From positions 32,001-96,000 of IMG/VR virus record IMGVR_UViG_3300042502_001732: a stretch of DNA of 64,000 nucleotides, one strand, 5' to 3'. This DNA is from a virus. Positions 1 to 64,000 of the stretch are shown piece after piece (position 1 is the first letter of the stretch; each line of letters opens with the position of its first letter). Position numbers and translations under genes: made by a program. The notes beneath the pieces were generated by a model. That model did not search any database. It was not told the origin of the DNA and was given only the letters and a program-made list of their open reading frames with translations.

Positions 1-267
1 GTAAGTAAATTTGATTGGGATTTTGTTTTTATTGATGGCGATCATTCATACGAAGGAGTCAAAGCTGACTTTTATAATGTTTTACCGTACCTTAAAAAAG
101 GAACGCCTGTCGCATTTCACGACATTGCCATTTCACATTTTCATCATACACATGGATGCTATGTCGGTGAGTTTTGGAGAGATTTGAAAAATGAATACAA
201 AGCAACTAAATTTGAAGAATACCAAACTGATAAAGAATGGGCTGGAATAGGTCTACTTTTCGTATGA
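1..267 (+). CDS. class I SAM-dependent methyltransferase, Methyltransf_24-like (5' partial)
   Basis: Frame 1 reads FDWDFVFIDGDHSYEGVKADF...VAFHD to TGA at 265-267; IDGDH..E.V..D and FHD motifs. Confidence 0.75.
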   Translation, partial: VSKFDWDFVFIDGDHSYEGVKADFYNVLPYLKKGTPVAFHDIAISHFHHTHGCYVGEFWRDLKNEYKATKFEEYQTDKEWAGIGLLFV

Positions 268-284
268 AAAGACTAAATATATGA

Positions 285-1040
285 ATGGGACAAGGAAGAT
301 ACTCAAAATATCCAAACAAGGCGGGGATTTATAAATTCAAATGCATTATCAACGATAAGATTTACATAGGAAAATCTATAAACATTAGGGATAGGATAAA
401 CAGTCATAGATATACACTATCAGAAACAAATAAAAGAAAAAAAGGATATTTTGAAAGTGCTATCAAAAAATATGGATGGGATTCTTTTGAATTTGAAATA
501 TTAGAGATTGTGGAGGATTTTGATAAACATAAAGATAACGATGATCTCTTAAAGAGAGAAGCATATTACATAAAGTTATTTGATTCTACTGATCCAAATA
601 AAGGGTATAATTTATGTAAGTATTCAAGTGATAGAACTGGGGTTCCGTGTTCGGAAGAATCTAAAGAAAAATTAAGACAGGCTAATTTGGGAAAGAAACA
701 CTCAGAAGAAACCAAACTTAAAATGAAAGAAAGCTCTGCTAAATTAACTAAAGATAAACAAAAAAGACAATCTGGTAGACCTCTTCCAGAGGAAACCAAA
801 AGAAAATTATCTAAAATTAATAAAGGAAAGACACCATCTAAAAATACTATAGATGCTATTAAAAATAGAGTTCGTAAAAGGTATAAAGTCCAAACTCCCA
901 GCGGTGATTGTGTTGAAATTGTTAATATGGCTAAGTTTTGCAGAGATGAAAAATTAGGAAGGGATAGTATGGATAGGTTAGTTAGAGGGATTATAACTAA
1001 CTATATGGGGTGGACATTTATAGAAGCTGTGATAATATAG
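285..1040 (+). CDS. GIY-YIG homing endonuclease with NUMOD3 repeats
   Basis: GIYKF...KIYIGKS...R motif; HSEETKLKM-type NUMOD3 repeats. Confidence 0.9.
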   Translation: MGQGRYSKYPNKAGIYKFKCIINDKIYIGKSINIRDRINSHRYTLSETNKRKKGYFESAIKKYGWDSFEFEILEIVEDFDKHKDNDDLLKREAYYIKLFDSTDPNKGYNLCKYSSDRTGVPCSEESKEKLRQANLGKKHSEETKLKMKESSAKLTKDKQKRQSGRPLPEETKRKLSKINKGKTPSKNTIDAIKNRVRKRYKVQTPSGDCVEIVNMAKFCRDEKLGRDSMDRLVRGIITNYMGWTFIEAVII

Positions 1041-1176
1041 GAATTATTAAAGATCCGATGTCAGAAAAACATAAAGAAAAAATTAAACAGTTAAATTTAA
1101 GAAAACCTAAATCTAGAAAAATTAAAAATGTAAAAATGTAGAAATATTAGCAAATGAATAATATAAAAAATAAAGT

Positions 1177-1920
1177 ATGGACTTAACATTAATAACTTGC
1201 AATTATAATACGCCGATACAGATAGTAAGACTGTTGCAAAGCGTAAAAGAAACATCGTCACAGTTACCGAAGGTTATTGTGATGAATACATCAACAACCC
1301 AAGATTCTGATAAAATTTTATCAGATAATGATATACCTTATTATAATTTTAGAGGAGGATCGCATGGTGAATCTGTTAATTTAGCCTTTAAAAAAGTAAA
1401 AACTAAATATGTTCTATTGGTGGATTCTGATGTAATATTTTTAAAAGATTTTCTCCCAGCTTTTGAAAAATTCAAATCTTCAAATTTAACTCTTATGGGT
1501 AAAGTTGTCGGCAATGTCGCTGGTAAAAATCTGTATGAAAGAGTGGAACCTTGGTATTGTTTCATGAATTATGAAATTTTGAAAAATAAAAAAATTGAGT
1601 TTTTCGATAGAGAAAGAGTTAAGAAAAGCAAAGAGGACAATATAAAAGTATATGATATAGGTTCTACAATGTTTGAAGATGTTGAAAAATCTAATCTACT
1701 GATTGGAGATGTAGATTTAGAAAACAAATATTTTAAACATTACGGAGGAATGTCATGGCATTGTCAAAAATATAATTCTTCAGAAGATGATACTGATATT
1801 GATTTTGGTGGAACTCATCCACATGAAATTCTTTGGAATATTGGTCAACAAAGAAAAAATCAATACGATATCGAAACAGAATACTTAAAAGATATAGATA
1901 TTAAATCTTGTTTTAAATGA
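1177..1920 (+). CDS. GT-A fold glycosyltransferase (GT2-like)
   Basis: LITCNYNT start; VLLVDSDVIF DxD motif. Confidence 0.75.
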   Translation: MDLTLITCNYNTPIQIVRLLQSVKETSSQLPKVIVMNTSTTQDSDKILSDNDIPYYNFRGGSHGESVNLAFKKVKTKYVLLVDSDVIFLKDFLPAFEKFKSSNLTLMGKVVGNVAGKNLYERVEPWYCFMNYEILKNKKIEFFDRERVKKSKEDNIKVYDIGSTMFEDVEKSNLLIGDVDLENKYFKHYGGMSWHCQKYNSSEDDTDIDFGGTHPHEILWNIGQQRKNQYDIETEYLKDIDIKSCFK

Positions 1921-2669
1921 ATAAATGTTTTGTAAAAGTTGGAGGTGGGTTAGGAAATCAATTGTTTCAAATAGCCGCCGCTTATTCTTATTGTAAGAAA
2001 TATAATAAAAAATTATATATAGATATATCAGATTGGAGCGCATCTCAAGGAGTTAATCCAATAAAATATAAAGATTCAATATTTAAAAATTTTGAATACC
2101 ATTTATATTCTACTCCAGAAACTACAAAAATTGAAGAAGAAAGTTTAATTTATAAAGAACTTCCATATCATGATGGGGATGTATCGTTTCATGGCTATTT
2201 TCAATCTGATAAATATTTTATAGAACATAAGGATGAATTTGTAAATTGTTTAAGTTTGCCAAATCTTGATAGTTCCTTTATGCAAGAAAAAAATGTTGCA
2301 TTTCATATAAGAAGAGGAGATTATATTAGTTATTCTCATATATATAATGTGTGTAATACTGATTATTTTAATAAACAATTTGAAGCATTTAAAGATTATC
2401 AAATAAATGTTTTTACTGATTCTCCCGACTTTATATGTAATGAATTTAAAAATCAAAAATTCAATTTAATAATATCACATTCGGAATTAGAAGACTTGAC
2501 TTTAATGAGTTTGCATACAAATATAGTATGCAGTAATTCATCATTTTCTTGGTGGGCATCTTTGCTAGGCAAAGAAAAAGATAACATAATTGTTCCAAAT
2601 AGATGGTTCAATAATTCAGAAAATCATTATGACATATACAGATCAGACTTTACAAAAATCGAAGTATAA
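1917..2669 (+). CDS. GT11 alpha-1,2-fucosyltransferase-like
   Basis: GGLGNQLFQ, HIRRGDY, NSSFSWWAS motifs. Confidence 0.9.
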   Translation: MNKCFVKVGGGLGNQLFQIAAAYSYCKKYNKKLYIDISDWSASQGVNPIKYKDSIFKNFEYHLYSTPETTKIEEESLIYKELPYHDGDVSFHGYFQSDKYFIEHKDEFVNCLSLPNLDSSFMQEKNVAFHIRRGDYISYSHIYNVCNTDYFNKQFEAFKDYQINVFTDSPDFICNEFKNQKFNLIISHSELEDLTLMSLHTNIVCSNSSFSWWASLLGKEKDNIIVPNRWFNNSENHYDIYRSDFTKIEV

Positions 2670-3414
2670 TTTAACTGAAACATCATTCATAATACATTTT
2701 AGAAGAGATTCCGATGATAGAATTTTCAATCTTAAATGTATTTTAAATTATTTTGATACTTATATTGATTATAAAGAATTATTCATAATTAATGATGATT
2801 CTGAACTTGATAATGAATTAAAAAATCTTAAAGAAAAATATCCAAAAATATCTATAGGTTTTTTTAAAAATGATGATGTTTATCAAAGAACTTTATGTTT
2901 CAATAAAATTGCAAAAATAGCAAACGGTAAAGTGTTGTGTTTTTATGATACTGATGTTTTGGTAAAGCCAGAATGTTTACAACATGCTCAAAAATTAATT
3001 ATAACTGGAGAGTTGGATCATGTTTATCCATACAACGGATTATTTGTAGGTGTTAAAAAACCACATAGAGATTTATTAGTAAATTTTGAATTTAATAAAT
3101 TAGAATCATTATTATTAGAACGTCATATAGGTTATGACAATGAATATATGGCAGTTGGACACGATCACTCCGTTGGAGGGATGCACATGATGTCTAAAGA
3201 AGCATTTAATAAAATTGAAGGATACAACGTTAATTTTATCGGTTGGGGATGTGAAGATGTTGATATTTATACTAGATCAGGCCAGAAAAATAAAGTAGCT
3301 GGTATCAGTTCCCCTGATGCGATATGTTGGCATATTGATCATGATAATACTATAAGAACTGAGAATAAATACTATCAAAATAATTTAAATTTATTATACA
3401 GAAATAATAAATGA
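2629..3414 (+). CDS. glycosyltransferase with GT7 C-terminal-like domain
   Basis: YDTD DxD; GYNVNFIGWGCED motif; ATG 2629 preferred over 2590. Confidence 0.8.
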   Translation: MTYTDQTLQKSKYNLTETSFIIHFRRDSDDRIFNLKCILNYFDTYIDYKELFIINDDSELDNELKNLKEKYPKISIGFFKNDDVYQRTLCFNKIAKIANGKVLCFYDTDVLVKPECLQHAQKLIITGELDHVYPYNGLFVGVKKPHRDLLVNFEFNKLESLLLERHIGYDNEYMAVGHDHSVGGMHMMSKEAFNKIEGYNVNFIGWGCEDVDIYTRSGQKNKVAGISSPDAICWHIDHDNTIRTENKYYQNNLNLLYRNNK

Positions 3415-4127
3415 ATTTAAAAAAACGACCCAAATTATCAGTTGCCATTCCATGTTATGAAATGAGTGGTAAGGGTGTTGAATTTTTAGAAAAATCTTTA
3501 AACATTATTAAAAATCAAAATGTAGATTTTTCTGAAATTGAAATTGTAATATCTGATCATTCTATAAATGATGATATAAAAAAATGCTGCGATAAGTATA
3601 ACAATATAAATTTAAAATATTATAAAAATGAAGAATGCAGAGGTTCAATGTCTGGAAATATTAATAGTTGTATTAGACAGAGTTCTGGGGAATATATAAA
3701 ACCATTATTTCAAGATGATTTTTTAAATTCTTCAAATTCTCTAAAAGCTATTTTGGATAATTTGAATTCCCCATGGATAGCTCATGAATATACTCATTTA
3801 GATCTTTCGACAGATTCATTTTATAATCAAAGAACTCCTTTCTATAATGATAGAATTTTAGAAGGAATTAACACAATTGGACCTCCAACAGTGACAGCTT
3901 TTTTGAATGATAATAATTATTTCGATGAAAATTTATTATGGTTTATGGATATAGAATTTTATCACAGAATGATGATAAAATATGGTCATCCTACAATTTT
4001 AAAATGTAATGACCCTATAGCTACAGTTACAACATGGAGTGGACAAACTACAGAAACATCAATCAATCAAGTTTTAATTGACAAAGAAACCAATTATATT
4101 AAATTAAAATATAATGAAAATATCTGA
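3411..4127 (+). CDS. GT2 glycosyltransferase
   Basis: SVAIPCYE, EIVISDHS, LFQDD. Confidence 0.85.
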   Translation: MNLKKRPKLSVAIPCYEMSGKGVEFLEKSLNIIKNQNVDFSEIEIVISDHSINDDIKKCCDKYNNINLKYYKNEECRGSMSGNINSCIRQSSGEYIKPLFQDDFLNSSNSLKAILDNLNSPWIAHEYTHLDLSTDSFYNQRTPFYNDRILEGINTIGPPTVTAFLNDNNYFDENLLWFMDIEFYHRMMIKYGHPTILKCNDPIATVTTWSGQTTETSINQVLIDKETNYIKLKYNENI

Positions 4128-4689
4128 GTTATTTTTAAAATATCAAAGTGATAAAAATGAAGGATCTTTATATCCTTCAGATCATCTTAGGGGTCACACA
4201 TATGGAAAATCATATGATAAAATATTTGAAAAATTTGATAGAAAATCAAATTTCAATATATTAGAAATTGGAATTCAAAAGGGTGGTAGTATGCTGGCAT
4301 GGAAAGATTACTTTGAAAATTCTAACATTTATGGTGTAGATATAGTAGATTGTATTTTACCAGAATATAGACGAGAGGATTTTAATTATATATTTGATGA
4401 TATTAAATCTGATAATGTTACAAAAATTTTAAGTAATTTAACTTTTGATATTATTATAGATGATGGAAGTCATTTTTTGAGTGATGTTCTATTTACAGTT
4501 TCCAATTATCTATCAAAACTTAACGATGGCGGTGTTTTAATTATAGAAGATTGTCAGCACCCAGAGGGATGGATAGAAGAAATAGGAAAGTTGGTTGATG
4601 ATAATTATAGAATAATTACAGCTGATTTGAGATATGATAGAGGTCAACCTCAATACGATAATTTTCTAATTATTATAGAAAAACAATAA
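4114..4689 (+). CDS. class I SAM-dependent (sugar O-)methyltransferase
   Basis: ILEIGIQKGGS, FDIIIDDGSH, GGVLIIED. Confidence 0.85.
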   Translation: MKISELFLKYQSDKNEGSLYPSDHLRGHTYGKSYDKIFEKFDRKSNFNILEIGIQKGGSMLAWKDYFENSNIYGVDIVDCILPEYRREDFNYIFDDIKSDNVTKILSNLTFDIIIDDGSHFLSDVLFTVSNYLSKLNDGGVLIIEDCQHPEGWIEEIGKLVDDNYRIITADLRYDRGQPQYDNFLIIIEKQ

Positions 4690-4709
4690 AATTTATAATT
4701 TTAATTTAA

Positions 4710-5621
4710 ATGATAACAACCAATTTAACTGGTAATTTAGGAAATCACATGTGGCAATACGCTGTATGTAGAATGATAGCCGAACATAAAGGTTATGATT
4801 GGGGTATAAATTCAACACCAAGCCATGATTATTTTAATGGTAAAAGCCAAATGGAATTCATGGAGATTGATTATGGAAAACCTGTTGATGGTATAATTAA
4901 TTCATTTCATGAAAGATGGATTCATATACAACATGTGGATATAGTTAACATCGCGATGTTGGACAAAAGAATCTATGATATTGAAGATAACACGGTACTA
5001 TTAGGAGAAAATGGTGCATATGGTGGATTGTTTCAATGTGAAGATTATCTAATAGATAGAAAGTCTGATGTTGAAAAATGGTTTTCTATAAAACCAGAAT
5101 ATAAAAATCAATACGATAATAAATTAAAAGAATTAGGTATTGAATTGGATGAAAATTTATGCGTTATTAATTTCAGAGGGGGGGAATATAGAGGAATTTC
5201 CACGTGCTTGTTGAGAAAAGAATATTGGAAAGATGCTACCAATCATATGTTAGCAATCAATCCATTTATGGTTTTTTTAGCAATAACTGATGATCCTGAG
5301 CTGTGTAAAGAATATATGCCGTTTGATATTCAAACGTTGCATATTGATGCAGGTTTTGATTTTTATGTAGTTAATCAAGCTCATTGGTTGATAATTTCAA
5401 ATTCATCATTTGGATGGTGGGCTGCTTGGTTAAACAAAAAATCCAAAAAAACTATAGCTCCTAAATATTGGGCTAGACATAATGTCAGCAATGGGTATTG
5501 GGCTCTTGGTAATTCGTATACAAGAGGATTTACTTTTATGGATAGAGAAGGTAAATTATTCAATTATGATGATTGTTTAATTGAAGCAACTGAATTTTAT
5601 AAAAACCATAATATCATATAA
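4710..5621 (+). CDS. GT11 fucosyltransferase-like
   Basis: GNLGNHMWQY, NFRGGEY, SNSSFGWWAAWL. Confidence 0.8.
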   Translation: MITTNLTGNLGNHMWQYAVCRMIAEHKGYDWGINSTPSHDYFNGKSQMEFMEIDYGKPVDGIINSFHERWIHIQHVDIVNIAMLDKRIYDIEDNTVLLGENGAYGGLFQCEDYLIDRKSDVEKWFSIKPEYKNQYDNKLKELGIELDENLCVINFRGGEYRGISTCLLRKEYWKDATNHMLAINPFMVFLAITDDPELCKEYMPFDIQTLHIDAGFDFYVVNQAHWLIISNSSFGWWAAWLNKKSKKTIAPKYWARHNVSNGYWALGNSYTRGFTFMDREGKLFNYDDCLIEATEFYKNHNII

Positions 5622-5623
5622 AT

Positions 5624-6487
5624 ATGAGAAAAATTTACGACTGTTTTATTTTTTTTAATGAATTGGATTTACTTGAATTAAGATTAAATGTTTTAGATTC
5701 TTATGTTGATTATTTTGTTATTTGTGAAGCTTCCGTAACACACAGCGGAATTAATAAAGAATATATTTTTGAAAATAATAAACATAGATTTTCAAAATTC
5801 TTACATAAGATTATTCATTTGAAAATTGATGATATTCCTACAAATTTTTCCAATCTTCCAATTTCATCAAACGTAAATACATTCGATGAGGAATGCGTTA
5901 ATGATATTCATTCATTTATAAATGAAACAACTCTGTTTAATAAAATAACAGAAAGTCATTTTGGTAGAGATTTTTTTCAAAAAGAATCTCTCAGAAGAGG
6001 TTTAGAGAATTGTGAAGATGATGATATTGTAATATTATCTGATTGTGATGAAATTCCAAATCCTAAAGTTTTAGAAAAAGTCGATAAGTTTATCAAAGAT
6101 TATGAATTTTTTACATTTAATCAAAAGACTTATTATTATTATATAAATCTATTGAAAGAAACTTCATGGAAAGGTTCTAGAATGGGGTTATATAAAAACT
6201 TAAAAAAATATTCATTCAATAAATTAAGAGCGCAACAAAATTGCGAAATTTCTGAAGGTGGGTGGCATTTTAGTTTCATGGGAGGTTCTGAACAAGTTAA
6301 ATTGAAAATTAAATCGTATTCACATCAAGAATTGAATACTTCAGAATATATAAATAATGTTGATAAAAACATAGAAAATAATATAGATCCATTTTTTAGA
6401 GGATCTTTGACGAAAGTTGATATTGATTCATCTTATCCAGAATATATTTTAAATAATTTGCAAAAATATCAACACATGATAAAATAA
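5624..6487 (+). CDS. GT17 family GlcNAc-transferase-like
   Basis: YDCFIFFNELDLLELRL, SDCDEIP, GGWHFSFMGG. Confidence 0.85.
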   Translation: MRKIYDCFIFFNELDLLELRLNVLDSYVDYFVICEASVTHSGINKEYIFENNKHRFSKFLHKIIHLKIDDIPTNFSNLPISSNVNTFDEECVNDIHSFINETTLFNKITESHFGRDFFQKESLRRGLENCEDDDIVILSDCDEIPNPKVLEKVDKFIKDYEFFTFNQKTYYYYINLLKETSWKGSRMGLYKNLKKYSFNKLRAQQNCEISEGGWHFSFMGGSEQVKLKIKSYSHQELNTSEYINNVDKNIENNIDPFFRGSLTKVDIDSSYPEYILNNLQKYQHMIK

Positions 6488-6491
6488 ATTT

Positions 6492-7136
6492 ATGTTAGAT
6501 TTATCAAATGTAACGCTTATAGCGATGACATCTGTGAAAATACCTCAAACTATAAAAGCATTGCAATATAGTTCTAGAGATATAAAATTTGGAGCTATAA
6601 AAATTATTTCAGATATTAAACCAGATGATCTTCCTAGTGATATTATCCATGAATATACTGAGAAAATGTCTAATATAGATGATTGGAATTATTCAATTAT
6701 CTATAAACTTGGGAAGCATATAGATACCGAATTTGCTATACTTATTCATGATGATGGTTTTATTATAAATCCTAAATCTTGGAGACCAGAGTTTTTTGAA
6801 TATGATTATATTGGAGCGCCTTGGCCGTTGCCGATGGATGATTTTTCTTATAGAGATATAAATGGTGAAATTATAAGAGTTGGTAATAGTGTATCATTAC
6901 GAAGTAAAAAATTAATAGATTTACCTGTAAAATTAAATTTAGAATGGAAACCATTTCATGGCTATTATAATGAAGACGGTTTTATTTGTGTAAATTATAG
7001 ACATATATATAAAGAACACGGTATTAAATTTGCAGATATAGATGTTGCTAAATATTTTTCACACGAAACCCAATTACCAGAAACTTTTGGAATCGAACCA
7101 TTCGCCTTTCATGGAAAGAAAGGATTATTTGATTAA
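6492..7136 (+). CDS. DUF5672-like putative glycosyltransferase
   Basis: HDDGF, YDYIGAPW, VGN..SLRSKK, NEDGF, FAFHG. Confidence 0.75.
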   Translation: MLDLSNVTLIAMTSVKIPQTIKALQYSSRDIKFGAIKIISDIKPDDLPSDIIHEYTEKMSNIDDWNYSIIYKLGKHIDTEFAILIHDDGFIINPKSWRPEFFEYDYIGAPWPLPMDDFSYRDINGEIIRVGNSVSLRSKKLIDLPVKLNLEWKPFHGYYNEDGFICVNYRHIYKEHGIKFADIDVAKYFSHETQLPETFGIEPFAFHGKKGLFD

Positions 7137-7137
7137 T

Positions 7138-7815
7138 ATGAAAAAGGAAATAGTGATAGCCGCATATGATAAAGATTTACATTGGTTAAGTAGATTAAAT
7201 TCCGATGTGAAGAAAACTATATATCGAAAAGGAAACAGAAGTGAGGATATAAATGAAATTTATATAGAGAATAATAAAGGAAGATGTGTGCATACATTCT
7301 TTAATCATATTTTTGAAAATTATAATAATCTTTCTGATGTAACATATTTTGCACAAGATTATCCTTTCGATCACTGGGAAAATATAATAGAAATTATAAA
7401 TGATATTCCAACTATACAAAAAGAACAATTAAAAATAGGAGGTTATTGCGGATATCATTGGAATAGTATACAGACACCATCATCAAGTGGTGGTATTATG
7501 TGGGAATTATATCCATCCATTCATCATGGAAATGGTAATATACTTTCATGTGATAGCAAAGGACATCCTCATGCATCTGCTGATTTTCATATTGATGCTG
7601 ATAAATATTGGAATTTATTTTTTAATAACAAACCTCCTAACTTTTATGAATTCATTCCTGGGGGTCACTTTTCAATAACAAAAGAACACGCTCATTTAAG
7701 AACTAGAGATTTTTATAAAAAAGTTGTAGATTTTTTAATAGATTATGAATTTGCACCCTGGATTGTTGAAAGATTAGAGTGTTATATTTTCAATCCAAAA
7801 TATTCAACTATTTAA
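7138..7815 (+). CDS. DUF3431-like protein
   Basis: IVIAAYDKDL.W, N.GR, YFAQDYPFDH motifs; ATG 7138. Confidence 0.65.
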   Translation: MKKEIVIAAYDKDLHWLSRLNSDVKKTIYRKGNRSEDINEIYIENNKGRCVHTFFNHIFENYNNLSDVTYFAQDYPFDHWENIIEIINDIPTIQKEQLKIGGYCGYHWNSIQTPSSSGGIMWELYPSIHHGNGNILSCDSKGHPHASADFHIDADKYWNLFFNNKPPNFYEFIPGGHFSITKEHAHLRTRDFYKKVVDFLIDYEFAPWIVERLECYIFNPKYSTI

Positions 7816-7820
7816 ATGAT

Positions 7821-7848
7821 TTGACATTTCAAAAAAATTTGGTAGATT
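7821..7848 (+). promoter_or_regulatory. sigma70-like promoter
   Basis: TTGACA-16 nt-TAGATT ending 7 nt before ATG 7856. Confidence 0.55.
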
Positions 7849-7855
7849 TTAGAAT

Positions 7856-9145
7856 ATGATTTTAAAAGAAGATATTAAAACATTGGTAGGTAATCACGTT
7901 TCACCTTATATCTACAATGCAAAGGAATTTAAAGCTGGTAAAACACCGATATATTATTCTGGTCCATATTGGGACAATCAAGAGACAGAAGCTGCTCTAG
8001 ATTCATTTTTAAATGGTAAATGGATCACTGCTGGTGAAAAAGTTCATAAATTTGAAAGTCAGTTTTCCAAGAGGTTCAATACCAAATATGGTCATATGGT
8101 AAATTCTGGAAGTTCGGCCAATTTAATTTTAATTTCTGGTTTAAAGAGAAGATTTAATTGGCAAGATGGTGATGAAATCATTGTATCACCTGTTGGATTT
8201 GCAACTACAATTTCTGTAATTTATCAAACCAGACTAACCCCAGTTTTTGTAGATATCGAATGGGACACTTTGAACTTTGATATTGACCAAATTGAATCTA
8301 AAATAACAAACAAGACGAAGGCTATTTTTATATCTCCAGTTTTAGGAAATCCTCCAGATATGGATAGATTGATTGAAATTAGCGAAAAGCATGGAATTCA
8401 ACTTGTAGGGGATAACTGCGATAGTCTTGGAAGCAAGTGGGATGGAAAATATCTAAATGAATATTATGTAGCTTATTCAAATTCTTTTTATCCAGCCCAT
8501 CATATTTCAACAGGTGAAGGCGGTATGGTATGCACTGATGATGTCGATCTTAAAAAGCTTTTCGTTAGTTTAAGCTGGTGGGGTCGTGATTGTTATTGTG
8601 TAGGATCTGCCAATCTTCTACCATGCGGTACTTGTGGAAATAGATTCGATAACTGGCTTGAGAATTTTGATGGTGTGATTGATCATAAATACGTATTTTC
8701 TGAAATGGGATACAATTTAAAACCATTGGATATGCAAGGTGCTATCGGGTTGGTTCAGCTTGAAAAATTAGATGAAATTGAAAATAATAGAAGAATTTCT
8801 AGAGATACAATTTCTAAAATTTTCTGTAACAATATTCCGAATGTTAAAATTCCTAAAACCTTAGATAAGGCAGATCCTTGCTGGTTTGGAACTCCGTTCA
8901 TTTGTGAAGAAAGTGGATTAAAACCCGAATTAGTCAAATACTTAGAGGATAATAAAATACAGACTAGAAACTATTTTGCTGGTAATATTTTGTTACATCC
9001 AGGATACAAACACTTGGATGATTATAAAAAATATCCAGAAGCGAATAAAGTTTTAGATAAAGTATTTTTCATTGGTGCTGCTCCTCATTATACAACTCCA
9101 GTGTTTGAATATATTGAAGATGTAATTTCAAAATTTAGAAAATAA
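7856..9145 (+). CDS. DegT/DnrJ family PLP/PMP enzyme, RfbH/DdhC-like 3-dehydrase
   Basis: VNSGSSANL, SFYPAHHISTGEGG (His in place of the catalytic Lys), WGRDCYC..CG.CGNRF Cys cluster. Confidence 0.85.
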   Translation: MILKEDIKTLVGNHVSPYIYNAKEFKAGKTPIYYSGPYWDNQETEAALDSFLNGKWITAGEKVHKFESQFSKRFNTKYGHMVNSGSSANLILISGLKRRFNWQDGDEIIVSPVGFATTISVIYQTRLTPVFVDIEWDTLNFDIDQIESKITNKTKAIFISPVLGNPPDMDRLIEISEKHGIQLVGDNCDSLGSKWDGKYLNEYYVAYSNSFYPAHHISTGEGGMVCTDDVDLKKLFVSLSWWGRDCYCVGSANLLPCGTCGNRFDNWLENFDGVIDHKYVFSEMGYNLKPLDMQGAIGLVQLEKLDEIENNRRISRDTISKIFCNNIPNVKIPKTLDKADPCWFGTPFICEESGLKPELVKYLEDNKIQTRNYFAGNILLHPGYKHLDDYKKYPEANKVLDKVFFIGAAPHYTTPVFEYIEDVISKFRK

Positions 9146-9148
9146 TTT

Positions 9149-9964
9149 ATGATATCGGTTTTTGGAGGTACTGGATTTGTTGGTAGTGAATTTTGCCAGC
9201 AATTTAAAGATGAAGTTGCAATTATAGATAGAAATTCTTTTATCCCTATCAGTGATAAAGTTTTATATTTTATAAGTACGGTAGATAATTACAATGTATT
9301 GACAGATTCTAAAAAAGACATCAACACTAATTTAATTCATCTTATGAATGTATTGGATGAATGTAAAAATAAAAATATAGAATTTACATTTATAAGTTCA
9401 TGGTTCGTTTATGGAGAGACTGATTTACCAGCAACTGAAAGTTCTATATGTAAACCTAAAGGATTTTATTCAATAACCAAATACGCTGCAGAATTATTAT
9501 TAGAATCTTATTGTAAAACATTTAATATAAAATATAAAATCATAAGGCTTGGAAATGTTTTGGGAAATTCTGATGGTAAAATTTCTAAAAAGAAAAACGC
9601 TCTTCAATTTTTAATAAGTGAGATTAAAGAAAATAAAGATATAAATCTTTATAATAATGGCAATTTTTATAGAGATTTTATACACGTTAGTGATGTTGCC
9701 AAAGGTATCAAATATGTAATGGAGCGTGGCAACTTCAATGAAATATATAATTTAGGGTGCGGAATTCCTATAGTTTTTAAATCTATAATTGATTACGCTG
9801 TTGAAAAAACAAATTCAACTAGTAAAATTGGAATTATGGATGCTACTGATTTTCATAAAATAGTTCAAGTCGAATCTATGTACTTAGATACTAATAAGTT
9901 GAATAGTTTGGGATTTAAACCAGAAAAAAACATCTATCAAATTGTAGATGAATTATTGGAATAA
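9149..9964 (+). CDS. NAD-dependent epimerase/dehydratase
   Basis: GGTGFVG, YSITK YxxxK, RDFIHVSDV. Confidence 0.9.
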   Translation: MISVFGGTGFVGSEFCQQFKDEVAIIDRNSFIPISDKVLYFISTVDNYNVLTDSKKDINTNLIHLMNVLDECKNKNIEFTFISSWFVYGETDLPATESSICKPKGFYSITKYAAELLLESYCKTFNIKYKIIRLGNVLGNSDGKISKKKNALQFLISEIKENKDINLYNNGNFYRDFIHVSDVAKGIKYVMERGNFNEIYNLGCGIPIVFKSIIDYAVEKTNSTSKIGIMDATDFHKIVQVESMYLDTNKLNSLGFKPEKNIYQIVDELLE

Positions 9965-10311
9965 TGTTTAAAGCAATAAATCATATATTATTTGAAAATC
10001 CTTCTAAGGAAATAGATTCGGAAACTTTAGAAGAGTTTGTTCCTTATATGGTAACAAGATATTTTTCATTTTATGAAAATGGAAAATATATAGATTATAT
10101 TAATTCTACAATTAATAAATATCAAAATATTTTTTACACTAAAGAAGATGAATATAAATTTTATGAAAATGTAATTCCTAAATTAAAAAATAAAAAGATT
10201 AATTACATTAAAAAAAATAAAAAGGAAAAGACAAAAAAAGATATTGTCGAAGCAGTTCCTGATTTTTATTCAAGAAAAGAATGGGAAAACTTGACATCTA
10301 ATGATATATAA
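9964..10311 (+). CDS. possible clamp-loader small subunit (gp62-like)
   Basis: PYMVTRYFS...YKFYENVIPK...YIKK pattern recalls T4-like gp62 homologues. Confidence 0.4.
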   Translation: MFKAINHILFENPSKEIDSETLEEFVPYMVTRYFSFYENGKYIDYINSTINKYQNIFYTKEDEYKFYENVIPKLKNKKINYIKKNKKEKTKKDIVEAVPDFYSRKEWENLTSNDI

Positions 10312-10323
10312 TTAAATTTATAT

Positions 10324-10746
10324 ATGTCAGTTTCAATAGATGTTTTAGCTCCTCAAAAATCACACATAGATCTTTCAGATAAAATGCTACCCAGTGATTT
10401 TGGGTTAGATGATTATCAATTATCAAATTTATTTGATGATGTTATATTAATCGAATATTGTGATTTACATGGTGGTGAAGACGGTTCGGAGTATATTTTA
10501 AGAGGAGGAATTGCAGTTCCTATAAATCAAGTTCACAATGCTTGGAGAAAAGGAAAGGTTATCCTGAATGGACCCAGAGTTCAATATGCTAAAGTTGGAG
10601 ATGTTGTAGTGTTCCCTAATAATATGGGAATTCCAATTACCAATTTAGAAGTTGAAGGTTATGGTAAAATTAAAAATGGACTGTTCATAAATGAACAGAG
10701 GATGTTTGGAATTTGTAAAGTTAACGATAAAGCTAACAATAAATAA
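10324..10746 (+). CDS. GroES-like co-chaperonin
   Basis: GGIAVP...GKVILNGP...KVGDVVVFP GroES pattern; upstream TTGACA-16-TAAATT. Confidence 0.7.
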   Translation: MSVSIDVLAPQKSHIDLSDKMLPSDFGLDDYQLSNLFDDVILIEYCDLHGGEDGSEYILRGGIAVPINQVHNAWRKGKVILNGPRVQYAKVGDVVVFPNNMGIPITNLEVEGYGKIKNGLFINEQRMFGICKVNDKANNK

Positions 10747-10751
10747 TTTAG

Positions 10752-11240
10752 ATGGATCTTCCTAAATTATCTGATATTGTAAAAACAGCATTTGAATTTT
10801 TTAAAAATACAAAAAATTCAATTTTAACAAATATCAATAATAGAAGTAGAAGAAAAATAAGCAGATCTGAATTAAAAAATCTAGTAAGTTCTAACGTTTG
10901 TGAAATTATCTTTTTAAGAAGAACTCCAGAGAGAGCCCCAGTTCCACCTAGAGCGCAATGGAGAAGAATGTTATGTACAAACAGTATTGAAATTTTAAAC
11001 AGTACAAATGGAAAGATATCTTTAAACTTTCGTTTTCCTAAAACTCCTAGAAGGATAGATGAAGTAAAACATAATATAGTTGTAGCTTGGGACATTATAA
11101 TGCAAGATTATAGAAATATAAGTATGGAAAATTGTTATTTGATTCAAACTATTCCAGGAGATGAAACCTTTTGGAAGTATTATAATGAAGTTCTTTATAC
11201 TATGACACCTGCTCAAAAAATGAATTTCATGGATACTTAA
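10752..11240 (+). CDS. DUF2693/WYL-like SH3-fold phage protein
   Basis: EIIFLRR..RRMLCT..VVAWDI...YRNI pattern. Confidence 0.5.
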   Translation: MDLPKLSDIVKTAFEFFKNTKNSILTNINNRSRRKISRSELKNLVSSNVCEIIFLRRTPERAPVPPRAQWRRMLCTNSIEILNSTNGKISLNFRFPKTPRRIDEVKHNIVVAWDIIMQDYRNISMENCYLIQTIPGDETFWKYYNEVLYTMTPAQKMNFMDT

Positions 11241-11241
11241 A

Positions 11242-11568
11242 ATGAACAATATCGATCAACAATTAAAAAAATGTATTTTAAAAAATGTCAATTTTACTAT
11301 TGATAATAAATGTGTACGTTCTGGAAAAGTTAAAGTTTTTAATATAAAGCAATTTTTTATAAAATTTAAAATTTTATCCGACAATATAGAAAAAGAATAT
11401 GAACTTCCATACCCATTTAAATTGGTTGAACTTGAAGATGGCTTTTTGTTTGATTACAGCTTGAGTGCATTTTGCCCACCATCAAATGAAAATTATTATA
11501 AAATGTTAGTTTACGATAAAGGCAATGCATCTAAATTATACAATAATTATCTGTTTATGAAGTTTTAA
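11242..11568 (+). CDS. hypothetical protein
   Basis: 108-aa ORF in tight operon. Confidence 0.6.
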   Translation: MNNIDQQLKKCILKNVNFTIDNKCVRSGKVKVFNIKQFFIKFKILSDNIEKEYELPYPFKLVELEDGFLFDYSLSAFCPPSNENYYKMLVYDKGNASKLYNNYLFMKF

Positions 11569-11572
11569 CAGT

Positions 11573-11600
11573 TTGACATTTTTCCATTTCAGGTTAAGCT
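11573..11600 (+). promoter_or_regulatory. sigma70-like promoter
   Basis: TTGACA-16 nt-TAAGCT ending 7 nt before ATG 11608. Confidence 0.5.
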
Positions 11601-11607
11601 ATTTGAA

Positions 11608-13224
11608 ATGTCTAACTTAATACTTAATTTTCCAGAATCATATACTCCATCATCGTCACAGGTTAAGATTCTAAAAAAAATAGAACAGTCTATTTCAAAC
11701 GGTGAGAAATTCATAGTCTGCAACGCTCCAACAGGATCTGGTAAATCTTTTTTCGCACCAACACTAGCAAAATACATAGGAGGACCAAGCGATACTTGGA
11801 AATCAAGGGTTGATGATTATAGTATTTTTGGAGATAAGGGATCTGAATATGTAAATGAAGAGGATTTGTTCGGAGTTTATGCTTTGACTATTACGAAATC
11901 GTTACAAGATCAATATAAAAGCTCGTTCGATTTTGCATCTGTGTTGAAAGGTCAATCAAACTATCAATGTAATTATGATGATATGTTGACTGTTGATGTG
12001 GCTCCTTGTATATATATACCAACATTAAAAAAAGAATGCTGGAGTTGTAATAGATGTAGTTATTACAACGATAGAAATAAAATGCTCAAAAGTGAATTTG
12101 CAACTTTGAATTATAGTATGTATTTTTCATTACCTGATCATTTAAAGAAAAGAAAAATATTAGTATTAGATGAGGCATCAGAGCTAGAAGAACAATTGGT
12201 AAATCAATTTACATGCGAAATTGATTTAATCTTTTTAAAGAAAACATCAATTAAAATATCAGCTTTTCCATCTGAAGAAAAAGCCATCAATGTGTTGTCT
12301 TGGCTTGGTAATTTATTATCCGAAATAAAAATAAACATTGATTTATATTTGGATTATTTTAAAAACAAAAAAACTAAAAATTCAGAATTTCATAAAAAGA
12401 AATCCGAATATTCTAAACTTTTAAATATTTCTAAAAGTATAGAATTATTAATTGAAACTTATTATGATAGTCAATATATAATCGAACACGGCGATTCTAT
12501 TTTAAAATTCATACCTCTTAAAATTGATAAATTGAGTAAATATTTGTTTGATAATGCGGATCATGTGATACTTTTAAGTGCTACTATAATCGACCCTGTT
12601 AATTTTTGTAATACGTTGGGAATTGCAAAACATTCATATATTGAAGTAGATTCTATTTTTGATTCTGAAAAATCACCTATTTATATTTTAGCGACACAAA
12701 AAATAAATTATAGTAATCTTAAATCATTATTGCCAAAAATTTGTAAACAAATTGAAGGCATTTTAGAAGAACATAAAGAAGAAAAAGGAATTATTCACAC
12801 CCATACTCAATTTATATCTGATTATATTAGAGATAATGTAAATACCGATAGATTTTTATGTAGAGAACTTGGGATATCTAATGATATTATTTTAGAAAAA
12901 CATGTTAAAACTTCAAAACCTACAGTGTTGGTATCACCATCCATGACATATGGTGTAGATTTGAAAGGAGATTTAGCCAAATTTCAAATTGTATTAAAGG
13001 CTCCTTGGTTGCCTACAAAAGATCCAAGAGTTGAAAGAATGATGAAAATTGATAAAAATTGGTATTCTAATAAAATGTTGTGTAATTTAGTTCAAGCCTG
13101 TGGAAGAGGAGTAAGATCTACAGCGGATGAATGCATTACTTATATTTTAGATGGTAGTATATTTGATACTATTGCTAAAAATAAGAAAAAATTACCCAAA
13201 TACTTTTTAGACAGGCTTCAATAA
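11608..13224 (+). CDS. DinG/Rad3-like SF2 DNA helicase
   Basis: APTGSGKS Walker A, LDEA, LSAT, QACGRGVRS; Cys residues compatible with an Fe-S cluster. Confidence 0.88.
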   Translation: MSNLILNFPESYTPSSSQVKILKKIEQSISNGEKFIVCNAPTGSGKSFFAPTLAKYIGGPSDTWKSRVDDYSIFGDKGSEYVNEEDLFGVYALTITKSLQDQYKSSFDFASVLKGQSNYQCNYDDMLTVDVAPCIYIPTLKKECWSCNRCSYYNDRNKMLKSEFATLNYSMYFSLPDHLKKRKILVLDEASELEEQLVNQFTCEIDLIFLKKTSIKISAFPSEEKAINVLSWLGNLLSEIKINIDLYLDYFKNKKTKNSEFHKKKSEYSKLLNISKSIELLIETYYDSQYIIEHGDSILKFIPLKIDKLSKYLFDNADHVILLSATIIDPVNFCNTLGIAKHSYIEVDSIFDSEKSPIYILATQKINYSNLKSLLPKICKQIEGILEEHKEEKGIIHTHTQFISDYIRDNVNTDRFLCRELGISNDIILEKHVKTSKPTVLVSPSMTYGVDLKGDLAKFQIVLKAPWLPTKDPRVERMMKIDKNWYSNKMLCNLVQACGRGVRSTADECITYILDGSIFDTIAKNKKKLPKYFLDRLQ

Positions 13225-13249
13225 TGGATGAAAATCTTAAATAATTTTA

Positions 13250-14446
13250 GTGATTAAATATTCTTATCATCGTGAGCAGTTAGATTTATTGATGCTTTTT
13301 ACATCAGCATTCGATGATACGTTTGTATATAGATATGATTTCAATACCAAAACGCCAGAATCTAAAATTCAAGTTAGATATATTCATGGTCCAAAACAAC
13401 GAGTAATCCATGACATAGTAACAAAAGAGAAAAATCTCACATTACCAGTGGTTTCAATAGAACAAACTGGATTATCGAGAGATCCAGATAGAGTAGTTCA
13501 CAAACATCAAAATATCTATAGACCATTATTAGGAAATGTTTCAAAAGTTGGTAAAATTCCAATGCCTATACCTGTAACTATGGATGTCAAAGTATCTATA
13601 ATTGCAAAATATAAAGAAGATATTGATCAAATTATTCAAAATTTTGCAACCGTTTGCAATCCCTATTTTGTTGTTTCTTGGAAAATTCCAGAAGAATTTG
13701 GATTAGATTTTACTGATGAATTGAGAGTTCAAATCGAATGGGCTGGAAATATTTCATATACAACTCCAACAACATTAGGAATAGATGACAAATATAGAAT
13801 AAGTGCTGATACAACTTTCACTATCAAAGGTTGGCTTTTTCCATCTTTACAAAATCCAGAAGCTCCCATTTATGTTGTCAATACTAAATTTATAAATCAA
13901 AATTTAGCATCAAGAGTAACAGGATACGACGATTATCCATCGTTATCTGCGTCATATGTTGAATCGGATACTGTTATGGTATCGGCATATCCAGAATTTA
14001 CTAATTTTTATTATTCTGTATCTGGTGATATAATACCCTTATTAGCACCTGCAAGATTTAATTATACAGTAAGAAATAATTTCTTGATATTAGGAAAGAG
14101 ATTTGGGTATAATAATACTTGGTATTTGAGTTCTTCAAAACAGGAGTTTTTATTAGACTTTGTAGAAATTAAAACTGCCAAGTTCCCAATCATATCAGCT
14201 TATAAAATTCCTGAGAATTTAATAACTACTTATACAGATAATAATGTAACTATTTCAATTCCAGAAAACTTTTTATCAGGATCATCTGGAGATTTTACTA
14301 TAGTAACTGCCAACAGTGCTGGATGGACATCTTCCAAATATAAATTTTCTATAGATGACATTAATAATAAAAATATGTATATTCAACCAGATTTGATTAG
14401 TACATATTATCAACCAAACAGTGCAAATACATATATTAGACCTTAA
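13250..14446 (+). CDS. tail terminator/sheath stabilizer (gp15-like) with C-terminal extension
   Basis: IQVRYIHGPKQR, LPVVS, D.DQIIQNF, FTIKGWLF; TAAATA upstream. Confidence 0.65.
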   Translation: MIKYSYHREQLDLLMLFTSAFDDTFVYRYDFNTKTPESKIQVRYIHGPKQRVIHDIVTKEKNLTLPVVSIEQTGLSRDPDRVVHKHQNIYRPLLGNVSKVGKIPMPIPVTMDVKVSIIAKYKEDIDQIIQNFATVCNPYFVVSWKIPEEFGLDFTDELRVQIEWAGNISYTTPTTLGIDDKYRISADTTFTIKGWLFPSLQNPEAPIYVVNTKFINQNLASRVTGYDDYPSLSASYVESDTVMVSAYPEFTNFYYSVSGDIIPLLAPARFNYTVRNNFLILGKRFGYNNTWYLSSSKQEFLLDFVEIKTAKFPIISAYKIPENLITTYTDNNVTISIPENFLSGSSGDFTIVTANSAGWTSSKYKFSIDDINNKNMYIQPDLISTYYQPNSANTYIRP

Positions 14447-14454
14447 ATATAATT

Positions 14455-14913
14455 ATGTCAGATATTGTAGTAAGCCAACATATTGATGATCTTTTAAGAA
14501 GTTCAAGCGCTTCTGGATCTAGAAATGTATTAAATGTTCCTAGTGTATCGGAAGTTCCAACTATTCAAAGTTTCAACGCACTTTCTGAATCTGTAGCTAG
14601 AATAGATGGATCTCTTATAAACGTTCTTAGTCTCAGTGGAGATACTTATACATTACAATTATCTAATTTAGGAGCTTACATAAGAAAATTTCATAGTTCT
14701 CCTCATACTATTATCATACCTAATTCATCTGATGTTTCGTTTCAGGTTGGTAGTACGTTTGTAATTAGAAACACAAGTTCAAGCAGCTTAACCATATCAA
14801 GCGGACCTACAGTATCATTAAGTTATTTTGCAGACTTGAGTGCTAATATATTAGATCAATATGCTTCTGCTCAAATAGTTTGTGTTGGAACAGATAACTG
14901 GGATATAATTTAA
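14455..14913 (+). CDS. putative virion/fibre-associated protein
   Basis: IIIP..F.VG...QYASAQIVCVGTDNW fibre-tip-like module; TAAATA upstream. Confidence 0.5.
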   Translation: MSDIVVSQHIDDLLRSSSASGSRNVLNVPSVSEVPTIQSFNALSESVARIDGSLINVLSLSGDTYTLQLSNLGAYIRKFHSSPHTIIIPNSSDVSFQVGSTFVIRNTSSSSLTISSGPTVSLSYFADLSANILDQYASAQIVCVGTDNWDII

Positions 14914-14914
14914 T

Positions 14915-17884
14915 ATGAGAATATCAACAGCTTCTAGATACAAGTTTTTAAAAGATTATAGAATAGGAGTTCCTGAATTATTGTCAGAAACATCCTATAG
15001 TGGTAATATTATTTTTAATGAAAGTGATTTAAGAAAAAGCATTGGATGGTTAGCTAATACCGCTGTAAGACAAGTCGGTACCACTTTCACTGGATTGTTT
15101 TTTCTCGATAGACAGGGTGATGCTGTATCAATTAATACTGAGGGTGATGTTGTTGCTGTAGGAGCTTCAAATGGTAGAACAACAGATATCGGATATACCA
15201 GAATATTTAGACTTACTTCTTATTCTGGTAATGGGTCTTGGGGTCAAATAGGGCAAACTATTGATGGTGAGGCATCGGGAGATTTCAGTGGTTTTTCTGT
15301 TTCTTTAAACAATATTGGTGATAGAGTAGCTATAGGAGCAAGGGGGAATGATAATATTGGTGGAGTTGATAGTGGACATGTGAGAGTATATCAATTAAGT
15401 ACATTTGGTAGTAATAATTCCTGGGTTCGGTTGGGTCAAGATATCGACGGGGAAGCTGCGGCAGATCAATTTGGATCTACAATAGATTTGAATGGTGAAG
15501 GGAATATATTAGCAACGGGTACACCTTTTAATGATAGTTATGGTTCTAGTTCTGGTCGCGTAAAAATATATCAATTAAGTTCATTCGATGTTAATAATTC
15601 TTGGGTGCAAATTGGACAAAATATAGACGGTGAAAGTGGAGATAGTGCAGGAACAAACGTGTCCTTAAATAACGCAGGTGATAGAATAGCTGTATCCTTC
15701 CCTTACCGCGCAGTTAACGGCTTTAATAATTCTGGAATAGTTAAGGTTTTTAATTTAAGCGCATATAGTGGCAATTATACTTGGGTTCAAGTAGGGCAAG
15801 ATATAACAGGTATTGCAGAAGAGTATGGATACTTCGGTATCGGTGGTATATCAATGAATTATAGTGGTGATAGGATAGCTATAGGTTCTAATCAAAGTGG
15901 TAATGGATTAGTAAGTGTTTATGAATTAAGTGGTAATAATTGGTTACAGGTAGGCCAGTTTATAACTGGGCAGCAGACTAATGAGAGTTTTGGTAATGAA
16001 ATATCTATTAATGATGCTGGAGATAAAATAGCAGTGACTTCAAATCTTTATGTATCTGATAGTGGATATCAAAGTTGCTTGAGATTATATCAATTAAGTT
16101 CTTACAACAATTTAAACACTTGGGTGCAAGAAGGATTAACTTTAGATTCTAACACAAATAACGGTGAATTTAATAAAATTAAGATGAATGGTTCTGGTGA
16201 TACATTTATTGTAGGTGGTCCATTTGCAACTTCACGTGGTAATGCGAAAGTATTTAAAACCTATTCGCAAAAAACAGATAATTTATATACAGGATTTAAT
16301 GATGATCTTATACAGGCTTCTAGACCAAGATGGAAATATCCAAACAATTTAAATATATATGGAGGTTGGTATAATAATTATACAAATAGCTTTTTAACAG
16401 ACCTGCAAAATATAACATTTTCTGCTCCTACAAGTTCGAATTTTTTTACGGAAATACCAGCGTTAACAGCTATAAATCAAGCTCAGGGTATAAAGTGGGT
16501 AGAAATAGCAACTAAAAAAAATACTTCAATTACATTATCTTCAACTCCATCTTCAGCAATATATTTTAAAAGAAATGGATTTAATATTAGATTAAAAACA
16601 ACACCTCAAGTATCATGGATTTATAATTCGAATTTATATAAAGATACTGCACTAGGTTTTTCTCTTGGTGTTGAATACGCGCCAGATATAGTAGTCAATA
16701 ATATTTTTTGTAATCTAGCTCCATTAAACACCACCTTTTCTGCCTTTAGCGCAAATTATGATAACTGGTTTGTAAATTTTTCTTCGGAAATTCAACCCAT
16801 TTCTGGTGTTGATAGATGGCTTCTAAACAATACAAATTACATTAATTCAAAAACCATAACTCTAACAGCCAACAACCAATATATACGCTATCAACCACTA
16901 GGCATCTCTTATAAAAACTTATCATCTTTATCTGCATCTAGTGAATTTAATGTATATGTAAATTCAAATATATTAGATTTTGGTTTAAAATCAACATCAT
17001 CGCTACGATCAAGACTTACAAGCGTCACTCCATTAACATCTACAAGAAATGTATTTACAACTTACAACCGAACAACTAATACCTTTATAAGAAATCCAAA
17101 TCTTTGGTGTGCTGATTTAACAGATCAATTAACAGCTCTTGTTGTTCAAAAATTGGGAGAAGCTGTATTTTCATACGGCGGTACTCTAATAACACCAAGA
17201 CACTTATTATATGTTCAACATGCTTTTCCTAGAACTGACAGAGTAAGATTTGTAAGATCAGACAATACTGTTATTTCAGCAGCGCCATTAGCATCTTCTG
17301 ATAGTACAACGTATAAAAATGATTTTCCAATAGCATCGCTCTCCTCAGTAGATAGTCTATATACAGATATTGGTATTGTTGTACTTGATAGAGATGTATC
17401 TTTATCTGGTATTCATGTAATGCCGATAGCAGCGATTACTCCAACAGAAAGAGAAATATTAAATCAACAATTTATACCTACACTTTTGTGTACGCAAGCT
17501 CCAGGTAGATCTACTGGGTCATCAAATCCAAATGCGGTTAGTGCGAGCGATATTCAGATGACTATAAGTTCAACTAACTTTTTAAATATGACCACAGCAT
17601 GGGAATCTCAAAGCGCAAACCCGTTTTTAAATTGGGATGTGATGGGAGCTGGAGGATCAGGGTATACTATTTGGGACGGTGACAGTGGCAATTCTCATTT
17701 ATTATTCTGTAATGATAAACTTTATGTTTATAGCATTACTTTTTCCTTTACAGGTAGAGGTGCTATTGTTTCAGCACTTTCGGGAGCTATAAACTACTTA
17801 ATAGACAAAGCAGATCAATTAGCGGGTATTACTACTAATATGAAACCAACATATTACACTATAGAGCAGATTGCGAATAGATGA
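14915..17884 (+). CDS. virion protein with FG-GAP-like repeats and a C-terminal trypsin-like serine protease domain
   Basis: Repeated WxQxGQxIDGE..D.G..V.LN..G.R.AxG units; GGTLITPRHLLYVQH, TDIGIVVL, GDSG. Confidence 0.7.
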   Translation: MRISTASRYKFLKDYRIGVPELLSETSYSGNIIFNESDLRKSIGWLANTAVRQVGTTFTGLFFLDRQGDAVSINTEGDVVAVGASNGRTTDIGYTRIFRLTSYSGNGSWGQIGQTIDGEASGDFSGFSVSLNNIGDRVAIGARGNDNIGGVDSGHVRVYQLSTFGSNNSWVRLGQDIDGEAAADQFGSTIDLNGEGNILATGTPFNDSYGSSSGRVKIYQLSSFDVNNSWVQIGQNIDGESGDSAGTNVSLNNAGDRIAVSFPYRAVNGFNNSGIVKVFNLSAYSGNYTWVQVGQDITGIAEEYGYFGIGGISMNYSGDRIAIGSNQSGNGLVSVYELSGNNWLQVGQFITGQQTNESFGNEISINDAGDKIAVTSNLYVSDSGYQSCLRLYQLSSYNNLNTWVQEGLTLDSNTNNGEFNKIKMNGSGDTFIVGGPFATSRGNAKVFKTYSQKTDNLYTGFNDDLIQASRPRWKYPNNLNIYGGWYNNYTNSFLTDLQNITFSAPTSSNFFTEIPALTAINQAQGIKWVEIATKKNTSITLSSTPSSAIYFKRNGFNIRLKTTPQVSWIYNSNLYKDTALGFSLGVEYAPDIVVNNIFCNLAPLNTTFSAFSANYDNWFVNFSSEIQPISGVDRWLLNNTNYINSKTITLTANNQYIRYQPLGISYKNLSSLSASSEFNVYVNSNILDFGLKSTSSLRSRLTSVTPLTSTRNVFTTYNRTTNTFIRNPNLWCADLTDQLTALVVQKLGEAVFSYGGTLITPRHLLYVQHAFPRTDRVRFVRSDNTVISAAPLASSDSTTYKNDFPIASLSSVDSLYTDIGIVVLDRDVSLSGIHVMPIAAITPTEREILNQQFIPTLLCTQAPGRSTGSSNPNAVSASDIQMTISSTNFLNMTTAWESQSANPFLNWDVMGAGGSGYTIWDGDSGNSHLLFCNDKLYVYSITFSFTGRGAIVSALSGAINYLIDKADQLAGITTNMKPTYYTIEQIANR

Positions 17885-17946
17885 TAAACTATTTTTATTA
17901 GTATAATTCGGAATTGATATTTAGTAATTTAGCCTAAATAAGATAT

Positions 17947-19779
17947 ATGGCAGGGTCTGACAGTTCCACAACAGCAAATTCAAATAGAAATTTTGTATCC
18001 AGAGATGGGAGAAGTGCAACTTTTGACAGATCCATGACTTCTTATTTGAATTCAAGAAGTACAAATTCTTATGATATTTTAGATTCTGACGAAAATAAAA
18101 ATACAAAATACAAGTATTTCAAAAAGGTTGGAATGCGAAGAGCGGAAGCAATTTCCAAAAATTCAATAGCATTAAGCAACGATTTTAATAACACTGCATA
18201 TGGAATGATGCATAAAGATTCATCATTCGGTGATGTGATGTATGCAACCGTTTCAGAAGATAAACCAGGAAGATTAAGAGATTATAGATCAATAGCTGCA
18301 TATTCTGAAGTTTCAGATGCATTAGATGAAATTTGCGACGAGTGTGTAAATTATGATGAAAATTCAAATATATTGAAACTTTTATTTGTAAATGATAATT
18401 TAAAGTCTATTGAAAAAGAAAAAATAGCCGACGAATTTGATAAATTTATAGATCATTTTGATTTTAAAAATAAAGGATGGAGATATTTTAGACAATTCTT
18501 AATAGAAGGTGAACTGTATTTTGAAAATATAATCCACGAAGATTATACAAAACAAGGCATTTTAGCTGTTCAAAATTTACCAGCCGATAATATAGATCCT
18601 GTATATGCTAATATACAAAACATGTTGATTAAAGGATTTTTATATAAAAAACCTGTTTTTGATCCAAACGATCCGAAAAAAGTTGAAAGATTTGAATATA
18701 TACCATTTGAAGAAAATCAAATTATATATGTCAACAACGAAGCTTACAATGAAACAAAAGAATTTGTAGTTCCATTTGTTGAAAATTGCAGACGCGCATA
18801 TCGTCAATTATCAATGATTGAAGATAGTGTTGTTATACATAGATTAGTACACGCTCCTCTTCGTTTTATGTTTAATGTGGACGTTGGTAGAATGCCAGTT
18901 CCACAAGCAGAATCATATCTTCGTAAATTACAACAACAATATTGGTCTACAAAAACATTTGATTCTGATCAAAATGATATTGTTAAAAAATATAATCCAC
19001 AGTCAATGTTGGATAGTTATTGGTTTGCAAAACGTCAAGGTCAAGAAGCTACATCAGTTCAAACTTTCGGAGGACAACCAAGCGATGGCAATTTAGATGT
19101 TTTGGATTGGTTCCTTAGAAAGCTTTATCGTTCTTTAAAAGTACCAACAAGTAGATTGAAAGATGATAGCGGATTATCAGACGGTTCTCAAATTTTAAAT
19201 GAAGAATTGAAATTTGCAAAAATGATAGTTCGCCAACAACAAAAATTTGCAGCAGCTATTAAAAAAGGATTTATTACTCACATCAAACTTCGTGGAATGT
19301 TCGACGAATATGATGTCGAAGAACAAAACATCGATATTTCTTTTGTTCCACCTGGAACATTTTTCGAAATGAGAGAAAATCAAAAGAAACAATTGAAAGT
19401 TGAAATGTATGGTAGTGTTATGAATACACAAAATATTTCTGACACTTTTGCAAAGAAAAAATATTTGGGCTGGAGTGATAAAGATGTGTTGGCTGATAGA
19501 GAATTTAGACGATCTGATGCTGCATTTACTTGGGAACTTCAACAAATTTCATCAGCTGGACCAAATTGGAAAGCACAATTATTACAAGGTGCTGCAGAAC
19601 CAGCGGCGGCTGGAGAAGCTCCAGAAATGGGCGGCGGTATTGGTGGTGGAATGCCTCCTGATTTTGGAGGAGGTCCAGCGGCAATTGGTGGAGAGACAGG
19701 AGCACCACCTCCTCAAGAAGAACCATTTGGAGGAGAAACTAATACAGAACCACCACCTGGAGAAGGAACCCCAGCTTAA
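17947..19779 (+). CDS. portal protein (T4 gp20-like)
   Basis: EDSVVIHRLVHAP.R.FNVDVG.MP..AE.YL, LYRSLKVPTSRL. Confidence 0.95.
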   Translation: MAGSDSSTTANSNRNFVSRDGRSATFDRSMTSYLNSRSTNSYDILDSDENKNTKYKYFKKVGMRRAEAISKNSIALSNDFNNTAYGMMHKDSSFGDVMYATVSEDKPGRLRDYRSIAAYSEVSDALDEICDECVNYDENSNILKLLFVNDNLKSIEKEKIADEFDKFIDHFDFKNKGWRYFRQFLIEGELYFENIIHEDYTKQGILAVQNLPADNIDPVYANIQNMLIKGFLYKKPVFDPNDPKKVERFEYIPFEENQIIYVNNEAYNETKEFVVPFVENCRRAYRQLSMIEDSVVIHRLVHAPLRFMFNVDVGRMPVPQAESYLRKLQQQYWSTKTFDSDQNDIVKKYNPQSMLDSYWFAKRQGQEATSVQTFGGQPSDGNLDVLDWFLRKLYRSLKVPTSRLKDDSGLSDGSQILNEELKFAKMIVRQQQKFAAAIKKGFITHIKLRGMFDEYDVEEQNIDISFVPPGTFFEMRENQKKQLKVEMYGSVMNTQNISDTFAKKKYLGWSDKDVLADREFRRSDAAFTWELQQISSAGPNWKAQLLQGAAEPAAAGEAPEMGGGIGGGMPPDFGGGPAAIGGETGAPPPQEEPFGGETNTEPPPGEGTPA

Positions 19780-20072
19780 CTACAAAATTTTACACAATTG
19801 AATGAGGATGAATAATAAAATCCAGTTCCATTATTTGATGCGAAATTAAATCCTGGTGTGCTGGCATCAACACATTGATAAAAATAATACGTTGTTCCAT
19901 TGTTTGAAGATACATGATTATATCTGGTTGATTGTCCCCATAAAATAAAATCATTGGCTGAGAGATAATAATATCTGGAACCATTATTTGCTTGTAAATC
20001 GATACCTATTTGACTAAGAACTCCGCAAGATATCGGAAAATAGAAAGTTCCATTATTATCGGTTATTGCCAC
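19776..20072 (-). CDS. small protein with NNG repeats
   Basis: GTG start with TAAATA 6 nt upstream; four xNNGx-aromatic repeats. Confidence 0.55.
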   Translation of the reverse strand: MAITDNNGTFYFPISCGVLSQIGIDLQANNGSRYYYLSANDFILWGQSTRYNHVSSNNGTTYYFYQCVDASTPGFNFASNNGTGFYYSSSFNCVKFCS

Positions 20073-20109
20073 AATATTATTTAATTAAAGCAATAGATTA
20101 AATACATTT

Positions 20110-21252
20110 ATGTCTCAATTGTGCCAAATAAGTCCGATATCAGCATTCATGTCAACGAATTTAAATTCAAAGATAGAATGTTTTCAGCAATTGGGAGAGC
20201 GTATCATGAGAATGTTGGGACATCCAATTATAAATGTAGAAATTCATCCTGATCAATTATATGATTCTATTTCAATGGCAGTTGAGTTTTTTACAAAGTA
20301 TGCTGGTTACACTCAAGAATATTTGATATTTGATAGTAATTTATACGAATCAAACAAAGGTATAAGGCTTGATCATTTATTTACAGTTGCAAATACTGGA
20401 TTTACATTGAGTCAAAAATTACAACAACCAAATAGATCAAATCCAGATTTTACTGTTGATATTCCAGAAGCATTGTATGTATCATTATCTTCAATTCCAC
20501 AATCTTATTTTTCAGCGAGTAGTGCATTGAGTTCTGCAGTTGCATCAGATGGAATTTACGAAATGCAAATAATTAACTCTGAAATATATAATCAATTTAT
20601 ATCATACAATCCTCAGCTGAGTGCGCATTTTAAAATGTCTCCTCAAAGAAAGATATCTTCTCAATGTCAAAACATAGAAAATGCAACTCAATACAATAAC
20701 ATGTTTGATTATGATGTGATGGATTATAGAAAAGTAATGTCTGTTACTGATTTTGAAGAAGGAAGCAATCAAGGTATAAATACATTATTCACCTTAGAAC
20801 AAACACTTGCACAACAAACATATTTTAGTTATGCTATGGGTAATTATGGTTTTGATTTACTTTCATGGCATACTATGAAAGATTGGATTGAAACAAGAGA
20901 AAAGCTTTTAGCAATTCGTAGAGATATACATTTTGATGCAAGAACACAATATCTAAAATTCTATCCGCAACCAAAAAATACAAGATTCTATGGTGTAATT
21001 TCTTGTTATGTTGAAAGACCAATAAGAGACATAATCAAAGAAAAATGGGTATTGGAATACAGTGTAGCATTAGCTAAAGTAATGTGGGGAAGAATCCTTA
21101 CAAAAATAACAGGAGTTTCATTACTTGGTGGTGGAAATTTCAACGGTGATACTATTCTCGCAGAAGGTATCAGAGAAAAAGAAGCATTGGAAACAATGTT
21201 GGTCGAAGGTGGATACGGAGATTTTGCACCTGTCTCGCTACTAGTTGGATAA
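20110..21252 (+). CDS. neck protein (gp13-like)
   Basis: LGHPIINVEI..DQ.YD.I; W..EY..AL.K..WG..L.K..GV.L.GG. Confidence 0.85.
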   Translation: MSQLCQISPISAFMSTNLNSKIECFQQLGERIMRMLGHPIINVEIHPDQLYDSISMAVEFFTKYAGYTQEYLIFDSNLYESNKGIRLDHLFTVANTGFTLSQKLQQPNRSNPDFTVDIPEALYVSLSSIPQSYFSASSALSSAVASDGIYEMQIINSEIYNQFISYNPQLSAHFKMSPQRKISSQCQNIENATQYNNMFDYDVMDYRKVMSVTDFEEGSNQGINTLFTLEQTLAQQTYFSYAMGNYGFDLLSWHTMKDWIETREKLLAIRRDIHFDARTQYLKFYPQPKNTRFYGVISCYVERPIRDIIKEKWVLEYSVALAKVMWGRILTKITGVSLLGGGNFNGDTILAEGIREKEALETMLVEGGYGDFAPVSLLVG

Positions 21253-21253
21253 T

Positions 21254-21706
21254 ATGCTTCCTTTAAAAAGAGACAAAAGATTCCGTCAAGGAATTTACAA
21301 ACCAAAAAATCCTAAAAAATTTATTGGAACTACTGCAATTTATCGTAGTGGTTTAGAATGTAAGTTTTTTATGTTTTGTGACAATAATAGTAATGTTATA
21401 AAATGGGGAAGTGAAAATATAATAATACCTTACGTTTCAAAAATTGATGGAAAGTGGCACAAGTATTATGTGGATAATTATGTTGAAATAATGGAAGGAA
21501 CTAAATTAGTGAAATATTTAGTGGAAATAAAACCACACAAACAGACTTTAAAACCAGAAGCGAAGCAGGGAAAACGAAAAAGTAGTTTGCTGTATGAACA
21601 AACACAATGGATCATAAATCACGAAGGTAAATGGCCAGCAGCTAGAAAATTTTGTGAAAGTAAAGGATGGAAGTTCCTTATTTTAACAGAGAAGGAATTG
21701 AATTAA
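21254..21706 (+). CDS. head completion nuclease (gp4-like)
   Basis: QGIYKPKNP.K, YRS.LE, WGSE, VEIKP. Confidence 0.9.
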   Translation: MLPLKRDKRFRQGIYKPKNPKKFIGTTAIYRSGLECKFFMFCDNNSNVIKWGSENIIIPYVSKIDGKWHKYYVDNYVEIMEGTKLVKYLVEIKPHKQTLKPEAKQGKRKSSLLYEQTQWIINHEGKWPAARKFCESKGWKFLILTEKELN

Positions 21707-21730
21707 AAATTCTTTTAATAAATAAGATAA

Positions 21731-23719
21731 ATGAGGATTTTTACGGAAAATGTCAATTTTATCTCCACATCGGGGGATAAAAATATTCTTCAAATAGAAA
21801 ATTATGAAGAAGTATTTTTTGATGTTTATGAAATATCAATAAATGGTAAAAAATTCATTTCTGAAAAAATAGGAGAATATGAAAAAAAACCTATTGTAAA
21901 AATACCCGTGGAAATCGACGGGATTAAAAAAGAATACCCATTTATATTAAACGAAGGTAAATTTCAAATAGTGTTCAATGAACAAAATGAATTGATTCAA
22001 GAATCTGTAGAAGAAAATATTCCAGCGATAACTGAAGAATTTGATGAGGTTGAAGAATATTCCAAAGAATCGTTTGAAAAAGAACTCATAGATATTCAAG
22101 AAAAGAAAAATAAAATTCTGGAATATATAGAAAATGTTAAAAAAACTGCAAAACAGCAAACTGATGAATATAATAAAAACCAGTTAAAAATTCTAGAACA
22201 GCAAAAAGAAGAAAATAAAAAAGAATTAAAATCTTTATTGGAATCTTCTAAGCAATCATGGTTTGAAGAATTTGTCGATGTATCAGATAAAATTAAAAAA
22301 GAATTATTTGATAGATTGAATATTAATAATTCTGAAATTTATGAATCAATTGATTTGAAATTAGAAATCATTTCTGATGATTTTAAGAAATTAATTGAAG
22401 AAGATTTTTCAAATACCGAAAAAATATTTGAAAATAAAATAAAAGAATTAATAACAGAAATTTATAATAATCAGGTTATCAAAGTCATCAACGATGGTAT
22501 TGATAAAATTTCACAACAATCAGAAGTTTCTTTTGAAAATATAAAAAATGATTTTGATTTGGCTCTTTCTGAAAAAGCAACCAGCGTTGATTTAAAAAAT
22601 GTCGAAGATAAGTTAGAAACTGAAATTTTATCAGTACAAAAAGAATCAATTGAATTACACGATTTAATTTCAAAAAGCGTATCATCAAATAAAAAATCAA
22701 TAACATATATTGAAAATAAAATTGATGAAACTCAAAAAGAATTAAAAGAGAACATCATAAAAATAATTGATGAAAAGATCGAAGAAAACGAAGATAGCAT
22801 AACAACATATTACAATGAAAAACTTGACGTTGTTGAAAATAAACTTATAGATCTTTCAGACGAAAACAGACAGTATTTCATTGGATTGATAAACGAAAGC
22901 AGAGATAATCTCTTAAAAGAAATCAAATCCATTAAAGAAAATAAAGCAATAGAATATATTGTTGAAAATAAAAAAACTGGGGAAAAGAAAGAAATTGATA
23001 TTAATTCAATAAAAAGCGATCTCCAGAAAGAAATATCAAATAAAATCTCAAATGAGATAATCTCTCTTAGAAAATATACAGCATATCATGGCGGCGGTGG
23101 AGGTACTGTAGCTCAACAATTTGCAGATGGTGGAACCATGAACGGATCATTGAATATCAATGGTCAAATATTAAGTGGTGGTGTTGATATAGCTACATTA
23201 TTTACAATTGGGGGAACTTCAAATTTCGCAACTTATGATTTTGTAAATAATAATTTTTTAAATTTATCAGGAGGTATAATTACTGGAAGTACACGCTTCA
23301 ACAGTAATGTAACAATTTACGGTAATCTTACCGCTACTGGCACTACAACATTTAACAATACGATATTCTCTGTTACAAGTGCATTAAGTGTTGTTCATAT
23401 AGGTGAGGGTCCAGCAGTGTGGGTAGGTAATAGCGGCCTTGGTGATATAGCTTCTTTCAATGATATAGATACAGGGCTTGAAGTATTACACGTTGGCGGT
23501 AGTAACGGCGCATTCCCCAATGTCGGCGTAAAGACTAGTACACCTAATGTTGATTTTACGGTTAATGGTCAAATTAGCGCTTCCAATACAATTTGGAGTT
23601 CTGGTGGTAATTCTAATAACTGGAATAGTACTTATAGTATGGTAAACGCTTTAAGTGCTACATGGAGTTTAGGTCCTGATGACTCAAATACAATTATAGG
23701 TCTTTCAATCTTTTTATAA
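21731..23719 (+). CDS. coiled-coil protein with fibre-like C-terminus
   Basis: Long E/K-rich coiled coil, GGGGG linker, then GGTMNGSL fibre repeats. Confidence 0.55.
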   Translation: MRIFTENVNFISTSGDKNILQIENYEEVFFDVYEISINGKKFISEKIGEYEKKPIVKIPVEIDGIKKEYPFILNEGKFQIVFNEQNELIQESVEENIPAITEEFDEVEEYSKESFEKELIDIQEKKNKILEYIENVKKTAKQQTDEYNKNQLKILEQQKEENKKELKSLLESSKQSWFEEFVDVSDKIKKELFDRLNINNSEIYESIDLKLEIISDDFKKLIEEDFSNTEKIFENKIKELITEIYNNQVIKVINDGIDKISQQSEVSFENIKNDFDLALSEKATSVDLKNVEDKLETEILSVQKESIELHDLISKSVSSNKKSITYIENKIDETQKELKENIIKIIDEKIEENEDSITTYYNEKLDVVENKLIDLSDENRQYFIGLINESRDNLLKEIKSIKENKAIEYIVENKKTGEKKEIDINSIKSDLQKEISNKISNEIISLRKYTAYHGGGGGTVAQQFADGGTMNGSLNINGQILSGGVDIATLFTIGGTSNFATYDFVNNNFLNLSGGIITGSTRFNSNVTIYGNLTATGTTTFNNTIFSVTSALSVVHIGEGPAVWVGNSGLGDIASFNDIDTGLEVLHVGGSNGAFPNVGVKTSTPNVDFTVNGQISASNTIWSSGGNSNNWNSTYSMVNALSATWSLGPDDSNTIIGLSIFL

Positions 23720-23736
23720 AAAAAATAAATAAAATC

Positions 23737-24102
23737 ATGGCAACATATACAAAGCAATTATTATCACAAAGCACAAATGGCAAGTCTATTGTTATAGCTG
23801 CCAGTGGTGCTAACACTACAACAATACACACAACACAAGCATCATCAAGTGTAGTTGATGAGGTGTGGTTATACGCTACAAACTCTACAACATCAGATAT
23901 AATGTTTAATTTATTATATGGAGGTACAGATTTTTCAACTGATATTTTATTTGAAGGTGTTATTGAGGCTTATGCTGGAAATACATTAATCTGCCCTGGT
24001 TTAATTTTACAAGGAGATGGAACTACGGGATCTTCTATATATGGAAATGCTAGTGTATTGAGTGGCATTAATGTTTTTGGCTATGTAAATAGGATAAGTT
24101 AA
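23737..24102 (+). CDS. hypothetical virion protein
   Basis: 121 aa, TAAATA upstream. Confidence 0.55.
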   Translation: MATYTKQLLSQSTNGKSIVIAASGANTTTIHTTQASSSVVDEVWLYATNSTTSDIMFNLLYGGTDFSTDILFEGVIEAYAGNTLICPGLILQGDGTTGSSIYGNASVLSGINVFGYVNRIS

Positions 24103-24103
24103 T

Positions 24104-26773
24104 ATGAGTATTCGTTACGGAAATAAAGTTGGACCGTTAGTCTCACGTAAGTCTTCTTTTTTTAAAAAGGATAGATTTGATCGACTGCGTATAAAACAAC
24201 CAACAGCAGCAGCAACTCCAGCCACACCGTCTCCATGGGTTCGTCCTGCTGATTGGTTGACAATGCCGACTATAATATCTTCAGAGCAAAAAATAGCTTT
24301 GTTGATGCCAGTGTTTCCGCAACAATCTAACTTTCTCGCTTTTACAATATCTGGAGCATATACAGTTGATTGGGGTGATGGTGTAACAGAAAATGTTGCA
24401 TCTGGTGTTAAAGCTCAACATGAATACTCTTATACCGACCCAGATTTAAATGCCACCGTTGCAAGTGATGGTTATAAAATGGCAGTTGTAGTCATTACTC
24501 CTCAAGCTGGTCAAAATATAACAAGTGTAAACTTTAACCAAAAGTATGCACAAGCAGGATCTACATTTCCCGATTCATCTCCTATATTAGAAATAGCTTT
24601 ATCTTGCCCAAGTTTAACAGGTTTAACTCTTGGTAATACAACCGCTTCTTTGGCTTTTTGTAAAAATTTAGTTAGTTTCACTGGAGTCAATATAGGATTA
24701 TTAACTGACTTATCTAGTTCATTTGCAAATTTAGTTTCATTAAAAAATGTATCTTTTAATGATCTTACTAATATTACTAATATGAGTAGTATGTTTCGGA
24801 GTTGCTCTTCTCTTACAACAGTACCGCTTTTTAATACAGAGAATGTTATTAATATGACTAGTATGTTTCAGAGTTGCACTGCTCTTACAAGCGTACCTCT
24901 GTTTAATACATCAGCTGTTACTAGTATGAGTGGTATGTTTAGTAGTTGCACTGCTCTTACAAGCGTACCTCTGTTTAATACATCAGCTGTTACTAGTATG
25001 AGTAGTATGTTTAATGGCTGCACTACTCTTACAACTGTACCGCTTTTTAATACAGGGGCCGTTACTAATATGGGTAGTATGTTTAATAGTTGTACTACTC
25101 TTACAACTGTACCGCTTTTTAATACAGGGGCCGTTACTAATATGGGTAGTATGTTTGCCTCTTGTTCCCGTCTTCAGACTGTACCATTATTTAACACGCA
25201 AAATGTTACTACTATGGGAGGTGCTTTTCCACCAAATGGAATGTTTTCTGGCTGTAGATCACTTATAACTGTACCACTATTCAATACAGTAGCTGTTACT
25301 GATATGGGTGGTATGTTTTTTAGTTGCTTTTCTCTTACAAGTGTACCGCTTTTTAATACAGTAGCTGTTACTAGGATGTCTTTTATGTTTGCTAGTTGTT
25401 CCTCACTTACAAGTGTACCACTATTCAATACAGCAGCTGTACAATTCATAAATAATATGTTTGCTAGTTGTTCCTCACTTACAACTGTACCACTATTCAA
25501 TACAGCAGCTGTTACTAATATGAATAGTATGTTTAATAGTTGCACTACTCTTACAACCGTACCGTTATTCAATACATCAGCTGCTACTGATATGGGTAGT
25601 ATGTTTTCTAGTTGCACTACTCTTACAACCGTACCGTTATTCAATACAGTAGCTGTTACTAGTATGAGTGGTATGTTTAGTAGTTGCACTGCTCTTACAA
25701 GCGTACCGTTATTCAATACAGTAGCTGTTACTAGTATGAGTAGTATGTTTAGTAGTTGCACTGCTCTTACAAGCGTACCTCTGTTTAATACATCAGCCGT
25801 ACAATTGATGAATAGTATGTTTAGTGGTTGCTCTTCTCTTACAAGTGTACCGTTATTCAATACAGCAGCTGTTACTAATATGAATAGTATGTTTTCTAAT
25901 TGCACTACTCTTACAAGTGTACCTCTGTTTAATACAGCAGCTGTTATTGATATGTCTAGTATGTTTAATGGTTGTACTTCTCTTACAACTGTACCACTGT
26001 TTAATACAGCAGCTGTTACTAGTATGAGTAATATGTTTAACGGTTGTACTTCTCTTACAACTGTACCGTTATTAATTTCAGGTGCTGGAACAAATACAGG
26101 AAAGTTTGGTGGTATTTTTGCAAGTTGTATATCACTTACAAGAGCAGCATTGAATGGTTCTGAATATTCAATAAGTTATAGTGGTTGTAAATTATCAAAA
26201 GAAGAATTAGAATCTATATTCAATTATCTAGACACAATAGGTGCTGCTTCTCAAACAATAACAGTATCAAATAATTGGGGAGCGCCGACACCTGTAACTC
26301 TTACAGGAACTACAACTGTTGGTAGCACAACAATAAGCATGGCAAACACCACTGGTATTGCTGTAGGTATGCAAATTACAGGAACAGGATCACCTCTTAC
26401 ATCAACTAGAGCAGTAACATTTACCGATGCAGGTGATTTAGTCAACCTTGCAAGTCATGGATTAAGTAATGGAGATGAAGTTTCTTTTGCAACTAGAGTA
26501 ACAACGACTGGTATTGTTATTAATACGATTTATTATGTAGTTAATGCTACGGCAGGTACATTTCAAGTAGCAGCAACTCTAGGTGGTCCAGCATTAGCAT
26601 TAACGACAAACGGTTCTGGAACCTTACGCTATCGTACACAGGTTGTATCAATTAACCCCAACGTAAGCATCACAGTATCACGACAAATGGCTGCGGGGGG
26701 TGCAAATAGTTTAACATTTAGACAATTAAGAACTGGAACAGCCCTATTAAAAGGCTGGGCAGTAACAGCATAA
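24104..26773 (+). CDS. BspA/DUF285 leucine-rich-repeat protein, putative adhesin/receptor-binding
   Basis: About 20 x 22-aa repeat VPLFNT.AVT.M..MF..C..LT; YTVDWGDG N-terminal motif. Confidence 0.85.
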   Translation: MSIRYGNKVGPLVSRKSSFFKKDRFDRLRIKQPTAAATPATPSPWVRPADWLTMPTIISSEQKIALLMPVFPQQSNFLAFTISGAYTVDWGDGVTENVASGVKAQHEYSYTDPDLNATVASDGYKMAVVVITPQAGQNITSVNFNQKYAQAGSTFPDSSPILEIALSCPSLTGLTLGNTTASLAFCKNLVSFTGVNIGLLTDLSSSFANLVSLKNVSFNDLTNITNMSSMFRSCSSLTTVPLFNTENVINMTSMFQSCTALTSVPLFNTSAVTSMSGMFSSCTALTSVPLFNTSAVTSMSSMFNGCTTLTTVPLFNTGAVTNMGSMFNSCTTLTTVPLFNTGAVTNMGSMFASCSRLQTVPLFNTQNVTTMGGAFPPNGMFSGCRSLITVPLFNTVAVTDMGGMFFSCFSLTSVPLFNTVAVTRMSFMFASCSSLTSVPLFNTAAVQFINNMFASCSSLTTVPLFNTAAVTNMNSMFNSCTTLTTVPLFNTSAATDMGSMFSSCTTLTTVPLFNTVAVTSMSGMFSSCTALTSVPLFNTVAVTSMSSMFSSCTALTSVPLFNTSAVQLMNSMFSGCSSLTSVPLFNTAAVTNMNSMFSNCTTLTSVPLFNTAAVIDMSSMFNGCTSLTTVPLFNTAAVTSMSNMFNGCTSLTTVPLLISGAGTNTGKFGGIFASCISLTRAALNGSEYSISYSGCKLSKEELESIFNYLDTIGAASQTITVSNNWGAPTPVTLTGTTTVGSTTISMANTTGIAVGMQITGTGSPLTSTRAVTFTDAGDLVNLASHGLSNGDEVSFATRVTTTGIVINTIYYVVNATAGTFQVAATLGGPALALTTNGSGTLRYRTQVVSINPNVSITVSRQMAAGGANSLTFRQLRTGTALLKGWAVTA
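24770..26070 (+). repeat. 66-bp coding tandem repeat
   Basis: Recurrent GTACC.(T/C)T.TT(T/C)AATACAG..GCTGTTACTA.TATG..TAGTATGTTT every 66 bp. Confidence 0.9.
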
Positions 26774-26777
26774 TTTT

Positions 26778-26969
26778 ATGACATCAGGATTTTACAAAAA
26801 AGATAATGAGGAACTTTTCTATGCTCCAAACATAGTAGAAGGAAATGGGTTTGTGTTAGTAGCTCAAGACAAAGATCAATATGAATATCCAGTAGATGGA
26901 TGGTATTGGTTTGATAGTGAAGATGAAGCAGAAGAGGTTTTCAATATTTTTAATGAAAACAAAGTGTAA
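26778..26969 (+). CDS. hypothetical protein
   Basis: 63 aa, YPVDGWYWF motif, directly after the repeat protein. Confidence 0.6.
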   Translation: MTSGFYKKDNEELFYAPNIVEGNGFVLVAQDKDQYEYPVDGWYWFDSEDEAEEVFNIFNENKV

Positions 26970-27026
26970 ATTAATAAAGATATTAATAATATTAGATTTT
27001 TTATAATAAAAAGATAAATAATTTAT

Positions 27027-27692
27027 ATGTTAAAATTAAGATTGATTGCGGAGAACCCAGACCTCTTAGAAAGATTTGAAATTGTTGAAGAACAAGACAA
27101 TTTAAAAAAAGGCAGCTCTTTATATGTAAAAGGTCCATTCATAGGATGTAATCAAGTTAATAAAAATCGTCGCATGTATAATTTAGATGAAACACGCGAA
27201 GAAGTTAATCGTTATATCAGTGAAATGGTAACTCCTGGCAGAGCTATGGGAGAACTCAATCATCCATCAAGTGCTGAAGTTAATCTTGAAAGAGCATGTC
27301 ATTTAGTCACTGAACTTTATGAAAGCGACAATGCTTTTTTCGGCAAAGCTAAAGTTTTATCTACACCAATGGGTCAAATTTTAAGAGCATTGATAAATGA
27401 TGGTGTTAAAGTTGGAATGTCCACAAGAGCATTGGGATCATTGCAAGAAGAATCATCATACAATCTTGTAAAAAACATGAAGCTCGTAGCTATTGATGCA
27501 GTAGCAGATCCATCATTTCCAAAAGCATTTGTTAATGGTATTTTAGAATCAAAACAATGGGTAGTTTCTGATAATGGCAAGTATGAAGAAATTTATGAAA
27601 ATTTTGAAAAATCAATAGGTAAATTACCTAAACATGATATGGGTTCTTATCTTAAAGATCAAATTTTAAAATTTATTAATTCACTTAGTTAA
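27027..27692 (+). CDS. prohead core protease (gp21-like)
   Basis: NKNRRMY, GELNHP, GMSTRALGS, DAVADPS. Confidence 0.95.
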   Translation: MLKLRLIAENPDLLERFEIVEEQDNLKKGSSLYVKGPFIGCNQVNKNRRMYNLDETREEVNRYISEMVTPGRAMGELNHPSSAEVNLERACHLVTELYESDNAFFGKAKVLSTPMGQILRALINDGVKVGMSTRALGSLQEESSYNLVKNMKLVAIDAVADPSFPKAFVNGILESKQWVVSDNGKYEEIYENFEKSIGKLPKHDMGSYLKDQILKFINSLS

Positions 27693-27700
27693 ATACTGTT

Positions 27701-28186
27701 ATGCCATTAAAAAAAGGATCATCAGATAAAACAATTTCCGCTAATATAGCAACGGAAATGAAATCTTATAAAAAGACTGGAAAGATCGGAACATCTAAAC
27801 CAAAGTCAGACAAAGCTGCTCAAAAGCAAGCAGTTGCTATTGCATACTCCAAAGCTGGTAAAAGCAAAAAGAAAAAAGAAAAACCAGAAGAAGATGCTGA
27901 ATCCGTTGTCAAGCAAATGAAAAAAAATAACGGAAAGATGTCATTTAAAGGTCCAAAAACAAAAGAACGTAAACATTCTGCACCTCCTGTTAAAGTACAT
28001 AAAACCAAGAAAGGTAAAGGATCTTACAACAGAAATCAAGAATTGCACGAAAATAATGACATTACTGCATTTATTAATTGTATTTTTGAAAAAAATTACA
28101 ACGCTGCGAATAAATATTTAACAGACGTTCTTAATTCAAAGATACAACAACGTATTGAGAATGAACTATCAACTCCCTTATTCTAA
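27701..28186 (+). CDS. basic prohead-core-region protein
   Basis: MPLKKGSS..TIS.NI, KQAVAIAYSKAG; lies between gp21 and gp22. Confidence 0.55.
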   Translation: MPLKKGSSDKTISANIATEMKSYKKTGKIGTSKPKSDKAAQKQAVAIAYSKAGKSKKKKEKPEEDAESVVKQMKKNNGKMSFKGPKTKERKHSAPPVKVHKTKKGKGSYNRNQELHENNDITAFINCIFEKNYNAANKYLTDVLNSKIQQRIENELSTPLF

Positions 28187-28189
28187 TTT

Positions 28190-29065
28190 ATGAAAATAAC
28201 AGATCTATTAAACGAAGAAGTCGTAAGCGTAATCGGTGAAGAATCACTAGTTGCAATTCAAGAAGCTTTTGAAAAGAAAGTTGAATTAACAACCGAAGCA
28301 GCGCTTATATCACAAGACGAAGTTTATGCTGAAAAACTTGATCAACTTATTCAAGCAATTGATAAAGATCATAGTACAAAGATGAAGAGAGTTGTAGAAG
28401 CTGTTGATGCTGACAGAACTCAAAAACTTCTTAAAGTTGTCAACAAATACGAAAGAGCGTTGAACGAAGATTCAGCTACTTTCAAAAAGCAAATGGTAGG
28501 TGCAGTTAGTGCATATCTTGATGAGTTTTTAGAAGAATCAATTTCAAAAGAAGATTTAGCAACTGCTGTTAAAAACAAAAGCGCATATAATGTTTTAGAA
28601 AAACTTCGCGGTGTTTTAGCTGTTGATTCAGTATTAATGAAAGAGTCTGTTCAAGAAGCTGTTCTTGACGGCAAGACTCAAATTGATAATCTTCAATCTG
28701 AAAATTCAGAATTGAAAAAGCAACTTTCATCATTGCAAGAAAGCTTCAACAATATTAGAGTCAATGCTTTAATTGAAGAGAAAATTTCCAATATGGAAAC
28801 TGAGAAAAAGTCTTTCATAAGAAAGACTCTCAAAGACAAATCATTCGATTTCGTTAATGAAAATTTTGATTATGTTTCTCGTCTTTTTGATAAAAAAGAA
28901 AAAGAAAAAATCAAATCAATCACCGAAGAAGCAAAACAAAAGAAAATGGATGTAGATTTCATTCCAGAATATCAGAAAGTTGTTTCAGAAAGTGTAAATA
29001 ATACAACCGATGATTCATACAACAGCTATGTTGAAGAATTATCAAAAGTTTTCGGTAAGAGATAA
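28190..29065 (+). CDS. prohead scaffold (gp22-like)
   Basis: Acidic coiled coil directly upstream of major capsid. Confidence 0.75.
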   Translation: MKITDLLNEEVVSVIGEESLVAIQEAFEKKVELTTEAALISQDEVYAEKLDQLIQAIDKDHSTKMKRVVEAVDADRTQKLLKVVNKYERALNEDSATFKKQMVGAVSAYLDEFLEESISKEDLATAVKNKSAYNVLEKLRGVLAVDSVLMKESVQEAVLDGKTQIDNLQSENSELKKQLSSLQESFNNIRVNALIEEKISNMETEKKSFIRKTLKDKSFDFVNENFDYVSRLFDKKEKEKIKSITEEAKQKKMDVDFIPEYQKVVSESVNNTTDDSYNSYVEELSKVFGKR

Positions 29066-29129
29066 TTTTCACCAAGAACCATGAGGTCTTATGACCTGAA
29101 TATAGAAACAGAAAATATACGTAAAACAT

Positions 29130-30581
29130 ATGAAACCTAATTCCCCAGTTAACGAAAGCAGAACTGACGCTCTTGTAAAGAAGTGGTCAAAGGTTCTGGA
29201 TTATAGCAGCAATGCTATCCCAGCAATCCGCGACGAGCACACTTACAGAACTACAGCTATGCTTCTCGAAAACCAAGAACAATGGTGCATCCAAGAAGCG
29301 AATACTGGTACTGGTATCTTTGGCGCTACTGGCGCTCAAGGCCCATCAACCATTCCTAACACTGACGGTTATGCCGCTGGTGATAGTCGCCTTCCAAAGA
29401 TTCTCATTCCTATGATCCGCCGTACTTTTCCTGAGTTGATTTCCAACGAAATTGTTGGTGTTCAGCCAATGGGTGGTCCAGTTGGACTTGCTTTCGCCCT
29501 TCGTTATGCCTATCAGCAAGAGACTCTCGGTGCTGATGGTGTCGATGGTCGTGCATTTGATACTGCTAACCGCGCTAATGGCACTGCTTACCTTTCTGGT
29601 GCAGACGGCCTGAACGCTACCGAACTTGGTTATCAACTTCTTGACACACGATTCACAGGTACTTCTTCAAGTGCTCTCTCTGGTAACGGAGAGTGGACAT
29701 TTGCAGATGCAGACCGTGGTGTTGCAGAACTTCTTTCAAACTACGAACTGACAGGTAAAATCCCTCAGATCGAGATGAAGTTCGAAAAGACCGCTGTCGA
29801 AGCTGGAACTCGCAGACTTGCTACTCGCTGGTCTGTTGAGCTTGAGCAAGACCTTAAGAACATGCAAGGTATCGATATCGACGGTGAACTCACTAATGCT
29901 ATGTCATATGAGATTCAAGCCGAAATCGACCGTGAGGTTGTGATTCGTATGATTCAGTCCGCCATGAATGGTGGATTCGGGGCTGGTTACTCCTTCTGGA
30001 GCCCAGTAAGTTCAGACGGTCGTTGGACTGCAGAGCGTAATATCACTTTCTATCAAAAGCTACTCATCGAAGCTGGTCGTATGGCCGCTCGTAACCGTAG
30101 AGGCGCTGCTAACTTTGTTATCGCAACTCCTCGCGTTTGCACCATCCTTGAAATGCTTCCTGACTTCAAGACATTTGAAATCACTGGAAACGTTACAACC
30201 GCTGGTGTCGGAGTATCCAAGGTAGGAACTGTAGGAAGCCGCTTCACAGTATATCGTGATACACGTACCGAAGTACAAAATCAAACTCTCTATTCACCGA
30301 ACTACTATCGCAATAGTCCAAATTCTGGACAAGGCGTTGAGTATGCTCTTCTTGGATATAAGGGTTCTGAGTACTACGACACTGGTATCATCTATTGTCC
30401 TTACATTCCGATCATGGTTCAAAGAACCATCGGACCAAATGATTTCGCTCCTCGCGTTGGTCTCATGACCCGTTATGGAATCGTTAATAATATCTTTGGT
30501 GCGAATCTTTATTACCATCTGATCATTGTTAAAGGTCTTGGTGCAGCATTTACTCCTGGTACAGTTTCCACATACTTATAA
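29130..30581 (+). CDS. major capsid protein (gp23-like)
   Basis: LLENQE, VGVQPMGGPVGLAFALR, ELEQDLKNMQGID, YCPYIP, MTRYG. Confidence 0.97.
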   Translation: MKPNSPVNESRTDALVKKWSKVLDYSSNAIPAIRDEHTYRTTAMLLENQEQWCIQEANTGTGIFGATGAQGPSTIPNTDGYAAGDSRLPKILIPMIRRTFPELISNEIVGVQPMGGPVGLAFALRYAYQQETLGADGVDGRAFDTANRANGTAYLSGADGLNATELGYQLLDTRFTGTSSSALSGNGEWTFADADRGVAELLSNYELTGKIPQIEMKFEKTAVEAGTRRLATRWSVELEQDLKNMQGIDIDGELTNAMSYEIQAEIDREVVIRMIQSAMNGGFGAGYSFWSPVSSDGRWTAERNITFYQKLLIEAGRMAARNRRGAANFVIATPRVCTILEMLPDFKTFEITGNVTTAGVGVSKVGTVGSRFTVYRDTRTEVQNQTLYSPNYYRNSPNSGQGVEYALLGYKGSEYYDTGIIYCPYIPIMVQRTIGPNDFAPRVGLMTRYGIVNNIFGANLYYHLIIVKGLGAAFTPGTVSTYL

Positions 30582-30619
30582 TGTGAACTGACTGAAGTAA
30601 GTACTTCAAAAAGTCTATC

Positions 30620-30655
30620 AAACCATGGGGGCCGAAGACCCCATGGTTTCTTTTT
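30620..30655 (+). terminator. intrinsic terminator after capsid gene
   Basis: AAACCATGGGG/CCCCATGGTTT stem plus T-tract. Confidence 0.85.
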
Positions 30656-30703
30656 ATATATTTAATAATTGACAATATATTTGGATGTAATATAAATAAT
30701 TAT

Positions 30704-32254
30704 ATGGATATAAAAACTATCATTCAAAAAGAATCTGATGAAAAGTACAATGGATCTTTTAGATTTTTCAAAGAACAAAACTTAAAAAAGTTGGTAAGTG
30801 AAAAGGGATTTAAATATATCAAATCTAAAATTTCTGAAGATTTACATTTTCCTATATCTTTAATGGTATATTGTTTTGTGAATGACATATACAAACATCC
30901 CACATGTGTCTGCGGAAATAAACAAAAATTCAACACTGCTAAAAAAGAATTTTCAAAATATTGTTCTAATAAATGTAGATATGAAAATTTTTCAGATATT
31001 ATATCTGTTAGACAGCAAACAAATTTAAAAAAGTACGGATCTACTAATGTATTAGCCAGTGAATATGGTAAGAAAAAAATATTAGAAACTAACTTATCAA
31101 AATACGGTGTTTCTAATTACACAAAAACTAAAGAATTTAAAGAAAAAGTTAAAGGTAAAAGTAATTTAACTTCCGATGGTAAGAAAATGTTAATTGAAAA
31201 AATAAAAAGAAAACATTACGATTCCATTTTTACAAAGTATACAAATTTTATTCCATTGTTTAAATTTGAAGAATATGATGGAGTAAAAGGATATAAAAAA
31301 TATCCATGGTTTTGTAAAACATGTAACTCTAATTTTATATCATCTTTTGATAATGGTTGTGCTCCTATATGTGATAATTGCAAACCTAAAGGAACAGATT
31401 TAGAAATATTCATTAAGAAGTTTTTGGATAAATATAAAATTGAATATATATTCAGATATAGAAAATTAGAATCTGGAAGAGAAATTGATTTTTACATACC
31501 TTCTAAGAATTTAGGAATAGAAACCAGCGGATTATATTGGCATTCAACTGCAAATAAAACATATTCAAAAAATGATCATATTTCTAAATTAGAAGAATGT
31601 GAACATCAAGGAATAAATTTAATAAATATTTTCGCTGATGAAATTTATAACAAACCTAAAATTGTAATTAATAGATTAAAAAGTAAATTAAGTCTTGTAA
31701 AAAGAAAAATACCAGCCAGAAAATGTCAAGTTGGAAAAATTAGTAATATTCAATGTGAACATTTTTTAAAAAAATATCACATACAAGGAAGTATCAAAAC
31801 AAATATTAAATATGGCTTGTTTTATAAAACTCGTTTAGTTGCAGTTATGACATTTAACAAAGGAAGATTAGCAACTGGTAACAAATCAATAAATGGAATT
31901 TTTGAGCTTGGTAGATATGCAACAATAGCCAATTTTAATATTGTTGGAGGTGCTGGTAAATTATTATCTTTTTTCAAAAATCAACACAGTCCAGAAAAAA
32001 TTTATTCATATGCAGATAGAAGATGGAGCAATGGTAATCTTTATAAAAAATTGAATTTTAAATTAGATAAAGCAACTATTCCTAATTACTGGTATGTGAA
32101 AGATTTCAAAAACAGACTACATAGATTAAAATTTCAAAAAAATAATTTAAAACATTTTTTAAATTATGATGAACAAAAAACTGAAGAAATGATAATGAAA
32201 GAGTCTAAATTTTATAAAATATGGGATTGTGGATCTTTATTATTCATCTTATAA
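30704..32254 (+). CDS. Hef-like homing endonuclease (Zn-ribbon plus PD-(D/E)xK domain)
   Basis: CVCG/YCSNKC, EIDFYIPSKNLGIE.SGLYWHS, SYADRRWS.G..Y, IWDCG. Confidence 0.75.
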   Translation: MDIKTIIQKESDEKYNGSFRFFKEQNLKKLVSEKGFKYIKSKISEDLHFPISLMVYCFVNDIYKHPTCVCGNKQKFNTAKKEFSKYCSNKCRYENFSDIISVRQQTNLKKYGSTNVLASEYGKKKILETNLSKYGVSNYTKTKEFKEKVKGKSNLTSDGKKMLIEKIKRKHYDSIFTKYTNFIPLFKFEEYDGVKGYKKYPWFCKTCNSNFISSFDNGCAPICDNCKPKGTDLEIFIKKFLDKYKIEYIFRYRKLESGREIDFYIPSKNLGIETSGLYWHSTANKTYSKNDHISKLEECEHQGINLINIFADEIYNKPKIVINRLKSKLSLVKRKIPARKCQVGKISNIQCEHFLKKYHIQGSIKTNIKYGLFYKTRLVAVMTFNKGRLATGNKSINGIFELGRYATIANFNIVGGAGKLLSFFKNQHSPEKIYSYADRRWSNGNLYKKLNFKLDKATIPNYWYVKDFKNRLHRLKFQKNNLKHFLNYDEQKTEEMIMKESKFYKIWDCGSLLFIL

Positions 32255-32288
32255 TATAAAAATTAAAAACAAATAACTAAATAATATT

Positions 32289-32666
32289 ATGGCTAGTTAT
32301 ACATTCGACACGCAAATTTTATCAGCATCACAAGTGGGTATTGGAAATCCAATAGCTCCCGCCGATTCCTTTCCATTAACAGCGGTTGGTGTTGGAATCC
32401 TTGCTCTTTCTTCTACTCACCAAGGGCTCGCTTTTAACTCTCTTCCATTAAGTGCTCAAGTTGTTAGAACTACTGTCAGAGGCAGCGTTTTCAATATAAA
32501 CAGCGCTTATCATAATAAGCCCATGGCTTTGATTGAATTTGATAATACTTATACCGTATTCACTTTCAATTCATCAGCTCCAACATCGCAAGTTCTTTTA
32601 CTTTCTGGAACCAGAGATGTATCAACACCAGAGCATAGAAGAAAGTGGGTTTTGGGATATTATTAA
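32289..32666 (+). CDS. hypothetical late protein
   Basis: 125 aa, TAAATA upstream, terminator downstream. Confidence 0.6.
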   Translation: MASYTFDTQILSASQVGIGNPIAPADSFPLTAVGVGILALSSTHQGLAFNSLPLSAQVVRTTVRGSVFNINSAYHNKPMALIEFDNTYTVFTFNSSAPTSQVLLLSGTRDVSTPEHRRKWVLGYY

Positions 32667-32693
32667 TACAATAAACATTCAAATTTAAATATT

Positions 32694-32722
32694 AAACGCC
32701 AGATTAATTTCTGGTGTTTTTT
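32694..32722 (+). terminator. intrinsic terminator
   Basis: AAACGCCAGA/TCTGGTGTTT stem plus T-tract. Confidence 0.7.
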
Positions 32723-32745
32723 ATTATATAGTTAAATAATAATAC

Positions 32746-33465
32746 ATGTTTATCGGAGGTTCAGGAAGCGGTAATGAATTTAGTAAAAACGATCAAGGTT
32801 TTTATAGAGGAATTGTTGTTAAAAACAACGATCCCCTTCGTTTAAATAGAATTAAAATTTACATTTCCGAATTATCAAACCAGCCTTTCGAAGAGTGGTT
32901 TGATTCATATGATGAAATTGAAGTAAAAACACCTGGTGAAAATAATACAGATGACAAATGGTCAGATGTTAATATTTTTGAAGAAATATCAAAAAACATT
33001 CCATGGGCTGAACCTTGTTATCCAATTATAGGAGAAAGTGGAAACAGTAGATATTATAAAGATGGTAAAATAGTAACCATATCTGATTGTAATTATCTTG
33101 AAGGATTTGAAGTTATAAATGATGAGCCTCCATCTTTAGAAAAAGGATCATTTGCGCCATCATTTATATATGAAAATGGCGGTACATATATTGGAGATGC
33201 TTTTTCTAATCCAACTGCTAATTTTTCAGCACAATGCAATCCTTATAGTTTTTTATATAAACCATCATCACACACAAACAAAGCAAAGGGCGTTTTTGGT
33301 ATTCCAGAAGTAGGTTCTAAAGTTTGGGTATTCCATTGGCAAGGAGATTTCAATTTCCCTGTTTATTTTGGAACTATGAAAGATTATAGAGAACTCACAT
33401 TAATCAATGATACTGATAATACAACAAAAATGAGCCCATCATATCCTGTTGATTTTGAAAATTAA
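32746..33465 (+). CDS. baseplate hub gp5/VgrG N-terminal OB-fold-like protein
   Basis: YRGIVVKNNDP..LNRIKI, PWAEP, FGIPEVGSKVWVF..GD.N.PVYFG. Confidence 0.75.
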   Translation: MFIGGSGSGNEFSKNDQGFYRGIVVKNNDPLRLNRIKIYISELSNQPFEEWFDSYDEIEVKTPGENNTDDKWSDVNIFEEISKNIPWAEPCYPIIGESGNSRYYKDGKIVTISDCNYLEGFEVINDEPPSLEKGSFAPSFIYENGGTYIGDAFSNPTANFSAQCNPYSFLYKPSSHTNKAKGVFGIPEVGSKVWVFHWQGDFNFPVYFGTMKDYRELTLINDTDNTTKMSPSYPVDFEN

Positions 33466-33481
33466 ACCTTAAATAATTCAA

Positions 33482-35077
33482 GTGTCTTTAAGATATAAAA
33501 ATAGAACAATTATAAATCAAAGGGGGGGTTCGATAGATATTGATAACTCTACCGAAAAAGAAAAAATACAAATCTCTCATAGAAGCGGAAGTAATTTAAA
33601 TTTTACAAATATAGTTACAAGCGAATTAGCTTCTAATAATAAACAATTAATTGTAATAAACGATAATTATAAAACTGTAGGTGGTACAGATTCAGAATAT
33701 GTAGTAAAAGACAAAATAGAAAGAGTTGGAGAAAATTCATATTCATTTAAAGGAACTTATGGAGATTCAGAAATAGACGCATTTAAACAATGGAAAGCTG
33801 CATATAAAACAATAGCAAATGCTAATTCCAGATTTAAAATTAATAGAGGCGGCGCAAGCTTTCCAAACGGTCCAACTACACCAACAAGTGGAACTAGATC
33901 TTCAAATCCAACATTAAATCAAACTATCGTTCCAGTTGAAAATAATTTCGGAGGATACATTAAAACACCTATTAGAAATGCATCAACAGATGAAGTTGTT
34001 GATTATGTTCCTATGCCATATAGGGACACAGAACCAGCAACTCCGAAAGATGTAACCACATCTGATGTCGATTTGGCTGCGGGTGTTAATGGATCTGCTG
34101 CTCCTGGTGTTTTAGAATTTGGATCTTCTAATTCAGCAGCTACCGAAGACGGATCTTGGACACCCAACACGCAGTCTACTAATATTGGAAACTCTATAAA
34201 AAATTTACAAGATAGTGCTTTAAACGCTATAGAAGCACAAATGGGAAATGGTGGTGATGATATTTCATTCGTTAAAAGAAATAAATCAGATACCGTTGGT
34301 GCTATTTTCAATGATTATCCATCTATAAGAATAGATACCAAAGGAAGAAGTCAACCAATAGAAGTTGTAGTATCAGCATCAGGCGCTTTCAAAAATCACG
34401 ATTATGTACCAATTGTTGAAGATATTGATAATTCTTCAACATTTCCGTGTGGAAATGAAAATAAAACAGTGGGAAATAAATATAATTTAAATGTAGGATC
34501 GGGAGGAATTAATTTAAAATCCACGGGCTCTATTGAATTAGGAGGTAGTAATTTAAAAATGGGATTCCAAAAAGTTAATATAAGTGCTCTTCATGGTATA
34601 CACTTACATTCAGAAAGCGTTGTTGAATTAGTATCATTAAAATCTATATCTTTAAGAACAAACAGACAGGTTTATATAGAAAGTTCATTAGGTGTTAAAA
34701 ATAATACAATAATTGGTGGAGGTCTTTATACAGAAGGTGAAGTTTATCTACATCATATAACTGCACCAATCGAAATTCAACAAACTTTAGATACTACATT
34801 GTACGGTAGATTCAATTGCACAGCCCCAAGAACACTTCCAATCGGTGAAGTATTTGATCCAGAATGGGGATGGTTAACTGTTTATGCATTGGCTGATGAT
34901 AATTTGATTATAAATTATCCACACAGTCATCATTTCCCAAATCTTCCTTTGAGATTAACAAGTTCAAATTCAGATGTTCGTAAATTTGCAGCTAATGAGA
35001 GAATAAACACACACGGTGCTTTTTCTACAGCATTAGCTCAAAAACACGAAAGAAGAAGGGCTGAAGTTGCTCCTTAA
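33482..35077 (+). CDS. gp5 C-terminal/spike-like protein
   Basis: IDIDNSTEKEKIQISHRSGS; beta-helix-like repeats; HSHH near C-terminus. Confidence 0.6.
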   Translation: MSLRYKNRTIINQRGGSIDIDNSTEKEKIQISHRSGSNLNFTNIVTSELASNNKQLIVINDNYKTVGGTDSEYVVKDKIERVGENSYSFKGTYGDSEIDAFKQWKAAYKTIANANSRFKINRGGASFPNGPTTPTSGTRSSNPTLNQTIVPVENNFGGYIKTPIRNASTDEVVDYVPMPYRDTEPATPKDVTTSDVDLAAGVNGSAAPGVLEFGSSNSAATEDGSWTPNTQSTNIGNSIKNLQDSALNAIEAQMGNGGDDISFVKRNKSDTVGAIFNDYPSIRIDTKGRSQPIEVVVSASGAFKNHDYVPIVEDIDNSSTFPCGNENKTVGNKYNLNVGSGGINLKSTGSIELGGSNLKMGFQKVNISALHGIHLHSESVVELVSLKSISLRTNRQVYIESSLGVKNNTIIGGGLYTEGEVYLHHITAPIEIQQTLDTTLYGRFNCTAPRTLPIGEVFDPEWGWLTVYALADDNLIINYPHSHHFPNLPLRLTSSNSDVRKFAANERINTHGAFSTALAQKHERRRAEVAP

Positions 35078-35722
35078 TCAAACAATCTCATCGATTATTC
35101 CAAATTCTAAACATTCATCAGCGGTTAGCCAAATATCTTTCTTCAAAAGATCATCCAATTTTTTCATTGGAATTTTAGTAGTTTCTTTATAAAAAGACTT
35201 GATAAGTTTCATTAATGTTGTGGAGTTATAAAATTCATCCTCCATTTCACTAAATTTTCCATACATTCCACCACTTAATTGATGAATTAAAAGATGTGCA
35301 TGTTTTCCCATAAATCTTTTATTACCAATTGCTGAAATTAAAGTACCAGCACTTGCTACTGAACCATCAACATGCGTATATACTTTAGATTTCATTTTTC
35401 TAATTATATCAACAGTTGAAAATGCTGGGAAGATTTCTCCACCGTATGTGCATAAATGCAAGTGGCAAACTGGATCAAAACAATCACCCAATGCATTTTT
35501 GGTATTTTGTAATTTAACATCTATTTCCAGCAAAAGCTTATTCAATTCCAAAATTGAATTGGCATCTATATCAGAATAGAATAATATTTTATTTTCTAAA
35601 ACTTTAATATTAGACTGAACTGACCATCCTTCATTTGCAGATGGTGTTTGAAGGTTTAAAAATATTGGTTGATTTTGAGGAGCTTCCTCCTCTTTGTTTG
35701 CTTTATATACCCAGTTTTTCAT
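35078..35722 (-). CDS. clpP: ClpP-like peptidase
   Basis: GSVASAGT (Ser), IHQLS (His), KDIWLTADECLEFGIIDEI; start could be 35749. Confidence 0.85.
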   Translation of the reverse strand: MKNWVYKANKEEEAPQNQPIFLNLQTPSANEGWSVQSNIKVLENKILFYSDIDANSILELNKLLLEIDVKLQNTKNALGDCFDPVCHLHLCTYGGEIFPAFSTVDIIRKMKSKVYTHVDGSVASAGTLISAIGNKRFMGKHAHLLIHQLSGGMYGKFSEMEDEFYNSTTLMKLIKSFYKETTKIPMKKLDDLLKKDIWLTADECLEFGIIDEIV

Positions 35723-35738
35723 ATGTTTAATTTGTTTA

Positions 35739-37388
35739 TTATGATTCACAAGTGGAACAAGTTAAAATTGATCTTGCTAATTCTTGAGACGGATTTGAAC
35801 TTCTTTGATAATATAATCCTTTTATACCTTGCTCCCATGCAAAAATCATAAGCTCGTTGACTTCTTTGGGTTTTGCGTTAGGAGGTATCATCAAGTTAAG
35901 AGATTGACCTTGATCAATAAATTTTTGTCTTTGTGCAGCTTGTATGATAATTTCCTTTTGAGAAATTTCACCAAACGTTTTAAAAACATCTTTTTCTTCT
36001 TGAGAAAGAAAATCTAAATGTTGAACTGATCCACCTTTGATAAGAATAGATTTCCAAGTTTCTTGATCGTTCTTTTCTTTACTCTTTAAAAGATTTTCCA
36101 AATGTGGATTTTTAAAAGTAAATTTACCTTTAGCAAGATCTTTAACAAAATAATTACTATTCAATGGTTCTATTGATGGAGAAGATTGACCTAAAATAAA
36201 CGAACTGCTTGTAGTTGGTGCAACTGCTAGTGTTGTTGTATTTCTTCTATTGTATCCTTCTAAAATAGGAGCCTCGCCAAAAATTCCAGCAAGCTCTTCA
36301 GAAGCTTTATCAGAATGCTTACGAATATGTTTCCAAATTTCCATATTCAATATTTTTGCATCCATTGATTCAAATGCCATCATTTTGGATTGTAATAAAG
36401 AATGCCATCCAAGAACTCCAACACCAAGCGCTCTTTGATTAATTGCGAATCGTCTAGGAGCTTCCATGAATTTAATACCATCTGTTTTTTCAATAAATTC
36501 TGTCATTACAGCATCCAAGAAATAAACCAAAACTTCAACAGCATCAGTATCTTTCCATTCTTCCCATCTTTCAAGATTTAGTGAAGATAAATCACAAACG
36601 AAAGATTCATCTTCAGAGTTAGAAAGCATTATTTCATTACAAAGATTAGAATTATTAATTTTTAATCCTTTATCTTTATAAACTTGTGGAGCTTGGTTAT
36701 TAGCATTATCAGAAAAGAAAATATAAGGATATCCAGATTCAAATCTCTTTTTAATTACCTGTCCCCATATTTTACGAGCCTGTTTATCTCCATCGATCAT
36801 TTTTTTCATCCATTCATCTGAAACACAAACGCCGACAGACATTTCTTGAATTTCATGACCTTCTCCTCTAATCTTTAAAAATTCTTCAATATCTGGATGA
36901 TCAACAGGAAGATAAGCAGCAAATGAACCACGTCGAACATTACCCTGCGACACAACGTTCATAAGCTTATCATAAAGCTCCATAAAATGAATAGAACCAG
37001 TAGAACTACCACCTGATGATATCGCGGCTCCACGACCTCTCAAGGCTCCAAAATAAGCACTTGTCCCGCCACCACCTTTGGTCATTTGACCGACTTCGGC
37101 AACTTTTTCTAAAATAGAAACCATGGTGTCTCCTATATAACTTCCAAAACATGAAATAGGCAATCCTCGTTCGCGTCCAAAATTACTCCAAATTGGACTT
37201 GATAAAGAATAATATCCTTTAGACATATAATCATAGAATTTATCTGAAAATCCTTCTATACCTAATAGGCTTTGCGCTCTATCAGCTATATCTTGAATTC
37301 TTTGTTCTGGTGTTTCGCCTTCTATTAAATATCCTCTTTCGAGAAATTTCCTTGAGTCTTTATTGAGCCAATATATATTCTGTGTCAT
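35739..37388 (-). CDS. nrdA: class I ribonucleotide reductase alpha subunit (compact, no ATP cone)
   Basis: PISCF, NLCNE, APTTSSS, KGLYY, C-terminal CxxC. Confidence 0.95.
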   Translation of the reverse strand: MTQNIYWLNKDSRKFLERGYLIEGETPEQRIQDIADRAQSLLGIEGFSDKFYDYMSKGYYSLSSPIWSNFGRERGLPISCFGSYIGDTMVSILEKVAEVGQMTKGGGGTSAYFGALRGRGAAISSGGSSTGSIHFMELYDKLMNVVSQGNVRRGSFAAYLPVDHPDIEEFLKIRGEGHEIQEMSVGVCVSDEWMKKMIDGDKQARKIWGQVIKKRFESGYPYIFFSDNANNQAPQVYKDKGLKINNSNLCNEIMLSNSEDESFVCDLSSLNLERWEEWKDTDAVEVLVYFLDAVMTEFIEKTDGIKFMEAPRRFAINQRALGVGVLGWHSLLQSKMMAFESMDAKILNMEIWKHIRKHSDKASEELAGIFGEAPILEGYNRRNTTTLAVAPTTSSSFILGQSSPSIEPLNSNYFVKDLAKGKFTFKNPHLENLLKSKEKNDQETWKSILIKGGSVQHLDFLSQEEKDVFKTFGEISQKEIIIQAAQRQKFIDQGQSLNLMIPPNAKPKEVNELMIFAWEQGIKGLYYQRSSNPSQELARSILTCSTCES

Positions 37389-37391
37389 AAA

Positions 37392-38366
37392 TTAAAATAA
37401 GTCGTCTTCTGAAAATGATTGATTTTTCTTTGAATATTCTGTTGGTCTAGAATGGAAAAAATCAGTCATGTTATTGCCAAGTAATTCTTCATCAAACCAA
37501 GTGGTAGAAGATACTAATTCTTCATCGATTTCAAACACTTTTGAAAATCCTATTTGACTTAATGATTCGTTGATTCGGTTTTTGATGAATTCTTTAAGAA
37601 TATTAGCAGACAATCCTGGTTCGTCAATACCATTAACCATCCAATCTACAATTTTAGCTTCGGATTTGAATGCTTCTTGAGCTTCCATTAAAATTCTTTC
37701 TTCTAATTCTTGATCAAACAATTCAGGCAATTCCTCACGAATAGTGTTAATAATTTGTATACCAACCAAAGCATGAATATTTTCTTCATTACGAGTATAC
37801 TTAACTTGTTGATCTGTATCTTTCAACACGTTTTTAAATCTTGCAAACCAATTGATAACATAGAATTGTGAAAATAAAGAAACATTTTCAACGAACAGTG
37901 TGAATAAAATCAATGCGTATAAATATTGTTTCTTTGAATCTTTATAAAATTTATGAGTATATTTTTTTAAATATTTCACTCTGCCTTGAATCCACTCAAG
38001 TTTAAGATTTTCTTCAAAAATATCCTCTAATTCTAAAACGCTCAACAAACGCTCATATGCACTGTTGTGAATAACTTCCACATTAGCCATAACATATCCA
38101 AGATCTTGAAGAGATGGATGTGGGAGATTATCTCCCAATTTGGCCCAAAATGTTTTAACAGCAACTTCGATTTGTCCAATTGCAGAAAGAGTTCTTATGA
38201 TGATTTCTCTTTCTTGCTCTGTCAATTCTACTTTAAACTGTTGTACATCAGATTTAAAATTAAACTCTTTATCAGTCCAAAAGCCATTTTGCATTGCTTC
38301 AATAAATTGTTCTGTCCACGGATATCTGTTTGGTTTTCTGCTTATTTGCTCTTGGAATATGTTCAT
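37392..38366 (-). CDS. nrdB: class I ribonucleotide reductase beta subunit
   Basis: EVIHNSAY, ENVSLFSQF, EENIH, DFF; start at MNIFQEQ after GAGGA. Confidence 0.93.
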   Translation of the reverse strand: MNIFQEQISRKPNRYPWTEQFIEAMQNGFWTDKEFNFKSDVQQFKVELTEQEREIIIRTLSAIGQIEVAVKTFWAKLGDNLPHPSLQDLGYVMANVEVIHNSAYERLLSVLELEDIFEENLKLEWIQGRVKYLKKYTHKFYKDSKKQYLYALILFTLFVENVSLFSQFYVINWFARFKNVLKDTDQQVKYTRNEENIHALVGIQIINTIREELPELFDQELEERILMEAQEAFKSEAKIVDWMVNGIDEPGLSANILKEFIKNRINESLSQIGFSKVFEIDEELVSSTTWFDEELLGNNMTDFFHSRPTEYSKKNQSFSEDDLF

Positions 38367-38510
38367 TTTTGTTTCCTCTAAATTCGTTTTCAATAATGTA
38401 TCGTCATTCATAAAATTGTCAATTAAGCTTTTTGTTTGATTATTTAGTTGGCTATTTTTGTCTTTCAAAAAACATTTTTTATCATTCCGTTTAATTAAAT
38501 AAAGATAATC

Positions 38511-38843
38511 ATGAGTGATAAATGGATTGAAGAATTAAGCTTACTTTATGAATCAGATCCCAGACAAATAACACCACATAGAGCATCTGGAATGGGTCCA
38601 GAAGCATACGATCCTAGAAACTCATGGAGTGGTAAAGTTGGAATTTCTGATGGCACAGCAAGCACTAGAGCGGCTGCTACGCCATATCAACAATCTTTTA
38701 TTGGAGAGATGGAAGAAGATGAAAATAAAATAATGTCTGCTATACAAAAAATAGAAGACCAATTTAATTCTAATTCTGATAAAGACAAAAGCGTTAGATA
38801 TGCATTGGGTCTTCTTAAAAAAGAATTAAAGCGCAAGCTTTAA
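38511..38843 (+). CDS. hypothetical late protein
   Basis: TAAATA upstream; ELSLLYES N-terminus. Confidence 0.6.
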   Translation: MSDKWIEELSLLYESDPRQITPHRASGMGPEAYDPRNSWSGKVGISDGTASTRAAATPYQQSFIGEMEEDENKIMSAIQKIEDQFNSNSDKDKSVRYALGLLKKELKRKL

Positions 38844-38848
38844 TAAAT

Positions 38849-40612
38849 TTATCTACTTACTTCTTCCCAATCCATAGAAGCAAACATACCAGAACCATTA
38901 GTGGTATCTGATGCAGCAACCAAAGTTAATTCAAAAGGAGTTTTTGTTAAATTGTTTCGTTCTAATTGAAACTTAAACAAAGCTTCTTTAAGAATATCCA
39001 AATTCGGAGAACCTTGATTAGAAGAATTTAAGAAGCCACTTGCTAAAATTCTTCCCCCCGCATAGCTTGTTCCTGTAATGTTGTATTGAACGGCACTATC
39101 AACTCCAGCATCAACCCAACTTCCCCCTGTTGTGACTCCGCTTGCTCTTACCTGCCAGTTATAGTTTATGCCATTTCCATCCCCAAGAATTGATAAAGCC
39201 GTTAAAATAATAATTGCATCAAGTCTGTCTGGAGTTGTTTTTAATCGAATTGAAATAATTGGATAAAACGTACCAGCTACTGCAAACGTTCTTGGTGCAG
39301 TTATTGGGATAGATGCTGCTTGTTGTAATCCTCTTAATTCATAGCCACCTTCGGATATAACCGTACTACATACTTGCTTCAATTTACTAGGACCTGATGT
39401 AGCTGCTTTATTTTCTATTTCGTATCTTAAAGGTAATGACGCGGTGGTAATATATGTAGAGTCAATTAAGTTAGCGTGATGAAAGTAATGACATGGTACA
39501 AACTGACCATTAATAACAAACCCAGTTCTGACAGTACCTAACCCCAGCCATTCTATATCCATGAATAGGATTTGTGCTTTTGTAATATCAAGCGTGATTC
39601 CTGATGGTCCTGAACCATCAAGCTTATCAACATTCCATCCTGATTGTGGTGTTCTTGTTGAAGTAACAGTACCAGTTACAAGGCTGCGTTCAACCATATA
39701 CAATGAACTATCATCTAGTTCTAAATATATACCGTTTTCAGCTCCATAATAACCAACACGCTGTCTTAGGTTGGTAGTAGAAGGACTAAAAGTAAAGGTA
39801 CTCATTATCTGTAACGATTTACCTGGTTGATAAGCAAACACTTTTGTTGTCTCTCTATATACTTTAGAGCCACTTAATGCATCTACCTTTAACTCTACCA
39901 GTCCTTGATTTTGATTAAACTGAGCAGATGCAGAGGTTGTAGTTGTACCACCTGTGAGAGTAGACCAAAGATTGTTATCGGCATATCTATGGGATGAATC
40001 AAATAAAGTTAATGGAGAAGATATTCTTGTACGACCAAACGCATCAGACGCTAAGTTGTAATTTCCAGAATAGTTAATTAAAGGCGTAACGCTTATAGCA
40101 GTAACTGGATTTGTAATTGTAACTGCTGTAACTGGATTAACTAAAGAAAAAGAACTAACTGGATTGTTAATTGTAACTGCTGTAACTGGATTAACTAGAG
40201 AGAACGAACTAACTGTATTAAGAACCGTAACAGCAGTTATAGGATTACTAACAGTAATAGTACCGCTTATAGGAGTAATGCCTGTTGTTATAACTCGCAC
40301 TGCACCTACTTCAGATCCATCTACAGTAGCTGTACGGACTATTTGCGCATATACATCTGTTCCTGTGGTATGATCAACGATACCAACATTGCCAATATCA
40401 ACATTACTAGCTGATAAAATTAAATTGATATCTGACGCATTAACCAGGTGGGTTAATACTGCGTATTTAGGATATATTGTATTGTTATAACCATCACCGT
40501 AAGTGCCATTTGCAGAAGTTATTGCGGGAAATCTAGAATCACCTACAATTTCTACATATTTACCATAGTCTGCAGTTGCCTTATTGATTACAACATTGCT
40601 ATTAATAGCCAT
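38849..40612 (-). CDS. virion structural protein with NPVTAV repeats
   Basis: DAFGR.R.S.P.TLFDS motif; internal NPV repeats; TAAATA before ATG 40612. Confidence 0.65.
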   Translation of the reverse strand: MAINSNVVINKATADYGKYVEIVGDSRFPAITSANGTYGDGYNNTIYPKYAVLTHLVNASDINLILSASNVDIGNVGIVDHTTGTDVYAQIVRTATVDGSEVGAVRVITTGITPISGTITVSNPITAVTVLNTVSSFSLVNPVTAVTINNPVSSFSLVNPVTAVTITNPVTAISVTPLINYSGNYNLASDAFGRTRISSPLTLFDSSHRYADNNLWSTLTGGTTTTSASAQFNQNQGLVELKVDALSGSKVYRETTKVFAYQPGKSLQIMSTFTFSPSTTNLRQRVGYYGAENGIYLELDDSSLYMVERSLVTGTVTSTRTPQSGWNVDKLDGSGPSGITLDITKAQILFMDIEWLGLGTVRTGFVINGQFVPCHYFHHANLIDSTYITTASLPLRYEIENKAATSGPSKLKQVCSTVISEGGYELRGLQQAASIPITAPRTFAVAGTFYPIISIRLKTTPDRLDAIIILTALSILGDGNGINYNWQVRASGVTTGGSWVDAGVDSAVQYNITGTSYAGGRILASGFLNSSNQGSPNLDILKEALFKFQLERNNLTKTPFELTLVAASDTTNGSGMFASMDWEEVSR

Positions 40613-40748
40613 ATTTATATTTATCAAAAAGTCGTACATCTTACATAATATTGACAAAAATAACAACGGTGTTTAAATATGTGCGACTTTCTGAAAAGAA
40701 ATCACAAGAAAAAGAGGAGCCTTGCTCCCCTCAACATTATAAAAAATT

Positions 40749-41162
40749 ATGAAAAACTTATTATTAATACTATCGTGTAGTATTTTGTTAATAAACAATT
40801 CTGCAAATGCATACACTGAAATTAAAAAATCAAATAATGAAAATTATTTCATGGCTAGAATAACCTTTTACACAGACTGTCCAAGATATGGTAAAAAAAC
40901 AGCCAGTGGAAAAATTGCGAAAGAAGGATATACTGTAGCAGCAGAGAAAAAAATACCATTCGGAACGCTTTATAATATTCCAAGTTTGAAAAATATAATA
41001 AAAACTGATGGGATATTTCAAGTTCAAGATCGAGGATCAGCAGTAGATAAAAGAACCGCTAGTAAAAATAAATATCCAGTTATTGATGTATACGTTTCTT
41101 CACATGAAAAAATAAATATTTTGAAAAAAATAAAAAATAACATAGTTAAAGTTTATTATTAA
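40749..41162 (+). CDS. 3D-domain (lytic transglycosylase-like) protein with signal peptide
   Basis: TFY..TASG..TVAA..IPFGT..VQDRGSAV..IDVY. Confidence 0.75.
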   Translation: MKNLLLILSCSILLINNSANAYTEIKKSNNENYFMARITFYTDCPRYGKKTASGKIAKEGYTVAAEKKIPFGTLYNIPSLKNIIKTDGIFQVQDRGSAVDKRTASKNKYPVIDVYVSSHEKINILKKIKNNIVKVYY

Positions 41163-41698
41163 TGAAAATTTTAAATAAAACAAAAACCTACCTTATAGGT
41201 CCAATGCAATATGGTGATGGTAGATCATGGAGAGAAGAGATATCTGAATTTTTAAAAACTATCGGAGTTATTGTGTTTGATCCATATAAAAAACCATTTA
41301 TAAATGCACCATCTGAAGATGAAGATACCCATGCAAAAATGTACAAACTTATGAATATAGGCGAATATGATGAAGTTGCTGAACATTTTAAAGCTGTTCG
41401 TTCTTTTGATTTGTCTATGGTAGATAGAGCTGATTTTATCATATGTTATTTAAATCCTAAAGTTCCGACTTATGGAACTGTAGAAGAATTGGTAACAGCA
41501 GTTAGAATGAAACGTCCAGTTTTTGTTGTGATAGAAGGTGGTAAAAAAAATACACCACTGTGGGTTATGGGAATGCTGCCACACAAATATATATACGATT
41601 CATTTGATGAAATAAAACAAGTATTGACAAATATAAATGACGGACTAAAGTCAATAGACAGTGATCGTTGGAGATTATTTGAACAAGAATTAAGATGA
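41162..41698 (+). CDS. nucleoside 2-deoxyribosyltransferase-like protein
   Basis: YLIGPM, WR, FDP, D...V..AD, GTVEEL. Confidence 0.7.
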   Translation: MKILNKTKTYLIGPMQYGDGRSWREEISEFLKTIGVIVFDPYKKPFINAPSEDEDTHAKMYKLMNIGEYDEVAEHFKAVRSFDLSMVDRADFIICYLNPKVPTYGTVEELVTAVRMKRPVFVVIEGGKKNTPLWVMGMLPHKYIYDSFDEIKQVLTNINDGLKSIDSDRWRLFEQELR

Positions 41699-41919
41699 AA
41701 GTGGAAGGTTTAATATCATTAAAACTTACAGACGCTTCTAAGCTAGAAGTGTTTTATCAATTTTTATTTGATAAATTCAATTTTAATAAAAATTATATAA
41801 TTAAGCAAAATAAAATATATCAAATTGAAGAACACAGAGATGAATATTATGATATCTATATTAGAGACGCTGACGAATTAGATTATCACATATATGAAAT
41901 AATAAAAAAAATAAAATGA
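41695..41919 (+). CDS. hypothetical protein
   Basis: 74-aa ORF overlapping upstream stop (ATGA). Confidence 0.55.
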   Translation: MKVEGLISLKLTDASKLEVFYQFLFDKFNFNKNYIIKQNKIYQIEEHRDEYYDIYIRDADELDYHIYEIIKKIK

Positions 41920-41948
41920 CATTTATTTAAAAAAAATAAATATACTCA

Positions 41949-42788
41949 ATGTCAATAGATGTCGGTTTCACTTTTACGTGTAGGTTAAATGGAAGATTAG
42001 GAAATCAAATGTTTATGATAGCGCATGCATATTCACAGGCGCTAGACCATAATTCCAAATTTATTTCTGCAAAATATGATGTCCCAGCATCTGATTATTT
42101 TGATAATATTTATAGAAATATAGATTTTTCTATAAATTATATTGATGATTTAAAAGAAGATGAGTCCTATGTTAATATAGGAACTACCTTTCATTATACC
42201 CCAATCAAAGTCCCTAAAAATAAAAATATAATTTTTCATGGATATTGTCAAAGTGAAAAATTCTTTATATCTAATAGTTTAAAAATAAAAGAATTATTTT
42301 CAGCAAATGAAGAATTTATAACAGAATATTTTAATAAATATCCATTTTTAAAAGATAACAACACTATTGTTATAAATGTGAGACGAGGAGATTACTTACA
42401 TTATCCAAATCACCATCCAGTTATTTCAAAAGAATATATATACAAATCGTTAGAATATATACCAGATTATAAAAAAAATCCAATTATTATTATAAGTGAT
42501 GATATTGAATGGTGTCAAGAAAACATCAATATTGATAATGCGATATTTATTACTGATATATTACCATGGCAAGCATTGTGGTTAATATCTCTTTGTAAAT
42601 ATTTTATAATTTCAAATAGTAGTTTTTCTTGGTGGGGTGCATTTTTGGGTGAAAAAGAAAACAGTATCGTGGTGTGTCCAGATATTTGGTTCGGTCCAGA
42701 AATAACAGTCAACACTTCTGACATATATAGAAACAATTGGATAAAAATTCCAACTTATCACCAAAATGGTGTATTATATCCGAAATAA
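41949..42788 (+). CDS. GT11 fucosyltransferase-like
   Basis: GRLGNQMF, NVRRGDY, SNSSFSWWGA. Confidence 0.88.
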   Translation: MSIDVGFTFTCRLNGRLGNQMFMIAHAYSQALDHNSKFISAKYDVPASDYFDNIYRNIDFSINYIDDLKEDESYVNIGTTFHYTPIKVPKNKNIIFHGYCQSEKFFISNSLKIKELFSANEEFITEYFNKYPFLKDNNTIVINVRRGDYLHYPNHHPVISKEYIYKSLEYIPDYKKNPIIIISDDIEWCQENINIDNAIFITDILPWQALWLISLCKYFIISNSSFSWWGAFLGEKENSIVVCPDIWFGPEITVNTSDIYRNNWIKIPTYHQNGVLYPK

Positions 42789-42796
42789 AAAATAAA

Positions 42797-43567
42797 ATGA
42801 AAACATTAGTAGTTTGTCCAACTTATGGGAGAGTTCCATATTTAAATCGTATGGTAGCTAGTTTTTTATCACAAACATATGATGATAAACATTTAGTAAT
42901 TATAAATGATGATAAAAATGTAGAAATATGCTGTGATAACAATCAAGTCACTTGTATAAATTTAAATAAAAAAATTCTACTTCCACAAAAAAGAAACATC
43001 GGCATTATGCTAGGATATTACGATCTTATCATGCAATATGACGATGATGATATTTTTTTACCAAACAGAATATCAAATCATGTTCAAAAACACATTGAAA
43101 ATCCAGATATTTGGTATTATTGGAATATGTCATCATATATTATATATGGAGATAAATTTGAAATCGCTGGATGTTCTCCCAATCACAGTTCTTTTTTAAG
43201 AAAGGCGTGGTTTTCTGTTGGTGGATATGCCAACAATGAAAATATCGGAGATGATATGGAATTTTTTTACAAAATACCAAACAATTTTAAAAAGGAAGAA
43301 AATGATCCAACATTAGCTGATTATGTTTACAACTTCGGCGGAGTTAACTATCACGCATCTTATGAAAAAGATATTAGAATAGATGAAATTGCATATAATC
43401 AATTATCTAATATGAATTTAATAGGTAAAAAATATTGGATAGAACCAGATTATGAAGAATATAACAAATTCTTGATATTAGAAAATTTATATAAACAGAA
43501 AAAAGAATCTTTAATTATTAAACATATAGATCAAGGAAAAATCGGTATAGATCATTTAATGATATGA
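42797..43567 (+). CDS. GT2 glycosyltransferase
   Basis: VCPTYGR, SQTY, KRN, YDDDD. Confidence 0.85.
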   Translation: MKTLVVCPTYGRVPYLNRMVASFLSQTYDDKHLVIINDDKNVEICCDNNQVTCINLNKKILLPQKRNIGIMLGYYDLIMQYDDDDIFLPNRISNHVQKHIENPDIWYYWNMSSYIIYGDKFEIAGCSPNHSSFLRKAWFSVGGYANNENIGDDMEFFYKIPNNFKKEENDPTLADYVYNFGGVNYHASYEKDIRIDEIAYNQLSNMNLIGKKYWIEPDYEEYNKFLILENLYKQKKESLIIKHIDQGKIGIDHLMI

Positions 43568-43800
43568 TAAAACAATTGATTTTCTAATTTTTTAAAACGA
43601 GCATCTGAATGCCACACCTCATCTGTTTGAGGTGTATAAATACCATCTTTTGTTATGATAGATTTACCTTTTTCCAGAGAGAGAATAGAAGGTTGATAAA
43701 TGTTGTATATAGGCTCTTTCTTGAATGAGCCTATCTCGCAAGATGTCAGCCCTATCATTACTATCATTAGTTTTAGAAGATCGCAACTTTTCAATTTCAT
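43552..43800 (-). CDS. putative o-spanin-like lipoprotein
   Basis: Hydrophobic stretch with lipobox LTSC; overlaps upstream ORF in another frame next to endolysin. Confidence 0.5.
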   Translation of the reverse strand: MKLKSCDLLKLMIVMIGLTSCEIGSFKKEPIYNIYQPSILSLEKGKSIITKDGIYTPQTDEVWHSDARFKKLENQLFYHIIK

Positions 43801-43924
43801 TGATAATTTGTTCTTGGTTGATTCTAGATTTTTGAATCATATCATAATAAAATGCTCTATTCTTTAACTCCAAAAAAGCAGTTAAAGCAGATAGAGCATT
43901 TTTAATTAATCCTATAATATCCAT
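43664..43924 (-). CDS. putative i-spanin-like protein
   Basis: N-terminal hydrophobic helix then coiled coil; lysis context. Confidence 0.45.
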   Translation of the reverse strand: MDIIGLIKNALSALTAFLELKNRAFYYDMIQKSRINQEQIINEIEKLRSSKTNDSNDRADILRDRLIQERAYIQHLSTFYSLSGKR

Positions 43925-44112
43925 TATTCGCCTTTATCTTTTGCTTTGCCGATATTAATGGCAGCAAAATCGATAAGAGCGTACAATTTAGCAAGGAATG
44001 TACCTGGAGCTGGTGTTGGTGTAGCTGCAGCAATAGCTGATGCTAACGCTACAACTGCTGTGATTATATTCAATATATCATTACCAGTGACGAGTTCTAA
44101 TATTGTATTCAT
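43924..44112 (-). CDS. small membrane protein, putative holin
   Basis: Hydrophobic helix, ATPTP, basic tail NIGKAKDK. Confidence 0.5.
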   Translation of the reverse strand: MNTILELVTGNDILNIITAVVALASAIAAATPTPAPGTFLAKLYALIDFAAINIGKAKDKGE

Positions 44113-44149
44113 ACACTAGTATTTAGTTCACTGCCTAATAAATATTATT

Positions 44150-44785
44150 ATGGAGTTTCCAGGTAAAAAACAAAAAGTAATGAATGTTCAGAAGGCTTTA
44201 GGACTATCAACTGATGGTATTGATGGTCCTAGAACATGGGATGCTATTGAAGAAACTGTTGTAAAGGACAAGCCTCAAACAGTTCCTACTACTCCTACAG
44301 GCAATACATTAGCTGAAAAGTTAGTAGCTCTAGCAAAGAAAGAAGTAGGTGTGGAAGAAGTTAACGGGACCAACTGCGGTCCTAGAGTTAACGAATATAA
44401 ATCAGCAACTTGGTTAGATTCAACGAAATCATGGCCTTGGTGCGCTGCTTTCATTTGCTGGTTGTTTAGAGAAGCAATGAAAGATGGTAAGTATAGCTTC
44501 GAAAGACCCAAGACAGCAGGTGCTTATGATTTTGAAAATTGGTGCAGAGAGCAAGATACACATGTTCTTTTAAAGAAACCTCATAATGGCGATATTAAGC
44601 CTGGAGATATTGTTATCTTTAACTTTTCTCACATTGGATTAGCAATTGGAAATCCAGATTCTGCTGGTTATGTTAAAACAATCGAAGGAAACACTGATGG
44701 CTTTGGATCTCGTGAAGGCGGAGCGGTGTTAGAAAAAAGACGTAAATTGTCATCTATACGTAGTAGAATTAGAGTTGTAATTTAA
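44150..44785 (+). CDS. endolysin: PG-binding plus CHAP domain
   Basis: VQKALGL..DGIDGPRT; PWCAAF, GDIVIF..SHIG, TIEGNT. Confidence 0.88.
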   Translation: MEFPGKKQKVMNVQKALGLSTDGIDGPRTWDAIEETVVKDKPQTVPTTPTGNTLAEKLVALAKKEVGVEEVNGTNCGPRVNEYKSATWLDSTKSWPWCAAFICWLFREAMKDGKYSFERPKTAGAYDFENWCREQDTHVLLKKPHNGDIKPGDIVIFNFSHIGLAIGNPDSAGYVKTIEGNTDGFGSREGGAVLEKRRKLSSIRSRIRVVI

Positions 44786-44810
44786 TATCAAATAATTAAA
44801 TAAAAATACT

Positions 44811-45008
44811 ATGATCAAAAGAATAAGCGATAACTCTGTTAAACTTTGCTGCAATAATAATGGTTGCCCAACCGTAACTGATATTGGTGAAGGATTAATT
44901 GAAATTACAGACGATAACGGCAATAAAATCGTTGTCAAGAAAGAAGAAGCGAGTTTAATTTCTGACGGTGTTAAAACACTCGATAAAGAAAATCTCATTC
45001 TTGGATGA
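44811..45008 (+). CDS. hypothetical protein
   Basis: 65 aa, LCC..GCP, TAAATA upstream. Confidence 0.55.
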   Translation: MIKRISDNSVKLCCNNNGCPTVTDIGEGLIEITDDNGNKIVVKKEEASLISDGVKTLDKENLILG

Positions 45009-45271
45009 ATTTAATTTATCACACTTTCGTATTATTAGGAATATGCTTCATATTAAAATATGGAGCTATTCTTAATTTTATAAGAAATCCTTTGAAAAAA
45101 ATATCTTTTTTTAAAGAACTTTTTAATTGCTGTTTGTGTATGGGATTTTGGATTGGTTTATTTTATTCAACAATTTCCCAAATGCCTTGGACTTTATGTT
45201 TTTATTCTGCCGCTGTTTGCTGGATCGCGGATTATATTATACAAATAATTCAGAAATATTTGTATAATTAA
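45005..45271 (+). CDS. DUF1360-like membrane protein
   Basis: ELFNCCLCMGFWIG motif, hydrophobic segments. Confidence 0.55.
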   Translation: MNLIYHTFVLLGICFILKYGAILNFIRNPLKKISFFKELFNCCLCMGFWIGLFYSTISQMPWTLCFYSAAVCWIADYIIQIIQKYLYN

Positions 45272-45882
45272 CGTTTAACTATTGTGTTTTTAATATTGTT
45301 AACCAATAATTCAAATCCTGTTATTTGATTTTTATCAAATTTTCCAGCTTTAGTTCCGATACTTATATAAAAATATTGTTTATCTACCACGCCTATATTG
45401 TACATTATATTTTGTGTAACTCCTAGATGTTCAAAATGATGTTTTAATTGACACTCATTCATTTCTGAAACATCACTAATACAATAACCAGCTCTTATAA
45501 CTTCTAATAAATTTTTAATATAATCTGAATCTATTGAAATATTTTCATATGTTGGTATTTCGTTCAAATTATTTCTATTCCAATCTTTATATATAGCTGA
45601 TGTATAAAATGATTTTCCAACTTGGGGAATCCCCCCTCCATTATGAGCTGCAAAAATAATAGCATGGTCTGCTCCAGCCTTTATTATTTCATATAAGTAT
45701 TCTTGTATATCTATACTATCTTGTAAAAATTCTAACATTTTTAAATTAGAAAAAGGTCTTCTTTCTACAAAAAATTTAATCATAGATGTTGTTGCTTTTA
45801 TTAAAGTAACTAAAGCACCAGAACTGATCAGAGCCATTAATATTAAAAATCCTCCGCTCTGTGTATCAAAAAATTCATTCAT
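45268..45882 (-). CDS. membrane-anchored protein with possible GAF-like domain
   Basis: N-terminal TM; AIIFAAHNGG motif. Confidence 0.45.
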   Translation of the reverse strand: MNEFFDTQSGGFLILMALISSGALVTLIKATTSMIKFFVERRPFSNLKMLEFLQDSIDIQEYLYEIIKAGADHAIIFAAHNGGGIPQVGKSFYTSAIYKDWNRNNLNEIPTYENISIDSDYIKNLLEVIRAGYCISDVSEMNECQLKHHFEHLGVTQNIMYNIGVVDKQYFYISIGTKAGKFDKNQITGFELLVNNIKNTIVKR

Positions 45883-45947
45883 GTTTATTATATTATTTAT
45901 AAAAGAAAATTAATTTTTTAAAAAAATTATGAAAGATAAATAATAAA

Positions 45948-46328
45948 GTGAATAGCAAATATATAGAATTAATTGATAGCGTGTATTCCTCTATTTTAGA
46001 GGAAAAAAACGATAATTCATCTATCGATGAATTTATCAAAATACGATCAAACGGAGCTAAAAAAATTGAAAAACAAGCCAAAGAAAAAGGCGGAGCTTCG
46101 ATATTAACAGCGATTCATTTTAAAGCAAAAGAAATTCCATATGAACATTGCTTAGAAAATTCAGAAGATATAAAATCTATAGAAAAAAAAGCAGATCTTG
46201 TTTTTAATAAACTTAAAAATTGGAAAAATTTATCACAAAGACAATTTCAAGCTTTGATGGGTGAACTTGAAGCTTATGGTGAAATTTATATAAAAATTAA
46301 AAAGCCAAACAGTATAAATTTAAATTAA
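45948..46328 (+). CDS. hypothetical late protein
   Basis: GTG start with TAAATA upstream. Confidence 0.6.
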   Translation: MNSKYIELIDSVYSSILEEKNDNSSIDEFIKIRSNGAKKIEKQAKEKGGASILTAIHFKAKEIPYEHCLENSEDIKSIEKKADLVFNKLKNWKNLSQRQFQALMGELEAYGEIYIKIKKPNSINLN

Positions 46329-46682
46329 TTATTTTTGTTGTAATCTATACAACAAATGATTGAATTCTGCTTCGATTTCATCTTTGATATTTTTTAAATC
46401 ATCAAATCCTTCAGAGATGGATGATAAATATGAAACGATCTCAGTTTTTAATGATGTGTACGAAGATATCAAATCTCCTTTATATGATTCCACTTTAATT
46501 GTATAATTTGTATTATTATTGGGAATTGTCGTTCTTCCGTAATAAACTTCTACAAACTTATCAAATAATTCATCCAACGTTTCGTATGCAGTTGATAACG
46601 CTTTATGTTCAGCATAACTCTTAGTTTGCCAATGATCAACCTTTAGTTGATTTAAAACCGTGAAAACTGCAATCAAATTCAT
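46329..46682 (-). CDS. DUF5856/Dps-ferritin-like protein
   Basis: HWQTKSYAEHKAL..Y..LDEL.D.FVE. Confidence 0.75.
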   Translation of the reverse strand: MNLIAVFTVLNQLKVDHWQTKSYAEHKALSTAYETLDELFDKFVEVYYGRTTIPNNNTNYTIKVESYKGDLISSYTSLKTEIVSYLSSISEGFDDLKNIKDEIEAEFNHLLYRLQQK

Positions 46683-46686
46683 ATGT

Positions 46687-46965
46687 TTATTTATGAGGTT
46701 TTTTAGCTTTTTCAACTTTATCCAATAATTTGTAATAATCTATTCTCTCAAAAAGATGATGAGATGCTATAGTTCTTGCTTGCTTTTCGTCTAACGGATT
46801 TTCTGGATCTTCCTCATGTTCCATTTCTATTTTCATTCCATCATTCAATGCGGTTTCTACATCTTCTTTAGAAACGCCATGCTTTTTCATTATTTCTTCA
46901 ACAGTTTTTGGCGGCTTCATTCCTTCATAAATTAAACCGATATTGATTGAATCTTTATTAAGCAT
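46687..46965 (-). CDS. DUF5661-like protein
   Basis: GMKIEMEH...A..IA.HHL.E..DYY..L. Confidence 0.7.
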   Translation of the reverse strand: MLNKDSINIGLIYEGMKPPKTVEEIMKKHGVSKEDVETALNDGMKIEMEHEEDPENPLDEKQARTIASHHLFERIDYYKLLDKVEKAKKPHK

Positions 46966-46997
46966 TTATATATTTAATAAAAATGATAAATATAAAT

Positions 46998-48239
46998 ATG
47001 AGCTTTTACGAATTTTACAATTCCATCATAAATGAAAATTTAGTTCTCAAAAAAAGACCAATACAATTAGATGATGGTTCAACTGTATACGAATTTATAG
47101 TTGATAGTGATATTGAAAATCCCAGAGATAAAAGCAACGAAACATATAAAAATAAAGATAACATAAAAAAAGCTGGGTTCGTGTGGAATAAAAATATTGG
47201 AAAGTGGACAAGTTCTGAAAAATTTTCTTTAGAAAATTTACAACAAGGAATTGCAAAATATAAAAGAGCCATTTTATCAATAAACAAAGATTTTAATGCC
47301 GTCGGATTTGATGATTATGCTGACGACCTTGAAGAATTTTTAGATCTTGGAATAACTGATAAACTTAAAGAATTCTTCACAGAATTAAAAGAAAAAATTA
47401 AAAATGCAAAAGATTCCCCAGAAGTTAAAGCGTTTTTTGAATTTAGAAAAAATTTCACCAATAGAAGTTTTAATAATCAAATGCTTATATTCATGCAGAA
47501 TAGAAAAGCAACTCATGTAGAAGGCAAAAAAACATGGGAAACGAAATTTGGAAGAAGACTCAAACTTGGAGCAAAATCAATTAAAATTTTTGTTCCTATC
47601 ATATCTAAAGATAAAAAGAATGAAGATGCTCCACAAGCTGATATGAAAGTTGATGAAACTCAACAATTAAAAGGATTTACAATTGGCAATGTATATGATA
47701 TATCAGATACTGTACCAATAGAAGGCAAGGAACATATGTATGTACAAGAACCAAAATGGTACGATGATGCAACCCCAGATGAAAAAACTAGATATCTTTA
47801 TGATGCTCTTGTTAAATTTGCCGAAGAACATAATGTTCAAGTATCTATAAGTGATGAGGGATTAGGCGGAGCTAGAGGAGTCAGCAGAGCAGGATCAATA
47901 CAATTGATGCAAGAAAACATATCAACAATGATTCATGAATTAACTCATGAAATTTTACACCCCGCTGATAAAAGAAAAGAATTATCAAGTGAAATAAAAG
48001 AATTACAAGCGGAAGGTGTAACATATCTAGTATTGAAACATTATGGTCTTCCTACATCACACGCTGAAATATATCTAGCTCTTTGGGAAAAAGATCCAGA
48101 AAATGTAAAACAAAATGAAGAAATAATAAGAGACACTGCTAAAATGTTTATTGAATATATTGACAATGCTACTATGAATTCTTCAGAAGAATCTCCCGTT
48201 CAGGAATCTTATATAAACAGCTTGAAAGCAATGTGGTAA
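46998..48239 (+). CDS. ArdC-like ssDNA-binding domain plus HExxH metallopeptidase
   Basis: SFNNQMLI..Q...AT.V.G.K.W...GR; IHELTHE; ELQAEGVTYLV. Confidence 0.75.
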   Translation: MSFYEFYNSIINENLVLKKRPIQLDDGSTVYEFIVDSDIENPRDKSNETYKNKDNIKKAGFVWNKNIGKWTSSEKFSLENLQQGIAKYKRAILSINKDFNAVGFDDYADDLEEFLDLGITDKLKEFFTELKEKIKNAKDSPEVKAFFEFRKNFTNRSFNNQMLIFMQNRKATHVEGKKTWETKFGRRLKLGAKSIKIFVPIISKDKKNEDAPQADMKVDETQQLKGFTIGNVYDISDTVPIEGKEHMYVQEPKWYDDATPDEKTRYLYDALVKFAEEHNVQVSISDEGLGGARGVSRAGSIQLMQENISTMIHELTHEILHPADKRKELSSEIKELQAEGVTYLVLKHYGLPTSHAEIYLALWEKDPENVKQNEEIIRDTAKMFIEYIDNATMNSSEESPVQESYINSLKAMW

Positions 48240-48240
48240 T

Positions 48241-49077
48241 ATGAAAAGCTTTGAAAATTTTTACGAAAACTATACAAACGAGTCCGAATTAAATGAAGGA
48301 TTCAAAGAGAATTTAATAAATTCATTACTGGCATTGTTTAGTATGGGAGCCGCTGTTTATGAAGGAAATTATGTTCTTAATTTCTTAAACAATCAACCAG
48401 CCCCAATGGAACAAAAAATCGATGCTTTAAATCAAGTAAAAGACCAAACAGACAATATAAAGATTAAAAAAGCCGTTGATGATGCCATTCAAAAAATAAA
48501 TCAACCAGCTCAAAAAGTAAAAGAAAACATCACTGGGGAAAAATCTAAAATATTAGATCTCGCTGTAAAACTTACATTGCCAAGTGAAATATTAGGAACC
48601 AATATATATGATAAAGTGAACGATAGTTTTATGAGACCATATCTTGATGACAAAGGATATTGGACGATTGGGGTTGGTCATTTATTAGGTAGCGAAGCTA
48701 AGAAAAATTTTTGGATACAAAATAGAGCAAAGCAAGGAAAATCAGCCACTTTATCAAGACCAGAGGCGCTGGCTCAATTTAAACAAGATCTTGAAAAACA
48801 TCATAATCTAGCACAAAAGAAATTCCAAAAGGAATGGCATAAATTTCCAAATGAACTCAAAGCGGTGTTAGTAGACATATCATTCAGAGGAGATCTTGAG
48901 AAAAAAGGATTAGGTGATTTCGCATTCGTTGAACTTTTAAAACAAGGAAAATATAAACAAGCAGCGAAAGAATATTTGGATCACACTGAATATAAATCAA
49001 GAATGAAAAAGGATAAACCAGACGGTGTTGTGAAAAGAATGAACAGAAACGCTGCTATTATATCAAAAACGACATAA
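48241..49077 (+). CDS. lysozyme-like (GH24) protein with N-terminal extension
   Basis: PYLDDKGYWTIGVGHL; A.KEYLD; R..RN. Confidence 0.7.
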   Translation: MKSFENFYENYTNESELNEGFKENLINSLLALFSMGAAVYEGNYVLNFLNNQPAPMEQKIDALNQVKDQTDNIKIKKAVDDAIQKINQPAQKVKENITGEKSKILDLAVKLTLPSEILGTNIYDKVNDSFMRPYLDDKGYWTIGVGHLLGSEAKKNFWIQNRAKQGKSATLSRPEALAQFKQDLEKHHNLAQKKFQKEWHKFPNELKAVLVDISFRGDLEKKGLGDFAFVELLKQGKYKQAAKEYLDHTEYKSRMKKDKPDGVVKRMNRNAAIISKTT

Positions 49078-49124
49078 CATTAATTCTATTGACAATGTAT
49101 TTTCATGTGGTAAGTATTATACAT

Positions 49125-49862
49125 ATGAAAACAAAAAACATATTGTTGGCAGTCGCAGCATTTGCTGCATTCACAAGCGTACAAGCTGGTACAGTTGAAC
49201 CTGTAACTGTTACAGCTGAAGAGTCCTCGACACCATCCATTGTTGTTGAAACTGGATATTCTTCTGAAAGCGTGTGGCGCGGTGCTGACCTTGGCAGAGA
49301 CGAAGCAAGTGCTGTTGTAACTACAACCACAGAATTACCAATTGGTGTTGGTCTTGATCTGGTCGCTGGTTATAGCAACGCTGACACTGAAGTAAAAGAC
49401 GAAGAAACCGATCTTTCTGCAGTTTTCTCAAAAGAGATTGCTGATTATCTTGTTTCTTTGAGTTATACTTGGTATTCGCAAGACTTTGCCAAAGATGGTA
49501 GTGGACAAGCGCAAGAAGCTGGTCTTTCGGTTTCGCGTGAAGTTGGACCTGTTGATGTTACATTCACTCAATACCTTGCGATCAAGGGTGATAATAACTC
49601 ATACAGCGAACTAGCAGCAACATACAGTGACGATTTCGGTCTTCCTGTTGTGTTGGATTTCCGTTCTGAACTCGGCTATCTTGCTCAAGAAGGAAAATGC
49701 ACTCATTTTGAAACTAGAATTTCAACCGATATTCCAGTTTTGCAAGAAGTAACAGCAGTTCCGTTTGTTGCATATTCTCTTGGTCTTGATGACTCTGTAG
49801 GTGCGCATTCAGACATGCATAATGTTTTCTTCGGTGGGATCGAGTTTAAGCGCTCGTTCTGA
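49125..49862 (+). CDS. outer-membrane beta-barrel (porin-like) protein
   Basis: Signal peptide ending VQA, GYSSE.VWRG, alternating beta-strands, C-terminal Phe. Confidence 0.7.
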   Translation: MKTKNILLAVAAFAAFTSVQAGTVEPVTVTAEESSTPSIVVETGYSSESVWRGADLGRDEASAVVTTTTELPIGVGLDLVAGYSNADTEVKDEETDLSAVFSKEIADYLVSLSYTWYSQDFAKDGSGQAQEAGLSVSREVGPVDVTFTQYLAIKGDNNSYSELAATYSDDFGLPVVLDFRSELGYLAQEGKCTHFETRISTDIPVLQEVTAVPFVAYSLGLDDSVGAHSDMHNVFFGGIEFKRSF

Positions 49863-49895
49863 TTTAGATATTCAAAAACCAAAATAAAAACCAAT

Positions 49896-49928
49896 ACCGT
49901 CTTGTGAGAAATCGCAAGGCGGTTTTTT
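49896..49928 (+). terminator. intrinsic terminator
   Basis: ACCGTCTTGTGA-GAAA-TCGCAAGGCGGT plus T-tract. Confidence 0.85.
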
Positions 49929-49963
49929 AATGTAAAAATTTTATTATATATTAAATATTAAAT

Positions 49964-52027
49964 ATGCGCAAAGATTTTTCAGAATTGTCATTTTTATATG
50001 AAAATGTTCTTATAAATGAAATATCTCAAAAATATGTGGATGTTATAAAAAAAGCTGCCAATGACCATGTGTTACCATTTGAAAATGTTTTTAACAATAA
50101 GTTGAGGATTATACTTCCCATCAAGGGAACTGAAACATACAATGCTATTTTAAATGATATTTCAAAAATAAAAGATTTTGATCGTTTCGATCCAGAAAAA
50201 AAAGAGGTCGTTAGAAAAATAAAACTCGATCCAAAATATGGCGGGGGAGAGAAAGAACAAAAAATAAACTTGGGAAGAGCGATCAATTCTTTAAAAATTG
50301 ATCCAGAAACAAAAAAGAAATATTTAAATTGGTTTGCCAATTACGAATCCAACATACCAGAAATGAATGATCTTAAAAGATTTTCTGTGGTTGTTTCAAG
50401 AAGTCCAATTGATGTGTTGAGAATGTCTGATATCAGCGATATAGAATCATGTCATAGTCAAGGCGGTGCGTATTTTCAATGTGCGATTCAAGAAGCTATA
50501 ACAGGCGGGGCTGTGGCTTATGTTGTACACACCAGAGATCTTAAAAAATTATCAGACGATGAGTTTCAAAATGAAGAAATATTCGAAGACAAAGAAAGAA
50601 ACGTCAAAGGAATCGGCGTATGGTCTAGATTAAGAATAAGAAGATACGAAATAGAAGAAAACAACAATGATATCGGGATTCCAGAAGTCAGAATCTATGG
50701 TCGAAAAATACCAGGATTTTATGACACTGTGAAAAACTTTTTAACAAAATCTCAACAATACAGCGTTGATAATCTTTATAAATTATATAAAAATAAACAA
50801 CTTAAAAAAACTGGTGGCTCTTATTCAGATTCCAGCGATAGTCAATTATTCAATAGAATGTACGACACTGATGTTTTTTATGGAAGCATTCGTCACGAAG
50901 ACAATGATGAAAATGCGGGTAGAGAAGCGCAATTCGAAGAAGAATTAGCAGGATTTCAAAACCGTTTCGAGTTTGAACATTGTAATGCGGGTTATAGTAT
51001 TGATGGAGATGATGATTATGTTTATTATACAGCGTGGGGAGCAATCAATATAGATCTTGGAGAATATCAAGTGATTGATGATTTTGTAGAATTTGACAGC
51101 GAGTATGAGATAAGCCAATTAAAAAAATACAACAAAGATTCTCAACACCAATGGGAAAGATCACTGCCATATAATTTTAAAAACAGAAACCAAGAATCCT
51201 CAATAAACACTTATAAAAATTTCCTAACAGATTTTGAACAATACGATAGCACATCTTTCGTAGAAGACTCGTTGGCTTCGATAAGCATAAAAAGAAATTA
51301 CAATGAAAAAACGGGAAATTGGGAAAAAAATCATTCATCAATGTCGCTGGGAATATTATTCAACAACGAAGAAAGCACAGACGACACTGACGAGTATCTC
51401 TCTTTCTTGAGAGAGGTTGACAACATAGATGGAAACTACGAATCAATCAAAAAAGCATTATTAAAAGCTTTATTGAAAAACGGTTTGATAAAATCAGGAC
51501 CAGATATGGAAAAATATACCACCATATCAAAAGAAAAAGAATTTGTAGAAGATATAAAGAACTTTGAATTTGATACGTCAGAAGACGCATTAACAACTGA
51601 TATATTTTTGGGAAGATACACAGAGCTATCAAAAGATGTTGCTTACGCAAACATCAGCATGATATTTGGAGAAGCACTTGAAAAATATCTAGACACGTAT
51701 TACAAATCACCGCAAATCAATACACAGCAAACCACATTTGATAAGTTTTTTGAAAACCACTACAACGAAACGCTTGTTAATAAGTATGGAATAGAAAATA
51801 TCAAATGCAGATACACCACCCAAGCATTCAACACCGAATTATACAACATGAGTTTGGAAATAAAATTCGAAGCATTGAACAGCAAAACCGCGCCAATTAT
51901 CAAATTCCTAAATGATCACTATGATGATATAACCAACATAGCCAAAATGTTTTTCTTAAAACTCGCCAAAATAGAAAACCAGGACACCAAAAGATTACAA
52001 CAGGTGTATGGTAAGTTATTACAATAA
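49964..52027 (+). CDS. large hypothetical protein (candidate internal virion protein)
   Basis: 687 aa; SRSPIDVLRMSD..SCH motif; TAAATA upstream. Confidence 0.6.
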   Translation: MRKDFSELSFLYENVLINEISQKYVDVIKKAANDHVLPFENVFNNKLRIILPIKGTETYNAILNDISKIKDFDRFDPEKKEVVRKIKLDPKYGGGEKEQKINLGRAINSLKIDPETKKKYLNWFANYESNIPEMNDLKRFSVVVSRSPIDVLRMSDISDIESCHSQGGAYFQCAIQEAITGGAVAYVVHTRDLKKLSDDEFQNEEIFEDKERNVKGIGVWSRLRIRRYEIEENNNDIGIPEVRIYGRKIPGFYDTVKNFLTKSQQYSVDNLYKLYKNKQLKKTGGSYSDSSDSQLFNRMYDTDVFYGSIRHEDNDENAGREAQFEEELAGFQNRFEFEHCNAGYSIDGDDDYVYYTAWGAINIDLGEYQVIDDFVEFDSEYEISQLKKYNKDSQHQWERSLPYNFKNRNQESSINTYKNFLTDFEQYDSTSFVEDSLASISIKRNYNEKTGNWEKNHSSMSLGILFNNEESTDDTDEYLSFLREVDNIDGNYESIKKALLKALLKNGLIKSGPDMEKYTTISKEKEFVEDIKNFEFDTSEDALTTDIFLGRYTELSKDVAYANISMIFGEALEKYLDTYYKSPQINTQQTTFDKFFENHYNETLVNKYGIENIKCRYTTQAFNTELYNMSLEIKFEALNSKTAPIIKFLNDHYDDITNIAKMFFLKLAKIENQDTKRLQQVYGKLLQ

Positions 52028-52438
52028 TCAACCTTCCATAACTTCATCTAAATCATAAAAGCTATTTATAAAATTGATATTGGCTTTTTGGATTGGTGTG
52101 AATCTGTGTGTAACTTCTTTTTCGTAAAATGTTTTGTTCTGCGAAAAAACAATTCGAACCCATCCCAAAGAAAAAAGAGTATCGTATACTCCTTTTTTGG
52201 AAGAAGTCCCAATACTATCTAAAATTTGTTTTCCAACGATTTCATGTTGTCCAACACCACCACGCACCACTGCAAAATTACCATGGCGATCCATCCAAAA
52301 CCCATAAGGTTTGTTCATAGGCAAACGAACAATGCTGTTGTGTATTTTCAAGGTGTCTTGATCATCAAAAGCTTTTGTTTTACTTGCTTCTTCAATCATT
52401 TCAAGATAAATACTGTTTATATCTAAACGATAATTCAT
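52028..52438 (-). CDS. hypothetical late protein
   Basis: PYGFW..G...H...GWVRI motif; TAAATA upstream. Confidence 0.6.
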   Translation of the reverse strand: MNYRLDINSIYLEMIEEASKTKAFDDQDTLKIHNSIVRLPMNKPYGFWMDRHGNFAVVRGGVGQHEIVGKQILDSIGTSSKKGVYDTLFSLGWVRIVFSQNKTFYEKEVTHRFTPIQKANINFINSFYDLDEVMEG

Positions 52439-52446
52439 AATTTTAT

Positions 52447-52920
52447 TTAATATAATTCGTTTTGTATAGAAGATAAGTATTCTCCATCCAGAGTTTGGAT
52501 TATTTTGGATTGCACAACAACACCAGGATTGATGATAATCACCGAAAGGTTTTCGTTTCTAATGTCTCCTTCGCCTGTGTTCTTGTAAAACGCTACATCA
52601 TAATCACCCAAACCTTCAACATAATCATAACCGTGATCAGAGCCATCGTCTGGCAACAACTTTGGATACACATCACCCGTTCTAATAATTAGCTCATAAA
52701 GATAATATGTGTCATACTTTCCTTCGTCATTGATCATATAATCAGCGCGAATCAACGCTTGTTGACGAGTACCACAATGAGATCCCGAAACGTAATCTCG
52801 CTTATCACCACGAGCAGAACTACGAAAAACTTTTAAATATTCCACACCTTCAACGTCTTTAAACTTTGTATTTGCCGTTAATTCTTGAGTGTTATAGAAA
52901 GATTCCAAAAAGCTTTTCAT
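52447..52920 (-). CDS. hypothetical protein, possible ADP-ribosyltransferase-like fold
   Basis: VFRS..GSHCGT..QA..R, YKN.GEG...SVII; TAAATA before ATG 52920. Confidence 0.4.
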   Translation of the reverse strand: MKSFLESFYNTQELTANTKFKDVEGVEYLKVFRSSARGDKRDYVSGSHCGTRQQALIRADYMINDEGKYDTYYLYELIIRTGDVYPKLLPDDGSDHGYDYVEGLGDYDVAFYKNTGEGDIRNENLSVIIINPGVVVQSKIIQTLDGEYLSSIQNELY

Positions 52921-52952
52921 AGGATTATTTAATTGACTAAATATTTTAGATA

Positions 52953-53348
52953 ATGAAAAACAGAGATCAACTATTATTGACAAATATATATACAAGTTCT
53001 GTTTTGTCAGAAAGTATAACAGCAGCTGTTAAAAAAATTTCAATTGAAAACCTTTTACCAGATAAAGATAACATGGAAGTGGCTGTTGATTCTCTAAGAA
53101 AAGGCATGCGCAGTTCTGATAATAATCCTATATCGGTTTATAAAAATAAAAATAAATATATAGTAGCAGACGGACATCATCGCTTGTTGCAATCCATAAT
53201 CAACGGCGATGAATCCATCAACGCAAAAATCCTTCACTCAGACACACCAGTATCCACAACAGGAACAATCAAATTAGACTTATTCGACGGCGATTACTAT
53301 GGACTGGATTCATCTCTAGAAAACGGATGGTTAATAAAAAGACTATGA
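52953..53348 (+). CDS. ParB/Srx-like domain protein
   Basis: PISV...YIVADGHHRL. Confidence 0.7.
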   Translation: MKNRDQLLLTNIYTSSVLSESITAAVKKISIENLLPDKDNMEVAVDSLRKGMRSSDNNPISVYKNKNKYIVADGHHRLLQSIINGDESINAKILHSDTPVSTTGTIKLDLFDGDYYGLDSSLENGWLIKRL

Positions 53349-54199
53349 AAAACGAAGACAGATATTTTTTAGAAGAACTCTATACAGAAATGGCATTGTC
53401 CAATCTACAAACGATTGGCAAATGGCAAGACGATAAAAATAGACACGGATATGACAAAGCATCAGTAGGAATACTATCATCTCCCGCAGGATTAAAAAAA
53501 TTAGAAGACACATTCAACAAAATAGGAGGATGGGACTTTAATCTATATTTCGTAAAATTACCAAACGCATGGAAACAAAGCGAAATGGGACTGGTTGATA
53601 TCAACAACCTACCACAATTAATCAAAGTCGAAGCGGGAAAAGATTTCCCCATGCCAACAGACAGCGAAATAACAATCATATTCACAAACAACGCAGCGGC
53701 AGAAAAAGTACCATTAACACCATGGACAATAGCACACAGAATAGGACATTCTTTCGCAGCAACATTCAGAAGAGGAAACGATAAATCTATACAACACTAT
53801 GATAACGAAATATCAAATATATTAAAAAAATTATTAATGTGTTATAATATAAAACCAGAAGGAAATCTGTTATACTCCCAAGCTTATTATATAAGAGATC
53901 TATTTCAAAAAATAGGAAAGTTCCGTAGTGCTAGAATGGGTAAATTAAATCGCCCAGCAGAATTCTATCACGAAGCGTTCTCGTATTGGTTATTACACGA
54001 TGGAGAACTAAACTTCAATGATCCCCCACAATCACTGATAGACAGCAACAAACAAGCATGGGGAACACCAGTGGGTATGAATTATAGATTACAAGATGCA
54101 GAAACAGCAGAAGACTTATTATATCAATTAAAATATGAATTAGAAGAGAAATTCAATTATATGATAGGAAGACACATCGGCACAACGTCGATTATGTGA
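53345..54199 (+). CDS. hypothetical protein
   Basis: TPWTIAHRIGH motif; start overlaps upstream stop. Confidence 0.6.
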   Translation: MKNEDRYFLEELYTEMALSNLQTIGKWQDDKNRHGYDKASVGILSSPAGLKKLEDTFNKIGGWDFNLYFVKLPNAWKQSEMGLVDINNLPQLIKVEAGKDFPMPTDSEITIIFTNNAAAEKVPLTPWTIAHRIGHSFAATFRRGNDKSIQHYDNEISNILKKLLMCYNIKPEGNLLYSQAYYIRDLFQKIGKFRSARMGKLNRPAEFYHEAFSYWLLHDGELNFNDPPQSLIDSNKQAWGTPVGMNYRLQDAETAEDLLYQLKYELEEKFNYMIGRHIGTTSIM

Positions 54200-54203
54200 T
54201 CGG

Positions 54204-54404
54204 GCCTTATACAAAAAACCTATAAAAATATAAAAAAAAATATTTTAATAAAAATTGGCCTTATATAAAAACCTACAAAAAATACAAAAAATATTTTATA
54301 TAGTAAAAAAGCCTTATAGTAAAACTTACAAAAAATACAAAAAATATTTTAATAGTAAAAAAGCCTTATATAAAAAACTTACAAAAAATACAAAAAATAT
54401 TTTT
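54204..54404. repeat. 4 x 52-54 bp AT-rich tandem repeat
   Basis: GCCTTATA...AAAAC(C/T)TA(C/T)AAAAA..A.AAAAAATATTTT units starting 54204, 54258, 54311, 54363. Confidence 0.9.
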
Positions 54405-54421
54405 CCATGGCCCCCCCTTTC

Positions 54422-54470
54422 AAAAAAAACCTACCAGCGTGTAGAAGCAAATTCTAACACGCTGGTAGGT
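54422..54470 (-). terminator. strong terminator ending the minus-strand array
   Basis: ACCTACCAGCGTGT/ACACGCTGGTAGGT 14-bp stem, T-tract on minus strand. Confidence 0.85.
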
Positions 54471-54501
54471 ATGGTTGTATGTTATTCTAGTTTCTTACTA
54501 C

Positions 54502-54729
54502 TCAGTAGTCAGCTAACTCACCGAATTCCTCTTCGACGAACTCTCGTGCGAACTCTCTGGCAGCGTCAGTGACTTCAGCAGCTAGGTCATAGCCGTTGTC
54601 GATCATCTCTTCGATCTCGTCGATGTAGTCGCAAAGTGATGCCGTGTCTGGCAGGTCTGATAGACTCATCATGGTGATGGCTTCGACTTCACGATTGATA
54701 ATGTTGATTGCTTTTTGTCTGTTTGTCAT
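54502..54729 (-). CDS. small acidic hypothetical protein
   Basis: 75 aa, flanked by motif copies. Confidence 0.7.
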   Translation of the reverse strand: MTNRQKAINIINREVEAITMMSLSDLPDTASLCDYIDEIEEMIDNGYDLAAEVTDAAREFAREFVEEEFGELADY

Positions 54730-54812
54730 GGCAAGGTTATGATAATCTAGTTTTTAACTGGTGATTGGCAAGCAGGAGACGATCAATCTCCCACTTGCCT
54801 TTACCATGCTAC

Positions 54813-54890
54813 CTATTGAAACATTTGAATGACTACAACCATCCAGATGGCAAGGTTGAGTCCAATGACGATACCGAGTAATTCTTTCAT
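54813..54890 (-). CDS. 25-aa single-TM micro-peptide
   Basis: Hand translation MKELLGIVIGLNLAIWMVVVIQMFQ. Confidence 0.45.
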   Translation of the reverse strand: MKELLGIVIGLNLAIWMVVVIQMFQ

Positions 54891-54997
54891 GATGTTAAGA
54901 TATGTTGTCGCCCCCTCAACTTTCTACTGCGTTGCTACGGGATCTTGTGAGTAGGGGAAACCACCCCAGGGCGACAAAAGGATTATGTTCTAGTTTT

Positions 54998-55198
54998 TTA
55001 CTGGTGGCCAGAGTAGTTTACTGGTTCGTCAGAGTCAACCTTGACGCACCAGCACTTCTTGGCTGTTTTCTTCTGGTAGTCAGTCCATGGCTTTGGGCCA
55101 AAGGCAGCTTCCCAAGCTGCCTTTTCTGTTGGGCCATCGCCCAGATTGCAATGTCGAAGGCAATTGATGCCCGATTGTCCTTTGATGATGTATTTCAT
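54998..55198 (-). CDS. hypothetical protein
   Basis: 66 aa; motif upstream; stop lies in next motif. Confidence 0.7.
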   Translation of the reverse strand: MKYIIKGQSGINCLRHCNLGDGPTEKAAWEAAFGPKPWTDYQKKTAKKCWCVKVDSDEPVNYSGHQ

Positions 55199-55223
55199 GG
55201 CGAAACTATTATGATCTAGTTTT

Positions 55224-55445
55224 TTACTGGTTGACTTTAGCTTCCCAGTTGAAAATGTCGGCTTGACTGATCTTGATGCCGTGCTTGTAAAACAAGTGGG
55301 ACAACGCGAGTCGGCTCATGCCTTTCTTGCGGCACACTCTGATTGCCTTTCGATAAGGCTCACAGCGCTTCACAAAGGGAGCGGTGCGGCGTGGCATCGG
55401 AGTGTTGATGATTTGATTTGAGATGTGTGCGGATGATAGTTTCAT
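55224..55445 (-). CDS. small basic protein, possible HTH
   Basis: 73 aa; KKGMS..ALS..F..HGIKISQADI.NW. Confidence 0.6.
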   Translation of the reverse strand: MKLSSAHISNQIINTPMPRRTAPFVKRCEPYRKAIRVCRKKGMSRLALSHLFYKHGIKISQADIFNWEAKVNQ

Positions 55446-55484
55446 AGTAGTGGTGTGGTATTGGAATGATATTCTAGTTTTTTA

Positions 55485-55694
55485 TTAGTTAAATCGGCAA
55501 ACCTCTTCAAAAATTCCTTCGTTGTTTTGGACATAAAAGGAACAATCGAGCATTTCCATTTCGTCGTCCACTTCGTCTTCCATTGGAGGGCCAAACTCAA
55601 TCACATCGCAAATTGGAGTGAAGTGAAGCTCCTTGTGCTTGTCGATGTAGCAAAGGAACAAATTGTCTACTGTGTAATCTTCTAGTGTATTCAT
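55485..55694 (-). CDS. acidic hypothetical protein
   Basis: ATG 55694 (MNTLEDY) right after motif at 55712. Confidence 0.65.
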   Translation of the reverse strand: MNTLEDYTVDNLFLCYIDKHKELHFTPICDVIEFGPPMEDEVDDEMEMLDCSFYVQNNEGIFEEVCRFN

Positions 55695-55719
55695 GGTATT
55701 GGAATGATATTCTAGTTTT

Positions 55720-55923
55720 TTAATACTCCCATTCTGGCTCGTATCCATCAGCGAAACGATCTTCGTATGCCGCATCGAGCCATGCGTCTTCGTTGCCCTC
55801 GTTGGTGAGGTCATAGGGAAGCAGGTCGTCTTGCAGATTGTAATGGGGATCATACAATGCTTCATCGCCGTATTCTTCAACAAAGACATTGTATGGGATG
55901 GTATCGGGTTCAATAGTATTCAT
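55720..55923 (-). CDS. acidic hypothetical protein
   Basis: 67 aa between two motif copies. Confidence 0.7.
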   Translation of the reverse strand: MNTIEPDTIPYNVFVEEYGDEALYDPHYNLQDDLLPYDLTNEGNEDAWLDAAYEDRFADGYEPEWEY

Positions 55924-55952
55924 GGTAGTGTTAGGATAATTTAGTTTCTTAC

Positions 55953-56095
55953 TGGTGATCCTTTAGGCGGATCAATCCATCGCTTTTCTGGCAAGCCGAT
56001 TGCCACGCACCGCCACGCTCTCCGTTGCGGCTTTTCTCTTGTGCCTATTTGATCGGTCGGCTTCCGTGTTCCTACTATGCGGGAACCTAACGCAA
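55953..56095 (-). ncRNA. candidate structured small RNA
   Basis: GC-rich unit with no credible minus-strand ORF between motifs; stems GTTCC/GGAAC, AAGCCGA/TCGGCTT, TGATCC/GGATCA. Confidence 0.4.
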
Positions 56096-56122
56096 ATTCA
56101 TCATAACCTAGTTTTTAACTGG

Positions 56123-56242
56123 TCAGATTTCGATGATGTCATCGTCATCGGCATAGGGATAAATCCCAGTATCGGGATCGTAAAGATCACCGAAAACGAT
56201 TTGCAATTCCAAGGTATCAAGTAGGGCGAGTAGGTCAATCAT
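56123..56242 (-). CDS. 39-aa acidic peptide
   Basis: MIDLLALLDTLELQIVFGDLYDPDTGIYPYADDDDIIEI; ATG 9 nt after TATGAT of motif. Confidence 0.55.
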   Translation of the reverse strand: MIDLLALLDTLELQIVFGDLYDPDTGIYPYADDDDIIEI

Positions 56243-56286
56243 GGCAGGGTCATCATAACCTAGTTTTTAACTAGTGGATTTGAGAT

Positions 56287-56321
56287 AAAAAAAGGGGAGA
56301 GTGAAAAATCACTCTCCCCTT
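56287..56321 (-). terminator. intrinsic terminator
   Basis: AAGGGGAGAGTGA/TCACTCTCCCCTT stem, T-tract on minus strand. Confidence 0.85.
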
Positions 56322-56329
56322 GTGGATTG

Positions 56330-56605
56330 TTATGCGTTGGCTTTTGCCGCTTCCATTTCCGCGATCATCGCCTTGAGGCGTTCGATCTTGGCCGCAGTTT
56401 TGGTTTCAGCGCGTCCGTTGTGGATTGCCTTGGACTCGACCTCAAAAAGGTCAACGCCATCGGGAGTGAAGCGGTGGGACATTGCCACTTCGACAATGAC
56501 GCGCAATGCTTCGCCGTCATTCTTCAACTCAAATTCCTCTTTCAAGGATTGGATGAAGTCTTTGTCGCGGAGGGTGGGAACGATAGGATGCTGTTTATTT
56601 TTCAT
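56330..56605 (-). CDS. hypothetical protein
   Basis: 91 aa between motif and terminator. Confidence 0.75.
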   Translation of the reverse strand: MKNKQHPIVPTLRDKDFIQSLKEEFELKNDGEALRVIVEVAMSHRFTPDGVDLFEVESKAIHNGRAETKTAAKIERLKAMIAEMEAAKANA

Positions 56606-56722
56606 AGCAAGGTCAGTGTATTCTAGTTTCTAACTGGTCTCAACCTTTCAGGCAGGTATCATTCCATCAATCTTCTTGGCGATTGATTGCCGTTTGGTGC
56701 TGGCATCATCATAACCTAGTTT

Positions 56723-56800
56723 CTAATTAGTCATTGCAAATTCATCAATGAATGTTTCGAGAATGTCACTAGGTGCTTCAATGCTTATTGCGATAATCAT
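56723..56800 (-). CDS. 25-aa micro-ORF
   Basis: MIIAISIEAPSDILETFIDEFAMTN; ATG 8 nt after TAAAAT, stop inside next motif. Confidence 0.4.
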   Translation of the reverse strand: MIIAISIEAPSDILETFIDEFAMTN

Positions 56801-56892
56801 GCGGTTAAATTTTATTTTAGTTTTTTATTAGTCTGGTGTATTTTTTAACTTATTATGAATAGATTGTTATGGTTAAGATTCCAGATTGGAAT

Positions 56893-56943
56893 AAAAAGAT
56901 TCCGCTGGAGGATAATAATAACACAAAATTATCCTCCAGCGGA
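56893..56943 (-). terminator. 16-bp perfect hairpin, probable terminator
   Basis: TCCGCTGGAGGATAAT/ATTATCCTCCAGCGGA. Confidence 0.65.
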
Positions 56944-56991
56944 TTTTACCACGATACTACACCTATAAAAAATTATATGATTTTAGGGAAA

Positions 56992-57216
56992 TTAGTCACA
57001 AAACAATCCCTTGCGTATCTTTCTTTTGCGATTCTTTGAAGGGGTATTTGCACAAGGCTTGAGCAAGCGCATAGGATTTTTGGATTTGACTGCTGTTAAA
57101 ATCCCGTGGATGAAGTATCCAAGGATTAGAATTGTTGTGAATCCAATTGAAAACCACACATAAAATGTGATGAATGTTTCGATTGTGAAGAATGATGTTG
57201 TTAGATATTCAATCAT
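56992..57216 (-). CDS. small membrane protein
   Basis: Hydrophobic N-half, basic tail; consensus promoter upstream. Confidence 0.65.
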   Translation of the reverse strand: MIEYLTTSFFTIETFITFYVWFSIGFTTILILGYFIHGILTAVKSKNPMRLLKPCANTPSKNRKRKIRKGLFCD

Positions 57217-57222
57217 AATTTG

Positions 57223-57250
57223 ATTATATAATAAAGTTATTGATTGTCAA
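57223..57250 (-). promoter_or_regulatory. consensus sigma70 promoter
   Basis: TTGACA-16 nt-TATAAT ending 6 nt before ATG 57216. Confidence 0.75.
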
Positions 57251-57614
57251 GAGAGTTGCATTGGTAGCCAAGGAATTAGTTATATGAAACGAACGCAAGA
57301 GATTTTCCTTGGCTACCTTTGCAAAATTATCGTATACCAGCAAGCGCATCAGCCACTATGCGTTTTATCAGACTTAATAATGTATGTAGAACTCACAAAG
57401 TTGTGATGACAAACTGATTATATTATCATCGCAACTTTATAAACATCATTTTATCATTTACCAGATGAGATTACTTCGTGTGTTTTGGGATTGATCATTC
57501 TCACCAGATAGTCAATGATGAATTGAGTTGAGTCTTCTCCTATTGGATGGCTACCTAGTTGGTTGCCCATGCGATAAGTTAGATAGTTTTCGTGGATGGT
57601 AAAGACTAGATGGT

Positions 57615-57920
57615 TCATTGTTTGGAATGTTTGATGTGAAAAGCCACAAAGTCTTCTGCGAGATTATCAATTAGTTCTTCAACAAAAGCACTGGCATCAT
57701 CCATTGGGTGAAGTTCAAACTTTGAAACCGCATCCCAAACTTCGATTTGCTTTTGATCTTCCTGCTGTTCTGATGTGCTGTATTCATCAGCGAGCAAAGC
57801 GAGAGAGAGTCTTTCAGCACTCCAATCTTTGGGCCATTTGGAAAGGAAATGACCTGCGGCGATTAGGTATGCTTCGGCGTGGAGGGGATTGTTAGTGTCG
57901 AGGAGGATGTAGTCTTGCAT
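57615..57920 (-). CDS. hypothetical protein
   Basis: 101 aa in minus-strand operon. Confidence 0.7.
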   Translation of the reverse strand: MQDYILLDTNNPLHAEAYLIAAGHFLSKWPKDWSAERLSLALLADEYSTSEQQEDQKQIEVWDAVSKFELHPMDDASAFVEELIDNLAEDFVAFHIKHSKQ

Positions 57921-57929
57921 GGCGTGAGG

Positions 57930-58148
57930 TTAGTTGTTTTGGGATTGCTTGTCAACAAGTTCTTTCGCGATTTCTTCTTTGAGGTCTTCCAGTAGATCAA
58001 TGAAGTCAGAGAGTTCATCGTCCATAAGAAACATAGGAAGAATGCGGTCAATGATTGGTTCAGCAGGAAGCTCCCTTGTCAATTCGTAGTAACGCTTGAG
58101 TTTACAAGTATCGTGTGCGAACTCACCGATTTGTTTGATTGGTTGCAT
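57930..58148 (-). CDS. hypothetical protein
   Basis: 72 aa. Confidence 0.7.
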   Translation of the reverse strand: MQPIKQIGEFAHDTCKLKRYYELTRELPAEPIIDRILPMFLMDDELSDFIDLLEDLKEEIAKELVDKQSQNN

Positions 58149-58150
58149 GG

Positions 58151-58312
58151 TTATTGTTCGATGAGGTTATTTTGTTTACAAAACTCGGCAATTACACCAT
58201 TCATCTCCGTAAGAAAGTCGGAGATCATGAGTTCCTTGTCGAATGAGACTTCGTTGCCTTCGATGCAATATAAAAGGTCAACTTGGATTGTGGGTGGATT
58301 GATTGGTTGCAT
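58151..58312 (-). CDS. 53-aa hypothetical protein
   Basis: Hand translation MQPINPPTIQVDLLYC...NNLIEQ fills the gap in the operon. Confidence 0.6.
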   Translation of the reverse strand: MQPINPPTIQVDLLYCIEGNEVSFDKELMISDFLTEMNGVIAEFCKQNNLIEQ

Positions 58313-58317
58313 GGTGA

Positions 58318-58482
58318 TTAGTCGTCAGCGTGGTGAGTTTCCATTAGTTCAGCAAGATAGCCGCGAATTTCATCAGCGGTTTCGCTTTCTCCTCCAGAGT
58401 ATTCGTTAACAAGATCGAGAGCTTGATTGGCGATTTCCTCAAGGGCTTCAATTGTGTTTAGTAGTTTTTCGATTGTGGTCAT
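58318..58482 (-). CDS. 54-aa acidic helical protein
   Basis: MTTIEKLLNTIEALEE...HHADD; ATG 6 nt after TATACT. Confidence 0.65.
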   Translation of the reverse strand: MTTIEKLLNTIEALEEIANQALDLVNEYSGGESETADEIRGYLAELMETHHADD

Positions 58483-58520
58483 GTCAATAGTATAGTTTAG
58501 TTTCTTATTAGTGAAAGTGT

Positions 58521-58618
58521 GCTCCCCGCTAGGAGTCGAACCTAGGCTTCCAAGCTATCAGCAAAGCTATCCATGGTTTGCTTTGCTTTAGTGTTTGGTG
58601 TGCCAGCGCATCGGGGAG
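58521..58618 (-). ncRNA. non-canonical tRNA-like RNA
   Basis: Acceptor stem CTCCCCG/CGGGGAG; T-arm CTAGG-TTCGACT-CCTAG; 8-bp central stem; no encoded CCA. Confidence 0.6.
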
Positions 58619-58645
58619 GTGAGCTTATTGTAAGTTAGTTTTTTA

Positions 58646-59128
58646 TTAGACGCTGGCAGGAATTTCTTCGTCCTCGTCGTATTCGACAAAGTTAAAGTTT
58701 TCTTTTGCAAACTCCGTGACATCAGCATCATCGACTTGGTTGTCGTCAATTTGACCTTCGGAGATGATAGCAGTCCCAGCAAACCAGCAACCGCTCTCAA
58801 AGTAGTCCAGCGTGAATTGATCGTTTGGAAACATTTCAGACAAAGCGGCAATGGCTTGAAGTGGTGGACTCCAAGCAGTCATAAAGGTTGCTTGAAAGTC
58901 TGCGATCTCGGAGATGAGTTGGTCAGCAACTTCACGCTGCTCTTCTTCGCTCAAGTCCCATTTGGTTCCCCAGTTTTCAAGTCTCCAATCATACCATCCA
59001 TTGCCCTCAAGCAATTCGGGTGGCGTGGGTTTGATCTTCTCAAAAGAAAGACCATTTTCTTTTAGATAGCTTTCCAATTCTGGACTGCAATCCATGATCG
59101 ACAATTTGTTTTCGCACCAGTTAGGCAT
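58646..59128 (-). CDS. DUF1281/YubB ferredoxin-like protein
   Basis: MPNWCENKL, WYDWRLENWGTKWD, F.TAWSPP, Y.E.GC.FAG. Confidence 0.8.
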   Translation of the reverse strand: MPNWCENKLSIMDCSPELESYLKENGLSFEKIKPTPPELLEGNGWYDWRLENWGTKWDLSEEEQREVADQLISEIADFQATFMTAWSPPLQAIAALSEMFPNDQFTLDYFESGCWFAGTAIISEGQIDDNQVDDADVTEFAKENFNFVEYDEDEEIPASV

Positions 59129-59153
59129 AGTAGTAGTATAGTTTAGTTTCTTA

Positions 59154-59402
59154 TTAGTTGATCTTCATCAAAGAAAGAAGTTTCAATGTGATTGGCTTTT
59201 CAGCAACATGGAAGAAGAAACCATATTCCAAAACCTCAATGTCGCCATCGACTTCGGCAAGAGAAATATAGTCATCGCCGTGATTATCAGCAACGAATGG
59301 GCCTTCGTCATCATAGCCGATAAAGTAAAGCGTATCGTTTAGATCGACAGCATAAGCGTCACCAAGTTCTTCGTGTAGTTGTTCAAGTGTGGTTGTTTGC
59401 AT
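59154..59402 (-). CDS. acidic hypothetical protein
   Basis: 82 aa between motifs. Confidence 0.7.
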   Translation of the reverse strand: MQTTTLEQLHEELGDAYAVDLNDTLYFIGYDDEGPFVADNHGDDYISLAEVDGDIEVLEYGFFFHVAEKPITLKLLSLMKIN

Positions 59403-59537
59403 GTTGTTAGTAGTATAGTTTAGTTTCTTATTAGTGTATGGGAGTATCTCAAGTCTTCTTCGCTGTTGAAGGTGATGAAGTATTCAATTTCGGTCATATT
59501 AGGGTAGTTTGACATGGTATTAGTGGTGGTATTTGTA

Positions 59538-59717
59538 TTAGAGGAGATTGTGATCAATGTAGTCTTGAATGGATGGAATGCTTTCCATGTATTGCTGCAG
59601 ATCAGCAATAATATCATCTAGATTCTCGCGGTTGTGAGTGTGGGGGCAACCAAGGTTGTTGTTGACAAGCTTGAGGATTTGCTCTGCGATTTCTTCGTGG
59701 GTTGGGTAGTGTTTCAT
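59538..59717 (-). CDS. 59-aa hypothetical protein
   Basis: Hand translation MKHYPTHEEIAEQ...IDHNLL. Confidence 0.55.
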   Translation of the reverse strand: MKHYPTHEEIAEQILKLVNNNLGCPHTHNRENLDDIIADLQQYMESIPSIQDYIDHNLL

Positions 59718-59762
59718 ATTGTTGCTTATATGGCTTTAGTGTAGGTTAGGAGTTGGGGTTAG

Positions 59763-59951
59763 TCAAATTTTTTCTGCATCCAAGTCGATGCCGTCATAGT
59801 CAACCCAGAAAGATCCTTCGATGTAGGAGCTTTCTTTGGGCAAAGGTCTTTCATCTTGTTCCGCGAGTTCAATCGCATCTTGCAATGATTCAGCTTCAAT
59901 TTCCATGTATCCGTAAGATTCCCAGACACAGGGGATTTTGTATGTTTTCAT
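59763..59951 (-). CDS. hypothetical protein
   Basis: 62 aa; EIEAESLQDAIELA motif. Confidence 0.7.
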   Translation of the reverse strand: MKTYKIPCVWESYGYMEIEAESLQDAIELAEQDERPLPKESSYIEGSFWVDYDGIDLDAEKI

Positions 59952-59979
59952 GTTGTTAGTAGTATAGTTTAGTTTCTTA

Positions 59980-60120
59980 TTAGTCTACGAGAAACCTGCG
60001 CTTCCATTGTGATTCTTGCACTTGTTTATCAAGCCAAGATTGTTGTTGAAAGATGCGGATTCCATACACAGGTTTTTGTTTTGTAAAAAACAATGATATG
60101 ATTTGGTCGAGTAGCTTCAT
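59980..60120 (-). CDS. 46-aa hypothetical protein
   Basis: MKLLDQIISLFF...FLVD; ATG 6 nt after TATCAT, stop inside next motif. Confidence 0.55.
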   Translation of the reverse strand: MKLLDQIISLFFTKQKPVYGIRIFQQQSWLDKQVQESQWKRRFLVD

Positions 60121-60148
60121 GTTGTTATGATAGTTTAGTTTTTTATTA

Positions 60149-60499
60149 TTACCTTGCATTTAGAGCATACACAAGTCGGTTGTTAATAATGACACCATCG
60201 GCTTTGTCAATATACTTTGTTCCATCAAAGAATCTTTCTTTTAGATATGGATTGTATCCTACGATTTGGTATTGATGTTGAGTGGGATCAAGTTCATTGG
60301 TAGGTTCTCCAATAATAAATGCGTGGACATTTTTCCTCTTTTGTTGCAACACTCTTTGTCTTCCTGCTTCACTCACCTTGAATGAAACATTCTTGAGATG
60401 TATTGCATCAACATGACGCATGACTTTCCACACGCCATTGACTTTCTCTTGAACACTCAAGCGTTTTTTATGTAGATTGTAGTAGACGCGAACATTCAT
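60149..60499 (-). CDS. hypothetical phage protein
   Basis: VYYNLHK..SV, F.VSEAGRQRVL..KRKNVHAF, YNPY. Confidence 0.75.
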   Translation of the reverse strand: MNVRVYYNLHKKRLSVQEKVNGVWKVMRHVDAIHLKNVSFKVSEAGRQRVLQQKRKNVHAFIIGEPTNELDPTQHQYQIVGYNPYLKERFFDGTKYIDKADGVIINNRLVYALNAR

Positions 60500-60503
60500 A
60501 AGT

Positions 60504-60686
60504 TTATTGAGCTAGTTTTTGAAGGGCTTCAAGACAATCAAGGCGGGTCTTTTTTCCCGTGATTGCTTTGGCAGTTTTGAATACGAGATTGCGACTATGC
60601 CGCATTCCCATGATTTCAAGTTTCAATCCGCTGATAAGGACACGCAAGCGGTATCCATCAATTTGTTCTTTAGTAGTTAGTATCAT
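60504..60686 (-). CDS. hypothetical protein
   Basis: 60 aa after motif. Confidence 0.7.
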   Translation of the reverse strand: MILTTKEQIDGYRLRVLISGLKLEIMGMRHSRNLVFKTAKAITGKKTRLDCLEALQKLAQ

Positions 60687-60766
60687 AGCGACCTCAGTAT
60701 ATTCTAGTTTTTTATTATTAAAATAAGGGCAGTTTTATGTCATACCCAGGACATTGCTACTACTAC

Positions 60767-61270
60767 TTATGAAAGTTCCTCATAATCCTCTGTGCCAAGG
60801 ATATTGTTAGATTTTACGGTGAAACATTCGGGGCGATTTTCTTCTGGATTCAGTAGCTTTTTGCGCTCGCTTTCAGTAAGAAACTCAGCGAATGTTCCTT
60901 TATCGACCACTTGCCCATCGACATAATAAGTCGAAGATGGAAAGTGATTGTTGCCAGTTGAAGGATAAAGCCTGATATATTCAGCATCTTTATGCTCAAT
61001 AACATAGGGAAATTGTTTCCAATTACCCCATGGCAGACTTTGCACTTCCCCACGCTCGCCATTTTCAATGGCATCTTTGACGCTGGAAAGGTTAGCAAAG
61101 TTCACGCCAGCACGAACAACAGCACTTGTCACTTTTTCAAGAATGACATTCTTATGAGCGGCGGCGGGTTTGGGATTGCTTTTCCAATAGGCTTTTACAA
61201 AAGAACCTTTCGTGTTGAGGATCTTATTGATAACTTCAGTTGCGGTTAGTGATGCAGTATGTGTATTCAT
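60767..61270 (-). CDS. hypothetical phage protein
   Basis: 167 aa; LPWG.W..FPY.I.HK..YIRLY. Confidence 0.75.
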   Translation of the reverse strand: MNTHTASLTATEVINKILNTKGSFVKAYWKSNPKPAAAHKNVILEKVTSAVVRAGVNFANLSSVKDAIENGERGEVQSLPWGNWKQFPYVIEHKDAEYIRLYPSTGNNHFPSSTYYVDGQVVDKGTFAEFLTESERKKLLNPEENRPECFTVKSNNILGTEDYEELS

Positions 61271-61375
61271 AGCGACCTTAATATAATCTAGTTTCTTATT
61301 AGTGACAGTGTATTGGGGTTTGGTAACGAAACAGATTTCATTACCAAAACCAATATATTCTAGTTTTTTATTAGT

Positions 61376-62893
61376 TTATTCAGCTTCTTTATTGCCACGA
61401 GTCGGGCAATCGGTGATATGAACAAGTTTGTTCTTTGCTCGCGTGATGGCAACATATGAGAGATTCTTTTCTTGTTCTTTCATCCAATCCAAAACCGCAT
61501 ACTTACTTGGTTGAAATTGACTCATACCAAGGATATAACAGTTGTCAAATTCCAATCCTTTTGACTTGTGAATGCTTGACAGTGTGACTACATTCGGCTT
61601 TTTATAGTCGTCATTATCACTGAACATATCACTGATAAGTTTTTGAAGAGATGCAACATCATGCTTGCCGAGGGTTTGGCATCGCTCAATGAGAATCATC
61701 ATTGTATCAAATTTGTCTTCAAGCAGTGCAAGTTTTGCTTTACTAGCCTTTTCGCTTTCACGATCAAAATGCTTTTGAAGTCGAAGTGTAAACGTTGCCA
61801 AGTCTTTTACTTTCCACTTGCGAGTGAGTGTAATAAGGTTTTGACCAATGTCTTTTCCTTCGATTCTACAACCAATGCCTTCACGAATAAGCGCAAACGC
61901 AAGAGCAACAAGCGGGGAATTATTGCGACATATGATACCATCATTTTTATTAAGGTTTAATGACGGTGTAGATTTTACAAATTCATCATACTTAATTGAA
62001 GATATTTCCCCGTCGTTGTTATTTTCAAATGCTTCAATGTCTGCTACATATTCTTTAGCAGCGGTGATAATATTCTTTCCGCAGCGATAGCAAACACTCA
62101 GCGGAAGTTCAACAGCGTCAAACATAGTTTTGATGAGTTCCATGCTATTGTTTTCAGCACCAGTAAACCCATAGATAGCTTGATTTGGATCACCAATAGC
62201 AATCAATCTACCACCTGGCTTAAGCATTTTCTTGAGCAAAAGCTTTCTACAAACATTGGTATCTTGTGCTTCATCAACAATAATCCAATCATATTGTATC
62301 ATATCAACATCAAAAAGCAATGGGAAATAAAGCATATCACTGAAATCAATGCTTTTGACATCACGGTTATTAAGATCCAGTACCTTTTGGCATACATCAA
62401 TAATCGTTTCCAAGCTCACATCAGCATCAATATCAATATCATTATGCTGAATAATATTGACCCAAGCATTGATATCATCAACAGTGTTGCAACCAGAAAC
62501 ACCAAAACCGTATTCTTTTGCAAAGCGAACCATATCCATGATTGCTTTACGACACTTCATAAGTTCCCCTTCTTGAGTGAAATACTCAACAAAGTTATAA
62601 ACCTTGGAGTTATTAACACTCATTTTGCCTTTTGCTTTGGCAAGACTTTTCAATGATTCACTATGAAAAGTAGCAGCACTTGCATTGGGATAACCCATAG
62701 TAACAAGACGATTTTGCAATTCAGTTGCAATTTTCTTGTTGAAAGCAAGCATCAAAACATCACCGCTCATACGATCAACAGCATTGATAGCAGTAGTAGT
62801 TTTACCACTTCCCGCTTTAGCATTGACAATCGCATTGCCAGTTCCTTCAGATACCCATTTATATATATTTTCTTGATAAGTAGATGCAAACAT
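61376..62893 (-). CDS. UvrD/Rep-like SF1 helicase
   Basis: AKAGSGKTT, VDEAQD, GDPNQAIYGFTGA, SIHKSKGLE, YVAITRAK. Confidence 0.92.
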   Translation of the reverse strand: MFASTYQENIYKWVSEGTGNAIVNAKAGSGKTTTAINAVDRMSGDVLMLAFNKKIATELQNRLVTMGYPNASAATFHSESLKSLAKAKGKMSVNNSKVYNFVEYFTQEGELMKCRKAIMDMVRFAKEYGFGVSGCNTVDDINAWVNIIQHNDIDIDADVSLETIIDVCQKVLDLNNRDVKSIDFSDMLYFPLLFDVDMIQYDWIIVDEAQDTNVCRKLLLKKMLKPGGRLIAIGDPNQAIYGFTGAENNSMELIKTMFDAVELPLSVCYRCGKNIITAAKEYVADIEAFENNNDGEISSIKYDEFVKSTPSLNLNKNDGIICRNNSPLVALAFALIREGIGCRIEGKDIGQNLITLTRKWKVKDLATFTLRLQKHFDRESEKASKAKLALLEDKFDTMMILIERCQTLGKHDVASLQKLISDMFSDNDDYKKPNVVTLSSIHKSKGLEFDNCYILGMSQFQPSKYAVLDWMKEQEKNLSYVAITRAKNKLVHITDCPTRGNKEAE

Positions 62894-62961
62894 GTGACAG
62901 CAGTATATTCTAGTTTTTTAGTAGTCTTTTTTCTACAATTCTAGTTTTTTAGTAGTGGATA

Positions 62962-63660
62962 TTACTCTGGATTCACAACAAATCCCGTATCATCTTTCTT
63001 GGCTTTGCCTTTATCAACAAGACCAACAACACAATTACTAGGATCAAGAAAGCGAAGATCATTGGTATCACCATCAACAACAACCTTATTCTTGTAAGTA
63101 GCAGGAAGTTTTTTGCGAAAAACAACAGCAACATTGCCACCCATACTCATAATAAGATCAGTATGAGATTCATTGCTTTCACTACGAGAGAAAGTAAGAT
63201 GATAATTCTTTGGAAAATTACCATTAACAAACTCAATCATACGCTTTACATTCTTGGTATAATCATAAAATACAACATCGGGAAAGTGTTGCATCATATT
63301 CTTGCCTTGAAACAAGACATTTTCCCAAGGAATATCACTTGTAAGATTGAATCTAAAGCAAGGAATCATATCATTCTTCTTTGCTTTTTTAACAGCACTT
63401 TGAATTTCTTTATACAATTTAAGCAAGAAATCTTGTTTATCATTAAAGAAATACTTGGTTTTATTGATACGAGATTGTTGAACATTTGAATAAACACCCA
63501 TGCCAGCGGTATTAAGACAAGCAGCCGCACAACCTATTGATGCAAATTGACAAGTGTTATAACCAGACAATTTAGCAGGAGCTAAATGAATACCATTTGA
63601 ATAATAACCAAATGATTCACCTTTTTTGATTTTTGTATTTGCAGTAGTGAGTAGTTTCAT
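62962..63660 (-). CDS. GP88-like protein
   Basis: C..AS.GC.AACL..AG.G, RFNLTSDI.WE, FYDYTK, DGD..DLRFLD. Confidence 0.75.
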   Translation of the reverse strand: MKLLTTANTKIKKGESFGYYSNGIHLAPAKLSGYNTCQFASIGCAAACLNTAGMGVYSNVQQSRINKTKYFFNDKQDFLLKLYKEIQSAVKKAKKNDMIPCFRFNLTSDIPWENVLFQGKNMMQHFPDVVFYDYTKNVKRMIEFVNGNFPKNYHLTFSRSESNESHTDLIMSMGGNVAVVFRKKLPATYKNKVVVDGDTNDLRFLDPSNCVVGLVDKGKAKKDDTGFVVNPE

Positions 63661-64000
63661 AGCGACAACAATATAATCTAGTTTTTTATTAGTTTCGATT
63701 CAATCGTGATGATGAATATCAATAAAACAATATGATGATTTATTGATATTGATTTCAATCATGCGAAATCATTATGATCTAGTTTCTTATTAGTTTTTAT
63801 ATCTTTTTCTATATTGATATATAAACTTATATCTTCAACTATGATAATCTAGTTTTTTATTAGTCTTTTTATCCTTTCTACTATCTGTTTATCTTTGTTT
63901 TATTTTTTTAATTATTATTGTCTTTATCATTGATAAAATTTGCTATATCATTATTAGTTACGCTACGCGACATGTTTTATTCCGTAACTCATTGATAATC

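Follow-up and report, generated by a model that had tools for sequence, protein, structure and literature searches.

A small family of non-decoding tRNA-like RNAs with a self-complementary loop in predicted early cassettes of aquatic T4-like phages

The window analysed here is a stretch of 64,000 nucleotides (nt) of a virus record from IMG/VR (IMGVR_UViG_3300042502_001732, positions 32,001 to 96,000). The record, which is 138.7 kb long and estimated to be 66% complete, encodes portal and major head proteins of the T4 type; the major head protein is only 34% identical to those of the nearest deposited phages (Synechococcus myoviruses), and full-identity copies of the stretch are present in 17 freshwater/lake DNA runs. 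The major head protein gene (29130-30581) is followed, after 123 bp, by the gene of a 516-aa HNH homing endonuclease (phrog_3339; 30704-32254, plus strand). Eight true tRNA genes, all encoding an N-CCA end, are located ca. 11-19 kb from the element described below. Some 4 kb past the end of the window (G000:C1:99561-99843, minus strand, in L006) there is a true tRNA whose D and T arms are normal and which ends in ACCA; its anticodon loop (CUUUAA region) is split by an insert of ca. 207 nt. Relaxed ARAGORN assigns it the suppressor-type anticodon UUA, and no Rfam group I intron or tRNA matched it at gathering score.

Between window positions 54479 and 63855, ca. 23 minus-strand copies of a motif, AAACTA[AG]-NN-TAnnnT, are found. 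When motif coordinates were compared with ORF starts, the TAnnnT hexamer was seen to end 6-9 nt before the ATG of small genes in at least eight units, too close for a Shine-Dalgarno sequence to fit between and consistent with leaderless mRNAs. No -35 box was found at the motif. The array looks like a series of cassettes, each with one putative promoter, that would give rise to leaderless or near-leaderless early mRNAs. One of the units is taken up by a tRNA-like element on the minus strand, whose neighbours are small same-strand early genes without informative families. As the original prediction had it, the unit lies between two motif copies. The upstream copy, AAACTAA-NN-TACAAT, occupies 58627-58641 (minus strand), its hexamer ending 8 nt before the first nucleotide (nt 1) of the putative RNA; the next promoter-like motif (58489-58503, minus strand) serves a 54-aa gene (58318-58482) and marks the end of the unit. 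No intrinsic terminator was found in the unit, including the sequence before the next motif.

The element begins with the 5′ strand of the acceptor stem (nt 1-7, 58612-58618; all parts are on the minus strand), which pairs perfectly with the 3′ strand (58528-58522) over the seven base pairs that had been predicted. A 13-nt linker (58599-58611) stands in place of a D arm. There is no D stem in the sequence, and the RNAalifold consensus of the family described below predicts none, in agreement with the initial reading. A UGG in this linker is invariant in 10/10 sequences; it is the probable equivalent of G18/G19 and, by analogy with tRNA, may contact the T loop at the elbow. Next come the 5′ strands of three helices: CCAA of P2a (58595-58598, partner 58550-58553), CUA of P2b (58589-58591, partner UAG at 58555-58557) and the 5′ strand of P2c (58580-58587). 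The latter forms, with 58567-58560, the expected 8-bp central stem, closed by the expected 12-nt loop (58568-58579) with a self-complementary centre CCAUGG (58571-58576). The 3′ strand of P2c (58560-58567) is followed by UAG of P2b, one unpaired nucleotide and UUGG of P2a (together 58550-58557). The T arm (58529-58545) can be read directly as a perfect 5-bp stem with a UUCGACU loop (TTCGACT in DNA) that is invariant in the family. Downstream of the 3′ strand of the acceptor stem (58522-58528) lies a conserved 3′ tail (58513-58521), C-ACAC-UUUC in this copy; the discriminator C (58521) is followed by ACAC, so that no CCA is encoded, as stated originally.

Several features set the element apart within its genome. 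Its 18-nt T-arm string occurs once in the window and in none of 100 shuffles. Across the 138.7-kb record, T arms whose next 7 nt can pair with a 7-mer located 47-73 nt upstream are confined to six of the eight true tRNAs and the tRNA-like element, and a T-loop scan of the record retrieved elsewhere only true tRNAs. There is only one copy in the record, as judged by blastn (word size 7), nhmmer --max and the covariance model R1. The GC content of the family is 0.48-0.56, and that of the window is 27-41% in 4-kb bins. The single-sequence fold is modestly better than those of shuffles (z = -2.1). In the window copy a 7-codon ORF begins at nt 8; it is missing in homologues and was set aside.

Homologues were sought by two routes. 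A diverged homologue turned up in three copies (nhmmer E ~1e-10) at loci fetched via the gene of the 160-aa neighbour protein, and further copies were recovered from IMG/VR and metagenome contigs with degenerate patterns built from conserved positions. The family comprises ten distinct sequences, i.e. that of the window and nine homologues, from aquatic phage contigs (L073, L013 type, L055, L056, L064, L057, L060, L065 and L067). Each contig has one copy, and R1 scores are 115-129 bits, with E-values that are only rough. In IMG/VR, three differently designed patterns returned the same five contigs or three of those. Among 50,697 deposited phage genomes no homologue was found, only T-arm matches to real tRNAs, and pattern matches in one genome per prokaryote species and in unrelated metagenome contigs scored at most 17.5 bits with R1 and are not homologues. 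The tRNA-like family is a small one of aquatic T4-like phages, unmatched in Rfam 15, by ARAGORN and in the literature searched. A large IMG/VR catalogue of candidate structured RNAs includes some tRNA-like motifs without functions (PMC10690425), among which the family may be represented.

The ten sequences were aligned with MAFFT (alignment A2), and consensus helices were taken from an unbiased RNAalifold run. The parts follow each other in the order acceptor stem, 13-nt unpaired linker, an arm of P2a (CCAR with YUGG), P2b (CUA with UAG) and P2c (8 bp), 4-nt linker and T arm. The D and anticodon arms have thus given way to a rod of 4 + 3 + 8 bp (ca. 15 bp) with a variable loop of 10-12 nt on its 8-bp stem, and what is kept is the top half of a tRNA: the 7-bp acceptor stem, the T arm with UUCGACU and a GG-bearing linker for the D arm. 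The cloverleaf with a variable arm GCTT-GG-AAGC that had been drawn for the element has to be given up. The letters are present, but a 2-nt loop cannot fold, only 45% of family cells pair in this way, and the 3′ bases of the supposed arm instead pair with CCAA at 58598-58595. As they form the 3′ strand of P2a, the structure is not a cloverleaf. A D hairpin UGG/CCA was also considered and rejected, a coupled C-to-U and G-to-A change in L013 favouring P2a.

Compensatory changes on both sides are present in 13 of the 27 pairs of the ten-sequence alignment (five of seven in the acceptor stem, two of four in P2a, five of eight in P2c and one, U-A to G-C, in the T stem), some of this covariation being phylogenetically linked, since there are only ten distinct sequences from few related lineages. 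Paired cells amount to 94.1%, versus 33-48% in slid controls with 3′ partners moved by 1-3 columns, and the observed covariation was reached by none of 500 shuffles. In P2a, 97.5% of cells are paired, with changes of C-G to U-A and G-C to A-U; P2b is invariant, which neither supports nor contradicts its pairing. The homologues, in which the original prediction had proposed to look for covariation, thus display compensatory changes and not decay.

The window and L073 copies differ at five positions in 98 nt, two of the differences turning Watson-Crick pairs of P2c into G-U, and the whole stretch 58354-59158, which is mostly the 160-aa gene, is 73.6% identical between the two (blastn). Likewise, L013 and L015 are 97.6% identical in the element and ca. 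83% in its surroundings. The tRNA-like element is far better conserved than its flanks. A decaying tRNA pseudogene, or a functionless chance fold resembling a tRNA, would account for the failure of tRNA finders to recognise the element, for the missing D stem, for the absence of CCA from the window copy and for the absence of the element from several close relatives. This explanation is largely refuted by the compensatory changes in every helix that varies (P2b being invariant), by conservation above that of flanking genes and by the recurrence of the same non-cloverleaf fold in diverged lineages, and we regard it as extremely improbable.

ARAGORN and Infernal/Rfam had been suggested as checks at the outset. 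Default ARAGORN called no tRNA or tmRNA in the window or for any homologue, and Rfam 15 at gathering scores gave no match for the window element or any homologue. With E-values of up to 10 allowed, the only Rfam match was a partial one of 15.5 bits (E 2.7) to the mascRNA/menRNA tRNA-like family (RF01684), whose gathering score is 42.5 bits; it covers the T arm and the acceptor 3′ strand, the 5′ acceptor strand of mascRNA being aligned to part of P2c. The tRNA (RF00005) and tmRNA models of Rfam gave nothing even at this setting. An intron-containing tRNA, which the original prediction had named as the finding that would speak against it, is obtained only formally. When introns were allowed and the threshold was lowered to 95%, ARAGORN forced a tRNA-Ile(GAU) with a 25-nt intron onto exactly 58521-58618. 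We rejected this model, which has a D stem of one pair, a weak anticodon stem and a U33 that is not conserved, the position being U, A or C across the family. The central claim made for this locus, that it encodes a tRNA-like but non-decoding RNA, is borne out by the absence of a D stem, of a 7-nt anticodon loop, of a conserved U33 or anticodon and of any default detector call.

A special-purpose tRNA could still be aminoacylated, either decoding after removal of the central hairpin or donating its amino acid outside the ribosome, in which case it would be charged via acceptor-stem identity. Some synthetases can charge minihelices, and the acceptor/T-arm minihelix is intact here; the 3′ tail reads N-R-CCA-C-UUU in seven of the ten sequences, and the forced tRNA-Ile(GAU) model may also be counted for this explanation. 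However, an extra nucleotide precedes the CCA in the tail, and the CCA is degenerate, and thus missing, in the window and L013-type copies, whereas true tRNAs of the same phage encode N-CCA in eight cases out of eight. The one-pair D stem and the variable position 33 count against decoding, and we know of no splicing route for a 25-31-nt insert in bacteria or phages. As for charging, pair 3:70 is C-G in 10/10 sequences (alignment columns 8/100), with no G3:U70, and at 1:72 the sequences have G.A, U-A or C-G, so that a stable identity signal cannot be made out. A special-purpose tRNA is therefore very unlikely.

The fold has the topology of the tRNA-like domain of tmRNA or, put differently, of a D-armless tRNA with an anticodon arm that is threefold over-long. 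The correspondence with tmRNA extends to the acceptor stem, the 13-nt stemless D loop, the long helix, the 4-nt variable linker and the T arm, and the RNA might therefore mimic the tRNA-like domain, bind SmpB (perhaps EF-Tu) or enter stalled ribosomes, and so interfere with trans-translation or exploit it. Against such a role, the invariant C-G at 3:70 means that the alanine identity element G3:U70 is absent, there is neither a tag reading frame nor pseudoknots, the ARAGORN tmRNA search and the Rfam tmRNA models were blank as described above, and no SmpB gene was found in the 138.7-kb record (66% complete). We consider mimicry of tmRNA quite unlikely. Genes of a CCA-adding enzyme and a TROVE protein were likewise not found in this record. 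A search of the record with T4 Rnl1 gave no match, and its control likewise gave no match.

Five distinct loops cap the rod in the family, and all five have a centred self-complementary core of 4-8 nt: CCAUGG, UCAUGA, CGCG, UGCA and AGCUAGCU, with four different tetramer cores. A centred 4-nt palindrome has a chance of 1/16 per independent loop. The flanks are conserved as R-A-A ... A-U-A (G-A ... U-A in the 10-nt form). Two central loop positions switch jointly between A-U and G-C; since they are adjacent, this joint switch cannot reflect an intramolecular pair. Between the window and L073, a coupled change of C..G to U..A flanking the core turns CCAUGG into UCAUGA. The simplest reading, which we infer from the sequences, would be selection for intermolecular loop-loop pairing, i.e. 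a kissing-loop homodimer; cofold energies make such a homodimer feasible only in the sense of possible. Alternatively, the palindromic centres could originate from templated correction of quasi-palindromes. That the loop varies freely save for its self-complementarity makes it less likely that one particular anticodon loop is mimicked, which was the leading idea of the original prediction (a decoy for anticodon nucleases), and directs attention to the conserved top half; this variation is compatible with a decoy or inhibitor of enzymes that act at the acceptor end or the elbow. An exact complement of the 12-nt loop at window positions 31301-31312 is taken as a chance match, being inside the 516-aa HNH ORF and not at a start codon.

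The stem together with the loop centre is a near-perfect palindrome, and the centres are 4-6-bp palindromes like the sites of dimeric DNA enzymes, which raises the question of whether the conserved entity is a DNA quasi-palindrome (a site for a dimeric protein, a cruciform or an origin element) with a secondary likeness to tRNA. Protein sites conserve sequence, however, while here the sequence changes and complementarity stays. The asymmetric loop flanks are conserved, G-U pairs, which are meaningful in RNA only, replace Watson-Crick pairs in P2c of L073, L013 and L056, and the acceptor stem, T arm and P2a covary too, for which a DNA site provides no rationale. A DNA-level function is thus highly improbable.

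The surroundings of the element differ between phages. The gene of the 160-aa DUF1281/Api92-like protein is directly upstream of it only in the window and L073; in L013-L015, the element is located 1.5-1.9 kb upstream of this gene, and in five other contigs a gene of a Lys-rich 125-aa protein precedes it. The two proteins are unrelated, and neither belongs to an informative family. The 125-aa protein (L064:3939-4316, plus strand) is helical in its N-terminal part, has a long basic tail rich in Lys and Ala, and lacks any Pfam or PHROG match; genes of its homologues end ca. 62 nt before the element in L057, L060, L066 and L067. It could be a nucleic-acid binder, one that is unlinked to the element in the lineage of the window. 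No conserved protein partner adjoining the element was found across the loci compared. The element is missing from five closely related contigs (15-85 kb). In close relatives (L008:3484-3882), the slot of the element is occupied instead by a 113-aa ORF with a HELAH (HExxH) motif, which we read as cassette replacement between otherwise collinear phages; a GC hairpin with GAAA as its loop is found before this ORF. The shifts in position, the absences and the replacement in the slot together characterise the element as an exchangeable accessory early cassette.

We also compared the ends of the putative RNA across the family. In the window, L073, L015, L056, L057, L060, L064 and L067, a TAnnnT hexamer is located 6-8 nt before nt 1; in the last six of these it is 6-7 nt before G1 and is mostly TACAAT/TATAAT, and TAACTT in L015. 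Start codons of neighbouring cassettes are at the same distance from their hexamers as nt 1 of the RNA. With this spacing, the transcription start of most variants would coincide with the mature 5′ end. The -10-like hexamers of L055 and L065 are only 1 nt away from nt 1, and the sole hexamer of L013/14, a poor one, precedes it by 1-3 nt; these copies would depend on co-transcription and 5′ processing. We infer that the 3′ tail is a processing site or a free end; its AC/UUU junction presumably resembles an RNase E site, and processing by RNase P/Z is possible. In related phages, a second repeated motif, which begins AAACTGCTCTAGAGAG and contains an AGAGA/TCTCT inverted repeat, flanks the units (L056:279-330, L055:5848-5900 and L013:1450-1494), and a hairpin with a UUCG loop is present downstream of the tRNA-like RNA in L055 and L056. 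Three RNA-labelled runs (contigs only) yielded short pieces of the relatives' neighbouring genes, none of which spans the element.

The arrangement of the ends bears on whether the element acts in cis, as a processing or stability signal that is cut by RNase P and RNase Z/E and separates or stabilises early mRNAs without any function in trans. RNase P and RNase Z recognise a tRNA by its acceptor/T-arm minihelix; the unit has no terminator, the next promoter motif comes 17 nt after the element, and for L055 and L065 there seems to be no promoter of their own at the right spacing. Processing signals of this kind may be likened to the t-elements of plant mitochondria (PMC1920247). On the other hand, only one of the ca. 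23 cassettes contains such an element, and close relatives do without it. In most variants nt 1 is at the expected transcription start, which leaves nothing for RNase P to remove. Nor does a signal in cis need a conserved 15-bp rod, internal loops or loop self-complementarity maintained via double substitutions. We therefore consider a purely cis-acting element unlikely.

Our preferred explanation, to which we assign a probability of about 0.5, is that the locus is the gene of a non-decoding tRNA-like RNA of ca. 100-106 nt, which is made as an early transcript, forms a kissing dimer and acts in trans on a protein that reads the tRNA top half. With the phage promoter motif driving it, the RNA would be an independent early transcription unit whose start coincides with nt 1 or lies no more than 2 nt away, and its 3′ end would be made at the conserved tail by host tRNA-type processing. 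It is predicted to adopt an L-shaped fold with an over-long arm that would be unable to work on the ribosome, and two molecules may be joined by a loop-loop kissing helix of 4-8 bp. Such a dimer would offer two tRNA top halves in trans to a protein recognising the acceptor, T arm or elbow; candidates are a tRNA-handling factor and a host defence or toxin directed at tRNA, any of which would be titrated or blocked during host takeover. Judged by its sequence, the RNA is probably a non-decoding mimic of the tRNA top half, and probably dimeric. A stoichiometric decoy would face competition from very abundant cellular tRNA. We tentatively suggest, as a specific version that is rather less than probable, that the palindromic kissing-loop dimer serves as a bivalent sponge or inhibitor for a host protein that is oligomeric and recognises tRNA by its acceptor/T-arm end, e.g. 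an abortive-infection toxin that modifies tRNA ends or cleaves tRNA.

Phage tRNAs and tRNA repair are now viewed as counter-measures against tRNA-targeting immunity, and RNA-based anti-defences are recent finds. The family described here is compact and supported by covariation; it keeps the part of tRNA that is read by processing enzymes and acceptor-end toxins, drops the parts needed for decoding and adds an apparent dimerisation device to the top half. What role a non-decoding tRNA mimic plays in a lytic DNA phage has been an open question since the stable RNAs C and D of T4, and an RNA of ca. 100 nt provides a test object for whether tRNA top-half decoys are a real strategy. A bivalent top-half inhibitor, if true, would represent a hitherto undescribed kind of RNA-based anti-defence; if merely a processing signal, the element would still define a new structured RNA family of aquatic T4-like phages.

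Canonical tRNA (RF00005) shares with the family the 7-bp acceptor stem, the 5-bp T stem, a T loop of UUCGANU type, the GG of the D region and a single-stranded 3′ tail, often with CCA; the family departs from it in lacking a D stem and a conserved U33 or anticodon, and in having a 4+3+8-bp rod with a 10-12-nt loop as the anticodon arm. In metazoan mitochondrial tRNA-Ser(AGY), a short loop takes the place of the D stem, with acceptor and T arms kept, but mitochondrial tRNAs lacking the D arm keep a 7-nt anticodon loop and decode, and the tRNA-like family does neither. The tRNA-like domain of tmRNA (SsrA), whose architecture is well established, combines a T arm with a stemless D loop, a long helix for the anticodon arm and a variable linker of very few nucleotides, as the family does; tmRNA is ca. 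360 nt long, in contrast to ca. 100 nt here, and the phage RNA has no tag ORF or pseudoknots and has C3-G70 rather than G3:U70. The bacterial Y RNA YrlA, the partner of Rsr/Ro60, is likewise a non-decoding RNA with a tRNA-like module. The ends of YrlA form the Ro-binding stem and its acceptor-like stem is closed, an arrangement that is the reverse of that of the phage element, for which there is also no Rfam match and no TROVE gene in the 138.7-kb record. Phage Ro/TROVE proteins with a tRNA-like partner have been discussed (PMC7824862). The loop itself can be compared with that of HIV-1 DIS, in which a tetramer-octamer palindrome is likewise kept while its sequence changes, between conserved purine flanks. 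In DIS-type kissing hairpins, the self-complementary sequence is central to the loop and flanked by conserved purines; unlike DIS, the phage loop is carried by a tRNA-like body in a DNA phage, and its dimer is a prediction from sequence. Species 1 RNA of T4 (rnaC) scores 11.8 bits with R1, versus 18.3 (tRNA-Arg) and 13.8 for true T4 tRNAs, which indicates no specific homology, and it differs from the tRNA-like RNA in being 139 nt long, having a 5′ extension, lying in a tRNA cluster and being co-transcribed with tRNAs. By our own reading of the T4 sequence, the 3′ part of rnaC comprises a T arm and an acceptor-type stem, and this stable, phage-encoded, non-decoding RNA of unknown function is the nearest known kind to the family described here.
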